Source of the DNA: a virus
Lineage: Duplodnaviria; Caudoviricetes
Direction: 5' to 3' (one strand)
DNA: 64,000 bases
IMG/VR virus record: IMGVR_UViG_3300033068_001847
Location: 1-64,000 of that record
The notes below the pieces were generated by a model that saw nothing but the letters and a program-made list of their open reading frames with translations, made no database searches and was not told the origin of the DNA. A program made the translations under genes and the position numbers. Below are positions 1-64,000 of the stretch, piece after piece. Position 1 is the first letter of the stretch; each line of letters opens with the position of its first letter.

Positions 1-62
1 TTCACAATCCCTTTCTTCGGGATTAGATTCACATCATTAAAATCAAAATATTTATTCTTCAC
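1..62 (-). CDS. 5' fragment of probable GMP reductase/IMPDH-family protein (runs off window)
   Basis: GTG at 60-62 overlaps the TGA of the upstream ORF; reads MKNKYFDFNDVNLIPKKGIV, resembling the GuaC N-terminus (FDYEDIQLIP..CIV). Confidence 0.5.
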   Translation of the reverse strand, partial: MKNKYFDFNDVNLIPKKGIV

Positions 63-340
63 GTCTTGGGTTTGTTATTATTTATATCAAATATATATTG
101 AAATGGATTATCCCAATAATGACACACATCTTCCATTGATATTTCGTATACTTCATATCTTTCAAATTGAAAGGTTAGAAAAAACTGTTTCTCGAAGAAT
201 TCTAAATTTTTTTTAAAATTAAATGTCCATAAAGTAGTAAAAATGATAGCTGCCATGTAGCTTAGTGCTCCAAAAAAAATCCAGAGTACTGTAAATAACA
301 CACCTATCAAGCGGACTAAGGGAATAAAGATTGCTCTCAT
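59..340 (-). CDS. hypothetical membrane protein
   Basis: 93 aa, hydrophobic N-terminal 40 residues; promoter motif upstream. Confidence 0.7.
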   Translation of the reverse strand: MRAIFIPLVRLIGVLFTVLWIFFGALSYMAAIIFTTLWTFNFKKNLEFFEKQFFLTFQFERYEVYEISMEDVCHYWDNPFQYIFDINNNKPKT

Positions 341-362
341 ATTATTTATTACTGGTTTATAC

Positions 363-393
363 CTAAAATAATATGGAAATTAAAAAAAGCAAG
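363..393 (-). promoter_or_regulatory. host-sigma (Bacteroidota -33/-7 type) promoter
   Basis: CTTG-N19-TATTTTAG on minus strand. Confidence 0.6.
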
Positions 394-412
394 TTTAATG
401 CTTGCTTTTTTT
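382..412 (-). terminator. intrinsic terminator (potentially bidirectional)
   Basis: AAAAAAAGCAAG-N7-CTTGCTTTTTTT directly after the FGase stop. Confidence 0.8.
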
Positions 413-1166
413 AATTAAATGTCATTAATTCTGATAAAAGATTATTTAATTGGTTAACAAACTGATCATCTGCTTTACCATCTACCATATATAGATCTCT
501 ATTTATCTCTATCATAATTGATTCTACTCTTTTATCATTTTGATACATTTGTGGAGTTATAGTTCCAGTATATGGACTATTATGTGTAACACTAAAATGA
601 TGATTTTTAAAAAAATTATAAATATAATCAAATAAATATTTTGGTGTATTAAAAGGATCTGTACCAATACAAATGTCGGCTCTATGGGGAATTTGATCTA
701 AATCACGTTTGAAGGGTGTGGAGGTAAACGAATGGCAATCTATAATTCGAGCTACACCATATTCATTTATCTTTGAACCAACAAGTTCACTGAACTCATT
801 GTGATATTTTTGATAATATTGGTTTTTAATTTTGGTAAATAATTTATTATCTATATCACGCATTTTTTGACCATCATCAGTATGAGTATAAATCATACCC
901 ATACCGAAATTTGCCATAGGTTCTTTATTAGAATCTGCAAATCGTTCGACATCACAAAAAACACGACTAAAACCACAAACTAATTTATCTATACCTTTTA
1001 TATCAAATATTTTATCTGTAGCATGATCAGTTAATAATTGAATTTCATTTTTATATAAATCATTTATATAACCATCGGTAAACGGTATATGTGTTGAAGA
1101 ATGAGGTATATGTAATATAAATGTATTCTTTATATCACCAGAAAAAAGACTAATATTATTATTCAT
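411..1166 (-). CDS. N-formylglutamate amidohydrolase family protein
   Basis: HIPHSS, SRVFCDVERF, IDCHSF, DICIGT, SIMIEINRDLY motifs. Confidence 0.85.
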   Translation of the reverse strand: MNNNISLFSGDIKNTFILHIPHSSTHIPFTDGYINDLYKNEIQLLTDHATDKIFDIKGIDKLVCGFSRVFCDVERFADSNKEPMANFGMGMIYTHTDDGQKMRDIDNKLFTKIKNQYYQKYHNEFSELVGSKINEYGVARIIDCHSFTSTPFKRDLDQIPHRADICIGTDPFNTPKYLFDYIYNFFKNHHFSVTHNSPYTGTITPQMYQNDKRVESIMIEINRDLYMVDGKADDQFVNQLNNLLSELMTFN

Positions 1167-1190
1167 AGTGTAAATATAAGAATTTATTTC

Positions 1191-2303
1191 TTAATTTACA
1201 AATTTTCTATAAATTACATCCTGTTTACCATAAGTATTTGCAAAAGTACCTTGAGGATCGTATTGAGGATCGTATTTATCTCTTTTATATTCTTGGAAAC
1301 CTAAATTACCATATAAATTACTTAAAAACCCATCGAAATGATCCAAGTATTTTCCACCATTAGCAATAGCACTTTTCATTAAAATATCTCCAATACCTTT
1401 AACATCAGGTTCATTATTATGTACTGCAACAATTTCACAATAACCTTCATTTTCAAATTGTTTTAAAGCATATCCAATATTATATCCCTTTAATTTAAAC
1501 AATTTCATTTTACTTAGATCTTGTACAGAATAATCTGTTAACATTTCTTTATGTTTACTTTTAGATAAAGATTGCTTAAACGATTCTGGATTTTGAGGAT
1601 CTTCCCATGCATTATTAAATGTTATCATATTTCTAACGATTGTAGGTGTTTGATTGTTACCTACATATTCGTTTAAATCTGATTGAAATAATTCTATTAA
1701 TCGTAAATGTTCATTAATATTTATTTCATACCTGTATTTCTTCTTTATTTTCCACTCAGTTTTAGTATCCTCAGCACTACAGTATATAAATGTATTACCT
1801 TCCATATAAATGGGATTGGTAAATTCTTTTATATACCTTTTACCACGTCCTTTTTTAACATATGCAATAGTCATATGAGGTTTATAGTCAGGAAATGTTA
1901 AAGTATGTGGTAATTCTTTACATTTTTCATGTAATTGTTTTAAATCATCACTTTCTATAGTAAATTTAACAACATCGTAGGCTTGGTCTGGTTTACCTTC
2001 AAAAATTTCTATACCAGTAAGTTTTACTTTAACATACTGGTTAATATTTTCGAATAAAGTTTTAACGTGATGACCTTCAACTTCAGCATTGAAACCATAT
2101 AATATTGTAATGTGTGGATCACTTTCAAATCCAAATTCTTCACTTTCATTATCATATAGATCATCTGGTTCTATTATCTTTAATACATCTTTCCAATTCT
2201 TAATTTTTTTATCAAAATTAAGCATCAAAATACCAGCCGATTTTTTTCTATTTTCTCCACCTTCTTTAAGAAGATTATATTTTAAAATATTATTTAATTC
2301 CAT
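1191..2303 (-). CDS. 2H phosphodiesterase (T4 gp57B/Acb1-like) fused to C-terminal GNAT-like domain
   Basis: Two HxT motifs (PHITILYG, PDYKPHMTIAY); C-terminal VKGIGDILMKSAIANGG...LYGNLGF GNAT pattern. Confidence 0.7.
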   Translation of the reverse strand: MELNNILKYNLLKEGGENRKKSAGILMLNFDKKIKNWKDVLKIIEPDDLYDNESEEFGFESDPHITILYGFNAEVEGHHVKTLFENINQYVKVKLTGIEIFEGKPDQAYDVVKFTIESDDLKQLHEKCKELPHTLTFPDYKPHMTIAYVKKGRGKRYIKEFTNPIYMEGNTFIYCSAEDTKTEWKIKKKYRYEININEHLRLIELFQSDLNEYVGNNQTPTIVRNMITFNNAWEDPQNPESFKQSLSKSKHKEMLTDYSVQDLSKMKLFKLKGYNIGYALKQFENEGYCEIVAVHNNEPDVKGIGDILMKSAIANGGKYLDHFDGFLSNLYGNLGFQEYKRDKYDPQYDPQGTFANTYGKQDVIYRKFVN

Positions 2304-2770
2304 TCTCTTTTCGCAACCATAAAAGTTAATTCCAAATTATATAATGTAGTAATAAAAATAGCTATCAATTCAAAAACATAAAGCCCAAAATAATATAAAA
2401 TAATTAAATTTAAAAACATTATAATAATATAGATGTAATTTCTACTTCTAATAATGTTAAAAATTAATAAAATGAAAAATATCCCTGCTACAAGATTATG
2501 AAATTGAGGATACTGGATCACATCAAAGTAGACTACAATCCACAAAGTTATAGATGGGAGTACATAAGCTCTTCTTATTAACAAGGATAATCCAATAATT
2601 ATAAGGGAGTAATTGAATATGTATGCAGTATTTGGATCTGAAACATATAAGGATAAACTATTTTTTAATCCTGCAATATAATATAATAATGCAGGAAAAC
2701 ATAATGCCGTGATACTACCAATTAAAGTTGCAATTATTTTAACTAAAAGAGGTATTTTATTCACTAACAT
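2294..2770 (-). CDS. multi-pass membrane protein
   Basis: 158 aa, about 5-6 hydrophobic segments. Confidence 0.75.
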   Translation of the reverse strand: MLVNKIPLLVKIIATLIGSITALCFPALLYYIAGLKNSLSLYVSDPNTAYIFNYSLIIIGLSLLIRRAYVLPSITLWIVVYFDVIQYPQFHNLVAGIFFILLIFNIIRSRNYIYIIIMFLNLIILYYFGLYVFELIAIFITTLYNLELTFMVAKREWN

Positions 2771-2773
2771 ACC

Positions 2774-2781
2774 TATAAATA
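2774..2781 (-). promoter_or_regulatory. putative phage late promoter TATTTATA
   Basis: Recurring motif, 3 nt upstream of ATG. Confidence 0.6.
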
Positions 2782-2798
2782 GTGCACTGAAATATTAT

Positions 2799-3221
2799 TT
2801 AATCTTGTTGAGGTGGGGTAAAAATAATGTTTGTTTCAAGTTTTTTATAGGCTGTAGATAACAAGAAAGAAGTACCTATTATAATATCTTGGGTTATCTG
2901 ATATTGTTCGATTCTGCTAATGATTAACTCCGCTAAATCACGCATTAAAAATTGATATGCATGATCCACAGAAAATTGATCTTTAGGTTCATCATATGTA
3001 TTGATACTTTCATATTTTAAATCAAACCATGTAACTAATTTATCATTACTATCATCAAAATGTAACTCTATTATGAATTGGTTATAGAAATTATCAGGAG
3101 AAACAATCTCATATATAAGCCATTTTCCACTAAATTTTAAATCAATATCCAAGAGATGGGTTAACTCATGTAGAATTAACCCTTTAGTCTCTTCGATTGA
3201 ACGTGTTTTAGTTAGTGGCAA
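2799..3221 (-). CDS. hypothetical protein
   Basis: 140 aa ORF overlapping the clpP end. Confidence 0.7.
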   Translation of the reverse strand: MPLTKTRSIEETKGLILHELTHLLDIDLKFSGKWLIYEIVSPDNFYNQFIIELHFDDSNDKLVTWFDLKYESINTYDEPKDQFSVDHAYQFLMRDLAELIISRIEQYQITQDIIIGTSFLLSTAYKKLETNIIFTPPQQD

Positions 3222-3894
3222 TTTTCTTTTCTATAACTTCATCAATCATACCATACTCTTTAGCTTCACCTGAAGTCATCCAGTAATCACGATCTGAAGC
3301 TCTCTCAACCCAATCATATGTTTGACCTGAGTGTTCAGAAATGATCTCATAAAGTTCCTTCTTAAGTTTAAGCATCTCACGTAAATTAATCTCCATATCT
3401 GAAGCAACTCCCTGAGAACCACCTGATGGTTGATGAATCATAACTCTTGAATGTTTCAATGCACAACGTTTTCCTGCTGCTCCAGCACATAATAATACTG
3501 CACCCATAGAAGCTGCCATACCTGTACAAATAGTAGCTACATCAGGATTAATGTATTGCATAGTATCATAAATACCTAAACCAGCATATACTGAACCTCC
3601 GGGTGAATTAATATAAATTTGAATATCTCTATTATTATCAGCAGATTGTAAAAACAGTAACTGCGCTTGGATTATATTTGCAACCTCATCATTTACACCT
3701 GTACCTAAAAAGATAATGCGATCCATCATTAAACGAGAGAACACATCCATCTGAGCTACGTTTAACTGACGTTCTTCAACAATATAAGGTGTTAAGTTTT
3801 GTGGATTAAAAGCTTTTGTATACGCTTCCAATGTTGTTGTTGGGATTTTTTGATCAAGCTTGGCGAATTTCTGAAATTCTGTTTGGTAATTCAT
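3208..3894 (-). CDS. clpP: ATP-dependent Clp protease proteolytic subunit
   Basis: DVFSRLMMDRIIFLG, YINSPGG, AASMG (catalytic Ser), MIHQP; Bacteroidota-like N-terminus LTPYIVEERQLNV. Confidence 0.97.
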   Translation of the reverse strand: MNYQTEFQKFAKLDQKIPTTTLEAYTKAFNPQNLTPYIVEERQLNVAQMDVFSRLMMDRIIFLGTGVNDEVANIIQAQLLFLQSADNNRDIQIYINSPGGSVYAGLGIYDTMQYINPDVATICTGMAASMGAVLLCAGAAGKRCALKHSRVMIHQPSGGSQGVASDMEINLREMLKLKKELYEIISEHSGQTYDWVERASDRDYWMTSGEAKEYGMIDEVIEKKIATN

Positions 3895-3897
3895 AAT

Positions 3898-4212
3898 TTA
3901 TATTAATTTATTTAACTTTTCTACAATATTAGATTTAGTAGTAGCACCTACTATTTTATCAACAACTTCTCCATCCTTAATGAATAACATTACTGGAATA
4001 TTCCTGATACTATATTTTGCTGCTGTTTCAGGATTTTCTTCTACATCTAATTTAACAACCACTGCTTTTTCTATGAAATCAGTATTTATCTGATCAATGA
4101 TGGGTGATAACATTTTACATGGACCACACCAATTGGCTTTAAATGTTACTAATGAGGGCAAACTTGATTGTATTACCACTTCTTCAAAATTACTATCGTT
4201 TATTTCTATCAT
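3898..4212 (-). CDS. trxA: thioredoxin
   Basis: WCGPC active site, 104 aa. Confidence 0.95.
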   Translation of the reverse strand: MIEINDSNFEEVVIQSSLPSLVTFKANWCGPCKMLSPIIDQINTDFIEKAVVVKLDVEENPETAAKYSIRNIPVMLFIKDGEVVDKIVGATTKSNIVEKLNKLI

Positions 4213-4214
4213 AT

Positions 4215-4853
4215 TTATTTACTTATTATTTTTAATATATTTTCTAAAACAAGTTCATCTTTACTTGTTTTTGTTTCTTTGATCATTGTTAATATTTGAT
4301 CATACTCTTCAACTGTTAGAGTAGCTTTAAGTGTTGTACCAAAACTTAAATTAATTCTAACCAATTCTTCCTTCGAACTGTAAATAATAACAGGAGTGAA
4401 AGTAGGTTTAATTTTACCAAAGAGTGGTTGAAATCTACTTACTGCTTTGTTCAATAATTCTTCATCTACAACCTGATAAAGGTTTGTAATACCAAATGGA
4501 TGGAATTCATTATTTTCATCGAATACATGGTAATTATTTACTTTTGATAATCCAATTTGATTTTTGATTTTATACTCAATAAATTCTTGAAATTGACTAC
4601 TTAGTTTAACAGCTTTATCTATTAATTGATTTTTAATGTAATCCCGTTCTTTTTCAAGAATTAACTCCACTGATTCCGTACCGATCTCATACTTATATGA
4701 TGTAGATCTAATCAAAGGATAATAAGTATCATAATCAAGATATTTCTTAATAATTTTCAATGGTTTTTTATCTGCATAAAAATTATTTTTATTTATCAAC
4801 TTGATTTCAGTAGCTTTTAATAAACTAACTAGTTTATCTTTGTAATCTTGCAT
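4215..4853 (-). CDS. hypothetical protein
   Basis: 212 aa, translationally coupled to clpC. Confidence 0.75.
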   Translation of the reverse strand: MQDYKDKLVSLLKATEIKLINKNNFYADKKPLKIIKKYLDYDTYYPLIRSTSYKYEIGTESVELILEKERDYIKNQLIDKAVKLSSQFQEFIEYKIKNQIGLSKVNNYHVFDENNEFHPFGITNLYQVVDEELLNKAVSRFQPLFGKIKPTFTPVIIYSSKEELVRINLSFGTTLKATLTVEEYDQILTMIKETKTSKDELVLENILKIISK

Positions 4854-6820
4854 TATTTTTTGGGTTTAGTTATTTTAAAATCTATTTTATTATCTTTTAC
4901 TATAGCTTTAATGATACTACCTTCTTTCACACCATTTAATATTAGTTCAGTCAATGAATCCTCAATTAAATTGGATATGGATCTTTCTATTACCCTTGCA
5001 CCATACTTAGAATCTTGGTCTTTTATAAGAAAATCTTTAACATCATCATCAATAGAAAACTTATATCCTAATTCAGCAATTCTAATGGTCAAATCTACGA
5101 TATATAAATCAATTATTTCATAAAAATGTTCTTTTTTAAGTTCATTAAAAACAACAATGTTATCAATTCTATTAAGAACTTCAGGTTTTAACATTTTTTC
5201 CAGTTCTTTTTTAAGAATATTTTCAACTTCAAGATCATCAATTACTGATTTAGCATATCCAATACCCGCACCAAAATCTTTTAATTTTTTAGTACCTATA
5301 TTCGAAGTCATGACTATAATTGTATTTCTGAAATTAATTACCTTACCTTGAGCATCAGTTAATTGACCTTCATCTAATACCTGAAGAAATATATCCATAA
5401 CATCAGGATGTGCCTTTTCAATCTCATCTAGTAATATAATTGAGTATGGTCTTTTACTGATCTTTTTGGTTAATTCACCACCTTCTTCATAACCTACATA
5501 TCCCGGTGTTGCACCGATCAAACGTGATGATGAAAACTTATCAGTATATTCGTTCATATTAACCCGTATAAGCGATTGTTCTTCATCGAATAGGTATTTG
5601 GATAGCTCCTTAGCTAAAAGTGTCTTACCAACCCCTGAAGAGCCTAGAAACAGGAGACTACAAGGTTTATTATTCTTCCTGATACCTAATCTTGATTTCT
5701 TGATTGCTTTACTTACTAAATCAATTGCCTTGCTTTGACCAATTACGGCTTTATTTAAAATTTCAGGTAATTGAAGTAATCTTTTGTTTTCTTCTAAACC
5801 AATTTTAGATACAGGAATACCAGTCATTGATGAAACTACTGAAGCAACGTGCTCTTTTGTAACATCTACTACTTTTAGTTTCAAACTTTCCTTCCATTTT
5901 ACACTTTCCTCTTCGATCATTTTCAAAAGACCTCGTTCCTCATCCCTTAATTTACCAGCATGTTCATATTTCTGACTTTTAACAGATAAATGTTTTTCTG
6001 TAACAACAGCTTTAAGTCTTTCTTCAAGATCTTTAATTAATTCCGATGGTTTTATGTTTTCTATATGGACTAATGAACCAGCTTCATCCATGATATCAAT
6101 GGCTTTATCTGGAAATTGTTTATTACTTACATATCTATCAGCTAATTTAACTATATATCTCAACACTTCCTCACTATAAACAACAGAGTGATGTTCTTCA
6201 CAGTATATTTTAGTATTTAATAAGATTTGGGTTGTTTCTTCCAAAGATGTTTCATTAATTAAGATCTTTTGAAATCTACGTTCCAATGCTCCATCTTTAC
6301 CTATTGTTTTATCATATTCGTCAGAAGTTGTAGCACCTATTAATTGTAATTTACCACTTGCTAGAGCAGGCTTGATAATGTTAGCTACATCCAATGAACC
6401 TGATGCAGAACCACTACCAATTATAGTATGTATCTCATCTAAAAATAAAATGATGTTTGGATTTTTCTCTACCTCGACCATTACAGCCTTGATACGTTCT
6501 TCGAATTGACCTCTGTACTTTGTACCTGCAATTAATGCTGTTAAATCAATTTCAATTAAGATTTTGTTTTGTAATAATGGAGAAACTTCTTGGTTAGCTA
6601 TTTTTTGAGCTAATCCAACTAACAATGCCGTTTTACCAACTCCGGGATCACCAGTAAGGATAACATTATTTTTCTTTCTTCTGGATAAGATTTGACCTAA
6701 TCTTTTAATCTCTTCTTCACGTCCAATTACAATATCTGTTTTACCTTCTTTAGCTAATTGCGTGTAATCAGTTCCAAATTTCTCTAAAAGTGTTTGATTT
6801 CTTGTTTCTTTTTCTGACAT
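4853..6820 (-). CDS. clpC: ClpC-like Hsp100 AAA+ ATPase lacking the N-terminal Clp-repeat domain
   Basis: GDPGVGKT, AGTKYRGQFEER, LFLDEIH, UVR-like M-domain (KSQKYEHAGKLRDEE), GSSGVGKT, PGYVGYEEGG, GIGY ClpP-docking loop. Confidence 0.92.
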   Translation of the reverse strand: MSEKETRNQTLLEKFGTDYTQLAKEGKTDIVIGREEEIKRLGQILSRRKKNNVILTGDPGVGKTALLVGLAQKIANQEVSPLLQNKILIEIDLTALIAGTKYRGQFEERIKAVMVEVEKNPNIILFLDEIHTIIGSGSASGSLDVANIIKPALASGKLQLIGATTSDEYDKTIGKDGALERRFQKILINETSLEETTQILLNTKIYCEEHHSVVYSEEVLRYIVKLADRYVSNKQFPDKAIDIMDEAGSLVHIENIKPSELIKDLEERLKAVVTEKHLSVKSQKYEHAGKLRDEERGLLKMIEEESVKWKESLKLKVVDVTKEHVASVVSSMTGIPVSKIGLEENKRLLQLPEILNKAVIGQSKAIDLVSKAIKKSRLGIRKNNKPCSLLFLGSSGVGKTLLAKELSKYLFDEEQSLIRVNMNEYTDKFSSSRLIGATPGYVGYEEGGELTKKISKRPYSIILLDEIEKAHPDVMDIFLQVLDEGQLTDAQGKVINFRNTIIVMTSNIGTKKLKDFGAGIGYAKSVIDDLEVENILKKELEKMLKPEVLNRIDNIVVFNELKKEHFYEIIDLYIVDLTIRIAELGYKFSIDDDVKDFLIKDQDSKYGARVIERSISNLIEDSLTELILNGVKEGSIIKAIVKDNKIDFKITKPKK

Positions 6821-6841
6821 ATAAGTTAAATTCTATACCAA

Positions 6842-6872
6842 CAAATATAGATTAACTTATTTTTTTGTCAAG
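6842..6872 (-). promoter_or_regulatory. host-sigma promoter for clpC-trx-clpP unit
   Basis: CTTG-N19-TATATTTG (the -33 reads CTTGACA). Confidence 0.75.
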
Positions 6873-7149
6873 TCCAGTTTGACTTTTTGTTTAGTTCGTC
6901 TGAAACTATTTTCTCAATAAACATTTCCTCATCTTCTGATAGAAGATCCTTATATAGGATTATGTAGTGATAAAAATTGTAAACTTCATTTTCTATGTCC
7001 TTTTCTAAAACAGAAAGTCCATTAAGGTGTAATTTTTCAACATAATCTAGGATCAGATTACCATATTCATTCTCTAATTTAGCAGTTTCAATAAACAACA
7101 TGATTTTATCGCTAAAGTTTAATATGTCGTCTTTACCTAAATAAGTCAT
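6868..7149 (-). CDS. hypothetical protein
   Basis: 93 aa; TATTTATA at 7165-7172. Confidence 0.7.
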   Translation of the reverse strand: MTYLGKDDILNFSDKIMLFIETAKLENEYGNLILDYVEKLHLNGLSVLEKDIENEVYNFYHYIILYKDLLSEDEEMFIEKIVSDELNKKSNWT

Positions 7150-7176
7150 AGTAGTAATGTTTATTATAAATATGTA

Positions 7177-7371
7177 CTAAAAGATTGAAATAAGCTTCTC
7201 TAGTAATGTTTTTTTAATATTTTTTTCTTCTACGGGTGGTGATAAAGGAGTTAACATTTCTTCTACAGGTGGTAATTTATCAACTATATTAACTTTATAA
7301 GCATCTACAGCTTGATTGGTTATTTCTTTGTCTCTTTGTAATACTTTTAATTCGTATTGTAAATTTCTCAT
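7177..7371 (-). CDS. hypothetical protein
   Basis: 64 aa, coupled to upstream ORF. Confidence 0.65.
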   Translation of the reverse strand: MRNLQYELKVLQRDKEITNQAVDAYKVNIVDKLPPVEEMLTPLSPPVEEKNIKKTLLEKLISIF

Positions 7372-7823
7372 TAGTATAACTCCTTATGTAATCTTCCAAA
7401 TTTTCTCATGATAACGCCAGCTATAGCGTTAGCTTCATTTTCAATCGGTTGACCATCATTATCTAATGCAACCTGATCGGTTGAGATCTCATCCTTTAAA
7501 TATTGTTTATAATGGACTAGCTCATGTGCTAGAGATCTCAGGCAATCTAATATTGCTCTATCTTTACAATATACTGCTGCTATTTGATTTTGTAAATCAA
7601 AATAAGCATAAGTTGTAAAGTGTTCCTTCTCAGAAGAGAAAGCTATTTTTAATTGATGAGTTTCTTTATCTATCTGAAGGTGATTCAAGCAGAAATCAAT
7701 AAATTCCTTTAATAGACCTTTATCGAACTTAATATCTGTATCAATAAACATTTTATATTTAAAATCATGTTTATCAAGATACTTACCAACAAATTGTTCT
7801 ATTATATTTATAGATTGTTTCAT
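7371..7823 (-). CDS. zincin-like HExxH metallopeptidase domain protein
   Basis: SLAHELVHYKQ...ENEANAIAG; TATTTATA at 7828-7835. Confidence 0.7.
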   Translation of the reverse strand: MKQSINIIEQFVGKYLDKHDFKYKMFIDTDIKFDKGLLKEFIDFCLNHLQIDKETHQLKIAFSSEKEHFTTYAYFDLQNQIAAVYCKDRAILDCLRSLAHELVHYKQYLKDEISTDQVALDNDGQPIENEANAIAGVIMRKFGRLHKELY

Positions 7824-7838
7824 TATCTATAAATATCC

Positions 7839-8045
7839 TCATACCTCACTTCTTGTCTGTAATTCGTCAGTTAATTCATATAAATAATCAATCATCACAC
7901 CAAAAGAATCATAATATCCTTGAATATATTCATCAGTAAACCTACCACCCTCTTGTGATTTCTCACAAATAAATTTTTGAAATAATCCTAATACTTCAAT
8001 CATTTCATAATGACTGTCCAATAGAGTTTTTAACTTATCATCCAT
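7839..8045 (-). CDS. hypothetical protein
   Basis: 68 aa ORF in operon. Confidence 0.65.
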   Translation of the reverse strand: MDDKLKTLLDSHYEMIEVLGLFQKFICEKSQEGGRFTDEYIQGYYDSFGVMIDYLYELTDELQTRSEV

Positions 8046-8307
8046 GTTTCTCTACTATGACCCTTAAATTCTCTTCAGTTAATACCTGTTGCATCACCAT
8101 AATCTCATTTCGATCTATAGAAACTTGAATTATTTCACTCCCAAAAATATGAGTGAAATTAGTTAAATTTAATGCTAACTCATAATCCAAGGTAATTAAC
8201 ATTAACGATGAAACAACATGTTCAAATGTATTTAAAGTATCATCCTTTAATATTAAAGTATAATAACATACACCATCTGAAGTAGGAAACATAAATTTAG
8301 AATTCAT
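8038..8307 (-). CDS. ClpS-like adaptor protein
   Basis: YTLILKDDTLNTFEHVVSSL...A..LT..TH..G resembles the ClpS core (L.NDD.NTF.HV...L...A......H..G). Confidence 0.65.
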   Translation of the reverse strand: MNSKFMFPTSDGVCYYTLILKDDTLNTFEHVVSSLMLITLDYELALNLTNFTHIFGSEIIQVSIDRNEIMVMQQVLTEENLRVIVEKHG

Positions 8308-8320
8308 CGTTAATGTTTAT

Positions 8321-9085
8321 TTACAAGTTGTTTTTCATATTATCTAAAAGATCTGGTAGTGGTTTATACGCAATACCATTTCCGATATCCTCAAGAGGTT
8401 CATCAGGTTCTCTTTGATTAATGAACATTTCTTTAGGTGCGAAAGGAATACCATTATATGTTTGAGCTTGTGTGTCAGGATGTAAAGATGCTAATTTACT
8501 ATCATCAAACTCATTATATTCAATACCATCAGGTGTGACAGGTCTAACTGGTCGTGAAGGTCTAATTGGAGCTTCTAAATTATTTGGTTGAGTTGATTGA
8601 TATAATGGTGTAAACTCTATTGGTTTTTCTTCTTGTTTATTAATAACAGGAGTAATAAATGGTGGTAATTGGAATGGAACAATATTATTTAACTCTTCTT
8701 GTTCTTCTAAATCCAGTGCGGGTAAATCAATCTTCTCAATATCTTCTAGGGACATCTTAGATAATTCACGAATCTTCTGTTGAAGAAGTTTTTGTTTCTT
8801 CTCTTCCTTTTTGTTAAACGTAATCACTTCTTCAAAATCATCCAAAAATACATCAATAGGTTGATCAGTAGATTTCTTAGGATCTAATCCCATTGTTATT
8901 AAATAACTACTGTTATTTGGTGATGGTTGTATTTCTAATACTAACCCTTTTTCAACTAAACTTCTATACGACCATGTAATTGGTATCATTACATTTAATC
9001 TCACATAAAGATCTTTATGATCATACATGAATCCACGTAAAAAAGGTATTAACCTTTCTAATCTTTTATTTATTAACTGTTCCAT
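8321..9085 (-). CDS. hypothetical protein
   Basis: Likely start MEQL at 9085; Pro-rich C-terminus. Confidence 0.7.
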   Translation of the reverse strand: MEQLINKRLERLIPFLRGFMYDHKDLYVRLNVMIPITWSYRSLVEKGLVLEIQPSPNNSSYLITMGLDPKKSTDQPIDVFLDDFEEVITFNKKEEKKQKLLQQKIRELSKMSLEDIEKIDLPALDLEEQEELNNIVPFQLPPFITPVINKQEEKPIEFTPLYQSTQPNNLEAPIRPSRPVRPVTPDGIEYNEFDDSKLASLHPDTQAQTYNGIPFAPKEMFINQREPDEPLEDIGNGIAYKPLPDLLDNMKNNL

Positions 9086-9093
9086 TTTATTTT

Positions 9094-9285
9094 TTAAAAT
9101 AACCAAAATAAATAGGTTATAAAATAATTTAAATTAATCCCAATATAGAAAATCTCTAATCTACTGAAATTTAATACTGTATCATTTTTCATTGCCTTAA
9201 AAATGATAAATGCATAGCGTATGAGGTTAAGAATCGTGAAAACGAATATAAACACCCAAATAATATATAAATTTGTTTCTATCAT
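9094..9285 (-). CDS. small membrane protein
   Basis: 63 aa, two hydrophobic segments. Confidence 0.65.
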   Translation of the reverse strand: MIETNLYIIWVFIFVFTILNLIRYAFIIFKAMKNDTVLNFSRLEIFYIGINLNYFITYLFWLF

Positions 9286-9836
9286 AACATTCTGTTTTTT
9301 AATGCACCTAGTAGATTCTCAGCCTTAGCATAAAAAGCGGTTTTAGTTGAGATATTGTATAACGTTATATCAACTAAATGATGATACTGAGCATATACAA
9401 TTGCATGACTTGTTTCTGCATCTTCATCAAAAATACCACCGTTATCTAACGGTCTAATTACTTCAACTAGGTTAATCATAGGTCCAAATGAATCTTTCAA
9501 GGATTTAATAAACTTTAATTCAGGTATTCGCCTGATATCAGTAATCACTATTGGTTGACCATTCTTGAAATCATTCAACATATCGTTTTTTATTGCATCA
9601 ATCCAATAAAAAGGATTATTAATACGTTTTTTTTCTCCATGATCTATAATCCCCGGTCTATGAAAATTTTTTCTTTCATTATACATTTCTTCAATAGGTA
9701 AATTATTTTCTTCCGCATATTGATTCTTTACTAAATCACCGAAAGCATATCTCTTAAACCCATTTTCTGTAAGTACTTCACCAACCACATCTTTACCTAC
9801 ACGGGACATCCCCATTATTCCTACTATTAAACTCAT
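9282..9836 (-). CDS. deoxynucleoside monophosphate kinase (T4 gp1-like)
   Basis: GMSRVGKD P-loop, AFGD, ITDIRRIPE. Confidence 0.8.
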   Translation of the reverse strand: MSLIVGIMGMSRVGKDVVGEVLTENGFKRYAFGDLVKNQYAEENNLPIEEMYNERKNFHRPGIIDHGEKKRINNPFYWIDAIKNDMLNDFKNGQPIVITDIRRIPELKFIKSLKDSFGPMINLVEVIRPLDNGGIFDEDAETSHAIVYAQYHHLVDITLYNISTKTAFYAKAENLLGALKNRML

Positions 9837-10039
9837 TCAGTTACTGTTAAATAATTATCTAATGTTACTAACGATTGATTAATCAGAGTTATTTCTTTAA
9901 TTATTTCAATACAATTAAGGTGTCTACTATCTGATATTTCAGTATTTAATAACATTTCTAGTATTTGCTCCTTCTCAGTTTTATCATTTAATAACTTACT
10001 ATAAATTAATTTTATTAATGCTGTAGATCTATCATTCAT
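9833..10039 (-). CDS. hypothetical protein
   Basis: 68 aa; CTTG-N19-TATATTTG promoter at 10045-10075. Confidence 0.7.
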   Translation of the reverse strand: MNDRSTALIKLIYSKLLNDKTEKEQILEMLLNTEISDSRHLNCIEIIKEITLINQSLVTLDNYLTVTE

Positions 10040-10076
10040 AATAACAAATATATTTTAGAAATCATTTTTTTCAAGT

Positions 10077-10781
10077 CTAATTCAATATTATTTTATATTC
10101 ATTCAACATTGATTTAATTTCATTGATTTTATAAACAATGTCATGACTTTCAATTAATTTCGTTTTAGGGTTTATATAATATATCATTAATTTATTCACT
10201 TTTAAACCCTTTAATTCACATAAATAACCATATAACGATAATTGTAAAGTATAATGATTAAAATTACAATCATCCATATACCACAAACCATGAAGCATCT
10301 TGGTTCTCCAAGGATTTTTCTTTAATAATTTCTTATTGGTTTTAAAATCGTAGATGTTAATGTTTACTTTATCTAATTTCTCAATTAAATCCACAGTACC
10401 TGCAATCATAAGATCTAATGAATAAACCATGACCTCCGAAAATAACTTGCCTTCGAAATTAAATTTGGAAAACTGCTCTACAATTTTGGAATAATCTGAA
10501 TCCCTTATTTCACCAGTATTTATAAAATATTCTAACTCTTCATGTACTGCTGTTCCATAAGTACAGGCTTCTTCATTAATTATTTTCCATTTTTCTTTAA
10601 CCTCGTCAACTGTTAAACCATGCTTATCAGCATATTTAGCAGTAATCTCACCAGTAGCGTCAAACTCTGGTTTCCATAGGTGAATAAATTGGGTGCAGGA
10701 TCGTAATGTTTCGTTTGTATCTCTAGTTGAATACCGATGTTCTATAGGATCAAATAATACTGGTTTTTCTTTTACTGGCAT
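10077..10781 (-). CDS. PD-(D/E)xK exonuclease
   Basis: GTAVHEELE, IAGTVDL, IYDFKTNK, YTLQLSLY. Confidence 0.85.
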   Translation of the reverse strand: MPVKEKPVLFDPIEHRYSTRDTNETLRSCTQFIHLWKPEFDATGEITAKYADKHGLTVDEVKEKWKIINEEACTYGTAVHEELEYFINTGEIRDSDYSKIVEQFSKFNFEGKLFSEVMVYSLDLMIAGTVDLIEKLDKVNINIYDFKTNKKLLKKNPWRTKMLHGLWYMDDCNFNHYTLQLSLYGYLCELKGLKVNKLMIYYINPKTKLIESHDIVYKINEIKSMLNEYKIILN

Positions 10782-10829
10782 TCTTATTAAAATAGTACAT
10801 TTCAGTAAAAAATCAAACCTTATAAATAG

Positions 10830-10854
10830 AAAAAAGCCAGATTTCTCTGGCTTT
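10830..10854 (-). terminator. intrinsic terminator
   Basis: AAAGCCAGA-N4-TCTGGCTTT plus U tract on minus strand. Confidence 0.75.
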
Positions 10855-10894
10855 ATACTAAGTCGGCTTGAAAGTTACTGTAAAAGACGCATAC

Positions 10895-13800
10895 TTAGAT
10901 TTTTTTCTTAAATAAAGAGTTATCTACTTTATTACCTTTAGTTGAAACTGCAACACTTGGTTTGTAACCGATAAGTTTTTTCATTCTCTCAGCATCTTCA
11001 TCAATACGTTGTTTCTCTTCTTCTGTTATAAGTAAATCTTCAGTTTCCTTGTAAACACCTTCCTTAATAATAGGTTGAGGATCTTTTGCATACATAGGCG
11101 GCTCTTCTTCTTTTTTCTTTTTTTCAGCATTCTTTAAGATATTACCACCCACTTCACTTGGTAAAACGTTAGCCATTTCACCTGCTGGAGTTTTGTGACC
11201 AAACTGATCAGTAACTGCATCTGTTGAAAGATCTGGATTAATATTATTCTTAAATCTATCTTCAAAGGTTTTACCCGGTTCAATATCATATTCTAAATCT
11301 TCCATTCCTTTTTTAATCATATCAACTTCTGCTGTTTGTACAGAGTGATCAATTGGAATAGCGTTTTCTGAATCAACACCCTTTACTTCATTCTCACTTT
11401 TACCAACAAACTGACTTCCATCAGCTTTAGTAGCTTTGATAGTTTCATTCTTGGTTTTCACCATTTCTGCTTTTGTAATTTTAGCAGTTTCACCGTGAAT
11501 TCTCTTTAAGTTTGCCATTGCTGGGCTAATAGTTAAAGCTTCTTCGTTTATTTTATTTTCCATATTTTCTTCTTCTTGTAATGAACCTATTCTACTTGCA
11601 ACTTCTGGTGAATGAGTGTCATGTTCTACACTTGATTCATATCCCTTAATAGTATCAATAAGTGGTTCAAGCGTTGGGAACGTTTCAAATTCTTTATAAC
11701 CCTTGTGTTTTACAGCATATAATTTTTGATCACCTTTTTGCATAGCACCAATAATATAATTAGAATTATTTATTTTCACATATGCATGGTATGCCCAATT
11801 AGGTGCTTGATGCATTTTAACATTTTCTTTACCAAATGCTTGAACTAACATAGGATAATCAGTTTCTATACTAACACTACTATCTAAATCAGTATAACTT
11901 GCATTTTCCTCATCTACTATATGTTCTGGTTCATGACCTAACGGTGCACTGAATTGACCTGAAGATGCTGAACCAGTAGTTTCCTGCATTGCTGGTTGCG
12001 GCTCTTCTGATGGTATAGCTGCTTTAAATGCTTCTAACGCTTTAGGATCTACTGGTGCATCAGGATTTTCAAAATCTCCATACTCAATTAATATACTTTT
12101 TAAAGTTTGTGATAATTCAGATTCCTTACCATATTCATTGGTTACCTTTTCAAACACATCATATAAATCACCAGTTGTAAAATGTTCTCCTTCTTGACCT
12201 TCAGGTGCTGGAACAGGAGCAGCATCAACTGTACCTCCTAATTCATCACCAATAGTTTCTTGTAATTCTGGAACTTCTTCCATACTTCTATAATTGTTAT
12301 CCATGTTTTGTATTGTTTCTTGTGTTATTTCTTTATCATTATCCTGCATCTCAGCATCAATAGCAGATTGTCTTTTTGGTAATCCTTTAATTGTTCTTTT
12401 ATAGTTCTTCATTAAATGTTTAATACGACCTACACAATCATAAACTGCCCATTCATTCCAAGCTCTGTTATTGCCCATTGGATATATTTCAGGAGTCTCA
12501 GCCTTTCCAAAACGATCTTGGCTATTAATAATTACTTTATTTTTAACTATATCAACATCATAAACAAATTCTTGTTGCCAAGTAGAACTATTATCATATA
12601 CACCTACTGGATCTCCATCTTCATCAACACATTGAGAAATTAAATCATTTAACTGATTCACTATTCTTACTATTTGTTTAGGAACTTTTTGGAAATTTGC
12701 GGGATTTTGTAATGATTGTTCTAAATCCTCATCTACAACACTATCCATATTATTTGATATACTGTTTAATGCCATTTCCATATTTTCTGGAGATGTTTTA
12801 TCCTTATATGAGTCAATAGTATCTACAACATCATGACCAAATCCTAAACCTTTATCTACATCATCAATAAATTCTTTATCACTTGATTTACCATCTAATG
12901 CTTTACTAATAGTAGATGAAATCATTTCTTGTACTTCACTATGTATATCTTCATATAACTTACCCTTAACAACAGTAAATGAATTTACACCTGAAGTATG
13001 TGTTTTATCATTAACTTTAACCACTGCACCACCTTTAAATGTTAATGGTGGATTCTTAGCATGTGAAGGATCTAAGAAATATTTAGAAGAGTATTGACCA
13101 CCAACTGAACCAGTTGTAGTAGTTTCTTCTAAATGATTTTTAGTTAACATTGGTTCAATTTCATGATATAACTCACCACTTATATTATAAGTTTGACCAT
13201 TATATGTTAATACTCTACCACCACCATTTAAGTGTTGTATACTTACTTCAGCAGGGTTAACATTACCAGATGCAAATAATTGTTTTACAGCTTCATCACC
13301 ATCATTGTGGCGTTCACCAGTATCAAAAGTATCTGTACTATATGGCATGTCTCCAATTCCTTCAATAGCTAATGATGTACCTTGTTGAATAACTGGATGT
13401 TGTGGTGTTTCTTCCGCTATACCTTTTGTAATATCCGTAGAGTTAGGATCAGTTCCTCTCATATCTATTTTATTAAGGTTTTTATTATAAGTTACATTAG
13501 TTAATGGATCATGTAAAAAATATTCACCTGTTTGACCAGACTGTAATAAAATTATATGTTGATCTCTTTTAAAATGAGTATAAAAATGTTGTTTCAAATT
13601 AGGGTTAGCTAATATTGCCATTGCTTCATGGTGAGACTCAGGTCCTAAATCCTTTTGTATGAAATTAGATTCACTCTCCAAAATATTAGATGCTCTAACC
13701 TTAATTTTGTTAGCAAACACATCACCTTTCGAAGCTTGTGCTTTATCTAATATCCCTTTTTTACCTTCATCATCACATTTAGCATAATGATGTGCTAATG

Positions 13801-13909
13801 CTGTAATATCTCCTTTATCAATAAATCCATCAATATTGATACCTTTATCTATTAAATTATCTTCTTGAATTTTAATTAATTGAGTTTCTGTTATTTTTAT
13901 CTTTGCCAT
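10895..13909 (-). CDS. large acidic protein, probable virion head/internal protein
   Basis: 1004 aa; KIKITETQL N-terminus, many (I/L)xE motifs, internal ETT-GS-GQ(Y/F)S repeats; TATTTATA at 13917-13924. Confidence 0.55.
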   Translation of the reverse strand: MAKIKITETQLIKIQEDNLIDKGINIDGFIDKGDITALAHHYAKCDDEGKKGILDKAQASKGDVFANKIKVRASNILESESNFIQKDLGPESHHEAMAILANPNLKQHFYTHFKRDQHIILLQSGQTGEYFLHDPLTNVTYNKNLNKIDMRGTDPNSTDITKGIAEETPQHPVIQQGTSLAIEGIGDMPYSTDTFDTGERHNDGDEAVKQLFASGNVNPAEVSIQHLNGGGRVLTYNGQTYNISGELYHEIEPMLTKNHLEETTTTGSVGGQYSSKYFLDPSHAKNPPLTFKGGAVVKVNDKTHTSGVNSFTVVKGKLYEDIHSEVQEMISSTISKALDGKSSDKEFIDDVDKGLGFGHDVVDTIDSYKDKTSPENMEMALNSISNNMDSVVDEDLEQSLQNPANFQKVPKQIVRIVNQLNDLISQCVDEDGDPVGVYDNSSTWQQEFVYDVDIVKNKVIINSQDRFGKAETPEIYPMGNNRAWNEWAVYDCVGRIKHLMKNYKRTIKGLPKRQSAIDAEMQDNDKEITQETIQNMDNNYRSMEEVPELQETIGDELGGTVDAAPVPAPEGQEGEHFTTGDLYDVFEKVTNEYGKESELSQTLKSILIEYGDFENPDAPVDPKALEAFKAAIPSEEPQPAMQETTGSASSGQFSAPLGHEPEHIVDEENASYTDLDSSVSIETDYPMLVQAFGKENVKMHQAPNWAYHAYVKINNSNYIIGAMQKGDQKLYAVKHKGYKEFETFPTLEPLIDTIKGYESSVEHDTHSPEVASRIGSLQEEENMENKINEEALTISPAMANLKRIHGETAKITKAEMVKTKNETIKATKADGSQFVGKSENEVKGVDSENAIPIDHSVQTAEVDMIKKGMEDLEYDIEPGKTFEDRFKNNINPDLSTDAVTDQFGHKTPAGEMANVLPSEVGGNILKNAEKKKKEEEPPMYAKDPQPIIKEGVYKETEDLLITEEEKQRIDEDAERMKKLIGYKPSVAVSTKGNKVDNSLFKKKI

Positions 13910-13929
13910 TATTATATATAAATACTTTT

Positions 13930-14244
13930 TTAATTAGGTTTATTCACTAAACCAGCCTGCCAAAAATTCCTTTTCATCCAAAATTGTTTATATAATTGAA
14001 CTAAACAATTACTGACTATCTCAGTAACTTTTTTTTCATTAGTTTTTCCACCTAATTCTTTTATTACAATATCTCTAATTTGTCTTTCGATATCAGGTTT
14101 CTTAAATTTGGTGTCAATCATTTTTTCAATCGCACTGATATCGGCTTTACTTAATTCTTCAGTTAATATAACGGTATTATCAAACGCTTCAGTTAAATTA
14201 ACTTTGAATTCACCCATCTTCGATATGAACTTAATATATTTCAT
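13930..14244 (-). CDS. hypothetical protein (probable late)
   Basis: 104 aa with LTE/ILTEE motifs. Confidence 0.7.
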   Translation of the reverse strand: MKYIKFISKMGEFKVNLTEAFDNTVILTEELSKADISAIEKMIDTKFKKPDIERQIRDIVIKELGGKTNEKKVTEIVSNCLVQLYKQFWMKRNFWQAGLVNKPN

Positions 14245-14655
14245 TTATTTATATTTAAAGTTTTTAAGAAATTCAGGTACATCAATTAGAGGTAAGAAAG
14301 ATTTGATTTTACTATCATGCTTGATCTGCTCAATATTATCAAACTTGAACACTCCGACATGAAAATCCTTTGAGTATCTTTTAGATACTGATAGATATAC
14401 TTTACCGTATTTATGTTCTAATTCGAAATAGTATTTTATGGTTGAGTTGACTAACACAGTAGGTGCATCAGCTATTAATTCCTTCGGGACACCCGCATCT
14501 TTAAATAATTGTTTTTGAAGGAATTCAATATCAATTATTTCAGACATATCGGACGGAACTGGTAAAGTTTCAATCTCAGGTATAACTGATTCTTCAATTA
14601 TTTCTTCATTTTCAGATACTAATTCAGGATCTTCAGTATTTTTCTTTTTTGCCAT
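14245..14655 (-). CDS. hypothetical protein
   Basis: 136 aa; contains DIEFLQKQLFKDAGVPKELI. Confidence 0.7.
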   Translation of the reverse strand: MAKKKNTEDPELVSENEEIIEESVIPEIETLPVPSDMSEIIDIEFLQKQLFKDAGVPKELIADAPTVLVNSTIKYYFELEHKYGKVYLSVSKRYSKDFHVGVFKFDNIEQIKHDSKIKSFLPLIDVPEFLKNFKYK

Positions 14656-14656
14656 G

Positions 14657-15448
14657 TTAAAATTTAATTAAAATACCAGTACTAACTTTCTTATCAGTAC
14701 CGAAATCTGCTTGAAGCATTATTTTATTTTTGAAAGTAATTGCTCCATTAAGTGTTAGATTTTTATTTACACTAGTAAGTTTAGCTAAATCACTTCTTAC
14801 TCCAAGACCACCGTAAAAATTGAAAGCTTTAACCTTATCTTCTTTAGTAATATATTCTTTAGGAGGTAATGAATTAACTGTTAATGAACTCACCTTAATA
14901 AATTCAGGTGCATCCAAATAAGTATTCCATAAACCATCTTCTTTTTGTGTTAATACAACGTTTAGTTTAATATTAGAAAATGACCATTTTTCAGATAATT
15001 TATTATTGTTGGTATTTAATTCACCATCATATTGTACAAATGAATTTTCCCTAGCAGGATAGAAAGAACTGAATTTATAAATAGAATCTTTTTTTGAAAT
15101 TATATTAGTTTCCTGTTTAGGTTTGAAAGTAAAATCAATATTCGTATTCGATAAGATCCTTTCTTTATTATCTTTAATGTGATTATATATTTCAGGACTA
15201 TTATCTTTAACTTGTTTATCAAGTTCTTTCTTAGTGGAATAATAATTAACCATCTTTCTATATTTTCCTTCTGAAATTTTCAATAATGTATCTCTGCTTA
15301 TTAATTCCTTTTTTAAAATAATATTTTCACGATCTTTATATTCGATCTTCTTAGCCATATAAAAATAGACTGAGAATAAGAAGAAACAAAAGAAGCAAAT
15401 CCAAAAAAATGATTTGTGTTTTGTAAATAACTCTTTTATTTTTTCCAT
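14657..15448 (-). CDS. membrane-anchored protein, possible spanin-like lysis protein
   Basis: N-terminal TM, coiled segment, C-terminal amphipathic beta strands ending in Phe. Confidence 0.45.
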   Translation of the reverse strand: MEKIKELFTKHKSFFWICFFCFFLFSVYFYMAKKIEYKDRENIILKKELISRDTLLKISEGKYRKMVNYYSTKKELDKQVKDNSPEIYNHIKDNKERILSNTNIDFTFKPKQETNIISKKDSIYKFSSFYPARENSFVQYDGELNTNNNKLSEKWSFSNIKLNVVLTQKEDGLWNTYLDAPEFIKVSSLTVNSLPPKEYITKEDKVKAFNFYGGLGVRSDLAKLTSVNKNLTLNGAITFKNKIMLQADFGTDKKVSTGILIKF

Positions 15449-15451
15449 AAT

Positions 15452-15847
15452 TTATTGACTTAATTCATTCGCCCAATACTCAGCCCATACATCATAGTAT
15501 GCTTTTAGCTTTTGTATTTTTTCTAAAGTTTCATTACTTAATTGTGTAGATTCGGTGCTGATATAACATCCTTTTGCGCTATCTAATGAAAAATTCCATG
15601 CAATGCGCTCACTGATAAACTGACCACCAAATTCTATGGTATCATCATAAATATTAAACTTACCAAATTCAACTGTGCCACCAACAGCTTCCCTAAATCT
15701 ATTTTTCTCATCTTCAAGTTCCTCTGGTGTTAATGTTTTTACATTTAATCCTTCATTTATTTTAGATTGTTTTTTAGGAGAATTATTTTCTCTCATTTTT
15801 TCAATCATATTCTTCATGAAATCGTAATCGTTCTTATCTGATGCCAT
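15452..15847 (-). CDS. hypothetical protein (probable late)
   Basis: 131 aa; TATTTATA at 15863-15870; KINE motif. Confidence 0.7.
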   Translation of the reverse strand: MASDKNDYDFMKNMIEKMRENNSPKKQSKINEGLNVKTLTPEELEDEKNRFREAVGGTVEFGKFNIYDDTIEFGGQFISERIAWNFSLDSAKGCYISTESTQLSNETLEKIQKLKAYYDVWAEYWANELSQ

Positions 15848-15880
15848 ACTATTATTATTTATTATAAATATCTACAAATT

Positions 15881-15909
15881 AAAAAGGCATCAATTAATGA
15901 TGCCCTTTT
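15881..15909 (-). terminator. intrinsic terminator
   Basis: GGCATCA-N5-TGATGCC flanked by A/T tracts. Confidence 0.8.
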
Positions 15910-15931
15910 GTTGATTTAAATCAATTCAATT

Positions 15932-16369
15932 TCAATCATTTGAAAAATCTTGTAATCTTTTTTTCTGATTTTCTGTTAAAGATTTCCATCCATTTTTATT
16001 AACCAAATCAAGTAGATCATTTAAATCTAATTCCTGAGTTTCAAATGTCTCCTTATTAAGATTTTCTATTAAGAATAAATCTTCCATTTTATTAACATCA
16101 GGTTGTGTTGTTTTATCAAAATACATATCAAATGTATGCCCTCTTTCTGAAGTATTAAAAATTAAGAAAACATTCTTAGGGTGATCCTTTGATAATCCTG
16201 CTTTAATTTCCGAAAGAGTTTTAACACTAAAGAAATTTATAAAGCTTGTATCTAATATATTAAAAGTTTGATATAAAGGTGTTTCTTTGTATATGTGTTT
16301 CTCAATACTAGGTAATATAAAATCAATTTTCTTTGTAAAAAGAAGTACTGCGTATCTTTTAAGTTCCAT
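15932..16369 (-). CDS. hypothetical protein with C-terminal DUF6576-like motif
   Basis: LNDLLDLVNKNGWKSLTENQKKRL resembles ID.ILDKI...G..SLT..EK. Confidence 0.6.
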   Translation of the reverse strand: MELKRYAVLLFTKKIDFILPSIEKHIYKETPLYQTFNILDTSFINFFSVKTLSEIKAGLSKDHPKNVFLIFNTSERGHTFDMYFDKTTQPDVNKMEDLFLIENLNKETFETQELDLNDLLDLVNKNGWKSLTENQKKRLQDFSND

Positions 16370-16383
16370 TATTATTCTTGTTT

Positions 16384-16866
16384 TTAAGCAAAATACTCAC
16401 CATATTTTTCATTAAAAAAATACTCTCCGTTCGCTAAAATATCAAGTGTATTTAATTGATATTTGTTAATGATCTTTTTAGATCTATTTTTTAATTTATC
16501 AAACCATTCATTAGGTGTTAATCTATAACCATATAATAATGCTTCTTCATTATAATTTTCTACATCACTTGTTAAATAACTAGGTATTAAATTTTTTAAT
16601 ACATCATATCTATTATTTAAATAATATTTCCAAATTTCAATAGATGATTGAGAAAGTTCATCATCGGATCGTATTTCTTTTGGAAAATTATTCATCATAA
16701 CCACATCATGTATAATACCTCCAAATCCTTTTTCACTAGCAACATTGTAAATTACTACATAACCATCCTGTTCAACAACACTAGCATAAGAGATAATCGT
16801 TCTCTTTACATAATTGTACAGTACGTATCTCTCAGCTAGGTGTATAAATATAATGTGGCTTTTCAT
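16384..16866 (-). CDS. GNAT-like protein (tentative)
   Basis: VASEKGFGGIIHD...S.SSIEIWKYY acetyl-CoA-loop-like pattern. Confidence 0.4.
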   Translation of the reverse strand: MKSHIIFIHLAERYVLYNYVKRTIISYASVVEQDGYVVIYNVASEKGFGGIIHDVVMMNNFPKEIRSDDELSQSSIEIWKYYLNNRYDVLKNLIPSYLTSDVENYNEEALLYGYRLTPNEWFDKLKNRSKKIINKYQLNTLDILANGEYFFNEKYGEYFA

Positions 16867-19458
16867 TTAGAATGTAGCCTTAGAAATACTATTTACTTTG
16901 GTAATAGTAACAATATTATCAGCCCACTCTTTTACTAATTCACTATGGGTGATCATGAAAACGTTATCAATCGTTGCACTTACCTTATCCATAAATATTT
17001 TTATGAGTTCAAAATTTTCCATATCAACTGTAGAAAATATTTCATCAATTAATAATAAAGATGGTTTAGGTAATGCATTAATTTTAGAATTAACAATTCT
17101 TATTGATAATGCTGCAATTGTTTTCTCATATCCTGATGCACTGATCAGGTATTGTTTAATTCCTGTTTCATTATCTACTAACCAAAATTCAACTTCATTA
17201 TTCTTCATGTTTATTTCAATCTCAACAGTAAATTCTGCACTATCACGTAAGAACTTCGCTAATTCTAAATTCAATACCGGGATTGAATTACTCATAATAG
17301 TTTTAGATATACCATTCTTCCCAACCATATGGATATATGATAAGAATATTTTGGATATATGTTCTTCCTTTTTAATTGTTTCAATTAAAACCTTATTAGA
17401 TTCAATTGTTACAGTACTTATTTGATTACTATTTTCTAATGAAGTAACTTCACGCTGTTTATTTCGTTCCCTCTGTTCTTCTTCTGTTATCTCAATAGTT
17501 TTATTACGAATTTTGATATCTAGTTCTTTATTTTGATCAATTTTTGTTAAATCCTTAATATAGTTCTTATGATTTTCTTCTTCTTTTACTAATTTAGCTT
17601 CCAAAGACTCTAATTCTACTTCAGATTTCTCTTTTTTAAGAATTATCATATCATTAGCAGAAATCTTATCCTTAACTTTTAACAAATCGTTCATTTTAGT
17701 ATCAATTGTTTCAATTTCTGTAACAATAGTTTTAATATTTTCACGACATGTAAGAATTTTTGAATCTTCCAATCCAATATTTGTATTTAATTCTAATATT
17801 TTAGCATCAAATTCTACGATATTTGCATTTAATCTTTCAATAGATTCATTTATAACTTCTAACAGGGTTTTTTGTTCCATACCCTCAGAAGTTCTGGTTT
17901 TGATTTTTTCAGCATGATCTACTTCAGAAATCTTCTGTCCACATTCTGGACAATTAGTACCTGTTTTGAGTTGGATAACTACGTTTCTTAATCTAGTTAA
18001 TTCACTTTCAACTACAAGTTTATTACCTTCGGTTTCTCTTAACTTACGATCTGTATTTCTTTTCTTCTGTTCCTCAGCACCAATAAGATCCCTTATATTA
18101 TTTTTCTCAGCTTCAATTGCTGAAATATCTTTTTCAATATCACCAATTCGGGTTCTACAATTGTTTTTTAATACTGTCTGGTTATTATAAGTTTCCTGAT
18201 CAAATACTTCTAAATCTGATTTATATTCATTTTTAATAGTTTCAATTTCAACCTTTTTAGCTTCAATCTCTCTTTTTAATTTTTCAATTTTATCTAAGAA
18301 ATATTGTTCAGATAAATTAGATAAGTTGGGGTCAATATCATTATTATAATAAGTAAGGAAATCCTGTTTTTCTTTATTTAATTTTTCCTTATTGTTTTTT
18401 ATAATTGAAAGATCAATATTTAATTGTTCAATTTCTTTAGTATTATTGTCGATGATTGCTATATGTTCATCAATAGAAACTTGAAGATCGGAAGATGAAT
18501 ATTTATCAATTTTAGATTTTAATTTCCATTCATTATAAAGTTTCTTCGCAATTTCTTCTTTCTTTTCATATATTTCTAACCCTAAAAATCTGGTTAAAAG
18601 CTGTCCTCTTTCCGTAGCCTTAGCTTTAATAATATCAAAAATATTATCACCAGTACATACAACAGTCATTAAAAATTCATTGTATGAACCAATGTTCTCA
18701 CGTAACTTTTTATCAGTAGCTTTTCTATCCTCTTCCTTATCTGGTTCTTCATACACGCCCTCATTATTTTTGGTCATGAATTTCAAACTAGTGGCTGTAG
18801 TATAACTTGTTCTATCTTTTTTCCATTTACGTCTTACTTCTCGTTCAACTTTATAATCCACCCCATCAATTACTATTTCAACTTCAATTAATGCAAATTC
18901 AGCATTATTATATTTATTGATTACCTCGTCAGCAGTCTTAGCTTTAGTTGTTGTATTAAACAAAGCAAATATTAAAGCTTCCAGTATAGTAGTTTTACCA
19001 CTATAATTTCTACCTTGAATAAGTGTTAACCCTTTTAATTTTTCAAAATCAAACTCAGTGCGCTCTCCGTATGATAAGAAATTTTCAATAACAATCTTCT
19101 TAACTTTCCATTTATTATCCTTAGTTTCATTAAAATCAACAAGATTTGATTCTACACGCCTATTTAATTTTTTGATATCCTCTATTGAGATATCAATTTT
19201 ATTATCCTTCAACCATGATAGGATAATTTTTTCTTGTACTTCAGGAGTATTAATATTTTCAACATCTCCTGTTTCCAAATTCGAAACACCTATATTAAGT
19301 TTATTAGTAGGTTGAAACTCTACACGTACCGTACTAGCATTATATTTATTTTTAATAAATTTTATTATTTCCTTCTCTTTTTCTTTAGAGTAGTTTTCAA
19401 ATTTATCAGACCATTGTATACGTACACTGGATTTTTCGTTTATTTGCTTACTTTTCAT
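16867..19458 (-). CDS. sbcC: SbcC/Rad50/gp46-like recombination ATPase
   Basis: IENFLSYG, GRNYSGKTT, coiled coil with CPEC zinc hook, SGYEK signature, LLIDE, ITH. Confidence 0.93.
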   Translation of the reverse strand: MKSKQINEKSSVRIQWSDKFENYSKEKEKEIIKFIKNKYNASTVRVEFQPTNKLNIGVSNLETGDVENINTPEVQEKIILSWLKDNKIDISIEDIKKLNRRVESNLVDFNETKDNKWKVKKIVIENFLSYGERTEFDFEKLKGLTLIQGRNYSGKTTILEALIFALFNTTTKAKTADEVINKYNNAEFALIEVEIVIDGVDYKVEREVRRKWKKDRTSYTTATSLKFMTKNNEGVYEEPDKEEDRKATDKKLRENIGSYNEFLMTVVCTGDNIFDIIKAKATERGQLLTRFLGLEIYEKKEEIAKKLYNEWKLKSKIDKYSSSDLQVSIDEHIAIIDNNTKEIEQLNIDLSIIKNNKEKLNKEKQDFLTYYNNDIDPNLSNLSEQYFLDKIEKLKREIEAKKVEIETIKNEYKSDLEVFDQETYNNQTVLKNNCRTRIGDIEKDISAIEAEKNNIRDLIGAEEQKKRNTDRKLRETEGNKLVVESELTRLRNVVIQLKTGTNCPECGQKISEVDHAEKIKTRTSEGMEQKTLLEVINESIERLNANIVEFDAKILELNTNIGLEDSKILTCRENIKTIVTEIETIDTKMNDLLKVKDKISANDMIILKKEKSEVELESLEAKLVKEEENHKNYIKDLTKIDQNKELDIKIRNKTIEITEEEQRERNKQREVTSLENSNQISTVTIESNKVLIETIKKEEHISKIFLSYIHMVGKNGISKTIMSNSIPVLNLELAKFLRDSAEFTVEIEINMKNNEVEFWLVDNETGIKQYLISASGYEKTIAALSIRIVNSKINALPKPSLLLIDEIFSTVDMENFELIKIFMDKVSATIDNVFMITHSELVKEWADNIVTITKVNSISKATF

Positions 19459-19461
19459 TTT

Positions 19462-20271
19462 TTATAATTCAGTGTGTTTATCGAAATCAGTTAATTTTAA
19501 TGTATGATAATTATATTCATTATCAATTTCTACTAATTTTAAATTCCATCTATTATCATTATCAAGAGTTAATAAATTATAACCGTGATTATCTAAACTT
19601 TCACCGAAATGTTGTTGATTTAAACTACCACACATTAATCCCCAACGCTCACCGTCATGACTTTGATATTTAAAAGTTTGATGTTTATGAATATCACCTG
19701 CTATAAATAAATGTGTGTGATAGAAATCAGCAGGATTGACATCTCCCTCAGTAAATGTAAAACCTACATCAGTCGTAGAACCCACTATAACACCATGATA
19801 TAAACCGATGTAGTGTTTGTTACCTTGTGGATCATTCAATGCCTTAAAAGAGCTTATATCGGGTGTCTGTTGATTCTCTAAGCAGGACCATACACACCAA
19901 ACTAGATCGTTATCCCATTTATCTTCAAAACAACCGCTTTGCTTATAATAAACAATATTATCATTATTCATTATTTCGATAATGGGTGTAATGGAATCTA
20001 CACGCTGGCTGTTTAAAACAGTATCATGATTACCGGGAATTATTACAATTTTAGAATATTTAGCAATTGCATTTAAAAGCTTTGCTATAATAAGAGATGA
20101 TTCATTACTAATAGTTAACTTAGAATGAAAAATATCACCAGCTATAACTACCCGATCTGGACGTTCATCTTTAATTTCATTAATCAGATTTCTAAAGACA
20201 ATCTTATATTCTTCATGTCTTTTTAAAGGTCTCAGGTGTAAATCTGAGAAAGCAATTATTGTTTTAATCAT
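19462..20271 (-). CDS. sbcD: SbcD/Mre11/gp47-like metallophosphoesterase nuclease
   Basis: SDLH, AGDIFH, GNHD, GDIH, GSL.Q..FGE; adjacent to sbcC. Confidence 0.92.
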   Translation of the reverse strand: MIKTIIAFSDLHLRPLKRHEEYKIVFRNLINEIKDERPDRVVIAGDIFHSKLTISNESSLIIAKLLNAIAKYSKIVIIPGNHDTVLNSQRVDSITPIIEIMNNDNIVYYKQSGCFEDKWDNDLVWCVWSCLENQQTPDISSFKALNDPQGNKHYIGLYHGVIVGSTTDVGFTFTEGDVNPADFYHTHLFIAGDIHKHQTFKYQSHDGERWGLMCGSLNQQHFGESLDNHGYNLLTLDNDNRWNLKLVEIDNEYNYHTLKLTDFDKHTEL

Positions 20272-20313
20272 ATTTATTGTTTTGACTAAAATAATATACT
20301 TTTAAAAAAAATC

Positions 20314-20343
20314 AAGCCCCAATGAACTTAATCACTGGAGCTT
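20314..20343 (-). terminator. intrinsic terminator overlapping the -33 of the sbcD promoter (20286-20316)
   Basis: AAGCUCCAGUGA/UCAUUGGGGCUU 12-bp stem with G-U pairs, then GA and a U run. Confidence 0.75.
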
Positions 20344-20366
20344 AACAATTATCAAGAAACTGATAA

Positions 20367-21206
20367 TTAATCTAATTGTGTGCCACAAGAAGTACAGAAC
20401 TTCCAAGTAGCTTTAACTGTTTTTCCGCAACCTCCACAATATCTTTTAAGATCTTTAACTTCCACCTGAGATACTGGTAATATTTTATATTCAACAATAT
20501 GAAATGCTGTAGTACAAAAATCTTTATTTACAGTAGTGAAGGTTTGTTTTGATTTTTCACCTTTTTCTACTCTTCCAGTTTCAATTGGTTTAGACATACT
20601 TCTTAATACCGATTTTTTCAAAGGTTCATTTGAATTAGATCTTGACATTGAATATTCTGCACCAAATCCTAAGCTATCCATAGTCACAGTACCTGAAGAA
20701 TTAGAAACATTAAAGGTAGAAGTAGTAAAAGATGGATAAATAATTGGATTACCAGTAGTTGGAGTATTTAATATTCCATTGTAATAATTAGTTGTAATAG
20801 TACCGATACTCCAATCAATAGGAATATATTCATTATAAAATGATACAGTAACTGCACCGTTATCCGAAATTGCCTGCTTTACTTCTGCATTAGTACCTGA
20901 AACTTCGTAGGTTGAGAACTTGAATTTTTTAGCTTCATTAATGAAACGATCTAAAAATACTCGTTGACCGGGGTTTAAAATTAAACCAGTGTTTGAAATT
21001 AATTTACCATCTAAGGAAATCTTGGCTAATACTACATTCTTCGTTGGATTAAATAATTCGAATTCAAAATTATCCCCATCTTTAAGGTAAACGTTTTTAG
21101 GATTTGAATTGTGTAATTTTAATCTACTTTTGTTAGTAGTAATGTGTGCGGTAGGTACTTGTGAAGCAAGAGCCTGTTTGTAATCATTTCTTGTATTGAT
21201 ATACAT
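20367..21206 (-). CDS. zinc-ribbon domain protein
   Basis: C-terminal YCGGCG...KFCTSCG; N-terminal beta-rich domain. Confidence 0.8.
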   Translation of the reverse strand: MYINTRNDYKQALASQVPTAHITTNKSRLKLHNSNPKNVYLKDGDNFEFELFNPTKNVVLAKISLDGKLISNTGLILNPGQRVFLDRFINEAKKFKFSTYEVSGTNAEVKQAISDNGAVTVSFYNEYIPIDWSIGTITTNYYNGILNTPTTGNPIIYPSFTTSTFNVSNSSGTVTMDSLGFGAEYSMSRSNSNEPLKKSVLRSMSKPIETGRVEKGEKSKQTFTTVNKDFCTTAFHIVEYKILPVSQVEVKDLKRYCGGCGKTVKATWKFCTSCGTQLD

Positions 21207-21210
21207 GATT

Positions 21211-21318
21211 TTATATGTAAGCCTTTCATTACAGCTAATTGACTAAATTTTTTGTAACTCTATACAGAATTACTCAAAAGGTGACGTGACCTCAAACCCA
21301 ATCAAATACTTACACATA
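21211..21318 (-). ncRNA. candidate structured cis-regulatory 5' UTR RNA
   Basis: Four nested stems; the non-Watson-Crick pairs are G-U only on the minus strand. Confidence 0.55.
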
Positions 21319-21349
21319 TAAATATACTATAAATATTTTTTTTGTCAAC
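21317..21349 (-). promoter_or_regulatory. composite promoter: TTGACA-N16-TATATT plus two TATTTATA boxes
   Basis: TTGACA at 21343-21348; TATTTATA at 21328-21335 and 21317-21324. Confidence 0.65.
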
Positions 21350-21355
21350 TCTAAT

Positions 21356-21703
21356 TTATTTCCATAAGGAAAGAGGTAAATAACAATTATCTACTTGATA
21401 AAAAATAATATCACTTTCTATATTATGAAACTCATTACTTATATGTGTAGCATATCTGTAATTCATTATTTTTACATCATCAATAGAATTATTGATATCT
21501 TTTTCAAAGTTTATAATAATTCTATTATTATTTAATCCTTCGTTAGTAAGCCTTATAGTATTATCCAAGGAAGAATATAATAAGTTATTCCATATAATTT
21601 CTACATGAGTAATTATTTCCATTTGTCTAAAAATATTAGTTACATGAATTAATTCTCCAATAAAATCAGTAAAAATAGCTTCGTTTTCAACAATTATTTC
21701 CAT
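21356..21703 (-). CDS. hypothetical protein
   Basis: 115 aa, coupled to primase. Confidence 0.65.
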   Translation of the reverse strand: MEIIVENEAIFTDFIGELIHVTNIFRQMEIITHVEIIWNNLLYSSLDNTIRLTNEGLNNNRIIINFEKDINNSIDDVKIMNYRYATHISNEFHNIESDIIFYQVDNCYLPLSLWK

Positions 21704-22677
21704 TATATTAAATTATATAGTATTTTATCTTCAAGTTCTAATTCACGCATTTTTTTAATACATTTAAGAACACCTCTTTCACCATAATCTTCTCTTATTT
21801 TAGCAATATCTTTATTCATTGGTAAATCAATCACTCGTACCCTTCCATTTAATTCTAACGTACTATTCAACTGCTGGTAGATTTTATAAGCATTTTGTGT
21901 TGCATCAGGATCTAAACAAATTACCACATATGCATTACATTTCTTTAATAATTCATAGTATAATCTTGGAGATAATTCTTTACCTAGAAGCGGAATTGTG
22001 TTTTCTATTCCTAACCCGATCATATCAAACATACCTTCAACTAAGTATATTGTAGAATCCCAATTCAAGTTTAATTCATTTACAATAATTTCATTTTTTT
22101 CAACTATAGGATTATCGTATTTTTGTTTATGACCAAAATAGGTTCTGGCAACAAAGAAGTTTAAATTTCCTTTTTTATCATATGATGGTATTATTATTCT
22201 TCCATCATACTTACCACCATTACAGAAACCAATATCATATTTCTCAATTAGTTCATCATTTATACCTCGACCTCTTAAATAATTATATGCTTGAAGAAAT
22301 TCATTATTTCTTTTCGCAGTGGACATCCTAATATATTCATTGGGTAATTTAATTACAGGAACGTAATTTAAATTAAATCCTTTTTTGGTACTGTAAACGT
22401 GATCTTCAGTAACTTCATCATATAATTTAAGATCTCTATTACTCCCTTGACTTTTAATCAACTTTCGTAATGATCCTTTAAACCCATCAGGATGATCCCC
22501 ACAACTCCAACATTTATGTACAAGTTTGTTATAATTAATTTCTAAATTACCTTTACCTTGACCATGATCACAATTTGGACAATCATAGGCTATTTGGGAA
22601 CGCCCTCTAGTATGCTTCTTGGGGGTATTACCAAATACATTGTAAATAATATTTAAAACTTGATTATTAGTAGACAT
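21703..22677 (-). CDS. DNA primase (DnaG-type)
   Basis: CPNC...CWSC zinc finger, RIIIP, TOPRIM VEGMFD and LDPDA; promoter at 22703-22733. Confidence 0.9.
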   Translation of the reverse strand: MSTNNQVLNIIYNVFGNTPKKHTRGRSQIAYDCPNCDHGQGKGNLEINYNKLVHKCWSCGDHPDGFKGSLRKLIKSQGSNRDLKLYDEVTEDHVYSTKKGFNLNYVPVIKLPNEYIRMSTAKRNNEFLQAYNYLRGRGINDELIEKYDIGFCNGGKYDGRIIIPSYDKKGNLNFFVARTYFGHKQKYDNPIVEKNEIIVNELNLNWDSTIYLVEGMFDMIGLGIENTIPLLGKELSPRLYYELLKKCNAYVVICLDPDATQNAYKIYQQLNSTLELNGRVRVIDLPMNKDIAKIREDYGERGVLKCIKKMRELELEDKILYNLI

Positions 22678-22744
22678 AAAAAAACCTATACTCGTTGGGG
22701 AACAAATATAGGTTAGATTAATAAAAAATCAAGTTATAGTAATC

Positions 22745-23413
22745 TTAGTCTATGTCATCATCTTCATCATCTAAATCCATGAACTCAAGAGTACAATCAA
22801 TATTAGTATATTTCATTAATTCAGTTTCCAATCTATTAACTAAAACCATTAACCTCATTAAACCTCCTTCATTAATTTGTTCCATATAACCACCAGAAAC
22901 TAAATCAGCGTATGCCATATCATTTTCTTCTTCAGTTACACTTTTACAATAGATACAATTAGGATTATCACAACTTAAATCTTCAAATTCAAGTTCATCA
23001 CTCATCATATCTTTGAATAACTTATTCAATTTATCATGACCTTTTACATCCATATCCTCTTCCATCATTTTTACATATACTTCAGTAATCATATCTTCTG
23101 ATGGTGTATCAGACATAATTAACTTATTTTTAACTCTATCTAAAAATATTGCTAATAACCTATGATCTTTATCTAAATGATTTTTATAAAAATTCAATTT
23201 ACCAATGACTTTATTATTATGAACTACCTTTTCTTTCGCTTCCTTTAAAAATTTCTTTTCTAAATTTAAAAGAACTTTTAATTCAGTTTTATCTTCTTCG
23301 TTATTTTCCAAGTCCTGACTACTCAAGAAAATAATCCTATCACTAATCACCTTGTACTTCTCTTCCTTCAGGTAATTATACCACACATCTAAACTAGCTT
23401 CATTTAGTTTCAT
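22745..23413 (-). CDS. hypothetical protein
   Basis: 222 aa, acidic tail, CDNPNCIYC. Confidence 0.7.
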   Translation of the reverse strand: MKLNEASLDVWYNYLKEEKYKVISDRIIFLSSQDLENNEEDKTELKVLLNLEKKFLKEAKEKVVHNNKVIGKLNFYKNHLDKDHRLLAIFLDRVKNKLIMSDTPSEDMITEVYVKMMEEDMDVKGHDKLNKLFKDMMSDELEFEDLSCDNPNCIYCKSVTEEENDMAYADLVSGGYMEQINEGGLMRLMVLVNRLETELMKYTNIDCTLEFMDLDDEDDDID

Positions 23414-23414
23414 A

Positions 23415-24005
23415 TTAAGTACTTATATAATTGTTTTTTAGTAGTCCTGCCTTAGCAACTACATATGAATCCGACATATCATAATTTTCTTCCTTAAATA
23501 AGAAATTCTTAGACCACTCCCAAATAATTTGAGGTTCTGAATAACTAACTTTGTTGAATACTAGTTTTTTCTTGTCAGCATCTTTTGGAAAAGATAAAAT
23601 ATACTTTACCTCCCCTTTTACTTTTCTTTTCTGAACATACTCAGGAAAGAAGAAAGATCTTGCTTCATGTACTGAGATATGTTCAGGTTCAACATTATAT
23701 AGCTCGTATAATTTGTTTGATATCATACCATTAAAAATGGCTAATACTATTACAGTATTTATATTCGGTCCATTTTTCAATGGTTCTTCAATAAAAATAT
23801 GTTTAACATTATAAATACTATATTTCTTCATGTAATCCTTAAAGTGATCCATCTTTTTATAGTATGTTACGTTACCATTCTTTTTTGATTTCTTCGGCAT
23901 ACTGATAAATGAAATATCTAACAATTTACCGCTCATATTCATTACGGTTACACCAATTGTTTTTGAACTTATATCGAATCCTAAAATACAGTCTTGTTTG
24001 ATCAT
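23415..24005 (-). CDS. RuvC-like Holliday junction resolvase
   Basis: LGFDISSKTIG, FIEEP, DMSDS acidic catalytic pattern. Confidence 0.8.
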   Translation of the reverse strand: MIKQDCILGFDISSKTIGVTVMNMSGKLLDISFISMPKKSKKNGNVTYYKKMDHFKDYMKKYSIYNVKHIFIEEPLKNGPNINTVIVLAIFNGMISNKLYELYNVEPEHISVHEARSFFFPEYVQKRKVKGEVKYILSFPKDADKKKLVFNKVSYSEPQIIWEWSKNFLFKEENYDMSDSYVVAKAGLLKNNYIST

Positions 24006-24008
24006 TAT

Positions 24009-25091
24009 TTAAACTCTAATCGTAATATCGAATGATAGTACACTCGATTTAGTCTTAGCAAGTGGCTTATTGCTCTTTGCTATAGCGATCAGTTCAAATT
24101 TGTCATTATATAATCCTATCTCAGTAATTGCTACAGGACTGTTTTCAATATTATCAACACCATACGCTTCAAGGAAAGTAGGGTTGTTTGATTTATAAAA
24201 CTCATTTGGTAAAGCAATACATACAGCATGTTGTATAAATTCTGTATTGAATGATGTAAATGTTAATGTTGATCCTGAATCAAAATATATGTTTGTGAAT
24301 TTATCATCACCAGCATATGAAGATCCGTTAAGTTCTGCATTAGTATAATCAAAATCATTTACAATACTTGGGTGTGTAATTACTATGAATCCTTTATCCA
24401 GATAAGCTATACCAACAGGTATGTCCACAATTCCATCAGCACTACTATAATTAGCAGCAAATTTAGATCCAATAACACCTGTAGGTAAATTAGTTTGTGA
24501 TGTAAAGTATTTATTTGTACTTGCCCAAGTGTAGCCTGAATTATTTGAAGGTTTTTGAATACTATCACAGAACATATAAGCTACGTTTGAAGAATAACCA
24601 GTAATTGGGTTTGTCAATCCAGCTTGTCCCGGTAATTCAATTGTATTATATGATTGTCCAAATTCTTTACTTTGTTGGTTAGGATCACTATAAATAGCAT
24701 GTCCTGAAGTATCTAAAATTGAATTTCTAAAAAAAGTAGAATATAAAGTCATAGTTCTACCACTAGTTAAAGGTACAATAAGTTTTATACTTTTACCATC
24801 TACCATTTCACCATAAGTGTTCTTTGGTATTTCTGCAACAATAACACTATCCCTATTTAAATATTGGAATGCTGTAGTTGAATAATCGCCTATAGTAAAT
24901 TTCTGCTTCTGACCTACCGTGATTGGTAAATTAAAAGAAGAATATAAATTACCGAAAAACCTATTAGATAAGTCAGTTCTTTCAACTTTAGTAAACTTCA
25001 GATTACTTCCATTTAATATTGTTTGTGATAATGGTATTAATTTCTTTTCAAAAACACCAGAACCAGAATCTATTTGTTTGTATATTTCCAT
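24009..25091 (-). CDS. tail/baseplate structural protein with tail-collar-type C-terminal motif
   Basis: ITEIGLYNDKFELIAIAKSNKPLAK. Confidence 0.65.
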   Translation of the reverse strand: MEIYKQIDSGSGVFEKKLIPLSQTILNGSNLKFTKVERTDLSNRFFGNLYSSFNLPITVGQKQKFTIGDYSTTAFQYLNRDSVIVAEIPKNTYGEMVDGKSIKLIVPLTSGRTMTLYSTFFRNSILDTSGHAIYSDPNQQSKEFGQSYNTIELPGQAGLTNPITGYSSNVAYMFCDSIQKPSNNSGYTWASTNKYFTSQTNLPTGVIGSKFAANYSSADGIVDIPVGIAYLDKGFIVITHPSIVNDFDYTNAELNGSSYAGDDKFTNIYFDSGSTLTFTSFNTEFIQHAVCIALPNEFYKSNNPTFLEAYGVDNIENSPVAITEIGLYNDKFELIAIAKSNKPLAKTKSSVLSFDITIRV

Positions 25092-25097
25092 TTTTTT

Positions 25098-26030
25098 TTA
25101 ACTTGTTAATTTATTCCCTATTAATTTTAAAGTATCTCTACTTAAACCATAATAATTAATAGATTTATTTTTCATTGTTGCAATATTTAAAGGATTAGTG
25201 TAAATCGAAGAAACGGTTGAGTCAGTTTCTAATGAAATTGATAATTGGTAATTATATAATTCCATTGTGAAGTTACCATTCTTAGTTCCACCATAATTTA
25301 CAAGTCCATAAAGTTCTACATATCCACCAACTGGTATATAAAATGACCCACTATAATTAAATAGTAAATTATCTAAAACTGAATCAAAATCATATCCATT
25401 TTCAGTTAATTGATTTCCACTTAATAATCCTCCTGTATCTCCAAGAATTGTTAATTGTGTATTTGGTCCAACAAACCCCAAAGTATCGCTATAATCTTTT
25501 GTAGACATTGGAAATAATGGAATCAATGTACCATTTACATTCAAATAGAATTCCATAAAAGCTTTAAAGCTTTTAAGACTGGTCATTGATAATTTCATAT
25601 TACCACTATACTTAATAGTATAATTCCCTGATTCCTGTACGTTTAATATTCTTCCTTGCTGTGAACTGGTAATTTCTAATGCATTGAATTTAACACCTGA
25701 TATCTGATCTATAATTGGATTTTGATTATCCAAAGTTATCCAGTATTTTGTACCAGTTACCGATCCACCTGTATTGTAATGATTACCTGAGATAGGAACA
25801 AGTGATTTACTTACTGTTTCACTCTCTACTTGATCAACTTGATATAATTTGTTTGATGCTATAGAACCATTAGGTGAAGATAAGTCCAATCCAATTCCCG
25901 GATTATAAAATTTTTTATATCCATCCAATGAGATATATTTAGCAACGCTATCATCACTTAATCTAAAATTTTCTTTATATATTAAGCTATCGTTCTTAGG
26001 TATCAAACCTGATTTTTTTATTTCTCCCAT
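25098..26030 (-). CDS. probable virion structural protein
   Basis: G/S/N-rich beta protein within tail operon. Confidence 0.55.
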   Translation of the reverse strand: MGEIKKSGLIPKNDSLIYKENFRLSDDSVAKYISLDGYKKFYNPGIGLDLSSPNGSIASNKLYQVDQVESETVSKSLVPISGNHYNTGGSVTGTKYWITLDNQNPIIDQISGVKFNALEITSSQQGRILNVQESGNYTIKYSGNMKLSMTSLKSFKAFMEFYLNVNGTLIPLFPMSTKDYSDTLGFVGPNTQLTILGDTGGLLSGNQLTENGYDFDSVLDNLLFNYSGSFYIPVGGYVELYGLVNYGGTKNGNFTMELYNYQLSISLETDSTVSSIYTNPLNIATMKNKSINYYGLSRDTLKLIGNKLTS

Positions 26031-26031
26031 T

Positions 26032-26514
26032 TTATAATGAATTTCTTATATGTAGATAAATTATCTCAGTTGACTTCGGTATACCCAAATAGTTCTGACT
26101 TTGATAACTATTTATTGAATATCCTTGATAGTAAGGAAATGAAGTAACGTCTGCAAAACAACTTGTTGTTGTGGCAGTCAATTCAATTGTTAAAGTATTA
26201 GAATCATTTTCAACTTCAAAATAATGAGTTGATTCACCGAAATCATTACTTGTCGTTAATGCAGTATTTGATGTAGTTGTATCCCTTACTCTTATTTGAA
26301 CCGTATTACTATTAAACTCATCCATTATACTTAATATATGTAATAAAATTACTTTCTTAGGTAATCCTACAGCAGGGCATGTGCCATTTGCATTTGCATA
26401 TGCTTGTGCTGCTGCAATAGCTTGTTGATCAGCTTCATATTGACTAACTGATGACGTATAAGCTCCATAGGGAATACTCACATATACTGATGAACCTGTT
26501 GAATTTGTAGCCAT
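26032..26514 (-). CDS. protein starting with the second half of a DUF5977-like repeat
   Basis: GSSVYVSIPYGAYTSSVSQYEADQQAIAAAQAYANANGTC. Confidence 0.65.
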   Translation of the reverse strand: MATNSTGSSVYVSIPYGAYTSSVSQYEADQQAIAAAQAYANANGTCPAVGLPKKVILLHILSIMDEFNSNTVQIRVRDTTTSNTALTTSNDFGESTHYFEVENDSNTLTIELTATTTSCFADVTSFPYYQGYSINSYQSQNYLGIPKSTEIIYLHIRNSL

Positions 26515-26662
26515 TTTATTTTAATTTATTTAATTTATTTTAATTATGTATATGAAGGTCCACAATCATTTTTAACTACGTATCCCTCAAAAGGTGCACT
26601 ATAAAATACTACTGGATCTACATTACAAGTACCATTTGCATTTGCATATGCTTGTGCTGCTG
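26384..26662. repeat. 31-bp exact direct repeat between DUF5977-like units
   Basis: ccatttgcatttgcatatgcttgtgctgctg at 26384-26414 and 26632-26662. Confidence 0.85.
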
Positions 26663-28334
26663 TAATAGCTTGAATATCTGCATCAAATTGACTTACATAT
26701 GATGTATAAGCTCCATATGGAATTACTACATGTACTGAAGATCCTGTACCTTCGGTACAATTATTTTTAGTTACATATGAATCATAAGGTGCACTGTAGT
26801 AAATAATCGGAACTTCAGGACATGTACCATGAGTTTGAGCATATGCTTGACCATTAGTGTCAACATCAGCTTGAGCTAATCCATCTGCAATAGCTTGAGT
26901 AGTTCCACTGTAACTTCCTTTTGCAACAGTATATGGTACACTAGAACCTATACCTGAACCACAAGTTTTAACAAAAGTTCCAGATTTAGCTCTATTCCAG
27001 AATACTCCATTTGTAGGTTCAAAATCATACTGTACATGTAAACATTCACATCCACATGAACTTATATGAGCATAATCAGAATCACCATCTAATAATATAT
27101 CTTCATTAAACTTGAAAATTATATTTAAAATAGCTGGTTTAATATTCCTATTACCTTTTTGATATATATTGAATGTTAATTTAGAAGTTCTATATTCATT
27201 AGTACCACTTATTTGTTGGAATAACGGTGAAGTAAATACGAAATCTCTTAAATTATAATATTCGTGCTGAACCACTCCCATTTGATCATCTACTACATTA
27301 TTATTACTGATAATATTATTACCAATGATATTCGAAGTAGATCTTTTGAACAATTTAAGAAAATGATTGTTTTGTTTTAATTCATTGGTTGGTAATGCAT
27401 CAAATGTAGTACCAGCCATATTTTGAAGGTTAGTATCACCTCTATATATAAAAGTATCTGGTAAATTTGTGTGTAAATTTTTGGCGTATACTCTTGCTGC
27501 TAATGTGAAGTCAGTGAATTTTTCAATAATTTGATTATTCTCATCAGTAAAGAATGTATAATCCATTTGATTTTCTACGACAGTTGGATTATAGAAAGAC
27601 CAAGTAGATTGATCAAATGCTCTATAAGCGTATCCTATTTCTCTACCCATTACACCAACACCACCTTCTCCAGCACCTTTATAGGTATTTCTTGATGAGA
27701 ATGTTAATTGAATAGGTGATACACCACTACTGTTTTGATTTACAGTATTTGAATTATCTAAATAAGTATTTACAAGTGATTTATAAACAGTTTGATCAAA
27801 CATTAAATCAAATTCATATTCAGTAATATCACTTATTTCTTCCACTGTAGGTGTTTCACTTGAAACAGTCAAGGTATCAATTTGGGAATATAATTGTGGA
27901 AATATTGATTTTAATACAATATCTAATTTAGAAGCATCAGGATTAAGAACATTATCAGCAGAATTATATAATGCATAGCGACCCATACAATCTAAATTTA
28001 TAAGACAATTTAATACATCATAATATCTTCCATTATCTGGACGTTTTAATCTAACTTCTTGATATTGTTCTGGAACATCATCTTTATACGGGATAGGATG
28101 TTTAATTCCAACGTTATTTGCTAGTGATAAAATACAATCAGTATCATCACCAGTAAGATCAGGTACAAAACCTTCACCATTTCTTAATTCAACGGTATAA
28201 TTACTATCAGAATCTCCTAAAGCAAAATATTTTCCTACGATATCTTCTTCGCTTCCATTTAATAACAAATCTCTACCTCTTTGTGTTAGGTAGGCTGTTA
28301 ATTCTAATGTATTACCTGATGCTATAAATCCCAT
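26544..28334 (-). CDS. tail-associated protein: tail-collar-like N-terminus plus DUF5977-like repeats
   Basis: LTQRGR...YFALGDSDSNY; two complete and one partial KNNC..GSSV...SQ.DAD....QAYAN.NGTC repeats. Confidence 0.7.
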   Translation of the reverse strand: MGFIASGNTLELTAYLTQRGRDLLLNGSEEDIVGKYFALGDSDSNYTVELRNGEGFVPDLTGDDTDCILSLANNVGIKHPIPYKDDVPEQYQEVRLKRPDNGRYYDVLNCLINLDCMGRYALYNSADNVLNPDASKLDIVLKSIFPQLYSQIDTLTVSSETPTVEEISDITEYEFDLMFDQTVYKSLVNTYLDNSNTVNQNSSGVSPIQLTFSSRNTYKGAGEGGVGVMGREIGYAYRAFDQSTWSFYNPTVVENQMDYTFFTDENNQIIEKFTDFTLAARVYAKNLHTNLPDTFIYRGDTNLQNMAGTTFDALPTNELKQNNHFLKLFKRSTSNIIGNNIISNNNVVDDQMGVVQHEYYNLRDFVFTSPLFQQISGTNEYRTSKLTFNIYQKGNRNIKPAILNIIFKFNEDILLDGDSDYAHISSCGCECLHVQYDFEPTNGVFWNRAKSGTFVKTCGSGIGSSVPYTVAKGSYSGTTQAIADGLAQADVDTNGQAYAQTHGTCPEVPIIYYSAPYDSYVTKNNCTEGTGSSVHVVIPYGAYTSYVSQFDADIQAITAAQAYANANGTCNVDPVVFYSAPFEGYVVKNDCGPSYT

Positions 28335-28427
28335 TTAATCTTTTTTTATTTTATTTTTAATATCTACATTCACCGCAAGTGATTTAATACAATCTACATT
28401 ATCACCAGTAAGATCAGGTACAAAACC
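28146..28427. repeat. 27-bp exact direct repeat between paralogous N-terminal modules
   Basis: atcaccagtaagatcaggtacaaaacc at 28146-28172 and 28401-28427 (GFVPDLTGD). Confidence 0.85.
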
Positions 28428-28586
28428 CTTTCCTAATTCATGAAGTACATTATAGTTACTATCAGAGTCACCTAAAGCAAAATACAGAACTTTAAAATCG
28501 GTCTTATTTATCAATAAGTTCTCTCTACCTTTTTGTGTTAAAAAAGCTGAAATTGTAACTGTATTTCCTGACGTTATAAATCCCAT
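28335..28586 (-). CDS. stand-alone tail-collar-like N-terminal module
   Basis: MGFITSGN...LTQKGR...YFALGDSDSNY...GFVPDLTGD. Confidence 0.7.
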   Translation of the reverse strand: MGFITSGNTVTISAFLTQKGRENLLINKTDFKVLYFALGDSDSNYNVLHELGKGFVPDLTGDNVDCIKSLAVNVDIKNKIKKD

Positions 28587-28587
28587 C

Positions 28588-28902
28588 TTAGCTTCGTATA
28601 ATTAAATTTTTATGAAATGAAGTTGGTGCGACATTTTTATCTTTCACCCATTCATTATAAAATTTCTTATTATCTATTGTTATATTAGCAATTTTCAAAC
28701 AGCTTGAATCTTCTCCAGTTGCATCAGGAACATACCCTTTATTCAATTTTTTTAAAACAAGATAGTTTGTATCTGAATCACCTAATGTAAAATACTTGAT
28801 CCCTAAATCCGTTTTGGATTTTTTCTTACCAGCCAAGTATTCAGCACCAACAGGTGTTAAATAAACTACAATATCTGTTTGTCCTGTTGTAATAAATCCC
28901 AT
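28588..28902 (-). CDS. stand-alone tail-collar-like N-terminal module
   Basis: MGFITTG...LTPVG...YFTLGDSDTNY...GYVPDATG. Confidence 0.7.
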   Translation of the reverse strand: MGFITTGQTDIVVYLTPVGAEYLAGKKKSKTDLGIKYFTLGDSDTNYLVLKKLNKGYVPDATGEDSSCLKIANITIDNKKFYNEWVKDKNVAPTSFHKNLIIRS

Positions 28903-28940
28903 TATATTTAAAATAATTTATTTGCCGTCACTTTTACACC

Positions 28941-30944
28941 TTAAAAATCAATCTCTAATTGAATTAACACTGTATCAGATACTTTCTTTTTAATTGGTTT
29001 CGATAATTTACCTATAGCTACCAATTCTTTTAAATTATTGAATATTCCAACTTCAGATACAAATACACTATCGTTATTTGATTCATTATAAGTTGGATTA
29101 ACAGTAGCTCTAAATTGATTTGATGGCATTGCAAAAACAAATGATGATTTATAAGTTGTTGCACTAATATCAGTATCTACATTTCCAATTAATACATATT
29201 CCTCACCGAAATTTAATAAATCTACTTCAGCTATAATCGGAACATTTATATGATCATGTAAAGTATATAATGGAGCAGCAGTATATGTAGCAAGATCTAT
29301 CACAAATGAGGTTGCTTCGATATTGATAGCATTCAATTTTCCAGATCCTGAAGCTGCAACAGAACTCGTTACATCAATTTTCTTCCATGCTGTCGGTGAA
29401 GGTCTTTGTCCTACAACAACTTTCTGAGCTAACAGATAAAGTTTATCAGCAGTAAATCCACCAACAGTATCAACCGCTTCTTTTAAGAATGGTAATTCAT
29501 TTGCAGGGAATGTTAATTTAGCATTATTCTGACCTGTACCACCTCTATTAATCTTTCTATAGTTTTGACAATGTAAACCTGTTCTATATCCGTTTGTTAA
29601 TTCGTTCGAGATTAAATATGTAAAATGAACTTCTTCATTTTGTCCTATCAACCCTTGACTTTCACTTACAGCACTTACAAAAGATCCATTTAAAGTTGGT
29701 AAAGTCCAATTTCTGTTAGATTTATAACTCATTGCAGCAATTAACTCTTCATCTTCAATAACAGCTATTTTTAATTCATTGAATACTTTACCTACAATGA
29801 ATCCATTGGAATCAACCAAATTATCATAAGGTACTCTAAATGGTATTGAAACTGTTCCTAGTGCAGATGAATTGGTTGTAATTGTTTGTGTTGTTGTTTG
29901 AGCACTTAATACCAAACCTATTTTTGCACCAGACCCTGAAGCCACTCCTTGTTTATGCCATAATATTGTAGGTAATGTAAGCTTGAATGTTCCTGATTTA
30001 AGATTTTCACCATAATAGTTTGATATTGTATTATTGGTATAATGAATAATACCAATAGATTTTCTACTTAAATCTGCACTTGTATAATTTAAATATTCTT
30101 TAAATCCATTATATATATTACTATCATACTTATCTATACCACGATATGTTGTATTATTTACACCTGCAAGATTCTCTGTAAACATAACATTGAAATTCCA
30201 AACTGGAACATCATCAGGAATACAATTACAGTTATTTTCGAACGATAATGTGTTGTAATTCCAATATGTAGTTGTTGAACCACTTCCATAATAATCATTG
30301 ATAGCATCACCACCTTTGATTACATATATATTACATGTACCAGTACCACCGCTCATTGTTGGTAATGTTCTATCAACTGTAATAATAGTTGATCCTGTTG
30401 GAGAAGTTACAGCCTGAACTTTATAAGTTAAATAAGGAATAGTTAATCCACTTAAAATATCTGTTGAACTACCAGTTTGTGTTTCATTTCTTATACCAAC
30501 TAAAATAATATCATTTATATCAATTGTACCTGTTGCCACTGTTGTTAAGAATGCTGTACCTCCAGAAAATGCTGAAGAAGCTACAGATGCAGTACCTTTA
30601 AACCTGTTTGTAATAACAGTATTAGTAGTACCTGTAAATAATCCTCTTGTAGTAGCTTGGTTATTAATCTTCTGTTCTATAGGAATTACATTACTTAAAA
30701 GATTAAAAATATCTTGACCTGAATTTGAAGGAATAGGAGTTTTAATGTTATAGTTTTTATCTTTCGGAGCTAAAACTTTATTATCAGATAATGTATAATC
30801 TAAGCTGTAGAAACCATAATCTATTTCAGAATCTCCGCATACCCAATAGCTGTAGTTTAAATTACCTTGTGCAAGTAATTTTCTACCAGTATCTGTTAAT
30901 TTAGCTCGTATAACAGTAGTTGTTTGTGAATTAATAAAACTCAT
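28941..30944 (-). CDS. tail/baseplate structural protein (tail-collar-type N- and C-motifs)
   Basis: KLTDTGRKLLAQG...GDSEIDY; C-terminal VSEVGIFNNLKELVAIGKLSKPIKK; TATTTATA at 30958-30965. Confidence 0.7.
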   Translation of the reverse strand: MSFINSQTTTVIRAKLTDTGRKLLAQGNLNYSYWVCGDSEIDYGFYSLDYTLSDNKVLAPKDKNYNIKTPIPSNSGQDIFNLLSNVIPIEQKINNQATTRGLFTGTTNTVITNRFKGTASVASSAFSGGTAFLTTVATGTIDINDIILVGIRNETQTGSSTDILSGLTIPYLTYKVQAVTSPTGSTIITVDRTLPTMSGGTGTCNIYVIKGGDAINDYYGSGSTTTYWNYNTLSFENNCNCIPDDVPVWNFNVMFTENLAGVNNTTYRGIDKYDSNIYNGFKEYLNYTSADLSRKSIGIIHYTNNTISNYYGENLKSGTFKLTLPTILWHKQGVASGSGAKIGLVLSAQTTTQTITTNSSALGTVSIPFRVPYDNLVDSNGFIVGKVFNELKIAVIEDEELIAAMSYKSNRNWTLPTLNGSFVSAVSESQGLIGQNEEVHFTYLISNELTNGYRTGLHCQNYRKINRGGTGQNNAKLTFPANELPFLKEAVDTVGGFTADKLYLLAQKVVVGQRPSPTAWKKIDVTSSVAASGSGKLNAINIEATSFVIDLATYTAAPLYTLHDHINVPIIAEVDLLNFGEEYVLIGNVDTDISATTYKSSFVFAMPSNQFRATVNPTYNESNNDSVFVSEVGIFNNLKELVAIGKLSKPIKKKVSDTVLIQLEIDF

Positions 30945-30994
30945 TTGTCCTTTTTAATATAAATATCTAATTTTAAATTCTTAGCAATTTTATT

Positions 30995-33900
30995 TTATGC
31001 TAAGACTCTATTATCTGTTAAGAAATAAGATGGAGTACTGTATATTGTAGTCACCGTTAATTCATTTAACATATTATAATGATACTTCTCAGACTTGATT
31101 CTATAATAGTATTTCAAGAATGGTGTAGTAATGTTTCCAACGTATAAATCGTAATCATTTAAGGTTATTGTGCTTCCTGTCACATATGGTGTGGTTTTAG
31201 TCATTACAATATTATTAAAGTCCGCATCCGTAGCAACCTCTACAGTATATAATCCTGTTTTGCTATCATTTTGTACCTGCCATGCGACAAATAACTCTTT
31301 TTTAGTTAAGTAATATAGATCCTCAAAAGGTGCTGGATAATAAACTATAAATACATCATCCACATCCAACTGCCCTGTAAATACTAACTTGTATGGATTA
31401 TCAGCAGATGGGTAATAATCAGTAAATTTCTCTAATTTATTACCGTTCAATACAACAACCATTTGGTTGTAATCAATATCCACGTTAACTTGGAAATCAA
31501 AATAATATTCGTATTTATTTGTAGTTGTGTTATAGAATGCACCTAACGGTGGAGCAGTTGTTCCAGATGGAACAGCTTCAATAATATCAAACACACTCGC
31601 AAATACATCCGCACCAAGATTTTTTAAGTATACAATGTTTAATACGTCATTTTCTAAAACCTCAATATCATCTCTTAAAGTAATTTGGAATACTGGACCT
31701 ATTGCTTCACAATAGTATTCACCATCATCACTGAAATCAGGTTCGTTTGATTCTGAAATAGTATTACCATTAATTTGTAACATGATATCACCACTTGGAA
31801 TCTCATTTAACAAGAATACTTTTTGATCATTTGACTCAATAACAATTGATTCATTTACCAATGTACTTCCTGATAAATCAGTAACATCAAATCCACTTAA
31901 TTTAATAACTGGTTTGTAAGGATTACTTATAATACTGAACCAGTAATCACTATTAACATTATACATTCCGTATGATCCAGTCGCACCAGTAGAAACCGAT
32001 GTAAATATTAAATTTAATCCATCGGTACTTAATCCAGTAGTATTAGGTAATCCTTGTGTTTCTAAAGCTTTTATGTAATTATAAACTGTAGTATGAGTAT
32101 TACCAGATAAGTTCAATTTGAATTTATACGATGGTTTAATTAAATAATCACCATCAGCAAAGCTATAAGCCATTGTTTCGTTAATCTCAACTTCTGGAAG
32201 ATAAGTAGGTGTCATTCCAGTAAATGTTTTTGTATGAATTACCGTTGGTTCAAAGAATCTGCTATTAAAATTAAATGGATAAACTGTATATGTAAATTTA
32301 TTACCTTCACTTGTTAAAAAGAACTCAGTATTACAATCAAAAATAAAATCAACCTCTTTTGAAGCTTCACTTATGTTATGAATGATAGGTGCTGTTGTTC
32401 CAGTAACAATCTTCGAAACCTTCTCCATTGTTAAACATGGTTCACTAATTGAAATAATATCACTATCAATAAATGGTTTAACTCTTAAGATACCTATCTG
32501 TTCTGTATTAACAGGTGGTAACGGTGGTGTTGGTGGATCTTCACCTCCCCCATCAGGATTAGGTTCTTCAGGGAAATTTAAATTACTGGTATAAGTAGTG
32601 TCAACTTTAGCAAAATCCTCAACATTGAAAATGTATGGTAGGTTAATATTACCTTTTGTATCTACAGTACTTACACTAATATCAGTATTTGCTAACTGTT
32701 CAGTTTCAAATTCTGACCCATCATTTTCACCTTGTTTGTAATCAAACTTCTGGCGATCAAATATAGTATTCTTATAAACTACGCCACCTTGCCAAATAGT
32801 TGTACTTGGTACAAACTGTTCAACTAGATTAATCCAGAAATCACCAATTTGTTCAATGAATTTAATAACCTTATTAGTATCTAATTTCTTATCACTAACA
32901 GCATAATAATCTTCATATAATTTTTTAAGAGTCGGATAACCATTACCATAAGTTTCAATTACCTTCCTATTTTTAACATTAATAAAATTAGTATATATAA
33001 AGTCTGTATATTCTAAGAATGACATCTTAGTTACATCACCTTGAGTAAACTTATTGCTTGGATATGGTACAGGTAAACCAGAAGGATTAATAACAAATCC
33101 TGTTAATTTATTATACTCATATACATCAGTTTCAACTGGTTTTGCGATATTTAAATAAATTGACGCTTCTTTACTATTTAAAATTAATTTATTATTATCA
33201 GTAGTATATTTAGTTGATCTATCAAGAAGAATATGTGAATTATTATCAATATTCCATGATTTGATATTATCAACAGTACGCTCTAATTCAAATCCTTTAT
33301 TTCCATTAAATTCACTGAAATTTTTAAAATATGAACTACCGCCATCGTAATCTCCAGTATGTATACCAATAACAGATAAAAAGTTTTTATCATTAGTAGG
33401 TACAATTTCTTTCTTTGCTGTCCATCCACCCTTCATTTGGAAATAATTATCTGTAGTATTTATTACAGGTTTTGGATATCCCTCAGCATCAAATGGTAGA
33501 TTTAAATCATCATTATTTAAAACCTCATCAACGTTAATTTTATTTTTAGCTATATATACATACTCATTAAAATCAATTAATGATTGTGGTGCTCCAATTA
33601 TTTTGAAAAGAAAATCAATACAATTTCTAGTTCCTTTAGATTTAAATAAAAATGCTGTATTAATAACTAATCTTCTCCATAACTCAATATCAGTTTCCAC
33701 TGGAGTTAAATTCTTAGTTTGACCAGAGAATATAGTTTTAGTATCTTGACCTAAAAAAGATTTCATAAGATCTCGCTCATTCACAGTTGAGAATGTTCCC
33801 CAACCTAAAGTTCTTGCGAAATTCTTCACTAAAACATCAGGCATGTTATCCTTTTTATCGTATGACGTTGTTGATAAATGAGCTAAACCATCAATGTATT

Positions 33901-34969
33901 TTTTGATTTCATCGAATTGATATCCGTAGATTTTTAATAACTTATCAACTTTCTTTTCCTCAGTATCGAATTCTTTTATTGAAGATGCTGTAAGGTAACG
34001 TGCAATTAAATTTGTTTTATAATCATCATACTCCTTAGCTAATTTAATTAGTGATTCACTATACTGCTCGAATTCATACGTATCATAATCTAGGTTATAT
34101 CCATCGGTAGTTTTCCAAGTAAAAGTTTCATCAACTAATACTATATTACCTTCATTATCCTCATTAGGTACTTTAAATATTGCACTGTATTTTGGATTAC
34201 TATCTCTGTTTAAAAGATAACTCTGGAAATCATTTAAATTCTTTAGGAAAAGATTGTAGTATTCATAAACAGGTTTAATATGAAATGTTTTTAAAGCTGT
34301 AGAAGTTACACCAGTAAATACATTACCCTTAACTGTTAAATAGATATAATTATCATTTACATCCTGACCAGTAAATTCAACAATTGGATATTCAGTATCT
34401 GAATACCACACCACGTATTTACTGAATGAAGTACTTATATTTCTTAAATTTTCACCATTATCTAAAAAGATATTATCGGTTTTATTAAAGCTAAGATTGT
34501 AGTTATTAGTTATAGCATTAACAGGTACTTTGAAAGTAGCTTTTTCACTATTTACATCATAATTGTAATCTAATACCGTTAACAATACATCATTAAATTC
34601 ATTATTAACAAATAATGAAGCAGGGAATTTTGAAACGATCTCAGTAATGTTGGTTTGGATATTATCCTTTAAAGATCCAAAGTATGAGAAATTAGTAAGA
34701 CTGCTCTTATCAAAATTTAACTCAACGCTGGTTAAAGAACTTTGAATATCTAATTCCGTTTTCTGATCCCTAACTATATCATCAATAGTCACGGGTTGTG
34801 AAAAACTATCAATATACTGATAAATGTTTCTTACATTTCTTTCTTCTAAGTTGGTTTTAATAGAGAAAAAGTCTCCACCTAAAGTAAAAAGATCAGTCCC
34901 TTTAGAGACACCAGTTTTTTTACTAAAGAATTGTTCATCAAAATCAGATCTTCCGTTAATTAAGCCCAT
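30995..34969 (-). CDS. large baseplate wedge-like protein
   Basis: LFKSKGTRNCIDFLFKIIG (P2 gpI/T4 gp7-like motif); position in baseplate module. Confidence 0.65.
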   Translation of the reverse strand: MGLINGRSDFDEQFFSKKTGVSKGTDLFTLGGDFFSIKTNLEERNVRNIYQYIDSFSQPVTIDDIVRDQKTELDIQSSLTSVELNFDKSSLTNFSYFGSLKDNIQTNITEIVSKFPASLFVNNEFNDVLLTVLDYNYDVNSEKATFKVPVNAITNNYNLSFNKTDNIFLDNGENLRNISTSFSKYVVWYSDTEYPIVEFTGQDVNDNYIYLTVKGNVFTGVTSTALKTFHIKPVYEYYNLFLKNLNDFQSYLLNRDSNPKYSAIFKVPNEDNEGNIVLVDETFTWKTTDGYNLDYDTYEFEQYSESLIKLAKEYDDYKTNLIARYLTASSIKEFDTEEKKVDKLLKIYGYQFDEIKKYIDGLAHLSTTSYDKKDNMPDVLVKNFARTLGWGTFSTVNERDLMKSFLGQDTKTIFSGQTKNLTPVETDIELWRRLVINTAFLFKSKGTRNCIDFLFKIIGAPQSLIDFNEYVYIAKNKINVDEVLNNDDLNLPFDAEGYPKPVINTTDNYFQMKGGWTAKKEIVPTNDKNFLSVIGIHTGDYDGGSSYFKNFSEFNGNKGFELERTVDNIKSWNIDNNSHILLDRSTKYTTDNNKLILNSKEASIYLNIAKPVETDVYEYNKLTGFVINPSGLPVPYPSNKFTQGDVTKMSFLEYTDFIYTNFINVKNRKVIETYGNGYPTLKKLYEDYYAVSDKKLDTNKVIKFIEQIGDFWINLVEQFVPSTTIWQGGVVYKNTIFDRQKFDYKQGENDGSEFETEQLANTDISVSTVDTKGNINLPYIFNVEDFAKVDTTYTSNLNFPEEPNPDGGGEDPPTPPLPPVNTEQIGILRVKPFIDSDIISISEPCLTMEKVSKIVTGTTAPIIHNISEASKEVDFIFDCNTEFFLTSEGNKFTYTVYPFNFNSRFFEPTVIHTKTFTGMTPTYLPEVEINETMAYSFADGDYLIKPSYKFKLNLSGNTHTTVYNYIKALETQGLPNTTGLSTDGLNLIFTSVSTGATGSYGMYNVNSDYWFSIISNPYKPVIKLSGFDVTDLSGSTLVNESIVIESNDQKVFLLNEIPSGDIMLQINGNTISESNEPDFSDDGEYYCEAIGPVFQITLRDDIEVLENDVLNIVYLKNLGADVFASVFDIIEAVPSGTTAPPLGAFYNTTTNKYEYYFDFQVNVDIDYNQMVVVLNGNKLEKFTDYYPSADNPYKLVFTGQLDVDDVFIVYYPAPFEDLYYLTKKELFVAWQVQNDSKTGLYTVEVATDADFNNIVMTKTTPYVTGSTITLNDYDLYVGNITTPFLKYYYRIKSEKYHYNMLNELTVTTIYSTPSYFLTDNRVLA

Positions 34970-35874
34970 TAAATATTTAAGTTATTAAATAACTCATTGA
35001 AATCTTCAGAATCTGTATTATCAATTTCCATTTTAATCTTCTGAGTTATTTTACCAAATTCATCCTTTTCAGTTAATAAGTTGTATTTTTTGTACACTTC
35101 TTTATTATCATCCGCAGTATATACCATTAATTCACCATCTTGCGTTTCAACTTGGTTACCATATATTCCATGTTTAAGAGTTTCTAAAGTAGTATCTACC
35201 ATTTCGATCTCTAACATTATTGGGTTGAAGAAAGTATTATAAATAAGTATCTCTTGACCTACCTCACCAATAAATGGAGAAACTGTAGGTTTTATGTTTG
35301 AAACCGCACTAGGTGTAAGTGTTAAAAACAATAGATTAGATACATCATTAAATCTATACCTTACTGACTTCTGGTTTGTATTTGTTAAATTCTCACTAAT
35401 AGGCTCACATCTATTTGATGAAGTAACTATTCTGAAAGTATTAGGAATTTTATTACCTGTAACTGTATCTATATATTCAATTCTATATCCATCTAAACCA
35501 CCGTTTACAAGAATTGAAACATAACTTGAGAGAGAAACATCGTTTACATCCAATACTATACCTCTGATATCAGGACGTGCTGATAAGACACCATTATCAA
35601 TAATTTTAGTTTTGATAACTTTAGGTGTGATCACAATATTATATATACCTAAATTCGAAAATTCATTAGCAGGTAATTTAAGGTTATATAAACCACCCAA
35701 AACATCATCACTGTCCGAATGTTTAACTGGCGTTAGAACAACGCTAGGATCAAGCCTAGATGCCTTTAAATCAGTTGTAATAACATCTCTTCCTTGTATG
35801 TATGTGTAAAATATATCAATATCGTTAATATTAACGTCTGCTAATCTTACACTGCCGTATGTTCCATTATTCAT
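34969..35874 (-). CDS. probable virion structural protein
   Basis: 301 aa; TATTTATA at 35889-35896. Confidence 0.55.
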   Translation of the reverse strand: MNNGTYGSVRLADVNINDIDIFYTYIQGRDVITTDLKASRLDPSVVLTPVKHSDSDDVLGGLYNLKLPANEFSNLGIYNIVITPKVIKTKIIDNGVLSARPDIRGIVLDVNDVSLSSYVSILVNGGLDGYRIEYIDTVTGNKIPNTFRIVTSSNRCEPISENLTNTNQKSVRYRFNDVSNLLFLTLTPSAVSNIKPTVSPFIGEVGQEILIYNTFFNPIMLEIEMVDTTLETLKHGIYGNQVETQDGELMVYTADDNKEVYKKYNLLTEKDEFGKITQKIKMEIDNTDSEDFNELFNNLNI

Positions 35875-35903
35875 TTCTCTTCTATTTTTATAAATATTAT
35901 AAT

Positions 35904-36425
35904 TTACAAAGTTTGGTCATAAACTTTATAATAATTATTTCCAAATCCGTAGATCTCATCAGGTGTACCAATCTGTTGAAGTTTACTAAAACTTTCAATC
36001 ACACTTATGTTTGATCGTTCAATATCAATTTCATTATCAGCAATTACTTTATCAGCTAATCCAATGTTTTGATCTGTTCTTACAAAATTGTTTTTAATGT
36101 AATTATCATCTTGTTTTATTATACTAAATGTAGTTTCATTGGTGACTAAATTTGTTTCATATGTTACATCAGCTATTACATATTGTACTGATGTTGCTGT
36201 AACCTTAGTTACTCCATTAACTCCAACTATATAAGGTGTGTTATAATCATAACTTCTTACATCAGCTAGTTTACTTTCAACATTACCAGTTAACGTGGAT
36301 GTTATTTTTTGTATCGTTGTATTTTCAGACAAATCCTCAGCTAAACCTAAATTTTTAATATTTTGAGTCAAAAATAAATTGAATGATAAATTATTTACCG
36401 TTGTTACTTTTTTTATTACTTCCAT
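35904..36425 (-). CDS. probable structural protein
   Basis: 173 aa in baseplate module. Confidence 0.5.
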   Translation of the reverse strand: MEVIKKVTTVNNLSFNLFLTQNIKNLGLAEDLSENTTIQKITSTLTGNVESKLADVRSYDYNTPYIVGVNGVTKVTATSVQYVIADVTYETNLVTNETTFSIIKQDDNYIKNNFVRTDQNIGLADKVIADNEIDIERSNISVIESFSKLQQIGTPDEIYGFGNNYYKVYDQTL

Positions 36426-37144
36426 TATGTTACAACTACTTCTTTAAAATATATATTATCAACTAATACACCATTTACATAAAATCCATAAGTAAAGTCT
36501 TTAAAAAACCTCACTTCCGAATAATATAAACTGTCATTGAACTCCCCGCTATTTAATACAGTATTATTATTATCTTTATCTAATATAAAATAGTGTGCTT
36601 TACCTGTTTTAGCATTTAAGAACATAGCTTTCATATACATTGGTGAATAATCCTCACCAGCAAATGATTTAATATTTTCAAAATTTGAAAAATTTCTATG
36701 ATTATATAAAAAATATAATTCATTTAAAGGATTATTAACAGTAAAGGTTGATGATATTATTCCCGTTAATATATCACACCCCTTTTTACTTTTTTCATTT
36801 GGATAAACAGATAAGGTTTGAGAAAATTTTCTACTCTTATCCGTATCATTAATATAGAACTCCAATAAAAACATGGACTTCTTAAATACATTCTTTTTAA
36901 AGTCCTCACTATTATTGAAACCTGCATATGCGAAATCGGTTAAGTAACTATTTTTATAAAATTTAAAAAATAATTTGTAATCGTTTTTAGGTTTATATGA
37001 TTCTTTTTCAAGATTAAAATTTTCATTTATTTCGACTTCAAAATCATCATTTTCTGAAAAGTATTTTTTATCTATATCAGATGTATCAAAAGAAATTCTT
37101 ACTTCTTTATCATGTTCGCTTTGTAATATTTTATATCTTAACAT
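36425..37144 (-). CDS. probable structural protein
   Basis: 239 aa in baseplate module. Confidence 0.5.
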   Translation of the reverse strand: MLRYKILQSEHDKEVRISFDTSDIDKKYFSENDDFEVEINENFNLEKESYKPKNDYKLFFKFYKNSYLTDFAYAGFNNSEDFKKNVFKKSMFLLEFYINDTDKSRKFSQTLSVYPNEKSKKGCDILTGIISSTFTVNNPLNELYFLYNHRNFSNFENIKSFAGEDYSPMYMKAMFLNAKTGKAHYFILDKDNNNTVLNSGEFNDSLYYSEVRFFKDFTYGFYVNGVLVDNIYFKEVVVT

Positions 37145-38316
37145 AATCTTTTTGTATTGACTTCATCATTTACTAAATCATCAGCAAATTGATCATTGTT
37201 AAACGGTAATAAATTTTTATAGTCTGCTGCCGTTAATAGCGGTACAACTCTTCGTACAAAAAATTTAATATCTTTATACAAATAATGTAACTTATTAATA
37301 AATGGATAGTCCATACCGTTACTATTTTCGAAGTAACCTATATCCAAAATTTCTTTATAAATAACATCTCCATTATTAAAAACAAAACTATAATCAGGAT
37401 AATCAAATAAATTATCTTTATTACTATCTGTTACCACTTCTGAAGTTATTTTAAATTCAAACTCCATGAAAGGTTTAATATAAAGATCAACACCATCTTT
37501 ATTCATTACATAACTAATTTCTTTTAATTTAGAAATAGTTAGAGTATTCAAGTCAAACTCTACCAAGTCAATTAACTCAGGATCTGATACGATCTCTGTT
37601 CCAAATTCCTTATCATAATATTTTTTAAAACTATTTGGTTTGGCTTTAAGGTATAATGAAGTTATCGGTATATTAAAATTATTTTTTAATCCTTCGATGT
37701 TTATATTTTTAAATGTATTGAATTGAAATATTTGATTACCGTAAATGTTAGTAGAGTACGCTGAATTATATACTTTAAGATAATTAGTAGAATAAATTTC
37801 TTTAAAAAATCTTTTGTACTTACAAACTGAAGGAACAATCTTATGATTAGATGTTATTCCGTCTATACTATCTAATTTTAATTTAAATGTTTTATTAATT
37901 TCCTGTACTCCTAAAACTCTATTAGTTGTAAACTTTCCTAATCTGTAGATTAACACTACATCATTAATCTGGAACTTGGTATCAACTAATACAGAATCAC
38001 TAGATACACTTTTTATGATAATCATATCACTTTCCACAGGTAGAAGTTGGTCAATATATCCTACAGAGATTGTGTAATTATTTGTATTTAAATTATAAGA
38101 ATCACCAGCAAGATCATCAGCTAAAGTTTCTATCTTACCATAAAGCAAGTAATCCTTTGCTTCATTACGTTCTAAGTTGAATTGTTTCAACTCATTAATA
38201 GTCTTACTTATGATTGAGTTTTGATAAAAATTCTTAGTATCATCCAATTGAATTGATACTTGATAATCCTTATCAACCGCTTTTAAATATTCCTTGCGTC
38301 CTAATATTAATTTCAT
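37138..38316 (-). CDS. probable structural protein
   Basis: 392 aa in baseplate module. Confidence 0.5.
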   Translation of the reverse strand: MKLILGRKEYLKAVDKDYQVSIQLDDTKNFYQNSIISKTINELKQFNLERNEAKDYLLYGKIETLADDLAGDSYNLNTNNYTISVGYIDQLLPVESDMIIIKSVSSDSVLVDTKFQINDVVLIYRLGKFTTNRVLGVQEINKTFKLKLDSIDGITSNHKIVPSVCKYKRFFKEIYSTNYLKVYNSAYSTNIYGNQIFQFNTFKNINIEGLKNNFNIPITSLYLKAKPNSFKKYYDKEFGTEIVSDPELIDLVEFDLNTLTISKLKEISYVMNKDGVDLYIKPFMEFEFKITSEVVTDSNKDNLFDYPDYSFVFNNGDVIYKEILDIGYFENSNGMDYPFINKLHYLYKDIKFFVRRVVPLLTAADYKNLLPFNNDQFADDLVNDEVNTKRLC

Positions 38317-40061
38317 CTAACTATATTCGTTTTTAAAATCTTAAAATTATTAATATCGTTTCTTAACCCTAACAGAAATATTAAGTTGTTACTTCTTGAT
38401 GGTGCTGATTTAGCAGGTGCTGTTGTATTAACAAACCTAATATCTGAAGAAGGTACTTCTAAATAATGTTTAAGAGTATCGTTAACCAGTACTTCTAAAT
38501 AATCTGTAATATCTATAAATCTAGTTTCCATTTTATAGAATCTTCGATCTAATTCATATAAAAGGTTACTTGGTAAATAAGTTTCTTTACTTTTCTGGTC
38601 ACCATCACCCATCTTACCAAAATATAAAAAACAGTTAATCCAATCCTGACCATCGAAATTAAAATTAGGATAATTAACTACATTTACATCAGATGTTTTT
38701 CTGATAGCATACGGGTATGAGGAATCCAAGTGCGGTGAGAATTTCATTGAAGCACTATAGGTTCTGTATCTTGAAAAGATAAAAGGTTGTTTAGTTACGT
38801 CCTGACCTTGATTTTGTATCATATAACTCCAATATGAAGCATAATCAGGAATTGTTCCATCATCTAACAAAACTTGAATACTATATCTACCTGTAGTTCC
38901 AATACCTTTATTATCATCAACAGAGGGGATTTTATCACCAAATTCATCAGTAATAAATTTATCCTGATCACATGGTAAGTAAACTATTAAAGTACCTAGT
39001 TTACTAGTATTTGTTGTTGTTATTATTTTAATAGAATCACTTTCTTCACCTTTGGTTAAGCCTTTATCCCATTTCAAAACTTTTAGATATGGTTCACCTA
39101 AATTAGTACCATCACCATCAGTTACACACGGGAATAAATGATTCATTTTACTTGGTAAATACTTATCGTTACCACTAAACAAGTTATCGGCTGTAACACC
39201 GTTTCTCCTGCCATTATATAACATTAAATAAGTATTATCTTCAATTACCTGTCCTGTTTTACGATCAACGTATTTATCAATTCCGTAATTAACAACAAAT
39301 GTGGCTGTAGGACTTGCTGTAATTGATATTTTGAAATCATACCTAGTAATACCAATCTCGTTTTCTTCAACGTTACCCCATAATGGTTTAACGTCAATGG
39401 TTGTATTTTGCATTACTATTTGAGGAAGTGTTTCTAAATCATTACTCTCCAAAAACTCATAACTATTTGTACCTGTTTTGTTAAATAATTTTTCTGAAAT
39501 ACCTGAAGCAATTAAGTCATTAGGTCGGAAACTTAGCTCACCTATATTTGATAAATCTAAATCCATGTGAAGTCCTGTACTACCAACAGGTAATCCAAAA
39601 ATCATATAATCTCCAGATCCATTTGTTTTAGTTGTAAACTTATAATATTTTTCGTAGATTTCTAAATAAGTATCATTATCCAAGAATTGTTGTTTACTTG
39701 GAAAACTACCTACCTTCATATCTGTAGTAGGTGTGATTAGGTTGTAAGATATACCTACTTTATTTTTATCATAAATTTCAGTATAAGGATAAATACTAGA
39801 TATTAATGAATTATTAACATCTTCATCACTGATTGGTATAAATACAGAAACATTAGCATTAGGGATACCTAATCCATCATTTGCAATTACTCGACCTACT
39901 AGAACTCCGTAGTCGGCTGTGAAATTACGATAGAAATCTTCTTGTTCAATTTTTAAAGACAATATCTCTAAATAATCAAAGTTCTGATCTAACTTGATAT
40001 TTAAATATTTATCTTCCCCACCGGGAGTTGTACGAATTCGAAATGATTTTTTTTCCATCAT
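38313..40061 (-). CDS. structural protein with carboxypeptidase-regulatory-like (prealbumin-fold) domain
   Basis: GVLVGRVIANDGLGIPNANVSV...TTKTNGSGDYMIFGLPVG; TATTTATA at 40094-40101. Confidence 0.55.
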   Translation of the reverse strand: MMEKKSFRIRTTPGGEDKYLNIKLDQNFDYLEILSLKIEQEDFYRNFTADYGVLVGRVIANDGLGIPNANVSVFIPISDEDVNNSLISSIYPYTEIYDKNKVGISYNLITPTTDMKVGSFPSKQQFLDNDTYLEIYEKYYKFTTKTNGSGDYMIFGLPVGSTGLHMDLDLSNIGELSFRPNDLIASGISEKLFNKTGTNSYEFLESNDLETLPQIVMQNTTIDVKPLWGNVEENEIGITRYDFKISITASPTATFVVNYGIDKYVDRKTGQVIEDNTYLMLYNGRRNGVTADNLFSGNDKYLPSKMNHLFPCVTDGDGTNLGEPYLKVLKWDKGLTKGEESDSIKIITTTNTSKLGTLIVYLPCDQDKFITDEFGDKIPSVDDNKGIGTTGRYSIQVLLDDGTIPDYASYWSYMIQNQGQDVTKQPFIFSRYRTYSASMKFSPHLDSSYPYAIRKTSDVNVVNYPNFNFDGQDWINCFLYFGKMGDGDQKSKETYLPSNLLYELDRRFYKMETRFIDITDYLEVLVNDTLKHYLEVPSSDIRFVNTTAPAKSAPSRSNNLIFLLGLRNDINNFKILKTNIVR

Positions 40062-40108
40062 AAGTAATTGAATATATATTATATCCGATTACTTATAAAT
40101 AGTTAAAT

Positions 40109-40528
40109 TTAGTTTTTGAAGTGTTTACAGTCTTTGTTTACATAGTATATTTTTTCAATAATGGAAGTTTCTACATCTCCTTTATTACTTAATATACCAA
40201 TTTCTTTTAATTGATCATCTAAGACCATTATCAATTCCTGTAATTCTATATATTCTTCATGATTAACATACTCGTCTGTCATCTTTAATAGATTTTCATA
40301 ATGAAGCTTAATATTTAAAAGGGTGAGTGATAACTGATACAATCTATGTTTTGTATTATTATTAAAAGTGGTTATGATTAGATCATTTTCTAACATTGTT
40401 TCTAATAATAATTCTTCTTTCTCTTTAATTTGTTTATTTACCAAATCCACTCTTCGTTTAATCATCTTTTTTTGATAAAATGTAAAAATGAGAATTACTA
40501 CGAAAATATAGATTGCGTATTGGTCCAT
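40109..40528 (-). CDS. single-pass membrane protein
   Basis: N-terminal TM then coiled coil. Confidence 0.65.
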   Translation of the reverse strand: MDQYAIYIFVVILIFTFYQKKMIKRRVDLVNKQIKEKEELLLETMLENDLIITTFNNNTKHRLYQLSLTLLNIKLHYENLLKMTDEYVNHEEYIELQELIMVLDDQLKEIGILSNKGDVETSIIEKIYYVNKDCKHFKN

Positions 40529-40529
40529 G

Positions 40530-41936
40530 TTAAGTTATTAAATTATCAGTGCGCCCATCTAAAATGATGAAATTAACAGTATCTTTTTTAGTTATAGTTC
40601 CATTACTATGAATTATTATATCCATGTAATAATTTTGTGTGACCATCCATGAAGTATCTAAATAAAAGTAATTTTGATTATATCCTCTATTCACCTTGGT
40701 TTCTGGTATAACATCTATTTTAATATTACCTTGTTTGATGTATATATTATAATATATATTATCAATTATCAAACTATCATTATTAAAAAATTCTTTAGCA
40801 GTTATAATTACTTTTCTTACTTCACCTTTATTAATTCTTTCACCACGTTTTATACCTGTAAAACTAAAAGTAAATTCAGATGGTTCATATATTTCATTAC
40901 CGATATTGAAATAGTTATTATCCTTTAATGTGAAGGTCATATCTACATTAGATAATGTTCTTCCTCCAATTTCTAAACCAGTCCAAACATCAGTAAAATT
41001 CACTAATTCTAATCCATTATAATCTGAAGAAGAAAGTTCTAACTCTACTGAATATACACCCTTACCTTCTTGAGTTACACCAGTTAGTATTAAAATCTGT
41101 TCATCATTCTGATCATAAATTATAACTGATGAAGGTAATTCATCAAGGTTGGTAGGATTTTTATTAACATTAGTATATAAGTATAATTTATTTAATTTAT
41201 CAAAGTAAAATTGATTTCTATCATCCAAAATATTTTCTTCCCAAGTAGTTTCAATAAATGGTTCAAAAAATGTATGTGTATCTTTCCCATAGAAGTTAAC
41301 TCTATAAAAATCTTCAGTAATAAGATCTTCAAACTCCTGCTTAAAAGCTAAACCTAATCCATAAAAGTTACTAGTTCCACTAGTAATTAATTCATTAACA
41401 AACGATGTAATATCTACATTAATATTTTCGTTACCTAAATCAAAATGAATTGTTTCTAATTCGATATATTGATCAGAGGTATTACCTGAAAATATACCTT
41501 CCTCAGTCCAAGTACTTATATTAGTTCTTTGAAACCAGTTTGCTGGAGATGACTTAACATTACCATTTACATCTAATATTGTTCTACCATAATCAAAATC
41601 ATATCCTATACCTTCATCCCATGATTGTGGTACTTGGAATAAAACAAGATCAAATGATGATGCATGATCCTCACTAAATTCTTTTATTCTATGTAATACA
41701 TCAACATTATTAGCAACTGTATTTGTTAAATTTAATGTATGTTTTATATTATTGATAATGGTTTTATCTTCAATCTTTTCTTTAACTTTTTCAATATCAA
41801 ATGAAAAGATACAACGATTATAAAGTTTAGTTGCTCCACCGTAAACTAATTCCATTACTGGATTAAGTCCCGTGTTAACATACTTATCTTTAATAAGCGT
41901 AGTATCTTTAGTAAAATAAGTTCTATATAACCCCAT
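40530..41936 (-). CDS. probable baseplate-associated structural protein
   Basis: 468 aa; KDTTL...FD...WDEG.G...NW pattern reminiscent of DNRLRE-type domains. Confidence 0.5.
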   Translation of the reverse strand: MGLYRTYFTKDTTLIKDKYVNTGLNPVMELVYGGATKLYNRCIFSFDIEKVKEKIEDKTIINNIKHTLNLTNTVANNVDVLHRIKEFSEDHASSFDLVLFQVPQSWDEGIGYDFDYGRTILDVNGNVKSSPANWFQRTNISTWTEEGIFSGNTSDQYIELETIHFDLGNENINVDITSFVNELITSGTSNFYGLGLAFKQEFEDLITEDFYRVNFYGKDTHTFFEPFIETTWEENILDDRNQFYFDKLNKLYLYTNVNKNPTNLDELPSSVIIYDQNDEQILILTGVTQEGKGVYSVELELSSSDYNGLELVNFTDVWTGLEIGGRTLSNVDMTFTLKDNNYFNIGNEIYEPSEFTFSFTGIKRGERINKGEVRKVIITAKEFFNNDSLIIDNIYYNIYIKQGNIKIDVIPETKVNRGYNQNYFYLDTSWMVTQNYYMDIIIHSNGTITKKDTVNFIILDGRTDNLIT

Positions 41937-42436
41937 TATTGTATTTTTTTAATATCCTTTATTGTTGATTTATTAAAAATGATAAAATTTTTATATCCTC
42001 TTTCTAATATAATTGCTGCTTGGAAGTTCTTAGCTAACCAGTCAATAACTCCCATTGATTCTTCAATAGCTTCCCACGTATTACTTTGACTTGTTTTGCT
42101 ATTACAGAAGTCTTTAGCGGTCCTGTAATAATCATTATCAGAAGTGAAAACATCAGTATCTACATCAAGATCATAATCATCAAAATACTCTTCTAATTGT
42201 AAATAAGGATCTGCTAATTTAAAACCCTTTGAGTATAGTAATTCAATATGTTTACAGTTAGTAGAATCAAATATCTTAGCAGGATTTAAATCTACTTTAT
42301 ACTCATACTTATGACCATTAGCACCACCGTACACTGCATCATTAGTGAATTTTAAATCAGTAGCTAAAAAAGTGTATGACAGATCTCTTTGAAATCTGTC
42401 ATTATTATTTGATCCTTGGTATAAAGTATATTCCAT
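41936..42436 (-). CDS. ADP-ribosyltransferase-like (ART-PolyVal-like) protein, tentative
   Basis: LYQGS...TFLATD...A.YG...YKV....KIFD...IIFNKSTIK. Confidence 0.4.
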   Translation of the reverse strand: MEYTLYQGSNNNDRFQRDLSYTFLATDLKFTNDAVYGGANGHKYEYKVDLNPAKIFDSTNCKHIELLYSKGFKLADPYLQLEEYFDDYDLDVDTDVFTSDNDYYRTAKDFCNSKTSQSNTWEAIEESMGVIDWLAKNFQAAIILERGYKNFIIFNKSTIKDIKKIQ

Positions 42437-42438
42437 TA

Positions 42439-44244
42439 TTAAGTTGTTTTATTACGTAAGATTATATCCTTAGTAGATTTGATTTCGAACATACTGTTTG
42501 ATTCACCAAAAATAGTATAATCAACTAAAGCAATTTGTCTTGTACTCTCATCAACATATGGTTGATTAATTTCATTTAAGCTATAATCACCTCCTACTTT
42601 ATTATATACCCTGATATCAATGATGTTTAATACGCCCGGAATGTTGTTAATTTTTTCAGTTAAATTACCCAAGTATATATTTTCATTCATATCATGTTTA
42701 CTGATATCCATATATTCTTTAATGACATTAATTACGTTTGTATTAACCTCACTTCTATTGAAAGCTTTATCTAATAAAAGATCTATTTCAAATGCAAGGT
42801 TTATAATTTTACCATCTTCAATTTCAATATAATCATTCATCATCCTATATTTAGAAAGATATTCTGCAATATTTTCTTTCATTATATCATTAGATGTATT
42901 ATTCAACTGACCCTTATCATTTAATGATAGAATTGAAAGAATTATCTTATTTGATTCTTCCCGCCCTGCAACTCTAAATGGAGCACCAAATTTTCCCGGC
43001 ATTTTAAATACTTGAGTTAGATAATCCCTAGTAGTAACACAACGATTCTGAGATGAGAAGTTATAAGATATAAATCTTCGGATTTGTTCAATAGAAGGTT
43101 CATCTGCACCACCTAATGCTGGAAAAATTGGATTATTTACTGTTAAAGAATTCTTAACTGAATTATTATAATCCTGACGTACACCATTAACAATCATATC
43201 AAAAGTACCTAAACCAGTCAATACGTTTTTACCGATATTACTACTAGATCCTCCACCAACTCTATATCTATAGAATATTGTTGAATTCACTTTGGGAATT
43301 TCTCCTAAAGCATCATTATTTAAATAAGTTTGAATATAAGGAATGTTTAAATTTAATGAGTCTATAAAATCATTGAAAATATCATTGCTTGATGTACCTC
43401 CACCAAATATTATTTTACAAAATCCACTTTCAGTATATTCCTTAATAAATTTTTTACTTGCCGTTATATATTTACCAGCTTTAATATCTTTTGAACTCTG
43501 ATCAATATCCTCGACAAATAATTTATCTTCAGCTAGTGCATCTACTTCATAATATCTATCTGAACTTGATAAAAATTGTTGTAATGTTGGATTAGTGGTA
43601 TAATTAGTTCCATTCAAAAGAATTACCTGTTCAATTGATATTACATCATCTTCAGGTATCACTATTGTCATAAATGGTTTATAATCCTCAGCAGTCACTA
43701 TTTTACTTCCTATTTTAGTCACACCATTCTTAACAATTTCTTGTTTTACTATAGTATAACTCTTAATAACATTATTGTTATCAATATTAGGTATGATCTT
43801 CCTATTTGGAATACCTATAGAACTATAATCGCTTGAAAAATCTACATCATCTGTAGTTTCAAAGATTTGACCTGCACCAGTAACTTGTGCCCCGGTTTTA
43901 ATAATAGGTAAGTATGATTTATCGTACATATCACCGTATGGTGGTACTTGAACTGAAAATTCCACTACAGTAATGGATGGTTTTTTATTAGGTATATGTA
44001 AACCTAATGTTCTAGCATGTGCTAATAGGTTTTTCTTCTCCTGAACATTCTCTAACTGAGTTTCTTGGAATTTTCTATCTGTATTGAATGATAGCATATC
44101 CCCCACACCACTAGCAATTTCTACTAATAATAAATCTATAGAAGCTGGAGTAAAGTCTACATCATAGGCACTCTTTGCATAATTTATAAGTTCACTTCTG
44201 ATCCCTTCAAAATCTCTTTTGTAATAATTTATTTTTCCAGCCAT
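42439..44244 (-). CDS. baseplate wedge protein (T4 gp6/baseplate J-like)
   Basis: INYYKRDFEGIRSEL, YRVGGG, GGADEPSIEQIR, QNRCVTTRDY. Confidence 0.85.
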   Translation of the reverse strand: MAGKINYYKRDFEGIRSELINYAKSAYDVDFTPASIDLLLVEIASGVGDMLSFNTDRKFQETQLENVQEKKNLLAHARTLGLHIPNKKPSITVVEFSVQVPPYGDMYDKSYLPIIKTGAQVTGAGQIFETTDDVDFSSDYSSIGIPNRKIIPNIDNNNVIKSYTIVKQEIVKNGVTKIGSKIVTAEDYKPFMTIVIPEDDVISIEQVILLNGTNYTTNPTLQQFLSSSDRYYEVDALAEDKLFVEDIDQSSKDIKAGKYITASKKFIKEYTESGFCKIIFGGGTSSNDIFNDFIDSLNLNIPYIQTYLNNDALGEIPKVNSTIFYRYRVGGGSSSNIGKNVLTGLGTFDMIVNGVRQDYNNSVKNSLTVNNPIFPALGGADEPSIEQIRRFISYNFSSQNRCVTTRDYLTQVFKMPGKFGAPFRVAGREESNKIILSILSLNDKGQLNNTSNDIMKENIAEYLSKYRMMNDYIEIEDGKIINLAFEIDLLLDKAFNRSEVNTNVINVIKEYMDISKHDMNENIYLGNLTEKINNIPGVLNIIDIRVYNKVGGDYSLNEINQPYVDESTRQIALVDYTIFGESNSMFEIKSTKDIILRNKTT

Positions 44245-44618
44245 TATAATTGTACTTCTATTAAAATATTATTCACATAAATATCATCACTATCATTTGC
44301 TATGATTTTCAGATTAATTGTATGATCTAATTTCTCAACCTCAATTTCAGTGATTTGAATGGTTGGTAAGCAACTAACTAAAGATGCATTTGCTTCACTT
44401 TTAATATCTGTTAATGTGATATCATCATTAGGTTCGAATAAATACTTATATAAACTTGTCCCGAAAGTAGGATCAAAAAATCTTTCTCCTTTACGTGTAG
44501 TTAATACATGTAAGATATCAGATTTAATTGCATCAGTCGTGGTTTTATTAGAATCGAAATAATAACCTTTGGGACTATCTTTAAAAGGAAATTTAATATT
44601 TATATGTTCTCTATCCAT
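44244..44618 (-). CDS. baseplate gp25/GPW-like protein
   Basis: LTTRKGERFFDPTFGTSLYKYLFEP; TATTTATA at 44623-44630. Confidence 0.9.
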   Translation of the reverse strand: MDREHINIKFPFKDSPKGYYFDSNKTTTDAIKSDILHVLTTRKGERFFDPTFGTSLYKYLFEPNDDITLTDIKSEANASLVSCLPTIQITEIEVEKLDHTINLKIIANDSDDIYVNNILIEVQL

Positions 44619-44637
44619 TTACTATAAATATTAAATT

Positions 44638-45498
44638 TTAATTTATTTTGATGCTTGGAGCTATTATTTTATTTAAATCGTAATTAATAATCTCAGGAAC
44701 TTTACCAAATCCTTTGTTAGCTGGTAAATTTTGTGGGTGAACGTGATTTGCAACAAAATTTTGCATAAGTTTTAAGAATTCTACAATAGGTTCTGCATAG
44801 GCTGCTGAGAAAGCTGTTTCAACTATCTTTTTTAATTCTTCTTCGTCCAGAATAGTATTATATTTCTTAGCACCATCGTAAGTAATCAAACAAATTTTAT
44901 CTCCTACTACAGAACTGTAAGATCTTTGTCCATTAGTACTTAATTTTAGTTGTATATATGAAGGATTTTTATTATTTACCTTAGTTTTATCATTAAAAAT
45001 GAATTTACCTGCTCTAATTAATACTTCCTTATCCTTAAAAATTAAATCTGTATTATCCCGACCCTGAATTGCCACATCTTTATCATTAACGTATGCATCT
45101 TTTGCAGTTGGTATTTTACTAAGACTCTTATTTGGAGTTACTTTTGAAATATCTTGATTAGATTGTGCTGTTTTAGCACTCTCAAATGTTAAATTATTGA
45201 ATGATGTGATAACTGGTCCAATCCATTCACGTTTATTCATTAAATCACTCTTACTCGGAGTGAATATCTTTACCATTTCACCAACTTTAGGGTTAGTAAT
45301 AGTAAATAATGGTAAAAATGGAGTACACCAAGGCAAAGAACTATCAGGTGTTTTATCATCAATACCTTTGATTCTAGCTCTTACTCTTTTAGAATCGTTT
45401 GGATCAGCAATATCCACAACAATAGCATAATAAAAAAATACGTGATCGTTATTTTTATCCTTACCTGTAGTTTGTAAATGGCTATTTTGTTCAAACAT
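44638..45498 (-). CDS. baseplate hub/spike gp5-like OB-fold protein
   Basis: VVDIADP...RVRARI...LPWC...PKVGEMV; C-terminal HVHP. Confidence 0.8.
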   Translation of the reverse strand: MFEQNSHLQTTGKDKNNDHVFFYYAIVVDIADPNDSKRVRARIKGIDDKTPDSSLPWCTPFLPLFTITNPKVGEMVKIFTPSKSDLMNKREWIGPVITSFNNLTFESAKTAQSNQDISKVTPNKSLSKIPTAKDAYVNDKDVAIQGRDNTDLIFKDKEVLIRAGKFIFNDKTKVNNKNPSYIQLKLSTNGQRSYSSVVGDKICLITYDGAKKYNTILDEEELKKIVETAFSAAYAEPIVEFLKLMQNFVANHVHPQNLPANKGFGKVPEIINYDLNKIIAPSIKIN

Positions 45499-45665
45499 TA
45501 TTTTCGCTTCTTTAATTCAGTCATTAATTCCAAATACTCATTTTCTGTCACATTTAAGACTTCATGTAGAATTAATATCTCCTGTTTCAATTTTTCATGA
45601 TTTACACAAATATTATTAATCATTTCAATTAATTCGTCATTGGATAATTTAGAAATATCTTCCAT
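45498..45665 (-). CDS. small hypothetical protein (not in ORF track)
   Basis: 55 aa MEDISKLSNDELIEMINN...ELKKRK; TAATG overlaps at both ends. Confidence 0.65.
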   Translation of the reverse strand: MEDISKLSNDELIEMINNICVNHEKLKQEILILHEVLNVTENEYLELMTELKKRK

Positions 45666-46069
45666 TATTGTATAATTGCATTTCCTTTACCAATGCTAGT
45701 AGTTACACCTTTAATAATCACAGGTATACCATTAGCTGTTGTACCTTGAGCTAGAATACTTATTCCCGGTCTGATAGCTACTGTAGTACGTGCATCAACT
45801 GATATAGCGTTTAAATATTCTTCGGCTCTAATAATTTCAATCACCTCATCAGGATTAACTTGACCATCTGGAAAACTACCTACAGGTAAACCAGCTTCCG
45901 CTCTTCTCCTAATAATAGTAGCTGCCAACTTCTGAGCACTCATTCCTGATCTACTTTTAGATGCTAGTACTAAGTAAGGTGATACTTCTGGATCTCTAGG
46001 TTTAGGTATTGTAAGTAAATCTAAAACTCCTGATAAAATTGAGTTTACATTTGTAAAATCTATATCCAT
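45665..46069 (-). CDS. probable structural protein
   Basis: Likely start MDIDF at 46069. Confidence 0.6.
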   Translation of the reverse strand: MDIDFTNVNSILSGVLDLLTIPKPRDPEVSPYLVLASKSRSGMSAQKLAATIIRRRAEAGLPVGSFPDGQVNPDEVIEIIRAEEYLNAISVDARTTVAIRPGISILAQGTTANGIPVIIKGVTTSIGKGNAIIQ

Positions 46070-46070
46070 G

Positions 46071-47345
46071 TTATATTTTTTTAAATAATCCCTGTATAAT
46101 TTTTTTATACTTATCTGCACTCTCCTGAATATACATAGTAGCTATTGCAGAAACTATTTTTAATAGATCTCTTTTTAACATATTAAAGAGACTCTTCATC
46201 AAACTATTTATTATCGACTTGATAATACACTTGATTAAACTTTTATTAGCTCTGATGTCAGCTATGGGAGTTAAAAGGTTATTATTTGTATTGTTATTAA
46301 CCATTCCATATAAAAGGATCACTTGCGGTGATAATATAAAATTCTTAACAATATTATTTTTCAATGACACCATAAACTTTGATAGAAATCCATTTGCCAT
46401 AGATTGTCTGTCTTTATGATCCACACTAGTATTTAGTTTTTTAATAACATCAGTAAAAAAACGACTATTATATCCACCATATTTCTTAACTGCTTTTAAT
46501 AGATCAGCGTTACTAATATTAGTACCTATTTGATCAGATCCAATATCATTATAATATGTGTAATTCATTGATATCTTTTCATTAATCAATTCAGTTTCAC
46601 CATCATTAAATTTATAATATGAATCATCTTCCTCTGTTTCGATAATAATGTTATTCAACACAATATCTATCTGTTGATTCAGAATTTGTTTTTCTTTACT
46701 TAAGTTTTTACCATTAAAGAGATCACTAAAACTATTACCTACGATTGTAGAAGTATTTACCAGATTAACATTATCTATAAATGAATATAGAAAATCTTTA
46801 TACTTAACAGTAGAGTTTAATGGATAAAAAGTAAAATATCCGTCTTGGTTATTAAATGAACATTCAATAATATCATTAACTCTTTTTCTAGTGTTAGGAT
46901 TTTTAACAGCATCCTGTAACTTCAACTGGAATTCGCTTAAATATAATTCGTGCTCAGGTGTATTTTCCTGTATAAATAAATCGTTATTAAAATCTAATTT
47001 ATTTAAATGGATCTTATACCCACCCGTAATAAATGATGGAATTGTAGAATCATTCTTATCACCACCAATTGTATTAGTTATTTCTTCTTTGATTTTATCT
47101 TTGAAAGTAGCGTCAATATTACCAATATTACCTACCATGTTTTTAACTACTTTATTAATACTATCTGATCCAGAAACAACGGTTAATAAATCAATTAGAA
47201 ATATAAAGGGATCTTTATTTATTTTACCGTTTAGTAAAGAAGTGGATTGATTTTTCAATAGATCTCTATTAACAACAATTTCGTTAGCTGTTTTTAGTAT
47301 AGCGATCTGCTCAAATACATTTTTCTTTTTAGATAAAATTGACAT
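46071..47345 (-). CDS. hypothetical protein (probable late)
   Basis: 424 aa. Confidence 0.7.
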   Translation of the reverse strand: MSILSKKKNVFEQIAILKTANEIVVNRDLLKNQSTSLLNGKINKDPFIFLIDLLTVVSGSDSINKVVKNMVGNIGNIDATFKDKIKEEITNTIGGDKNDSTIPSFITGGYKIHLNKLDFNNDLFIQENTPEHELYLSEFQLKLQDAVKNPNTRKRVNDIIECSFNNQDGYFTFYPLNSTVKYKDFLYSFIDNVNLVNTSTIVGNSFSDLFNGKNLSKEKQILNQQIDIVLNNIIIETEEDDSYYKFNDGETELINEKISMNYTYYNDIGSDQIGTNISNADLLKAVKKYGGYNSRFFTDVIKKLNTSVDHKDRQSMANGFLSKFMVSLKNNIVKNFILSPQVILLYGMVNNNTNNNLLTPIADIRANKSLIKCIIKSIINSLMKSLFNMLKRDLLKIVSAIATMYIQESADKYKKIIQGLFKKI

Positions 47346-47347
47346 TA

Positions 47348-47854
47348 TTAAAATCCTGCGTCAGTTATATCACTCTCTTCCTGACTTGATTCATCAGTAC
47401 CTTCAATGATATTTTTAATTTCCAAATCCTCGTTCTCCTGCATTTCATCAATTGATAATACAGTTTCTTCTTCCTCCGCTTCCTTATTATTAGCACTATT
47501 GAAAATTGCAAAGATTTGCTTTTTCTCATCTTCCGTTACTACGGATGCCTTACCTGATCCATCATCAGTAGCTTTTTGGTCCTTCTGTAGATAATCTTTA
47601 ATTAATCGGGCACATGATATTTTCTTTTCAGAAGTATCATTTATTGTTTTTAAAAAGTCAACGTTGATTTTACCGATCATTGCAACATCGTTATTATCAA
47701 CAGTTGACTTAATTTGTTTATTATATTGTTGAGTTGCTTTTATTTTTGTTTCTTCAACTTCATTCCATATGTTTTTCAACATTGATTCTAAAGCTTCTGG
47801 TGTTAATTCAACATTTACTTTTCTTGGTCTCCCACCTACATTTCTTGAACTCAT
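47348..47854 (-). CDS. hypothetical protein with N-terminal GRPRK motif
   Basis: 168 aa; TATTTATA at 47871-47878. Confidence 0.7.
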   Translation of the reverse strand: MSSRNVGGRPRKVNVELTPEALESMLKNIWNEVEETKIKATQQYNKQIKSTVDNNDVAMIGKINVDFLKTINDTSEKKISCARLIKDYLQKDQKATDDGSGKASVVTEDEKKQIFAIFNSANNKEAEEEETVLSIDEMQENEDLEIKNIIEGTDESSQEESDITDAGF

Positions 47855-47892
47855 ATTTAAATCCTTTATTTATAAATATTTAAATAATGATT

Positions 47893-48609
47893 TTAGTCAT
47901 TATAAACATCATCCTTAATTAATTGGTAAAGAATTTTGAATTTTTTAAGTGAATTTCTAACCTCTTTTGAAGTTAAAAATGAAGTTTCCCGAATATAATA
48001 CAGGATCTTATTTCTTTCTAACATATTACTTTTACCTTCAGGATCAATAAAATTCTCCCAATTTTCAAGTAAATCAATAACAGCTAGTCCGACTTTTATA
48101 TCATTAGGTTTCAGTTTTTCATTTGTTTCAATTTCTAATTGTAACTTATCAATAAGAACCTTAATGAAATCAAATGTTTCAACTTTCTCTTCAATATCTA
48201 ATTCATATGTATACCTTTCATTCTCTTCTAAATCCGAAGAAATATCTTCATATGATAAGTACCTGTTTTTATTCTTTGAATATTTTAATAATTGAGCTTT
48301 TAAATAATTTACTGATATTGTCCCATAATATGAATAAGCTTTCTTATTCTCTCCGGGATCAAACTTTGAAAATTTAGTTAGGAGGAATGATAAAGTATCG
48401 TTTTTTAAATCATCAATACTAATATCATCCCTCATTAACCTGTACCGCTTGATAAGACTTTCGATCATCTTATTTAACGGCTTATTTAATTTTTCATTAA
48501 AAACTTTATCTCTGTTGGCTGGATCACCATACAAATATTCAATTACTGCCTTTTCTTCTGGTTCATCAAAATAATTTTTCGGTGAATTTTCTGACTTTTT
48601 TCTACCCAT
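47893..48609 (-). CDS. phage sigma factor (T4 gp55-like, region 2 only)
   Basis: KNYF, DLKNDTLSFLLTKFSKFDP...KAYSYYGTISVNYL matches the gp55-type FDP...AF.YFT.I pattern. Confidence 0.7.
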   Translation of the reverse strand: MGRKKSENSPKNYFDEPEEKAVIEYLYGDPANRDKVFNEKLNKPLNKMIESLIKRYRLMRDDISIDDLKNDTLSFLLTKFSKFDPGENKKAYSYYGTISVNYLKAQLLKYSKNKNRYLSYEDISSDLEENERYTYELDIEEKVETFDFIKVLIDKLQLEIETNEKLKPNDIKVGLAVIDLLENWENFIDPEGKSNMLERNKILYYIRETSFLTSKEVRNSLKKFKILYQLIKDDVYND

Positions 48610-48627
48610 TATACTTTCTAACAGATC

Positions 48628-49455
48628 TTAACCTAGATCTGCTGGAGAGTATACAATATCACGTTCAATTTCATTTGGATTAAACAAATACTCTTTTTTT
48701 GCAGTTTCTAAGAAAAACTTACCTTCTTCAGGTTTAATTCCAGTACTGGCATCTTGGTATTGATTAAACAATGAACCTTTTCTATTTATTAAATGTTTGT
48801 AACTGATTTTTGGGATTACTACACTTTCATGATCGTTATTGATAAAACGTAATAGGAACTCATAAATGAAGTGTACTTTAATGTTTGCTTTTAAACCACC
48901 TACTTCTTCAAAAGATTCTTTATTAATAATAGCTCCACTGATCATAAAAGAGTTGTGTGTAAGTAACGTATTAAGATCTAATTTACCATGTACTTCAGAA
49001 AATCCTTGTGCCCATACACCTTCATTAATGAACTGTATCAATTTACCATCTCCATCTACTAAAACCGTAAGTGGGATAAACATTGCAGTATCTTTATATT
49101 CCTTACTCTCAGAATAAAGTTTAACGTTATTGAAATATGTTTTTGAATATTCATCATCTAACTCTAAAATTGAAAAATATTTCGTTTCAACCTTAGAAAC
49201 CCCAAAATTTACTTGAGTACAGAAATCAGTTGATTTAAGATGTTTTACAATTTCAATTTCAACACCTACTTTACTAGCAACCTTTTCAATTTCATCAACT
49301 AATGTTTGTAAGTCTGGACATACAACTAGGATTTTTGAAATTTTAGTTTCTTGATCAACTACACTAGATAATGCTTTTCCAAACAAATCTTGAGTAGTTT
49401 CATCATATAATTCATGTACTGGTACTAATACCGTTATGTCTAATTTATTCTCCAT
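48628..49455 (-). CDS. glycosyltransferase (GT-A, family 2-like)
   Basis: ITVLVPVH, NFGV...YFSILELDD; likely start MENK. Confidence 0.75.
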   Translation of the reverse strand: MENKLDITVLVPVHELYDETTQDLFGKALSSVVDQETKISKILVVCPDLQTLVDEIEKVASKVGVEIEIVKHLKSTDFCTQVNFGVSKVETKYFSILELDDEYSKTYFNNVKLYSESKEYKDTAMFIPLTVLVDGDGKLIQFINEGVWAQGFSEVHGKLDLNTLLTHNSFMISGAIINKESFEEVGGLKANIKVHFIYEFLLRFINNDHESVVIPKISYKHLINRKGSLFNQYQDASTGIKPEEGKFFLETAKKEYLFNPNEIERDIVYSPADLG

Positions 49456-49711
49456 TTTTTTCTCTTCTTTTAACTTCACGTTTTAACATTTTAACATCCT
49501 TTTCTAAATCAACACTTCCTTCGAAGGTTTCACCAGCTTTATTCGGTTTAGATTTAGAAACATGAAAAAATTCTCCTTTTAAATGTTCACGAATTGCCTT
49601 AACTCCTTCAGTTCTTAATTTTCTGTAATCCTCGTAAGACATATTCTGCGGTCTCTCATTAAGAATTAATATTTCTTTATTAATATCTTGTGTGGTTTCT
49701 ATATTATCCAT
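49445..49711 (-). CDS. hypothetical protein
   Basis: 88 aa. Confidence 0.6.
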   Translation of the reverse strand: MDNIETTQDINKEILILNERPQNMSYEDYRKLRTEGVKAIREHLKGEFFHVSKSKPNKAGETFEGSVDLEKDVKMLKREVKRREKNGE

Positions 49712-50774
49712 CTTTTTTCTCGTTTTTTAGTTGTTCAATTAATTTACCTATTTCTTCTTTTCTAGTTTCAATATATCCACTGTAGATATTCTCTACGTTT
49801 ACATCTTCATCTTCTTTAGTGTAAAGTTTAGCTAGTTCTTTGATACCATCCAAAATTTCTTGAGGTTCACTATCTTCTAACCACATTCCAGTATATTGAG
49901 CAACTAGATCAGCTAAATCAATTATATTATTAGTCCAGATACCTTTAGTATCTTCAGCATATTCTGGAATGATATCAGGTACTAGTCCAATAAAAGGAGT
50001 ATTAGTTTTAGCACATTCAATTGGGAAAGTACCAAAACCAGCAACTCTATCAATCCAAACACCTAAAAAACATTCATCTAATTTTGATGCGAAATCACTT
50101 CTCTTCATATCACGCATATCCTTGAATGAAATCATTTGATAGTGTGGGTATGCTGCATAGAAATGTTTTGCTAATGTTAATAACTGAGATTGATCCCTTG
50201 CAGAAACTGCAATAATAGGTTTCTTGATTTTACCTGATGGTTTAAAAATAGAATCATCAATAGCTGGTGGACATATTTTAATATCGAATTGGTTTTTAAA
50301 TACCTTTTCAAGATATTCCTGTAGTGGTTTTTGTACAACTACAACATTCCTTATTCCAAAATTTGCCCAAGATATCCCCGGCATTAATGATTGTAATACA
50401 TATAGATAAGACTGACATAACACAACTTTAATACAAGGTAAATTTTTAGTTTGTTCCATGATATTAGAGAACCCTTCTGGATAAACTAATAGGTCATCGA
50501 AATTAACTGTCATCTTACTCTTATCTAAAGCAACGTGTTTTAGATTACAATACTCTTCCCCTAACCATGTCGGTTTAACATAGTCTTTATTATCATGAAT
50601 GATCATTGTATCATAACCTAGATCTGTTAACCTTTTAACATGTGAATAAACTACTCCAATACCTCCACTGGCTTGTGGAACTGATGGTAAATAAAACATA
50701 AGCTTGTTTAGCTTATTTTCTATGTTATGAATCGTTAATTCTAATTTCTCAATTTTTTCTTTGTTATCTTCCAT
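49704..50774 (-). CDS. glycosyltransferase (GT-B)
   Basis: SGGIGVVYSHVKRL, VYPE, GFGTFPIECAK. Confidence 0.75.
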   Translation of the reverse strand: MEDNKEKIEKLELTIHNIENKLNKLMFYLPSVPQASGGIGVVYSHVKRLTDLGYDTMIIHDNKDYVKPTWLGEEYCNLKHVALDKSKMTVNFDDLLVYPEGFSNIMEQTKNLPCIKVVLCQSYLYVLQSLMPGISWANFGIRNVVVVQKPLQEYLEKVFKNQFDIKICPPAIDDSIFKPSGKIKKPIIAVSARDQSQLLTLAKHFYAAYPHYQMISFKDMRDMKRSDFASKLDECFLGVWIDRVAGFGTFPIECAKTNTPFIGLVPDIIPEYAEDTKGIWTNNIIDLADLVAQYTGMWLEDSEPQEILDGIKELAKLYTKEDEDVNVENIYSGYIETRKEEIGKLIEQLKNEKKDG

Positions 50775-50807
50775 TTATTTTAATATTAATTTAAAAATAA
50801 TTTTTTA

Positions 50808-51386
50808 TTATAAGTTTTTAAAGTCTATTATCTTAATATCTCCACCCACTACTGACTTTTTACCTACGAACGATGCATCCCAATATTCAGAATATAATTC
50901 TTCAGTATCTTTGACGAATAAAATCCTATTAATCTCACATCCACACTTTGAAAGGAAAAATAAAGTAGATGACTTAGCTTTACCTTTCGCTGTTGAGAAC
51001 AGGGTTATATCAATATTATTTTCTTCATTCTTATTTTGTTCATTCAAATAATTTACTACATTTGTACTAGTTTCTTTTGCATGACCGAAGATCTCCAACA
51101 CATTATCAAACATAAACTTGTTAAATAGTTCCTCATTCGGTATATACTCTGCATCCTCATCAATTACCACAACAGTTTCTACAAATCCATCATACATCAA
51201 ACCTTGATCATCGTGTTCTTTTGTTATTTCTTTATACTGTGGGAAATTAAAATGTTTCCATAAATCATGTGGTTCTACGTCACTTATATCACCAGTCCAA
51301 TCATCTATCTGAGTATTGTATGCTTTTATTAGAGTTGGATACCAGTCTCTTATCAAATCAATATCTATTGCTATTTTCTTCTTCAT
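50808..51386 (-). CDS. HAD-family 5'(3')-deoxyribonucleotidase-like protein
   Basis: N-terminal KIAIDID; otherwise divergent. Confidence 0.55.
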   Translation of the reverse strand: MKKKIAIDIDLIRDWYPTLIKAYNTQIDDWTGDISDVEPHDLWKHFNFPQYKEITKEHDDQGLMYDGFVETVVVIDEDAEYIPNEELFNKFMFDNVLEIFGHAKETSTNVVNYLNEQNKNEENNIDITLFSTAKGKAKSSTLFFLSKCGCEINRILFVKDTEELYSEYWDASFVGKKSVVGGDIKIIDFKNL

Positions 51387-51675
51387 AATTTAATTGTTTT
51401 ACCACTTTATCAAAATGGATTATTTTGTTTTTTATATCATCTATTGAATAATCTCCTAAAGAAAACCATTCACCTGCTTGCCTGCAATGTGTTAAATATC
51501 TATGCATCATTTTTTCCACTTCCTTTGCATAATCAGTTGTATATTCCCACACTGTAGCAATCTTCAATGAATTACCTGTTTGACATTGTTTTAATCTACC
51601 TTTAGATGAATTAGATTTAGTATGCCCAATCTTATATTCCCAAGTTCCTTCAGCATTTAAAATATATATAATCAT
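51358..51675 (-). CDS. GIY-YIG/T5orf172-family nuclease domain protein
   Basis: IYIL...YKIGHT...RL..QTGN...E..MH...GEWF; likely start MIIY at 51675. Confidence 0.8.
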   Translation of the reverse strand: MIIYILNAEGTWEYKIGHTKSNSSKGRLKQCQTGNSLKIATVWEYTTDYAKEVEKMMHRYLTHCRQAGEWFSLGDYSIDDIKNKIIHFDKVVKQLNYEEENSNRY

Positions 51676-51714
51676 GAGTGAAAAATAAAATATAGGTACT
51701 CGAAAGTCAAGTAT

Positions 51715-51748
51715 AAAAAAAGTCACCTATAAATTAATATAGATGACT
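51715..51748 (-). terminator. intrinsic terminator after phoH
   Basis: AGUCAUCUAUA/UAUAGGUGACU stem plus U run. Confidence 0.75.
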
Positions 51749-51771
51749 AATATGGATTAGAGTGTATTATC

Positions 51772-52578
51772 TTATTTTCCTTGTTCTTTGAACCTATCTA
51801 ATATTACTGAAATTATCTTATTTCTTACAATATCTTCTTTTCCAAATTCGAAAGTACCAATTCCTTCGATTCCTTGTAAATGTTCTACAACAAATGCTAA
51901 ACCACATTCATGTAACTTACTTTGTTTAAATCTATCACTTTGATCCATATCACCAGATAAAATGAATTTACAATCAGTACCTATTCTTGATAAAAGTGTT
52001 TTGATTTGTGGTATTGTGGTATTTTGTATTTCCTCACCTAACAATATTGCATTATCAATGTTTATACCTCTTAAATAACCTAAACCATAGATAACAATTA
52101 CTTTTTTATCAATCAAAGTTTTCATTGCTGATTCACCAATTATCTTTTTCATAAGATAATAAGTTGAGAAAACATATGGATCTAATTTCTCTTCAATAGT
52201 ACCCGGTAAAAATCCTAGTTTTTCATCAGCTTCAACTGCTGGCGTAGTAATAATAATTTGTTCGTAATTATTATTTAAATCAGATAATAATTGAAATGCT
52301 TTGTAAACAGCTAAATATGATTTTCCAGTACCTGCTGGACCTTTACATAAAGTGATTTCATTATCTTCAATTAATTTAAGAAAAGCTCGTTGTTTATCAC
52401 TTCTTGCTTTAACTCTAGGTAACTCACCACCTAGTGCTCTGTGAAAAATTGTTTTATTACTCAATTCAACCCCATTCAACCTATTTTCAATTTCCTTACC
52501 TGCTCTTTTTGAGATTTTTTCAGTTTCATCAGCTAATTTATATGCTGGTATCTTTGTTTTATTACGTGGTCCTGCCAT
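51772..52578 (-). CDS. phoH: PhoH-family ATPase
   Basis: GPAGTGKS, LGFLPG, YLRG, EEIQN, GDMDQSD, DIVRN. Confidence 0.93.
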   Translation of the reverse strand: MAGPRNKTKIPAYKLADETEKISKRAGKEIENRLNGVELSNKTIFHRALGGELPRVKARSDKQRAFLKLIEDNEITLCKGPAGTGKSYLAVYKAFQLLSDLNNNYEQIIITTPAVEADEKLGFLPGTIEEKLDPYVFSTYYLMKKIIGESAMKTLIDKKVIVIYGLGYLRGINIDNAILLGEEIQNTTIPQIKTLLSRIGTDCKFILSGDMDQSDRFKQSKLHECGLAFVVEHLQGIEGIGTFEFGKEDIVRNKIISVILDRFKEQGK

Positions 52579-52627
52579 TTAAAAAATTATTAATTAATCT
52601 TATATCCAAAATATAATAGATGATTAC

Positions 52628-52644
52628 AATTGTACAGTACAATT
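52628..52644. promoter_or_regulatory. 17-bp palindrome, operator-like
   Basis: AATTGTAC-A-GTACAATT upstream of phoH. Confidence 0.45.
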
Positions 52645-52680
52645 AATTTTTCATTTTTATATACTTGATCTTCAATAAGA

Positions 52681-53778
52681 TTATTTTATAAGTTTCACAT
52701 CTTTTATGAAACTTAATGCTGATCCAATTACTTGATGCATATCATAGTATTTATATTCAGCCAATCGTCCACCAAACTTTACATTATTCTCCAATTTAGA
52801 TAACTCTTTATATTTGTTATATATTTGCTGATTCTCTTCGTTATTAATTGGGTAAAATGGAGTTTCGTCTTTTGTCCATGTTATTGGATATTCCTTTGTT
52901 ATATATGTAAAAGGAGCTTTTTTATTTTCAAAGTGTTTCCATTCACTAATTCTAGTAAATGGTACATCTTCGTGTGTATAATTAATCACACTATTACCTT
53001 GAAAATCTTCAATTTCTAATCTTTCTGTTTCGAACCGTAATGATCTATAATTTAATTCACCAAATTGATAATTGTAGTATTCATCTATCCTACCAGTGAA
53101 TATGATATTTTCTGATAATGAATTTAAGTAATCCCTATCAAGAAAATAATCTGTATTTAATCGAACTTCTATTCCATCTAATAAATTTTCAAATATCTTA
53201 GTATAACCATCTTCAGGGATACCTTGGTAGATATCATCAAAATAATTATTATCAAAATTAGTTCGTATAGGTATTCTCTTTATAATAGATGCTGGTAACA
53301 GTTTTGGATCTGTCATCCATTGTTTTTTAGTATAGCCGTATATAAAAGTTTTATATATCTGTTCACCTACCATAGAAATAACATAATCTTCTAAATTTTT
53401 AGGATTATGTATTTCAATTTTTTCGCTATTAAGTTTCGCTATTGCCTGCTCTGGAGTTTTAACACCGTAAAGCTGGTACAGAGTAAATAAATTAATGGGA
53501 AATGAATATAAATTATCTTGGTAATTTACAATCGGGGAATATTTGAATTGGTTGAATGTAGTAAATCTATTTACGTAATCCCAAATTCGTTTAGAAGATG
53601 TGTGAAATATATGTGGACCATATTTATGTACATTTATACCATCCTTGTTCTCTGTATAACAATTACCACCTATGTGATCTCTTTTATCTATCACTAAACA
53701 CTTGTAACCTAAATCAGTTAATTCACGAGCACAAACAGAAGCATATAGACCAGAACCAATAATTAAATAATTATACAT
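52681..53778 (-). CDS. glf: UDP-galactopyranose mutase
   Basis: IIGSGL, HIGGNCY, HKYGPHIFHT, YTKKQW, GRLAEYKYYDMHQ. Confidence 0.95.
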   Translation of the reverse strand: MYNYLIIGSGLYASVCARELTDLGYKCLVIDKRDHIGGNCYTENKDGINVHKYGPHIFHTSSKRIWDYVNRFTTFNQFKYSPIVNYQDNLYSFPINLFTLYQLYGVKTPEQAIAKLNSEKIEIHNPKNLEDYVISMVGEQIYKTFIYGYTKKQWMTDPKLLPASIIKRIPIRTNFDNNYFDDIYQGIPEDGYTKIFENLLDGIEVRLNTDYFLDRDYLNSLSENIIFTGRIDEYYNYQFGELNYRSLRFETERLEIEDFQGNSVINYTHEDVPFTRISEWKHFENKKAPFTYITKEYPITWTKDETPFYPINNEENQQIYNKYKELSKLENNVKFGGRLAEYKYYDMHQVIGSALSFIKDVKLIK

Positions 53779-53786
53779 ATATTACA

Positions 53787-54023
53787 TTACCATCCTTCAA
53801 CAACTTTAATAAAGTGTACAACTTCTTTACCTGCTTCACCCTGATTTTCCAGTATCTTAACAATATGTCTTGAATCAAACTGAGCTACAGATAGTATATC
53901 ATAAAAGAATCTATAAATATCTACTTCGGAACATTTTCCATTTTCAACATCATGAACAAAATTTATTAAATCAGATGACATATGATTTATTTGTTGTTCT
54001 TCTTTAGTATATATTTTTCTCAT
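53787..54023 (-). CDS. hypothetical protein
   Basis: Likely start MRKIY. Confidence 0.6.
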   Translation of the reverse strand: MRKIYTKEEQQINHMSSDLINFVHDVENGKCSEVDIYRFFYDILSVAQFDSRHIVKILENQGEAGKEVVHFIKVVEGW

Positions 54024-54024
54024 A

Positions 54025-54654
54025 TTATTTTCTAAACGTCCAAAAGTTGTTCTCATAAATAGTTAGCTTATCAATTCCAACTACTGTTGCAAATTCATTT
54101 ACTGCTTTTTTAACATCTTGCCATGCTTCATAATCATCACCGAATATTATACCGTTAGGTGTAAGTAAATCGTAGTAAGCTTTAATATCTCTTATTACAT
54201 CCACATAATCATGGGATGCATCAATATAAATTAACTCAGCTTTCATTTTCTGGCTCTCGAAATATTTAGCTCCGATTAATGAAGTCATGGGTAATGGGGT
54301 AATGTAATCTTGAACTTCGTTATGTACTACATTTGATAAAAATTGATAATATATTTGGGGGTATCCGTTTTTTAATAAAAGATTACGTTCTGGTGTATCT
54401 TTTAGATCACCCCAAAACTCTAAAGCTCCAAGCCATGTATCTACACAGTAAATTTGAGTACTTAGTTTATTATCTTTGCAGTACTTACCCATATTTATTG
54501 CCGACTGACCTTTCCAAGTACCTACTTCAATAATAGTATCTGGATTACTTTCTTTAATTAAATCATGAAATATTGTAGATGATCCATTCCATCCCTGTAA
54601 ATCTTCAGTTAATAATTCTAAATTATTATATATGTCTTTTGTTATTATATTCAT
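54025..54654 (-). CDS. class I SAM-dependent methyltransferase (Methyltransf_24-like)
   Basis: IEVGTWKGQS, VDTW, IYIDASHDY, GDDY. Confidence 0.85.
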   Translation of the reverse strand: MNIITKDIYNNLELLTEDLQGWNGSSTIFHDLIKESNPDTIIEVGTWKGQSAINMGKYCKDNKLSTQIYCVDTWLGALEFWGDLKDTPERNLLLKNGYPQIYYQFLSNVVHNEVQDYITPLPMTSLIGAKYFESQKMKAELIYIDASHDYVDVIRDIKAYYDLLTPNGIIFGDDYEAWQDVKKAVNEFATVVGIDKLTIYENNFWTFRK

Positions 54655-55295
54655 TATGCTTCTATTACCCAATCCCTAACAAACCAGTTAGCTTTATATT
54701 TTATAAGTTCAATTTCTGGACAAACATTTATTTCTCGCTTAACATTATCAGAATATATATATTTATATGCTTCAATAATTGGTAATAGAGAAAAAGCATT
54801 TTTTGTTTTATCTACAAAAAATGCATCTTCATGTTTAACATAAAAATCTTTAGATTGATTTTCAATATTTATATTAGGTATTTTATGTTGAATAAAATCT
54901 ATTATATAATCACGTTTATATAAACCTATATTTGATGAAGGATATGTGGCAAATAAAGCTTTAGTAATTGTATTTTCATCAATTCTATTTTCTATTTTAT
55001 CTTTAAAATTTTCACCTACCTCACAGGTATCATGTAATAAAAAGAAATAATCATATTCTGGAAATAAATCATGTTTCACACATTCAATTAATGAAGTTAA
55101 ATCAAATGAATTTGTAGTAACATTTTTATGTTCGATCCAATTAAGATCATAAAAATCATTATTATCTTGACCTCCAACTGCTACAAAAATATCTGATTTA
55201 GGTATTTTAGCTTGTATTAATGAATGAAGTAATTTACCTATAGTTGTAGAATAATAATTTTTATGTGAACTTATTATATATTTAATCTTAGCCAT
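54654..55295 (-). CDS. glycosyltransferase-like protein
   Basis: YFFLLHDT DxD-like position; cluster context. Confidence 0.5.
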   Translation of the reverse strand: MAKIKYIISSHKNYYSTTIGKLLHSLIQAKIPKSDIFVAVGGQDNNDFYDLNWIEHKNVTTNSFDLTSLIECVKHDLFPEYDYFFLLHDTCEVGENFKDKIENRIDENTITKALFATYPSSNIGLYKRDYIIDFIQHKIPNINIENQSKDFYVKHEDAFFVDKTKNAFSLLPIIEAYKYIYSDNVKREINVCPEIELIKYKANWFVRDWVIEA

Positions 55296-56044
55296 TATAA
55301 TTTATCTCTGTTTTCTAAATAAAATTTCTCATAAGGGTATTGTTCATGCGTTTCATTTAATATTAATTTAGCAGGACAAATACCATGTTGTACTCCATAT
55401 ATCTCATCTATTGTAAATATTGTCTCATACATTATTTTGTTATTTAATAATGAATATTTGCCTTGTTTTATAACTTTAGTATTAGTAGGATTATGAGACA
55501 TATCTACATAATTAATAACTCCTAAGACGTAAGCCTGTTGAAAATTCTTTTTATAAGTATCAAAATACTTCCATTCAAAAAATCCATCTTCTTCACCAAT
55601 ACCTAATAATCTTTCATCAAAGAATCCGACATCCATGACCTCTTGTTTTTTAAGAACAACGTGACTCCAGCTATTATTAATTTTAAATGATGTTTGATGT
55701 TCTTCTATTAAAAGCTTTATATTATGTAAAAACCCTGCACTGTTAATAGCGATATCATCATTTAACATTAAAATATAATCTCCACTAGTATTAATAATTA
55801 TACTATTCCATAATTTACTCAATCCTCTGAATTCAGTAAACATAATCGGATATACCTGATCATAATTAGCGATTGTAGTTAAGATATCTTTTCTATAATT
55901 AGAATCAAATTTTTCCTTATGTTCCCCATTAATTGCTACGATAATTTCTAAGTCAGGTTCGTATTCATGAATTTGTGCCAGTAAAGGTTTGAAATATTTT
56001 TCAAACCTGTATTTAAATGTTGTTATTCCTATTGTTAATTTCAT
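55295..56044 (-). CDS. glycosyltransferase family 2
   Basis: GLSKLWN, MLNDD, FDERLLGIGEED. Confidence 0.8.
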   Translation of the reverse strand: MKLTIGITTFKYRFEKYFKPLLAQIHEYEPDLEIIVAINGEHKEKFDSNYRKDILTTIANYDQVYPIMFTEFRGLSKLWNSIIINTSGDYILMLNDDIAINSAGFLHNIKLLIEEHQTSFKINNSWSHVVLKKQEVMDVGFFDERLLGIGEEDGFFEWKYFDTYKKNFQQAYVLGVINYVDMSHNPTNTKVIKQGKYSLLNNKIMYETIFTIDEIYGVQHGICPAKLILNETHEQYPYEKFYLENRDKL

Positions 56045-56220
56045 TATTTTTTAATCTTGAATTTTTTAGCTTCACACCACTCTTCGAATGTCCAATTTTC
56101 TAATTCTTCATACCTAGGTAGAGTTTCAAGTTGTCGTTTCATTGTTCTTACCCGTTCACTCATTGTTATTTGAAAGATAGTGAATTCAGCTTTTAATAGT
56201 TTTAAAGGTCTTTCTGTCAT
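56044..56220 (-). CDS. small hypothetical protein (not in ORF track)
   Basis: 58 aa MTERPLKLL...KKFKIKK, overlapping both neighbours. Confidence 0.55.
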   Translation of the reverse strand: MTERPLKLLKAEFTIFQITMSERVRTMKRQLETLPRYEELENWTFEEWCEAKKFKIKK

Positions 56221-57074
56221 AATAATATTTCTTTTAATTTTTCATATAAATTATGTTGTTCGAAATATATTTCCTTATTTAAGATCGGAAAATGTTTCTT
56301 TATAAATGTTTGACCTATAATAGTTTTGATATCATCAACAATAGTTTCTGAATCTAAATTTATCAATTCGTGTCCAATTGGATTATAAACCTCTTCAATA
56401 TTCGGTGCTCCGTTGTATATGGGAATAGTATTACATAATACACAATCAATATATTTCTCAGTAATGTAATTTTTTTCATTACTGTTCTCAATAGCAATTG
56501 AGAATTCATATGGTAGTAATCCCTGAAATTTATTTTCTATTGCACCTTTGATTCTTTTATCTGTAAATGGTAATCCTCTACCGAAAATATCAATATCTAA
56601 ATCACTATTTAGAATCTGCTGAACAACGTTAATTCTTTTAGTATAATTAGCATAAGTCATATTCAAACCAGATACTATCATACTAATCTTTTTCTTTTTC
56701 TTTACTTTATCTGTACCTTTAAAGAAATTGTAGTTTACATGATCATGAAACCACATATAAGATGGAGTCTCAATTACACCAAGAAAATCTTCATCTTTTA
56801 TATTGAACAATGATTTATCATGTACAAGGATATAATCAGCATACGTATTGAATCGTTCATTCTGCCAAACAGGTGACCAACTAGGTTCTTGTACAATACA
56901 TATTACTTTAGCATTAGGATTATAACCTTCGATAAACTTGTTAAACACTACAGCTACCTCATAATCTTCACCAGTGGTGAACTGTAATAAATCATCATTA
57001 ATCGGATAATTATCCTTAAATCTTTTTAATAAAGAATCTGAAGAATCGTAATTACTAAAAAACTTTATTTTCAT
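56217..57074 (-). CDS. glycosyltransferase family 10 (fucosyltransferase-like)
   Basis: YEFSIAIENS...YITEK..DC...TIPIYNG. Confidence 0.8.
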   Translation of the reverse strand: MKIKFFSNYDSSDSLLKRFKDNYPINDDLLQFTTGEDYEVAVVFNKFIEGYNPNAKVICIVQEPSWSPVWQNERFNTYADYILVHDKSLFNIKDEDFLGVIETPSYMWFHDHVNYNFFKGTDKVKKKKKISMIVSGLNMTYANYTKRINVVQQILNSDLDIDIFGRGLPFTDKRIKGAIENKFQGLLPYEFSIAIENSNEKNYITEKYIDCVLCNTIPIYNGAPNIEEVYNPIGHELINLDSETIVDDIKTIIGQTFIKKHFPILNKEIYFEQHNLYEKLKEILL

Positions 57075-57076
57075 TC

Positions 57077-57760
57077 TTAAAGGTTTAACATATCCACTTG
57101 TTTTTTATATTGTTCTTGATCTTCAGGTTTCAAAGAATGATCATGCGGTAAATGATAAGGAACTATTGGTAGAAGCTTCTTCTTAAAACCTTTACCTTGC
57201 AAGCGATAGGATAGATCATTATCTTCACCACCCCAAACAATAAAATCTTCATTAAATTTATTTTCATTCAGAATTTTATTATTCATGATGAATAAACCAC
57301 CTAAATCTGGTTCAAACTGTCGTCCTAATGAATGTAACTCCTTAAAATTTACTGTTTCATTTTCAAAATCAATACCTGTTAAATTCATAACATCATTAAC
57401 CTTAAATACATAAAATTCATTATCCTTAATTTTCTTAAGCAAGTATATTAATGCATCATAATCTACAGGATCTATCAAAAGATCTGAGTCCATAACCGCT
57501 AGTATACATTCAGGTTCACTATGATAAACAATTACCTTATTTATCTTCTCAGAGCGTTTATAAGCCTTGTTCGGATATGGGATGTGAATTGCACCACCTA
57601 ACACATTAACCTCGCTGAAATCGAAGATAAATGATTCTATATCCAAACCTTTATCCTGAGCGTATTGTGTAAATTTATTAAGGTAACACCAAGAAAGATT
57701 AGTGTTAGCTAACCTCTTCTTGTCTGTCCCCCAAAATAAAATATTAATCTTTATTTTCAT
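57077..57760 (-). CDS. glycosyltransferase with GT7-like C-terminus
   Basis: DSD, FNEDFIVWGGEDNDL, YHLPH. Confidence 0.8.
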   Translation of the reverse strand: MKIKINILFWGTDKKRLANTNLSWCYLNKFTQYAQDKGLDIESFIFDFSEVNVLGGAIHIPYPNKAYKRSEKINKVIVYHSEPECILAVMDSDLLIDPVDYDALIYLLKKIKDNEFYVFKVNDVMNLTGIDFENETVNFKELHSLGRQFEPDLGGLFIMNNKILNENKFNEDFIVWGGEDNDLSYRLQGKGFKKKLLPIVPYHLPHDHSLKPEDQEQYKKQVDMLNL

Positions 57761-57935
57761 CTAATTCAATTTCCAACTTAATTATATAATCATCAACAAT
57801 ATGATCGTAAGACGTTATTATTTTTAATACTTTTATAGGTATATAAACTTCATTTCTACTATCATCTACATATTTCAATTTTAATTCCCTTGTTGGGAGA
57901 TCAAATAAATCAGCATATTTATTTAATTTGCTCAT
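57744..57935 (-). CDS. hypothetical protein
   Basis: 63 aa. Confidence 0.55.
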   Translation of the reverse strand: MSKLNKYADLFDLPTRELKLKYVDDSRNEVYIPIKVLKIITSYDHIVDDYIIKLEIELDENKD

Positions 57936-57936
57936 T

Positions 57937-58437
57937 TTAATGAAATGAATCTGTATCTCTGATATCTTTATTATCTATTACCTGTGCTGGAAAAAACTCT
58001 TTCTCAGCTTCTTTTTTACTCATCTCAACTACATCAGTCCAACTAGCTTTATGTATTTCTTGATCAACAATTATTTTCAAGTTTGGTGGTGTATATAAAT
58101 CTGACTTCATAACTTTACCATTTTCTTTATATAATACGTTACCATCAACATCTAATTTTGACATATTAGATCTTTGTACTTCATCAAATAATTTTTCAGC
58201 AATACCATGTAATCCAAATTCATTGTGACTACCTAATACTACATAAAGTAAATCAGTAAGTGCATCGGCTACACCTACAATATCATTTTCTAAATATGCT
58301 TCTTTAAGCTCTTCTAATTCTTCAGCTATTAAATCATATCTTAACTGACACCTCTCAATTGATGGGATTTGTGGTTTATCTAAAATTGGTTGTCCGAATG
58401 TTTTGTGGAATAATTTAACTTGATCTAATTGTTTCAT
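57937..58437 (-). CDS. MazG-like NTP pyrophosphohydrolase
   Basis: FHKTFG, EELEEL, VADALTDLLYV, EVQRSNMSK. Confidence 0.88.
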   Translation of the reverse strand: MKQLDQVKLFHKTFGQPILDKPQIPSIERCQLRYDLIAEELEELKEAYLENDIVGVADALTDLLYVVLGSHNEFGLHGIAEKLFDEVQRSNMSKLDVDGNVLYKENGKVMKSDLYTPPNLKIIVDQEIHKASWTDVVEMSKKEAEKEFFPAQVIDNKDIRDTDSFH

Positions 58438-58441
58438 ATAT

Positions 58442-58645
58442 TTATTTTTTATTTTTTATGTAATTTGTTACTCCGAAAATAATCGCAAAGCCTATCGTTA
58501 AACCTATAATTCCTATAATTAATGTAAATACTATAACAAGCGGTAACCATAATGGACATGTTACTATCCACCATGACCAATCCATTATACCTGTTAGTTT
58601 TAATATTAAAAAAATTAGGAATAAAATATGCTGCCCATTTTTCAT
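58442..58645 (-). CDS. small membrane protein
   Basis: LKLTGIMDWSWWIVTCPLW, a pattern common in phage membrane proteins. Confidence 0.7.
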   Translation of the reverse strand: MKNGQHILFLIFLILKLTGIMDWSWWIVTCPLWLPLVIVFTLIIGIIGLTIGFAIIFGVTNYIKNKK

Positions 58646-58650
58646 TTATT

Positions 58651-59448
58651 TTAATTTATCCATCCATCTACAGGAGGAATTTCTTCTTCAGGTTTAAGTG
58701 ATTCTAATAAAGCTGAAGCAATCCTTTTAACATCTGGTGTGAAAGAAGTATCTTCACCTAACATCCACTCAAGGAATCCCGGTTCTGTTATTGCTTTTTT
58801 ACCTTTATGTTTAACACCAAAATTAATTACATAATCACCGTCTTTATCCTTAATAAATTTACCAGAGATATCAACTAATTCCTTATCGTAATTTGCTATA
58901 AAAGCTAACTGAGCAAGATCATCAGGTAATTCATATTTTTCTAATTGTGCTTCTAATACTTCTAATGTAGCTTCAATATCAGCTTTTGCTCCATGTGAAT
59001 CTACTAAGTCTTTACCACAATAAAACTCATATGCTTTTGTTAATGTACGTGGTTCAAATTTTTTAAATAAATTACCAATATCAATTCTTTGAACAGTTGA
59101 ATAATCCCATTCTAAACCTGCTCTTAAGAATTCTGAATATAATAATGGGAAATCAAAACTGTTACTATTGAAACCAGCAACATCACAACCATCAATTAAC
59201 GCTAACATACTTTTAGATACCTTTTTAAAGGTAGGTTCGTTAGCCACCATCTCGTTTGTAATACCGTGTAGTTCGCTTGCTGTTTCAGAAATAGGTATTT
59301 CAGGATTTAATCTTCTAGTCTTAATTTCTTTTTTACCGTCTGGAAAATACTTTAGAATAGCTATTTCAACTATTCTATCTGTAGAAGTATCCAGTCCAGT
59401 AGTTTCTAAGTCAATAAAACAAATAGGTCTTTTTAATTTCAGTTTCAT
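58651..59448 (-). CDS. DEDDh 3'-5' exonuclease (Pol III epsilon-like)
   Basis: IDLETTG, GFNSNSFD, SHGAKADI; promoter at 59464-59494. Confidence 0.9.
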   Translation of the reverse strand: MKLKLKRPICFIDLETTGLDTSTDRIVEIAILKYFPDGKKEIKTRRLNPEIPISETASELHGITNEMVANEPTFKKVSKSMLALIDGCDVAGFNSNSFDFPLLYSEFLRAGLEWDYSTVQRIDIGNLFKKFEPRTLTKAYEFYCGKDLVDSHGAKADIEATLEVLEAQLEKYELPDDLAQLAFIANYDKELVDISGKFIKDKDGDYVINFGVKHKGKKAITEPGFLEWMLGEDTSFTPDVKRIASALLESLKPEEEIPPVDGWIN

Positions 59449-59481
59449 TAATTACGTTTTAAACTAAAATAGATCATAAAG

Positions 59482-59509
59482 AAAAAAAATCAAGTGATTA
59501 ACTTGATTT
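59482..59509 (-). terminator. intrinsic terminator overlapping next promoter
   Basis: AAATCAAGT-N5-ACTTGATTT plus U run on minus strand. Confidence 0.6.
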
Positions 59510-59524
59510 ACTTTATCAACCTTA

Positions 59525-59734
59525 TTATTCTGTAGGTGGTTTAGGCTTTCTTTTAGCAACAAATTTCTTTGATTTTACAGAAGGTTTTTTTAATTTAACA
59601 CCTTCATAAAAAACTTTGTCACCTGAATCAATTACTTCTTTAACGACATCTTCTTTTTTACAAGAACAATTAACACATTTACATTTTTTATTTGTCCTAA
59701 AAAGATTTAGGAATTGTTCATACAATTTTTTCAT
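59525..59734 (-). CDS. hypothetical basic protein
   Basis: 69 aa, CKCVNCSC. Confidence 0.6.
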   Translation of the reverse strand: MKKLYEQFLNLFRTNKKCKCVNCSCKKEDVVKEVIDSGDKVFYEGVKLKKPSVKSKKFVAKRKPKPPTE

Positions 59735-60621
59735 AATTTTTTACTGTTTTTAATTTTCTTTATTTCTTCTTCATCCCTTGCAACATAAATTGGATATTTG
59801 AATTCCTTACTTTTTTCTACTTGTTTTTTATATAAATCATCAAAATCTTTTGGTTTTTGAATTAAAGTATATCTATAATCAGTACTTATTCTTAGATCAG
59901 GTTTAAGTTGTAATAATACATATTCGTTAGATTCTAATTCTTTAACAGTTATTTTATCTTCAATTGTGGGATCATAATGTTTTATAGTTTTTAAAAATTC
60001 AGGACTTAACTGAGTTTCATAGTAAATAATTTCATAACTATCTGATCCAAACACATCAGTTTCAATAAAACTACGACCACCTGTAGGTTTTAATCTATCA
60101 GCCATCCTCAATTGTCTAATTCTTTCAATAACAAATGGTGGTGTATGATCAAGATCTATATTTACAGGTAACCCGTTAATAAAACTAATATTATATTTTT
60201 TGAATAACTCCATGTCATCCAATTCAATATATTCATTCTGTTTTCTATTCTCAATTTTATATAACCATTCTCCAAACTCTTCTGAAGCTTTTTTATCTCT
60301 TTCTTCGTATTTAACATCAATTATCTCAGTACGCCTTTTTTCATGGTCGTAATCACCGAGATCTAAACCATCATCAGATTTAATATTCCTTACAGTATCT
60401 TCAGGTTTAATCTCGAAAATAATTTCTTTTTTTTCCTTACCCTCTTCAACTATAGAAATTAATGGTACTTCTTGTGATAATGTTTGATTTTCCTTCTTTA
60501 AAAAAACAATTTCCTCAAATAATTCCAAAGAATCATCTTCTAAACACAATTTCTTTAGCTCAGTTATTCTTAAATTATTACTATCAATTCTAGCTTGAAT
60601 ATATTTTGGTAATTCTGGCAT
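59731..60621 (-). CDS. hypothetical protein
   Basis: 296 aa. Confidence 0.7.
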   Translation of the reverse strand: MPELPKYIQARIDSNNLRITELKKLCLEDDSLELFEEIVFLKKENQTLSQEVPLISIVEEGKEKKEIIFEIKPEDTVRNIKSDDGLDLGDYDHEKRRTEIIDVKYEERDKKASEEFGEWLYKIENRKQNEYIELDDMELFKKYNISFINGLPVNIDLDHTPPFVIERIRQLRMADRLKPTGGRSFIETDVFGSDSYEIIYYETQLSPEFLKTIKHYDPTIEDKITVKELESNEYVLLQLKPDLRISTDYRYTLIQKPKDFDDLYKKQVEKSKEFKYPIYVARDEEEIKKIKNSKKL

Positions 60622-61169
60622 TATTTTGTATTTTTAAGGTGATTATACATCTCACCGTAATTTACGGTAGGTTCACTTATAATATTATCTTTCTTTGGTT
60701 TTATTTTTTTAAGTTTTGGATTCACCTCATACCTTGTCCTTGTAGTAATACCATTATCAATTTTACTATCAATAGCTACAAAATGACTTTCTTTACCATT
60801 GGATGGGTAAATTTCTGTATCTTTAATATTTTTCCAAAGTTCTTTTTCTTTGACAATTAATTGATTTTGATCTTTAAACGGACCTTTTTTATTCAAGAGC
60901 ATTTTAGCTATCTGTGAATTACTATACTTTGGTTTCTTTTTAAGTTTAGGTAACTGAATTTCAATTTTAAAATCAGTACCCTCTGAAATAGTATATCCAA
61001 ACCAGTTTAATATCGTTTCAAATAATCTTTTAAAAAAACCTACATTTTTTTTCTTAGGTAAATTCTTCAGATTTACTTGACTTGTATAGTAAGTTTTACT
61101 CTTAACAATATCTGTAGATTCGGTTTTTTTACCACTTAATAAATCTTTTAATAATTCTTCTTTTTTCAT
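60621..61169 (-). CDS. hypothetical basic protein
   Basis: 182 aa. Confidence 0.7.
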   Translation of the reverse strand: MKKEELLKDLLSGKKTESTDIVKSKTYYTSQVNLKNLPKKKNVGFFKRLFETILNWFGYTISEGTDFKIEIQLPKLKKKPKYSNSQIAKMLLNKKGPFKDQNQLIVKEKELWKNIKDTEIYPSNGKESHFVAIDSKIDNGITTRTRYEVNPKLKKIKPKKDNIISEPTVNYGEMYNHLKNTK

Positions 61170-62356
61170 TTTATAATACTTTTATAAAAATCTGCTCTAT
61201 CAGCAGATACTTTTCTTAAATCATATTTATCTTTTACACTTTCGTAAAGTTTTTCGCCCATCTCTTTTCTAAGTTCTGGATTATCTATTAATTTCTTAGC
61301 ATAATATGACCAATCCTTATTAGATTTATCTTTAACTAAAAATCCATTCTCACCATGTTTAATATCAATCTGATAAGGTATAACATCAGAACAAATTACA
61401 GGTTTTTTGAAAAAACCAGCTTCAATTACTTTTAACTGAGATTTAGCTAAATTGAATTTATTATTTTCTAATGGTATTAAAGATATATCAAAAAGATTAT
61501 AATTCAAGCTATACGTAGATATAGGTTTAGTCCATACTCTTCTATATGGTAATTCTTGTATATCAGGATATTCTTCACGTTTAAAATCCATTAACCAGTT
61601 TAGATAATCCTTATGATTTTCTAAACTTTTGTAATCGGATGTAAAGATTTTTTCATATAAGAACCAAGGTGTTTCAGTAGGTTTTATTGGTCTTTCGTAA
61701 ATATTACCATATCCATCACGATCCTGAACATTTCCTCTGATATCATAACCACATAATACACTTTGAATTCTATTTTTATATTTTTCATTGATAGAATTAA
61801 ACATCGGTCTTAATAACTGTAAATCAAATAAATGTGAACTACCACCTAACCAACCTAATCTAACCTTATCTGATTCTTCTGGTTTAATTTGATATTTTTT
61901 AGAGGTTGGGTCAACCGCATTAGGAAATACTATAACATTATTATGGTGTTTACGAATATCTTTTGCAAAATGCTCCGTAGTTGTCGTGACATAATCTACT
62001 AAACTAAAATATTCAATACTAGTTTCAGCATGTTTAATTTTCTTAGCTAATTCATATTGTGGATGTTTAGGTGAAATCTCCCAATGATCATCAATATCTA
62101 AAATTATGATTTTACCCCTTTCTCTTAGTTTTGGTAAAAATATTTTAGCATGTTCTAAACTTAACATACTCTTACTTCCAAATATTATCTGAAATTTATC
62201 AAAGAATGCTTCATTATTCCAATCTGGTGCTGGTGTAATATCAATATAAAAATCGTTTCCAAACTGCTTTTGAATCTCAATATGTGGTTCTATAAATCTA
62301 AACGATCCAACTCCATAATTATCCTGATTAATTACTAAAATATTTATTTTACTCAT
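61166..62356 (-). CDS. glycosyltransferase (GT-B, GT4-like)
   Basis: DIDD, FPNAVD, GWLGGSSH, KSQLKVIEAG...PVICSD. Confidence 0.85.
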   Translation of the reverse strand: MSKINILVINQDNYGVGSFRFIEPHIEIQKQFGNDFYIDITPAPDWNNEAFFDKFQIIFGSKSMLSLEHAKIFLPKLRERGKIIILDIDDHWEISPKHPQYELAKKIKHAETSIEYFSLVDYVTTTTEHFAKDIRKHHNNVIVFPNAVDPTSKKYQIKPEESDKVRLGWLGGSSHLFDLQLLRPMFNSINEKYKNRIQSVLCGYDIRGNVQDRDGYGNIYERPIKPTETPWFLYEKIFTSDYKSLENHKDYLNWLMDFKREEYPDIQELPYRRVWTKPISTYSLNYNLFDISLIPLENNKFNLAKSQLKVIEAGFFKKPVICSDVIPYQIDIKHGENGFLVKDKSNKDWSYYAKKLIDNPELRKEMGEKLYESVKDKYDLRKVSADRADFYKSIIK

Positions 62357-62405
62357 GTTCTTTTATTTGAATAAAATATAATTGAAGTAATTAAGATTTT
62401 AAATA

Positions 62406-63236
62406 CTATTTTTTCTCTAAATCTTTAATTATCAAATCTCTTATATATTCAGACATTGTTACATGTAATCCTTGTTCAATAGATAATTCTTTTAATCTAT
62501 CAACAACATCATTATATATCTCTTTTTCCACACGTACTGGTGGTATTTTTAACGGTTTAAGGGTTACATTATTAATAAACTCACCTAATATTTCTCTTGT
62601 ATACATTTTATCTCTATCACCATTCATATAACGTTTTTTAACATCTGAATCTTCATGAAATAAAGGTTTAAGTGAAAGTTTATGAAAGTAATTACTTTCA
62701 TTAGTAAACATTTCATAAAACCAACCCTTCTTTTCCATCGGTGTAGATATAACAATAAGTTTACCTCCTGTTGATAACATCGGTAATAAGGAAATCCAGA
62801 AATTATCAAGATTCTTTATAAAAGCAGCCTGATCTATAATTACTATATCTGGTGTATATCCACAAAGTCCTGATTCATTAACAGTTCTAGCTTCGATACT
62901 ACCTGCTAAAAACTCTCTTCTAAATAAATTTTTATAAGTGATATCATCATTACCGATCTTATCAATTTTAGCTAAAAAATGTTTACCGTTTTCTTGTTTA
63001 ACACCAAAATATAAAATAGATTTATCATAGTGGAGTACTGCATAAGCTGCTGCGAAAGTAGAACATCCTGTTTGTCTAGGTGATTTAATTATAGTGAACT
63101 GGTTATTTTCAACAGCATCATAAAATAATAAAGCATTTTCTTCATTTAATTTATATCTTTCTTTTTCAAATTTCTGATTATTAATTGATATAGTTTTCTC
63201 TATATTTTTAATATACATTTGTTTTTTTAAATCCAT
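62406..63236 (-). CDS. degenerate terminase-like ATPase domain fused to ribbon-helix-helix domain
   Basis: KSPRQTGCST, IIDQAAF, VISTP..GWFY; C-terminal PVRVEKEIY...MSEYIRDLI; no nuclease domain. Confidence 0.65.
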   Translation of the reverse strand: MDLKKQMYIKNIEKTISINNQKFEKERYKLNEENALLFYDAVENNQFTIIKSPRQTGCSTFAAAYAVLHYDKSILYFGVKQENGKHFLAKIDKIGNDDITYKNLFRREFLAGSIEARTVNESGLCGYTPDIVIIDQAAFIKNLDNFWISLLPMLSTGGKLIVISTPMEKKGWFYEMFTNESNYFHKLSLKPLFHEDSDVKKRYMNGDRDKMYTREILGEFINNVTLKPLKIPPVRVEKEIYNDVVDRLKELSIEQGLHVTMSEYIRDLIIKDLEKK

Positions 63237-63262
63237 AATTATAAATAGTAAGATTTAAAAAA

Positions 63263-63296
63263 TTTGTAATACCTTTTTGTATTTATGTATTACAAA
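63263..63296. promoter_or_regulatory. inverted repeat, candidate RHH operator
   Basis: TTTGTAATAC-N14-GTATTACAAA upstream of the RHH fusion gene. Confidence 0.5.
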
Positions 63297-63325
63297 AAAC
63301 CCTCAGAGTTTTAATTCCGAGGGTT
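63294..63325 (-). terminator. intrinsic terminator
   Basis: AACCCUCGGA/UCUGAGGGUU stem plus U run. Confidence 0.8.
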
Positions 63326-63327
63326 CA

Positions 63328-63353
63328 CCGTAACATTAACTAACGGTCCTAAG
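63328..63353 (-). other. element complementary to 23S rRNA helix 69 region
   Basis: Plus strand CCGTAAC-attaac-TAACGGTCCTAAG versus conserved 23S CCGTAAC-TA-TAACGGTCCTAAG. Confidence 0.55.
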
Positions 63354-63377
63354 TCAAATTAATGTTTATTTTAAATA

Positions 63378-63773
63378 TTATTGTTCTTTACCGTATTTTT
63401 GTTCCCACCTATCTTGTACTAATTTCAAAGCTGCTACACCATCTTTCTCATCACAAAGTAACCTGATAGCTGTAATTTTAGCTTTATCTCCTTCAACAAA
63501 TTTAATTGCTGAAGCTCTATGGTGACCATCTAATATATGATCCTTCAAAGAGATGTAAATAGGTTTTGCTGTTTTTATATCGGTTTGTTTAGACATTTTC
63601 TTAATTTTATCTAAATCAACTTCTTTTTGTAATGGTTTAAGTTGTCCTACAGATACAATCACTGGTCTTACGTGTATATCAAATTCAAGTAGCGTATCCT
63701 TTACAAATCTGAAAGGTGCACTTACTTGCGGTAAATAAAACGGCTGTATCGGCTTCTGTTTTTGTTCTTCCAT
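63378..63773 (-). CDS. ParB/Srx N-terminal-like domain protein
   Basis: LKPLQ, PIYIS...ILDGHHRASA; TATTTATA at 63778-63785. Confidence 0.75.
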   Translation of the reverse strand: MEEQKQKPIQPFYLPQVSAPFRFVKDTLLEFDIHVRPVIVSVGQLKPLQKEVDLDKIKKMSKQTDIKTAKPIYISLKDHILDGHHRASAIKFVEGDKAKITAIRLLCDEKDGVAALKLVQDRWEQKYGKEQ

Positions 63774-63787
63774 TTCCTATAAATATC

Positions 63788-63988
63788 CTAATAAATACAT
63801 ATTACATGTTTAGGTTTAATATCTACTGTAATTACAGTGACTCCATCAGCATCAGTATAATCACAAACACCAAAATCAATATTTAATTCATCAATTATTA
63901 TTTGCATTTTTGAAATTTCAGTACCTGTTAGATCTAAGTCATGTATGAAAAAAGAACACTCATTTTGATTTTCAAAGCTATTAATCAA
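63788..63988 (-). CDS. hypothetical protein (start may lie outside window)
   Basis: Open frame near window edge. Confidence 0.45.
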   Translation of the reverse strand: MINSFENQNECSFFIHDLDLTGTEISKMQIIIDELNIDFGVCDYTDADGVTVITVDIKPKHVICIY

Positions 63989-64000
63989 ATTAAAGATTTT

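Follow-up and report, generated by a model that had tools for sequence, protein, structure and literature searches.

What is a sequence antisense to helix 69 of 23S rRNA doing in a short spacer between two phage genes? The question is raised by an uncultured giant phage whose IMG/VR record spans 184 kb and is estimated to be 53% complete; the analysis centers on the first 64 kb (this whole 64-kb stretch is termed the window). On the minus strand of the window, an ORF for a 131-aa ParB-like protein is followed by a 141-nt spacer, an ORF for a 276-aa TerL-ATPase-like protein and a glycosyltransferase gene. An earlier, sequence-only reading had placed the strings CUUAGGACCGUUA, GUUAAU and GUUACGG between the ParB-like stop codon and a strong terminator, and all of them are indeed found there on the minus strand. 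The features of the locus are as follows:

63378..63773, minus strand: upstream ParB-like ORF of 131 aa with a DGHHR motif (phrog_2859), ending with TAA
63333..63365, minus strand: hairpin Px, with a 9+3-pair stem and the loop UUAGGACC (63352..63345); MFE fold, z = -4.9
63341..63353, minus strand: motif 1 string CUUAGGACCGUUA, antisense to 23S U1917-G1929 (helix 69 3′ strand plus the linker to helix 70)
63335..63340, minus strand: the 6-nt sequence GUUAAU between the two antisense strings
63328..63334, minus strand: GUUACGG, antisense to 23S C1908-C1914 (helix 69 5′ strand and loop)
63297..63326, minus strand: P2, an intrinsic terminator hairpin of 11 pairs with the loop AUUAAAAC
63294..63299, minus strand: U-run after terminator P2
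63263..63296, minus strand: second, A+U-rich hairpin read from the sequence, with a 10-bp stem directly after the terminator and then another U-run
62406..63236, minus strand: downstream ORF of 276 aa, a TerL-ATPase-like paralog with the ATPase domain only, 27-32% identical to TerLs

Anatomy of the window locus

True 23S rRNA copies (L043, L045, L192 and L202) all read GGCCGTAAC-TA-TAACGGTCCTAAGGTAGCGAA. Relative to these copies, the window strings are antisense to C1908-C1914 and U1917-G1929 and skip U1915-A1916, which bears out the complementarity of 13 nt plus 7 nt, broken at the helix 69 loop, that had been proposed for this spacer. In the 23S numbering used here, the U after GCGAAA falls at 1939, the known m5U1939. 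The 32-nt target is identical in the 23S copies of four records, namely L043, a Paenibacillus phage record (L045) and two Chloroflexia MAGs. The longer string, CUUAGGACCGUUA, lies 24 nt from the ParB-like stop codon, and this exact copy is the only one in the 184-kb record, the window included.

A single 13-mer match to 23S rRNA is not above chance in the window. Specifically, 13-mers common to the window and one gammaproteobacterial 23S rRNA occur at 8 window positions, and shuffled windows give a mean of 2.8. The adjacent 7-mer brings the chance of the pair to roughly 0.01 (about 1 in 100) by our estimate. The bipartite duplex of the window RNA with 23S rRNA is predicted to reach -34.7 kcal/mol, a rough figure, versus -21.8 +/- 4.1 kcal/mol for shuffles. 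No anti-16S-tail element was found in the window. The decisive support for the element is its conservation in other phages, not the 13-mer.

The first eight bases of motif 1 form the loop UUAGGACC in the MFE fold of the window. An alternative fold has a short anti-helix 69 hairpin (ACCGU/ACGGU) and leaves CUUAGG free. Terminator P2 and the A+U-rich hairpin with its own U-run make up a tandem terminator, of which 63263-63296 (minus strand) is the second part. The loop of the A+U-rich hairpin contains AUAAAUA about 40 nt ahead of the next start codon, a string that resembles T4-type late promoters.

The label ParB-like, used in the sequence-only reading, reflects the DGHHR motif and phrog_2859, and the 131-aa ORF has no Pfam match. 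Its homologs are P0003-P0011, and the closest relatives of the gene are 84%, 72% and 67% identical. Single-protein locus searches with both flanking proteins found no loci. The downstream 276-aa ORF was considered as the terminase of this phage and rejected because a full-length TerL is encoded elsewhere in the record, at about 138010-139605 (minus strand) and about 75 kb from the paralog. This TerL is 41-43% identical to the TerLs of group B phages of the family described below; its gene is directly coupled to the gene upstream, and no element was found upstream of it. In L039 (positions 1900-2050), a glycosyltransferase homolog comes directly after the ParB-like gene and the element. The TerL-ATPase paralog therefore appears to have been inserted in the window, or lost in L039, between conserved neighbors.

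A phage RNA family with two motifs antisense to adjoining parts of 23S rRNA

When IMG/VR was scanned with an exact pattern for the helix 69-like pair, three unrelated loci from phages were found in which a stop codon, the element and a terminator follow one another as in the window. A looser scan yielded two further groups whose terminator loop carries GUAGCGAA in sense, which corresponds to the rRNA bases following ...CCUAAG in 23S rRNA. The resulting family pattern (motif 1, 8-38 nt, UCGCUAC), again used in an exact-pattern scan, is present in at least 120 IMG/VR contigs, and only 2 of the 127 matches listed are likely to be coding-sequence chance.

The canonical members begin 3-32 nt downstream of a stop codon, where an optional upstream hairpin precedes motif 1 (UUAGGACCGUUA); in an upstream alternative seen in the family, a strand pairs with CCGU and makes UUAGGA a loop. 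The end of motif 1 is shared with the 5′ strand of a variable hairpin, after which comes an A-rich linker. The element closes with a terminator hairpin that carries motif 2 (UUCGCUAC) in a loop of 10-13 nt, and with a U-run. Motif 1 is antisense to 23S positions 1917-1928, which comprise the end of the helix 69 loop, the 3′ strand and the linker, and motif 2 is antisense to positions 1930-1937, the 5′ strand or start of helix 70. The two 23S targets adjoin, and the motifs stand in swapped order in the family RNA.

All 12 bases of motif 1 are invariant in 89 distinct family sequences; both motifs stood in the search patterns, and their invariance is therefore partly built in. The terminator hairpin carries compensatory changes at 7 of 7 pairs in the family alignment of the matches listed. 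Furthermore, the two-helix structure has 82% paired cells versus 64% in shuffles and also exceeds slid controls. Single-sequence MFE folds leave motif 1 mostly unpaired over UUAGGA and always place the core of motif 2 in a loop.

We built a covariance model (R1) from 89 canonical sequences, leaving out the window and its lineage. R1 matches the window at 63380..63287 (minus strand) with 33.7 bits (E 5e-5 to 8e-5), and this is its only match in the 184-kb record (next best E 0.85). The window element thus belongs to the family. A chance resemblance beside an ordinary terminator, for which 13-mer matches to 23S rRNA expected in 64 kb might speak, is scarcely credible in the face of this match (E 5e-5), the homologous elements of L039 and L040 and the number of family members (at least 120). 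Measured against random 13-mer rRNA matches, as the sequence-only reading had suggested, the 13-mer by itself does not stand out, whereas the motif does by recurring in at least 120 phage contigs.

MFE energies and G-U counts gave no discrimination between the two strands. The gene context is more informative, since a same-strand ORF ends 3-32 nt upstream at 102 of the 118 judgeable loci (126 loci among the matches listed). The placement of the motif between stop codon and terminator recurs in other phages. The next same-strand ORF usually begins 20-120 nt past the element, and U-runs follow the terminator hairpin. In two tRNA arrays, the element lies 7-18 nt from the preceding tRNA gene:

L155, 2187-2234, plus strand: family member in a tRNA array, on the same strand as the tRNAs
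L185, 2315-2361, minus strand: family member in a tRNA array, on the same strand as the tRNAs and with no U-run

Together, the same-strand ORFs, U-runs and tRNA arrays indicate that the transcribed strand is the one antisense to 23S rRNA. The location of the L155 and L185 members between same-strand tRNAs, the latter without a U-run, suggests tRNA-like processing into a stable small RNA of about 70 nt. ARAGORN calls the neighboring tRNAs in both loci and leaves the element uncalled; it finds no tRNA or tmRNA in the window. A reading of the two motifs as an anticodon loop or T-loop was abandoned because T-loop position 58 is wrong and ARAGORN calls no element.

This strand assignment bears on an earlier suggestion that the element is a hairpin decoy for helix 69-binding proteins. 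The plus strand resembles helix 69 with an enlarged loop, and, if active, it might act as a look-alike for RluD, RlmH, RRF and the like. Such a decoy needs sense-strand transcription, which nothing supports, since flanking ORFs, tRNA arrays and U-runs all place transcription on the minus strand. Furthermore, the rRNA segments of the family stand in a swapped order that mimics nothing, and most members have replaced the helix 69 stem by unrelated stems. We regard a decoy as very improbable.

The genes around the element are varied. TerL lies downstream in 5 of 41 distinct cases among the matches listed, and the other downstream genes encode a Mom-like protein, a baseplate hub, an initiation factor-like protein and HNH endonucleases. 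Ribonucleotide reductase and tail tube genes are among those upstream. A tie of the element to terL, first seen in the window, L041, L044 and group B, was dropped on account of the 5 in 41 count. The diversity on both sides indicates that the element is an autonomous module of T4-like and huge phages, and not a terL leader. About 20 of the 43 distinct upstream proteins among the matches listed are a conserved protein of about 170 aa that precedes the main RNA class, as in this example:

L084, 5017-5520, plus strand: ~170-aa protein with 19 homologs and invariant Cys, His and acidic positions

This protein matches no Pfam or PHROG family and lacks a homolog in the genome of the window, and it may or may not be functionally linked to the RNA.

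Two further observations concern the surroundings of the element. The string ATATTTAT(A) recurs 10-30 nt past the U-run in many otherwise different loci and may be a promoter for the next gene. Also, the element lies no more than a few hundred bases from a contig end much more often than expected for random placement (e.g. L042, L050, L054, L057, L080, L092, L096, L113 and L157), and assembly breaks, genome ends and local hypervariability are all possible reasons.

A scan of 596 Gb of bacterial and archaeal genomes with the same pattern gave a single real member. It lies on a 3.7-kb contig that was binned with a Polynucleobacter MAG, and the remaining matches are rRNA genes or coding chance. 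Because only this one member was found, the family is phage-specific and apparently not carried by prophages. BLAST searches of 50,697 records of cultured or deposited phages, with the region and family members as queries, returned only rRNA contaminants and terminator-like chance matches. R1 has no match in a T4 genome, and a scan for further window-type variants gave only coding chance matches.

These distributions also weigh on a DNA-level explanation, in which the element is a relic homing target of the I-CeuI type, an attachment site or a packaging site. The 23S stretch does include the I-CeuI site, and the element stands just upstream of terL in some lineages. A homing or attachment site, as the sequence-only reading had entertained, requires a contiguous rDNA-like sequence, and this view is left unsupported because the segments of the family are swapped and essentially absent from bacterial genomes. 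The rDNA likeness is split and permuted: in the window it goes no further than ...CCTAAG, and family members carry the next rRNA bases on the other side of the element. Moreover, the 596 Gb scan gave no prophage junctions with the element in bacterial chromosomes, TerL follows in only the few cases counted above, and the covariation is of the RNA type. A DNA site is thus, in our judgment, highly unlikely.

Positions outside the search pattern were informative as well. A U precedes UCGCUAC in 82% of the family sequences listed as matches, and a pyrimidine that can pair with G1929 follows it in 93% of them. G occupies the first loop position of the middle hairpin in at least 90%; it is often part of GUUA(C), a string antisense to G1910-C1914. 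These unforced positions fit predicted pairing with 23S rRNA. Antisense helix 69 is retained in full in some lineages, reaching 22 nt in L080 and 19 nt in L085, and no outward extension of complementarity was found past 12 plus 8-9 nt.

The family is apparently undescribed in Rfam 15 and in the searchable literature. Rfam 15 has no match on the element, either in the window at the gathering score or in six canonical loci at E of at most 1. Full-text searches that included the motif strings returned only 23S primers, probes and I-CeuI sites. A 2023 catalogue lists over 10,000 candidate structured RNAs from IMG/VR (PMC10690425), the same data source, and these are likewise intergenic, covarying and often terminator-containing. 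That article does not discuss rRNA complementarity, and the catalogue may include this family unnamed.

The window copy and its relatives

The 12-nt motif 1 (UUAGGACCGUUA) is exact in the window at 63352..63341, and motif 2 is absent from the terminator loop, which reads AUUAAAAC. L040, which encodes a 51% identical homolog of the ParB-like protein, has a fully canonical element (47.9 bits) in which the loop AAUUCGCUACU, at the place aligned to the window loop AAUUAAAACU, is motif 2. L039, another locus with a ParB-like homolog, scores 26.8 bits, lacks motif 2 and has motif 1 altered to CUUAGGAUCG. All three elements show GACUUAGGA in a hairpin loop, carried on stems that differ and compensate. 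The 7-mer GUUACGG is present in the window and L039 and absent from L040.

From these comparisons, the window copy is a divergent, one-armed family member that has lost motif 2. The 13 nt plus 7 nt anatomy noted earlier therefore needs amendment: the strings are real, and the canonical second contact is the terminator-loop motif that this copy has lost. The lineage has kept the remainder of the element through substantial divergence despite losing motif 2, which makes plain decay less likely. A further member lies in a published 735-kb uncultured phage genome, where it is unannotated in the record:

LR756501.1 (locus L224), 92809-92908, minus strand: family member, 59.9 bits, starting about 3 nt past a stop codon

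This member has a C-to-U change in motif 1; its intramolecular partner has changed as well, and a G-U pair with 23S rRNA is still possible.

The variants allow a purely historical likeness to be weighed, in which an inverted piece of rDNA was captured once and the family has been kept as a protein-binding site or terminator module. The window copy would then be a decaying relic that is now only a terminator. The whole antisense helix 69 of L080 and L085 would fit such an origin, as would the loss of motif 2 in the window and L039 and the additional change of motif 1 in L039. In contrast, the 20 motif bases (part of the search pattern) are fixed while stems, linkers and flanking genes diverge completely, and GACUUAGGA is kept in a covarying loop of the window and L039 beside a protein that is only 51% identical. 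A plain terminator would need none of these features, and we consider the historical explanation unlikely.

Probable pairing with the large ribosomal subunit

Two fixed motifs that complement adjoining parts of rRNA are very unlikely to reflect coincidence. Because the motifs face adjoining conserved rRNA in phages of widely different base composition, the simplest reading is that they pair with 23S rRNA; from this pattern we infer both the target and the effect of binding. We think it probable that the element is a phage-specific small structured RNA that pairs with host 23S rRNA in free or assembling 50S subunits. The original idea of a terminator-ended RNA that pairs with the helix 69 region would thus hold in outline, given the at least 120 family elements, the exposed antisense bases and the transcribed strand.

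In the mechanism that we propose, transcription would yield the element at mRNA ends or, for certain phages, from within tRNA arrays. Motif 1 would be displayed unpaired in a linker or hairpin loop and motif 2 in the terminator loop. Because the targets adjoin and the motif order is swapped, both motifs could clamp one continuous rRNA strand. Binding would begin at the exposed linker and helix 69 loop of 23S rRNA, and the bridge-forming surface that faces the 30S subunit would be blocked or marked by the bound RNA, which should impede the joining of subunits or their maturation. Bridges B2a and B2b are made by helix 69 and by positions near 1922 and 1932, and domain IV is late to fold as the 50S subunit assembles. 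The accessible form would therefore be a free or immature 50S subunit. The window copy would act through motif 1 in a hairpin loop, 7 nt that match helix 69 on its other strand, and the terminator. The absence of motif 2 in the window and L039 would mean either that one contact is enough or that the copy of this lineage is decaying.

Several points count against pairing with 23S rRNA. Complementarity ends at 12 plus 8-9 nt, the constancy of the motifs is in part a product of the search patterns, and the window and L039 lack motif 2. The target is folded and partly buried in mature ribosomes. Ribosomes are also very abundant, and stoichiometric inhibition needs a very abundant RNA. The diverse neighboring genes give no functional hint, and no partner protein for the RNA was found.

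The same pairing could alternatively serve a cis-acting 3′ UTR or intercistronic device that keeps terminating or free large subunits near the phage mRNA, such that their reuse on the next gene is favored or the message is stabilized. The short distance from the stop codon (3-32 nt at 102 loci among the matches listed) and the usual start of a same-strand ORF 20-120 nt after the element would suit this device, and eukaryotic viral parallels exist. In contrast, a strong terminator separates the element from the next gene, the tRNA-array members L155 and L185 have no adjoining ORF on the 5′ side, and helix 69 is engaged in the 70S ribosome. We therefore see a cis-acting role as an unlikely alternative to an RNA that binds free or assembling subunits.

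Bacterial 3′ UTR-derived base-pairing sRNAs of the CpxQ, SroC and DapZ type offer one comparison. These RNAs are reviewed by Miyakoshi et al. (2015), as cited in PMC8545117. As in the CpxQ type, the family element comes right after a stop codon and shares the intrinsic terminator of the mRNA, a short conserved unpaired seed stands ahead of the terminator, and an A-rich linker and a U-tail are present in many members; the likeness is one of layout only. Unlike these sRNAs, the family is phage-encoded, its seed complements rRNA rather than mRNAs, and it carries a second seed within the terminator loop, the two standing in swapped order.

CopA/CopT and RNA I/RNA II are plasmid antisense systems whose RNAs present their complementary bases in loops. 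The family likewise displays its complementary bases in hairpin loops and a single-stranded stretch, and in some members the hairpin is the exact complement of helix 69, which would suit kissing followed by strand invasion. The target of CopA or RNA I is the opposite-strand transcript of its own locus, whereas the only known RNA that matches the family is host 23S rRNA. A cis-encoded antisense RNA has its target in the same replicon, and no sense copy of motif 1 was found elsewhere in the 184-kb record, which is about 53% complete.

The rRNA guides of archaea and eukaryotes are the box C/D and H/ACA RNAs, the latter pairing in a bipartite manner that leaves two target bases unpaired. Like these guides, the family is a small RNA with 10-20 nt antisense to the universally conserved rRNA core, and the two arms of the window copy skip U1915-A1916, a modified site, in the manner of H/ACA RNAs. 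Inspection of the element sequence revealed no C/D or H/ACA boxes. Unlike H/ACA arms, those of the window are 6 nt apart without an upper stem, and the second arm of the family is directed at 1930-1937. To our knowledge, no partner proteins of the C/D or H/ACA kind exist in bacteria or these phages.

Viral ribosome-binding elements include the BYDV-type 3′ enhancers, the calicivirus termination-reinitiation motif and the 60S-binding 3′ element of turnip crinkle virus. These also are viral RNA near a 3′ end or stop codon that is complementary to the host ribosome or has affinity for it. They differ in being eukaryotic, cis-acting and mostly directed at the small subunit.

We propose tentatively, and with slightly less than even confidence, that tailed phages of many lineages, megaphages included, may control subunit joining or 50S maturation by RNA pairing with helices 69-70. 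If so, no earlier case is known of a natural trans-acting RNA that regulates the bacterial ribosome through pairing with rRNA, and the window copy would be a natural one-armed variant. Together with L039, it provides natural deletion variants that reveal which part is kept when motif 2 is gone, namely motif 1 in a loop and the terminator. If the pairing is real, the RNA would be a host-independent phage handle on the ribosome, and the identity of the target in the compared 23S copies from distant bacterial lineages would account for the fixation of 20 shared bases in phages that differ greatly in base composition. rRNA would join the known targets of bacterial and phage base-pairing RNAs in that case, and a new route of host takeover or of ribosome assembly control would be in view. 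Helix 69 has already been explored with synthetic oligomers, and the family would then offer a natural template for antisense inhibitors aimed at this helix.
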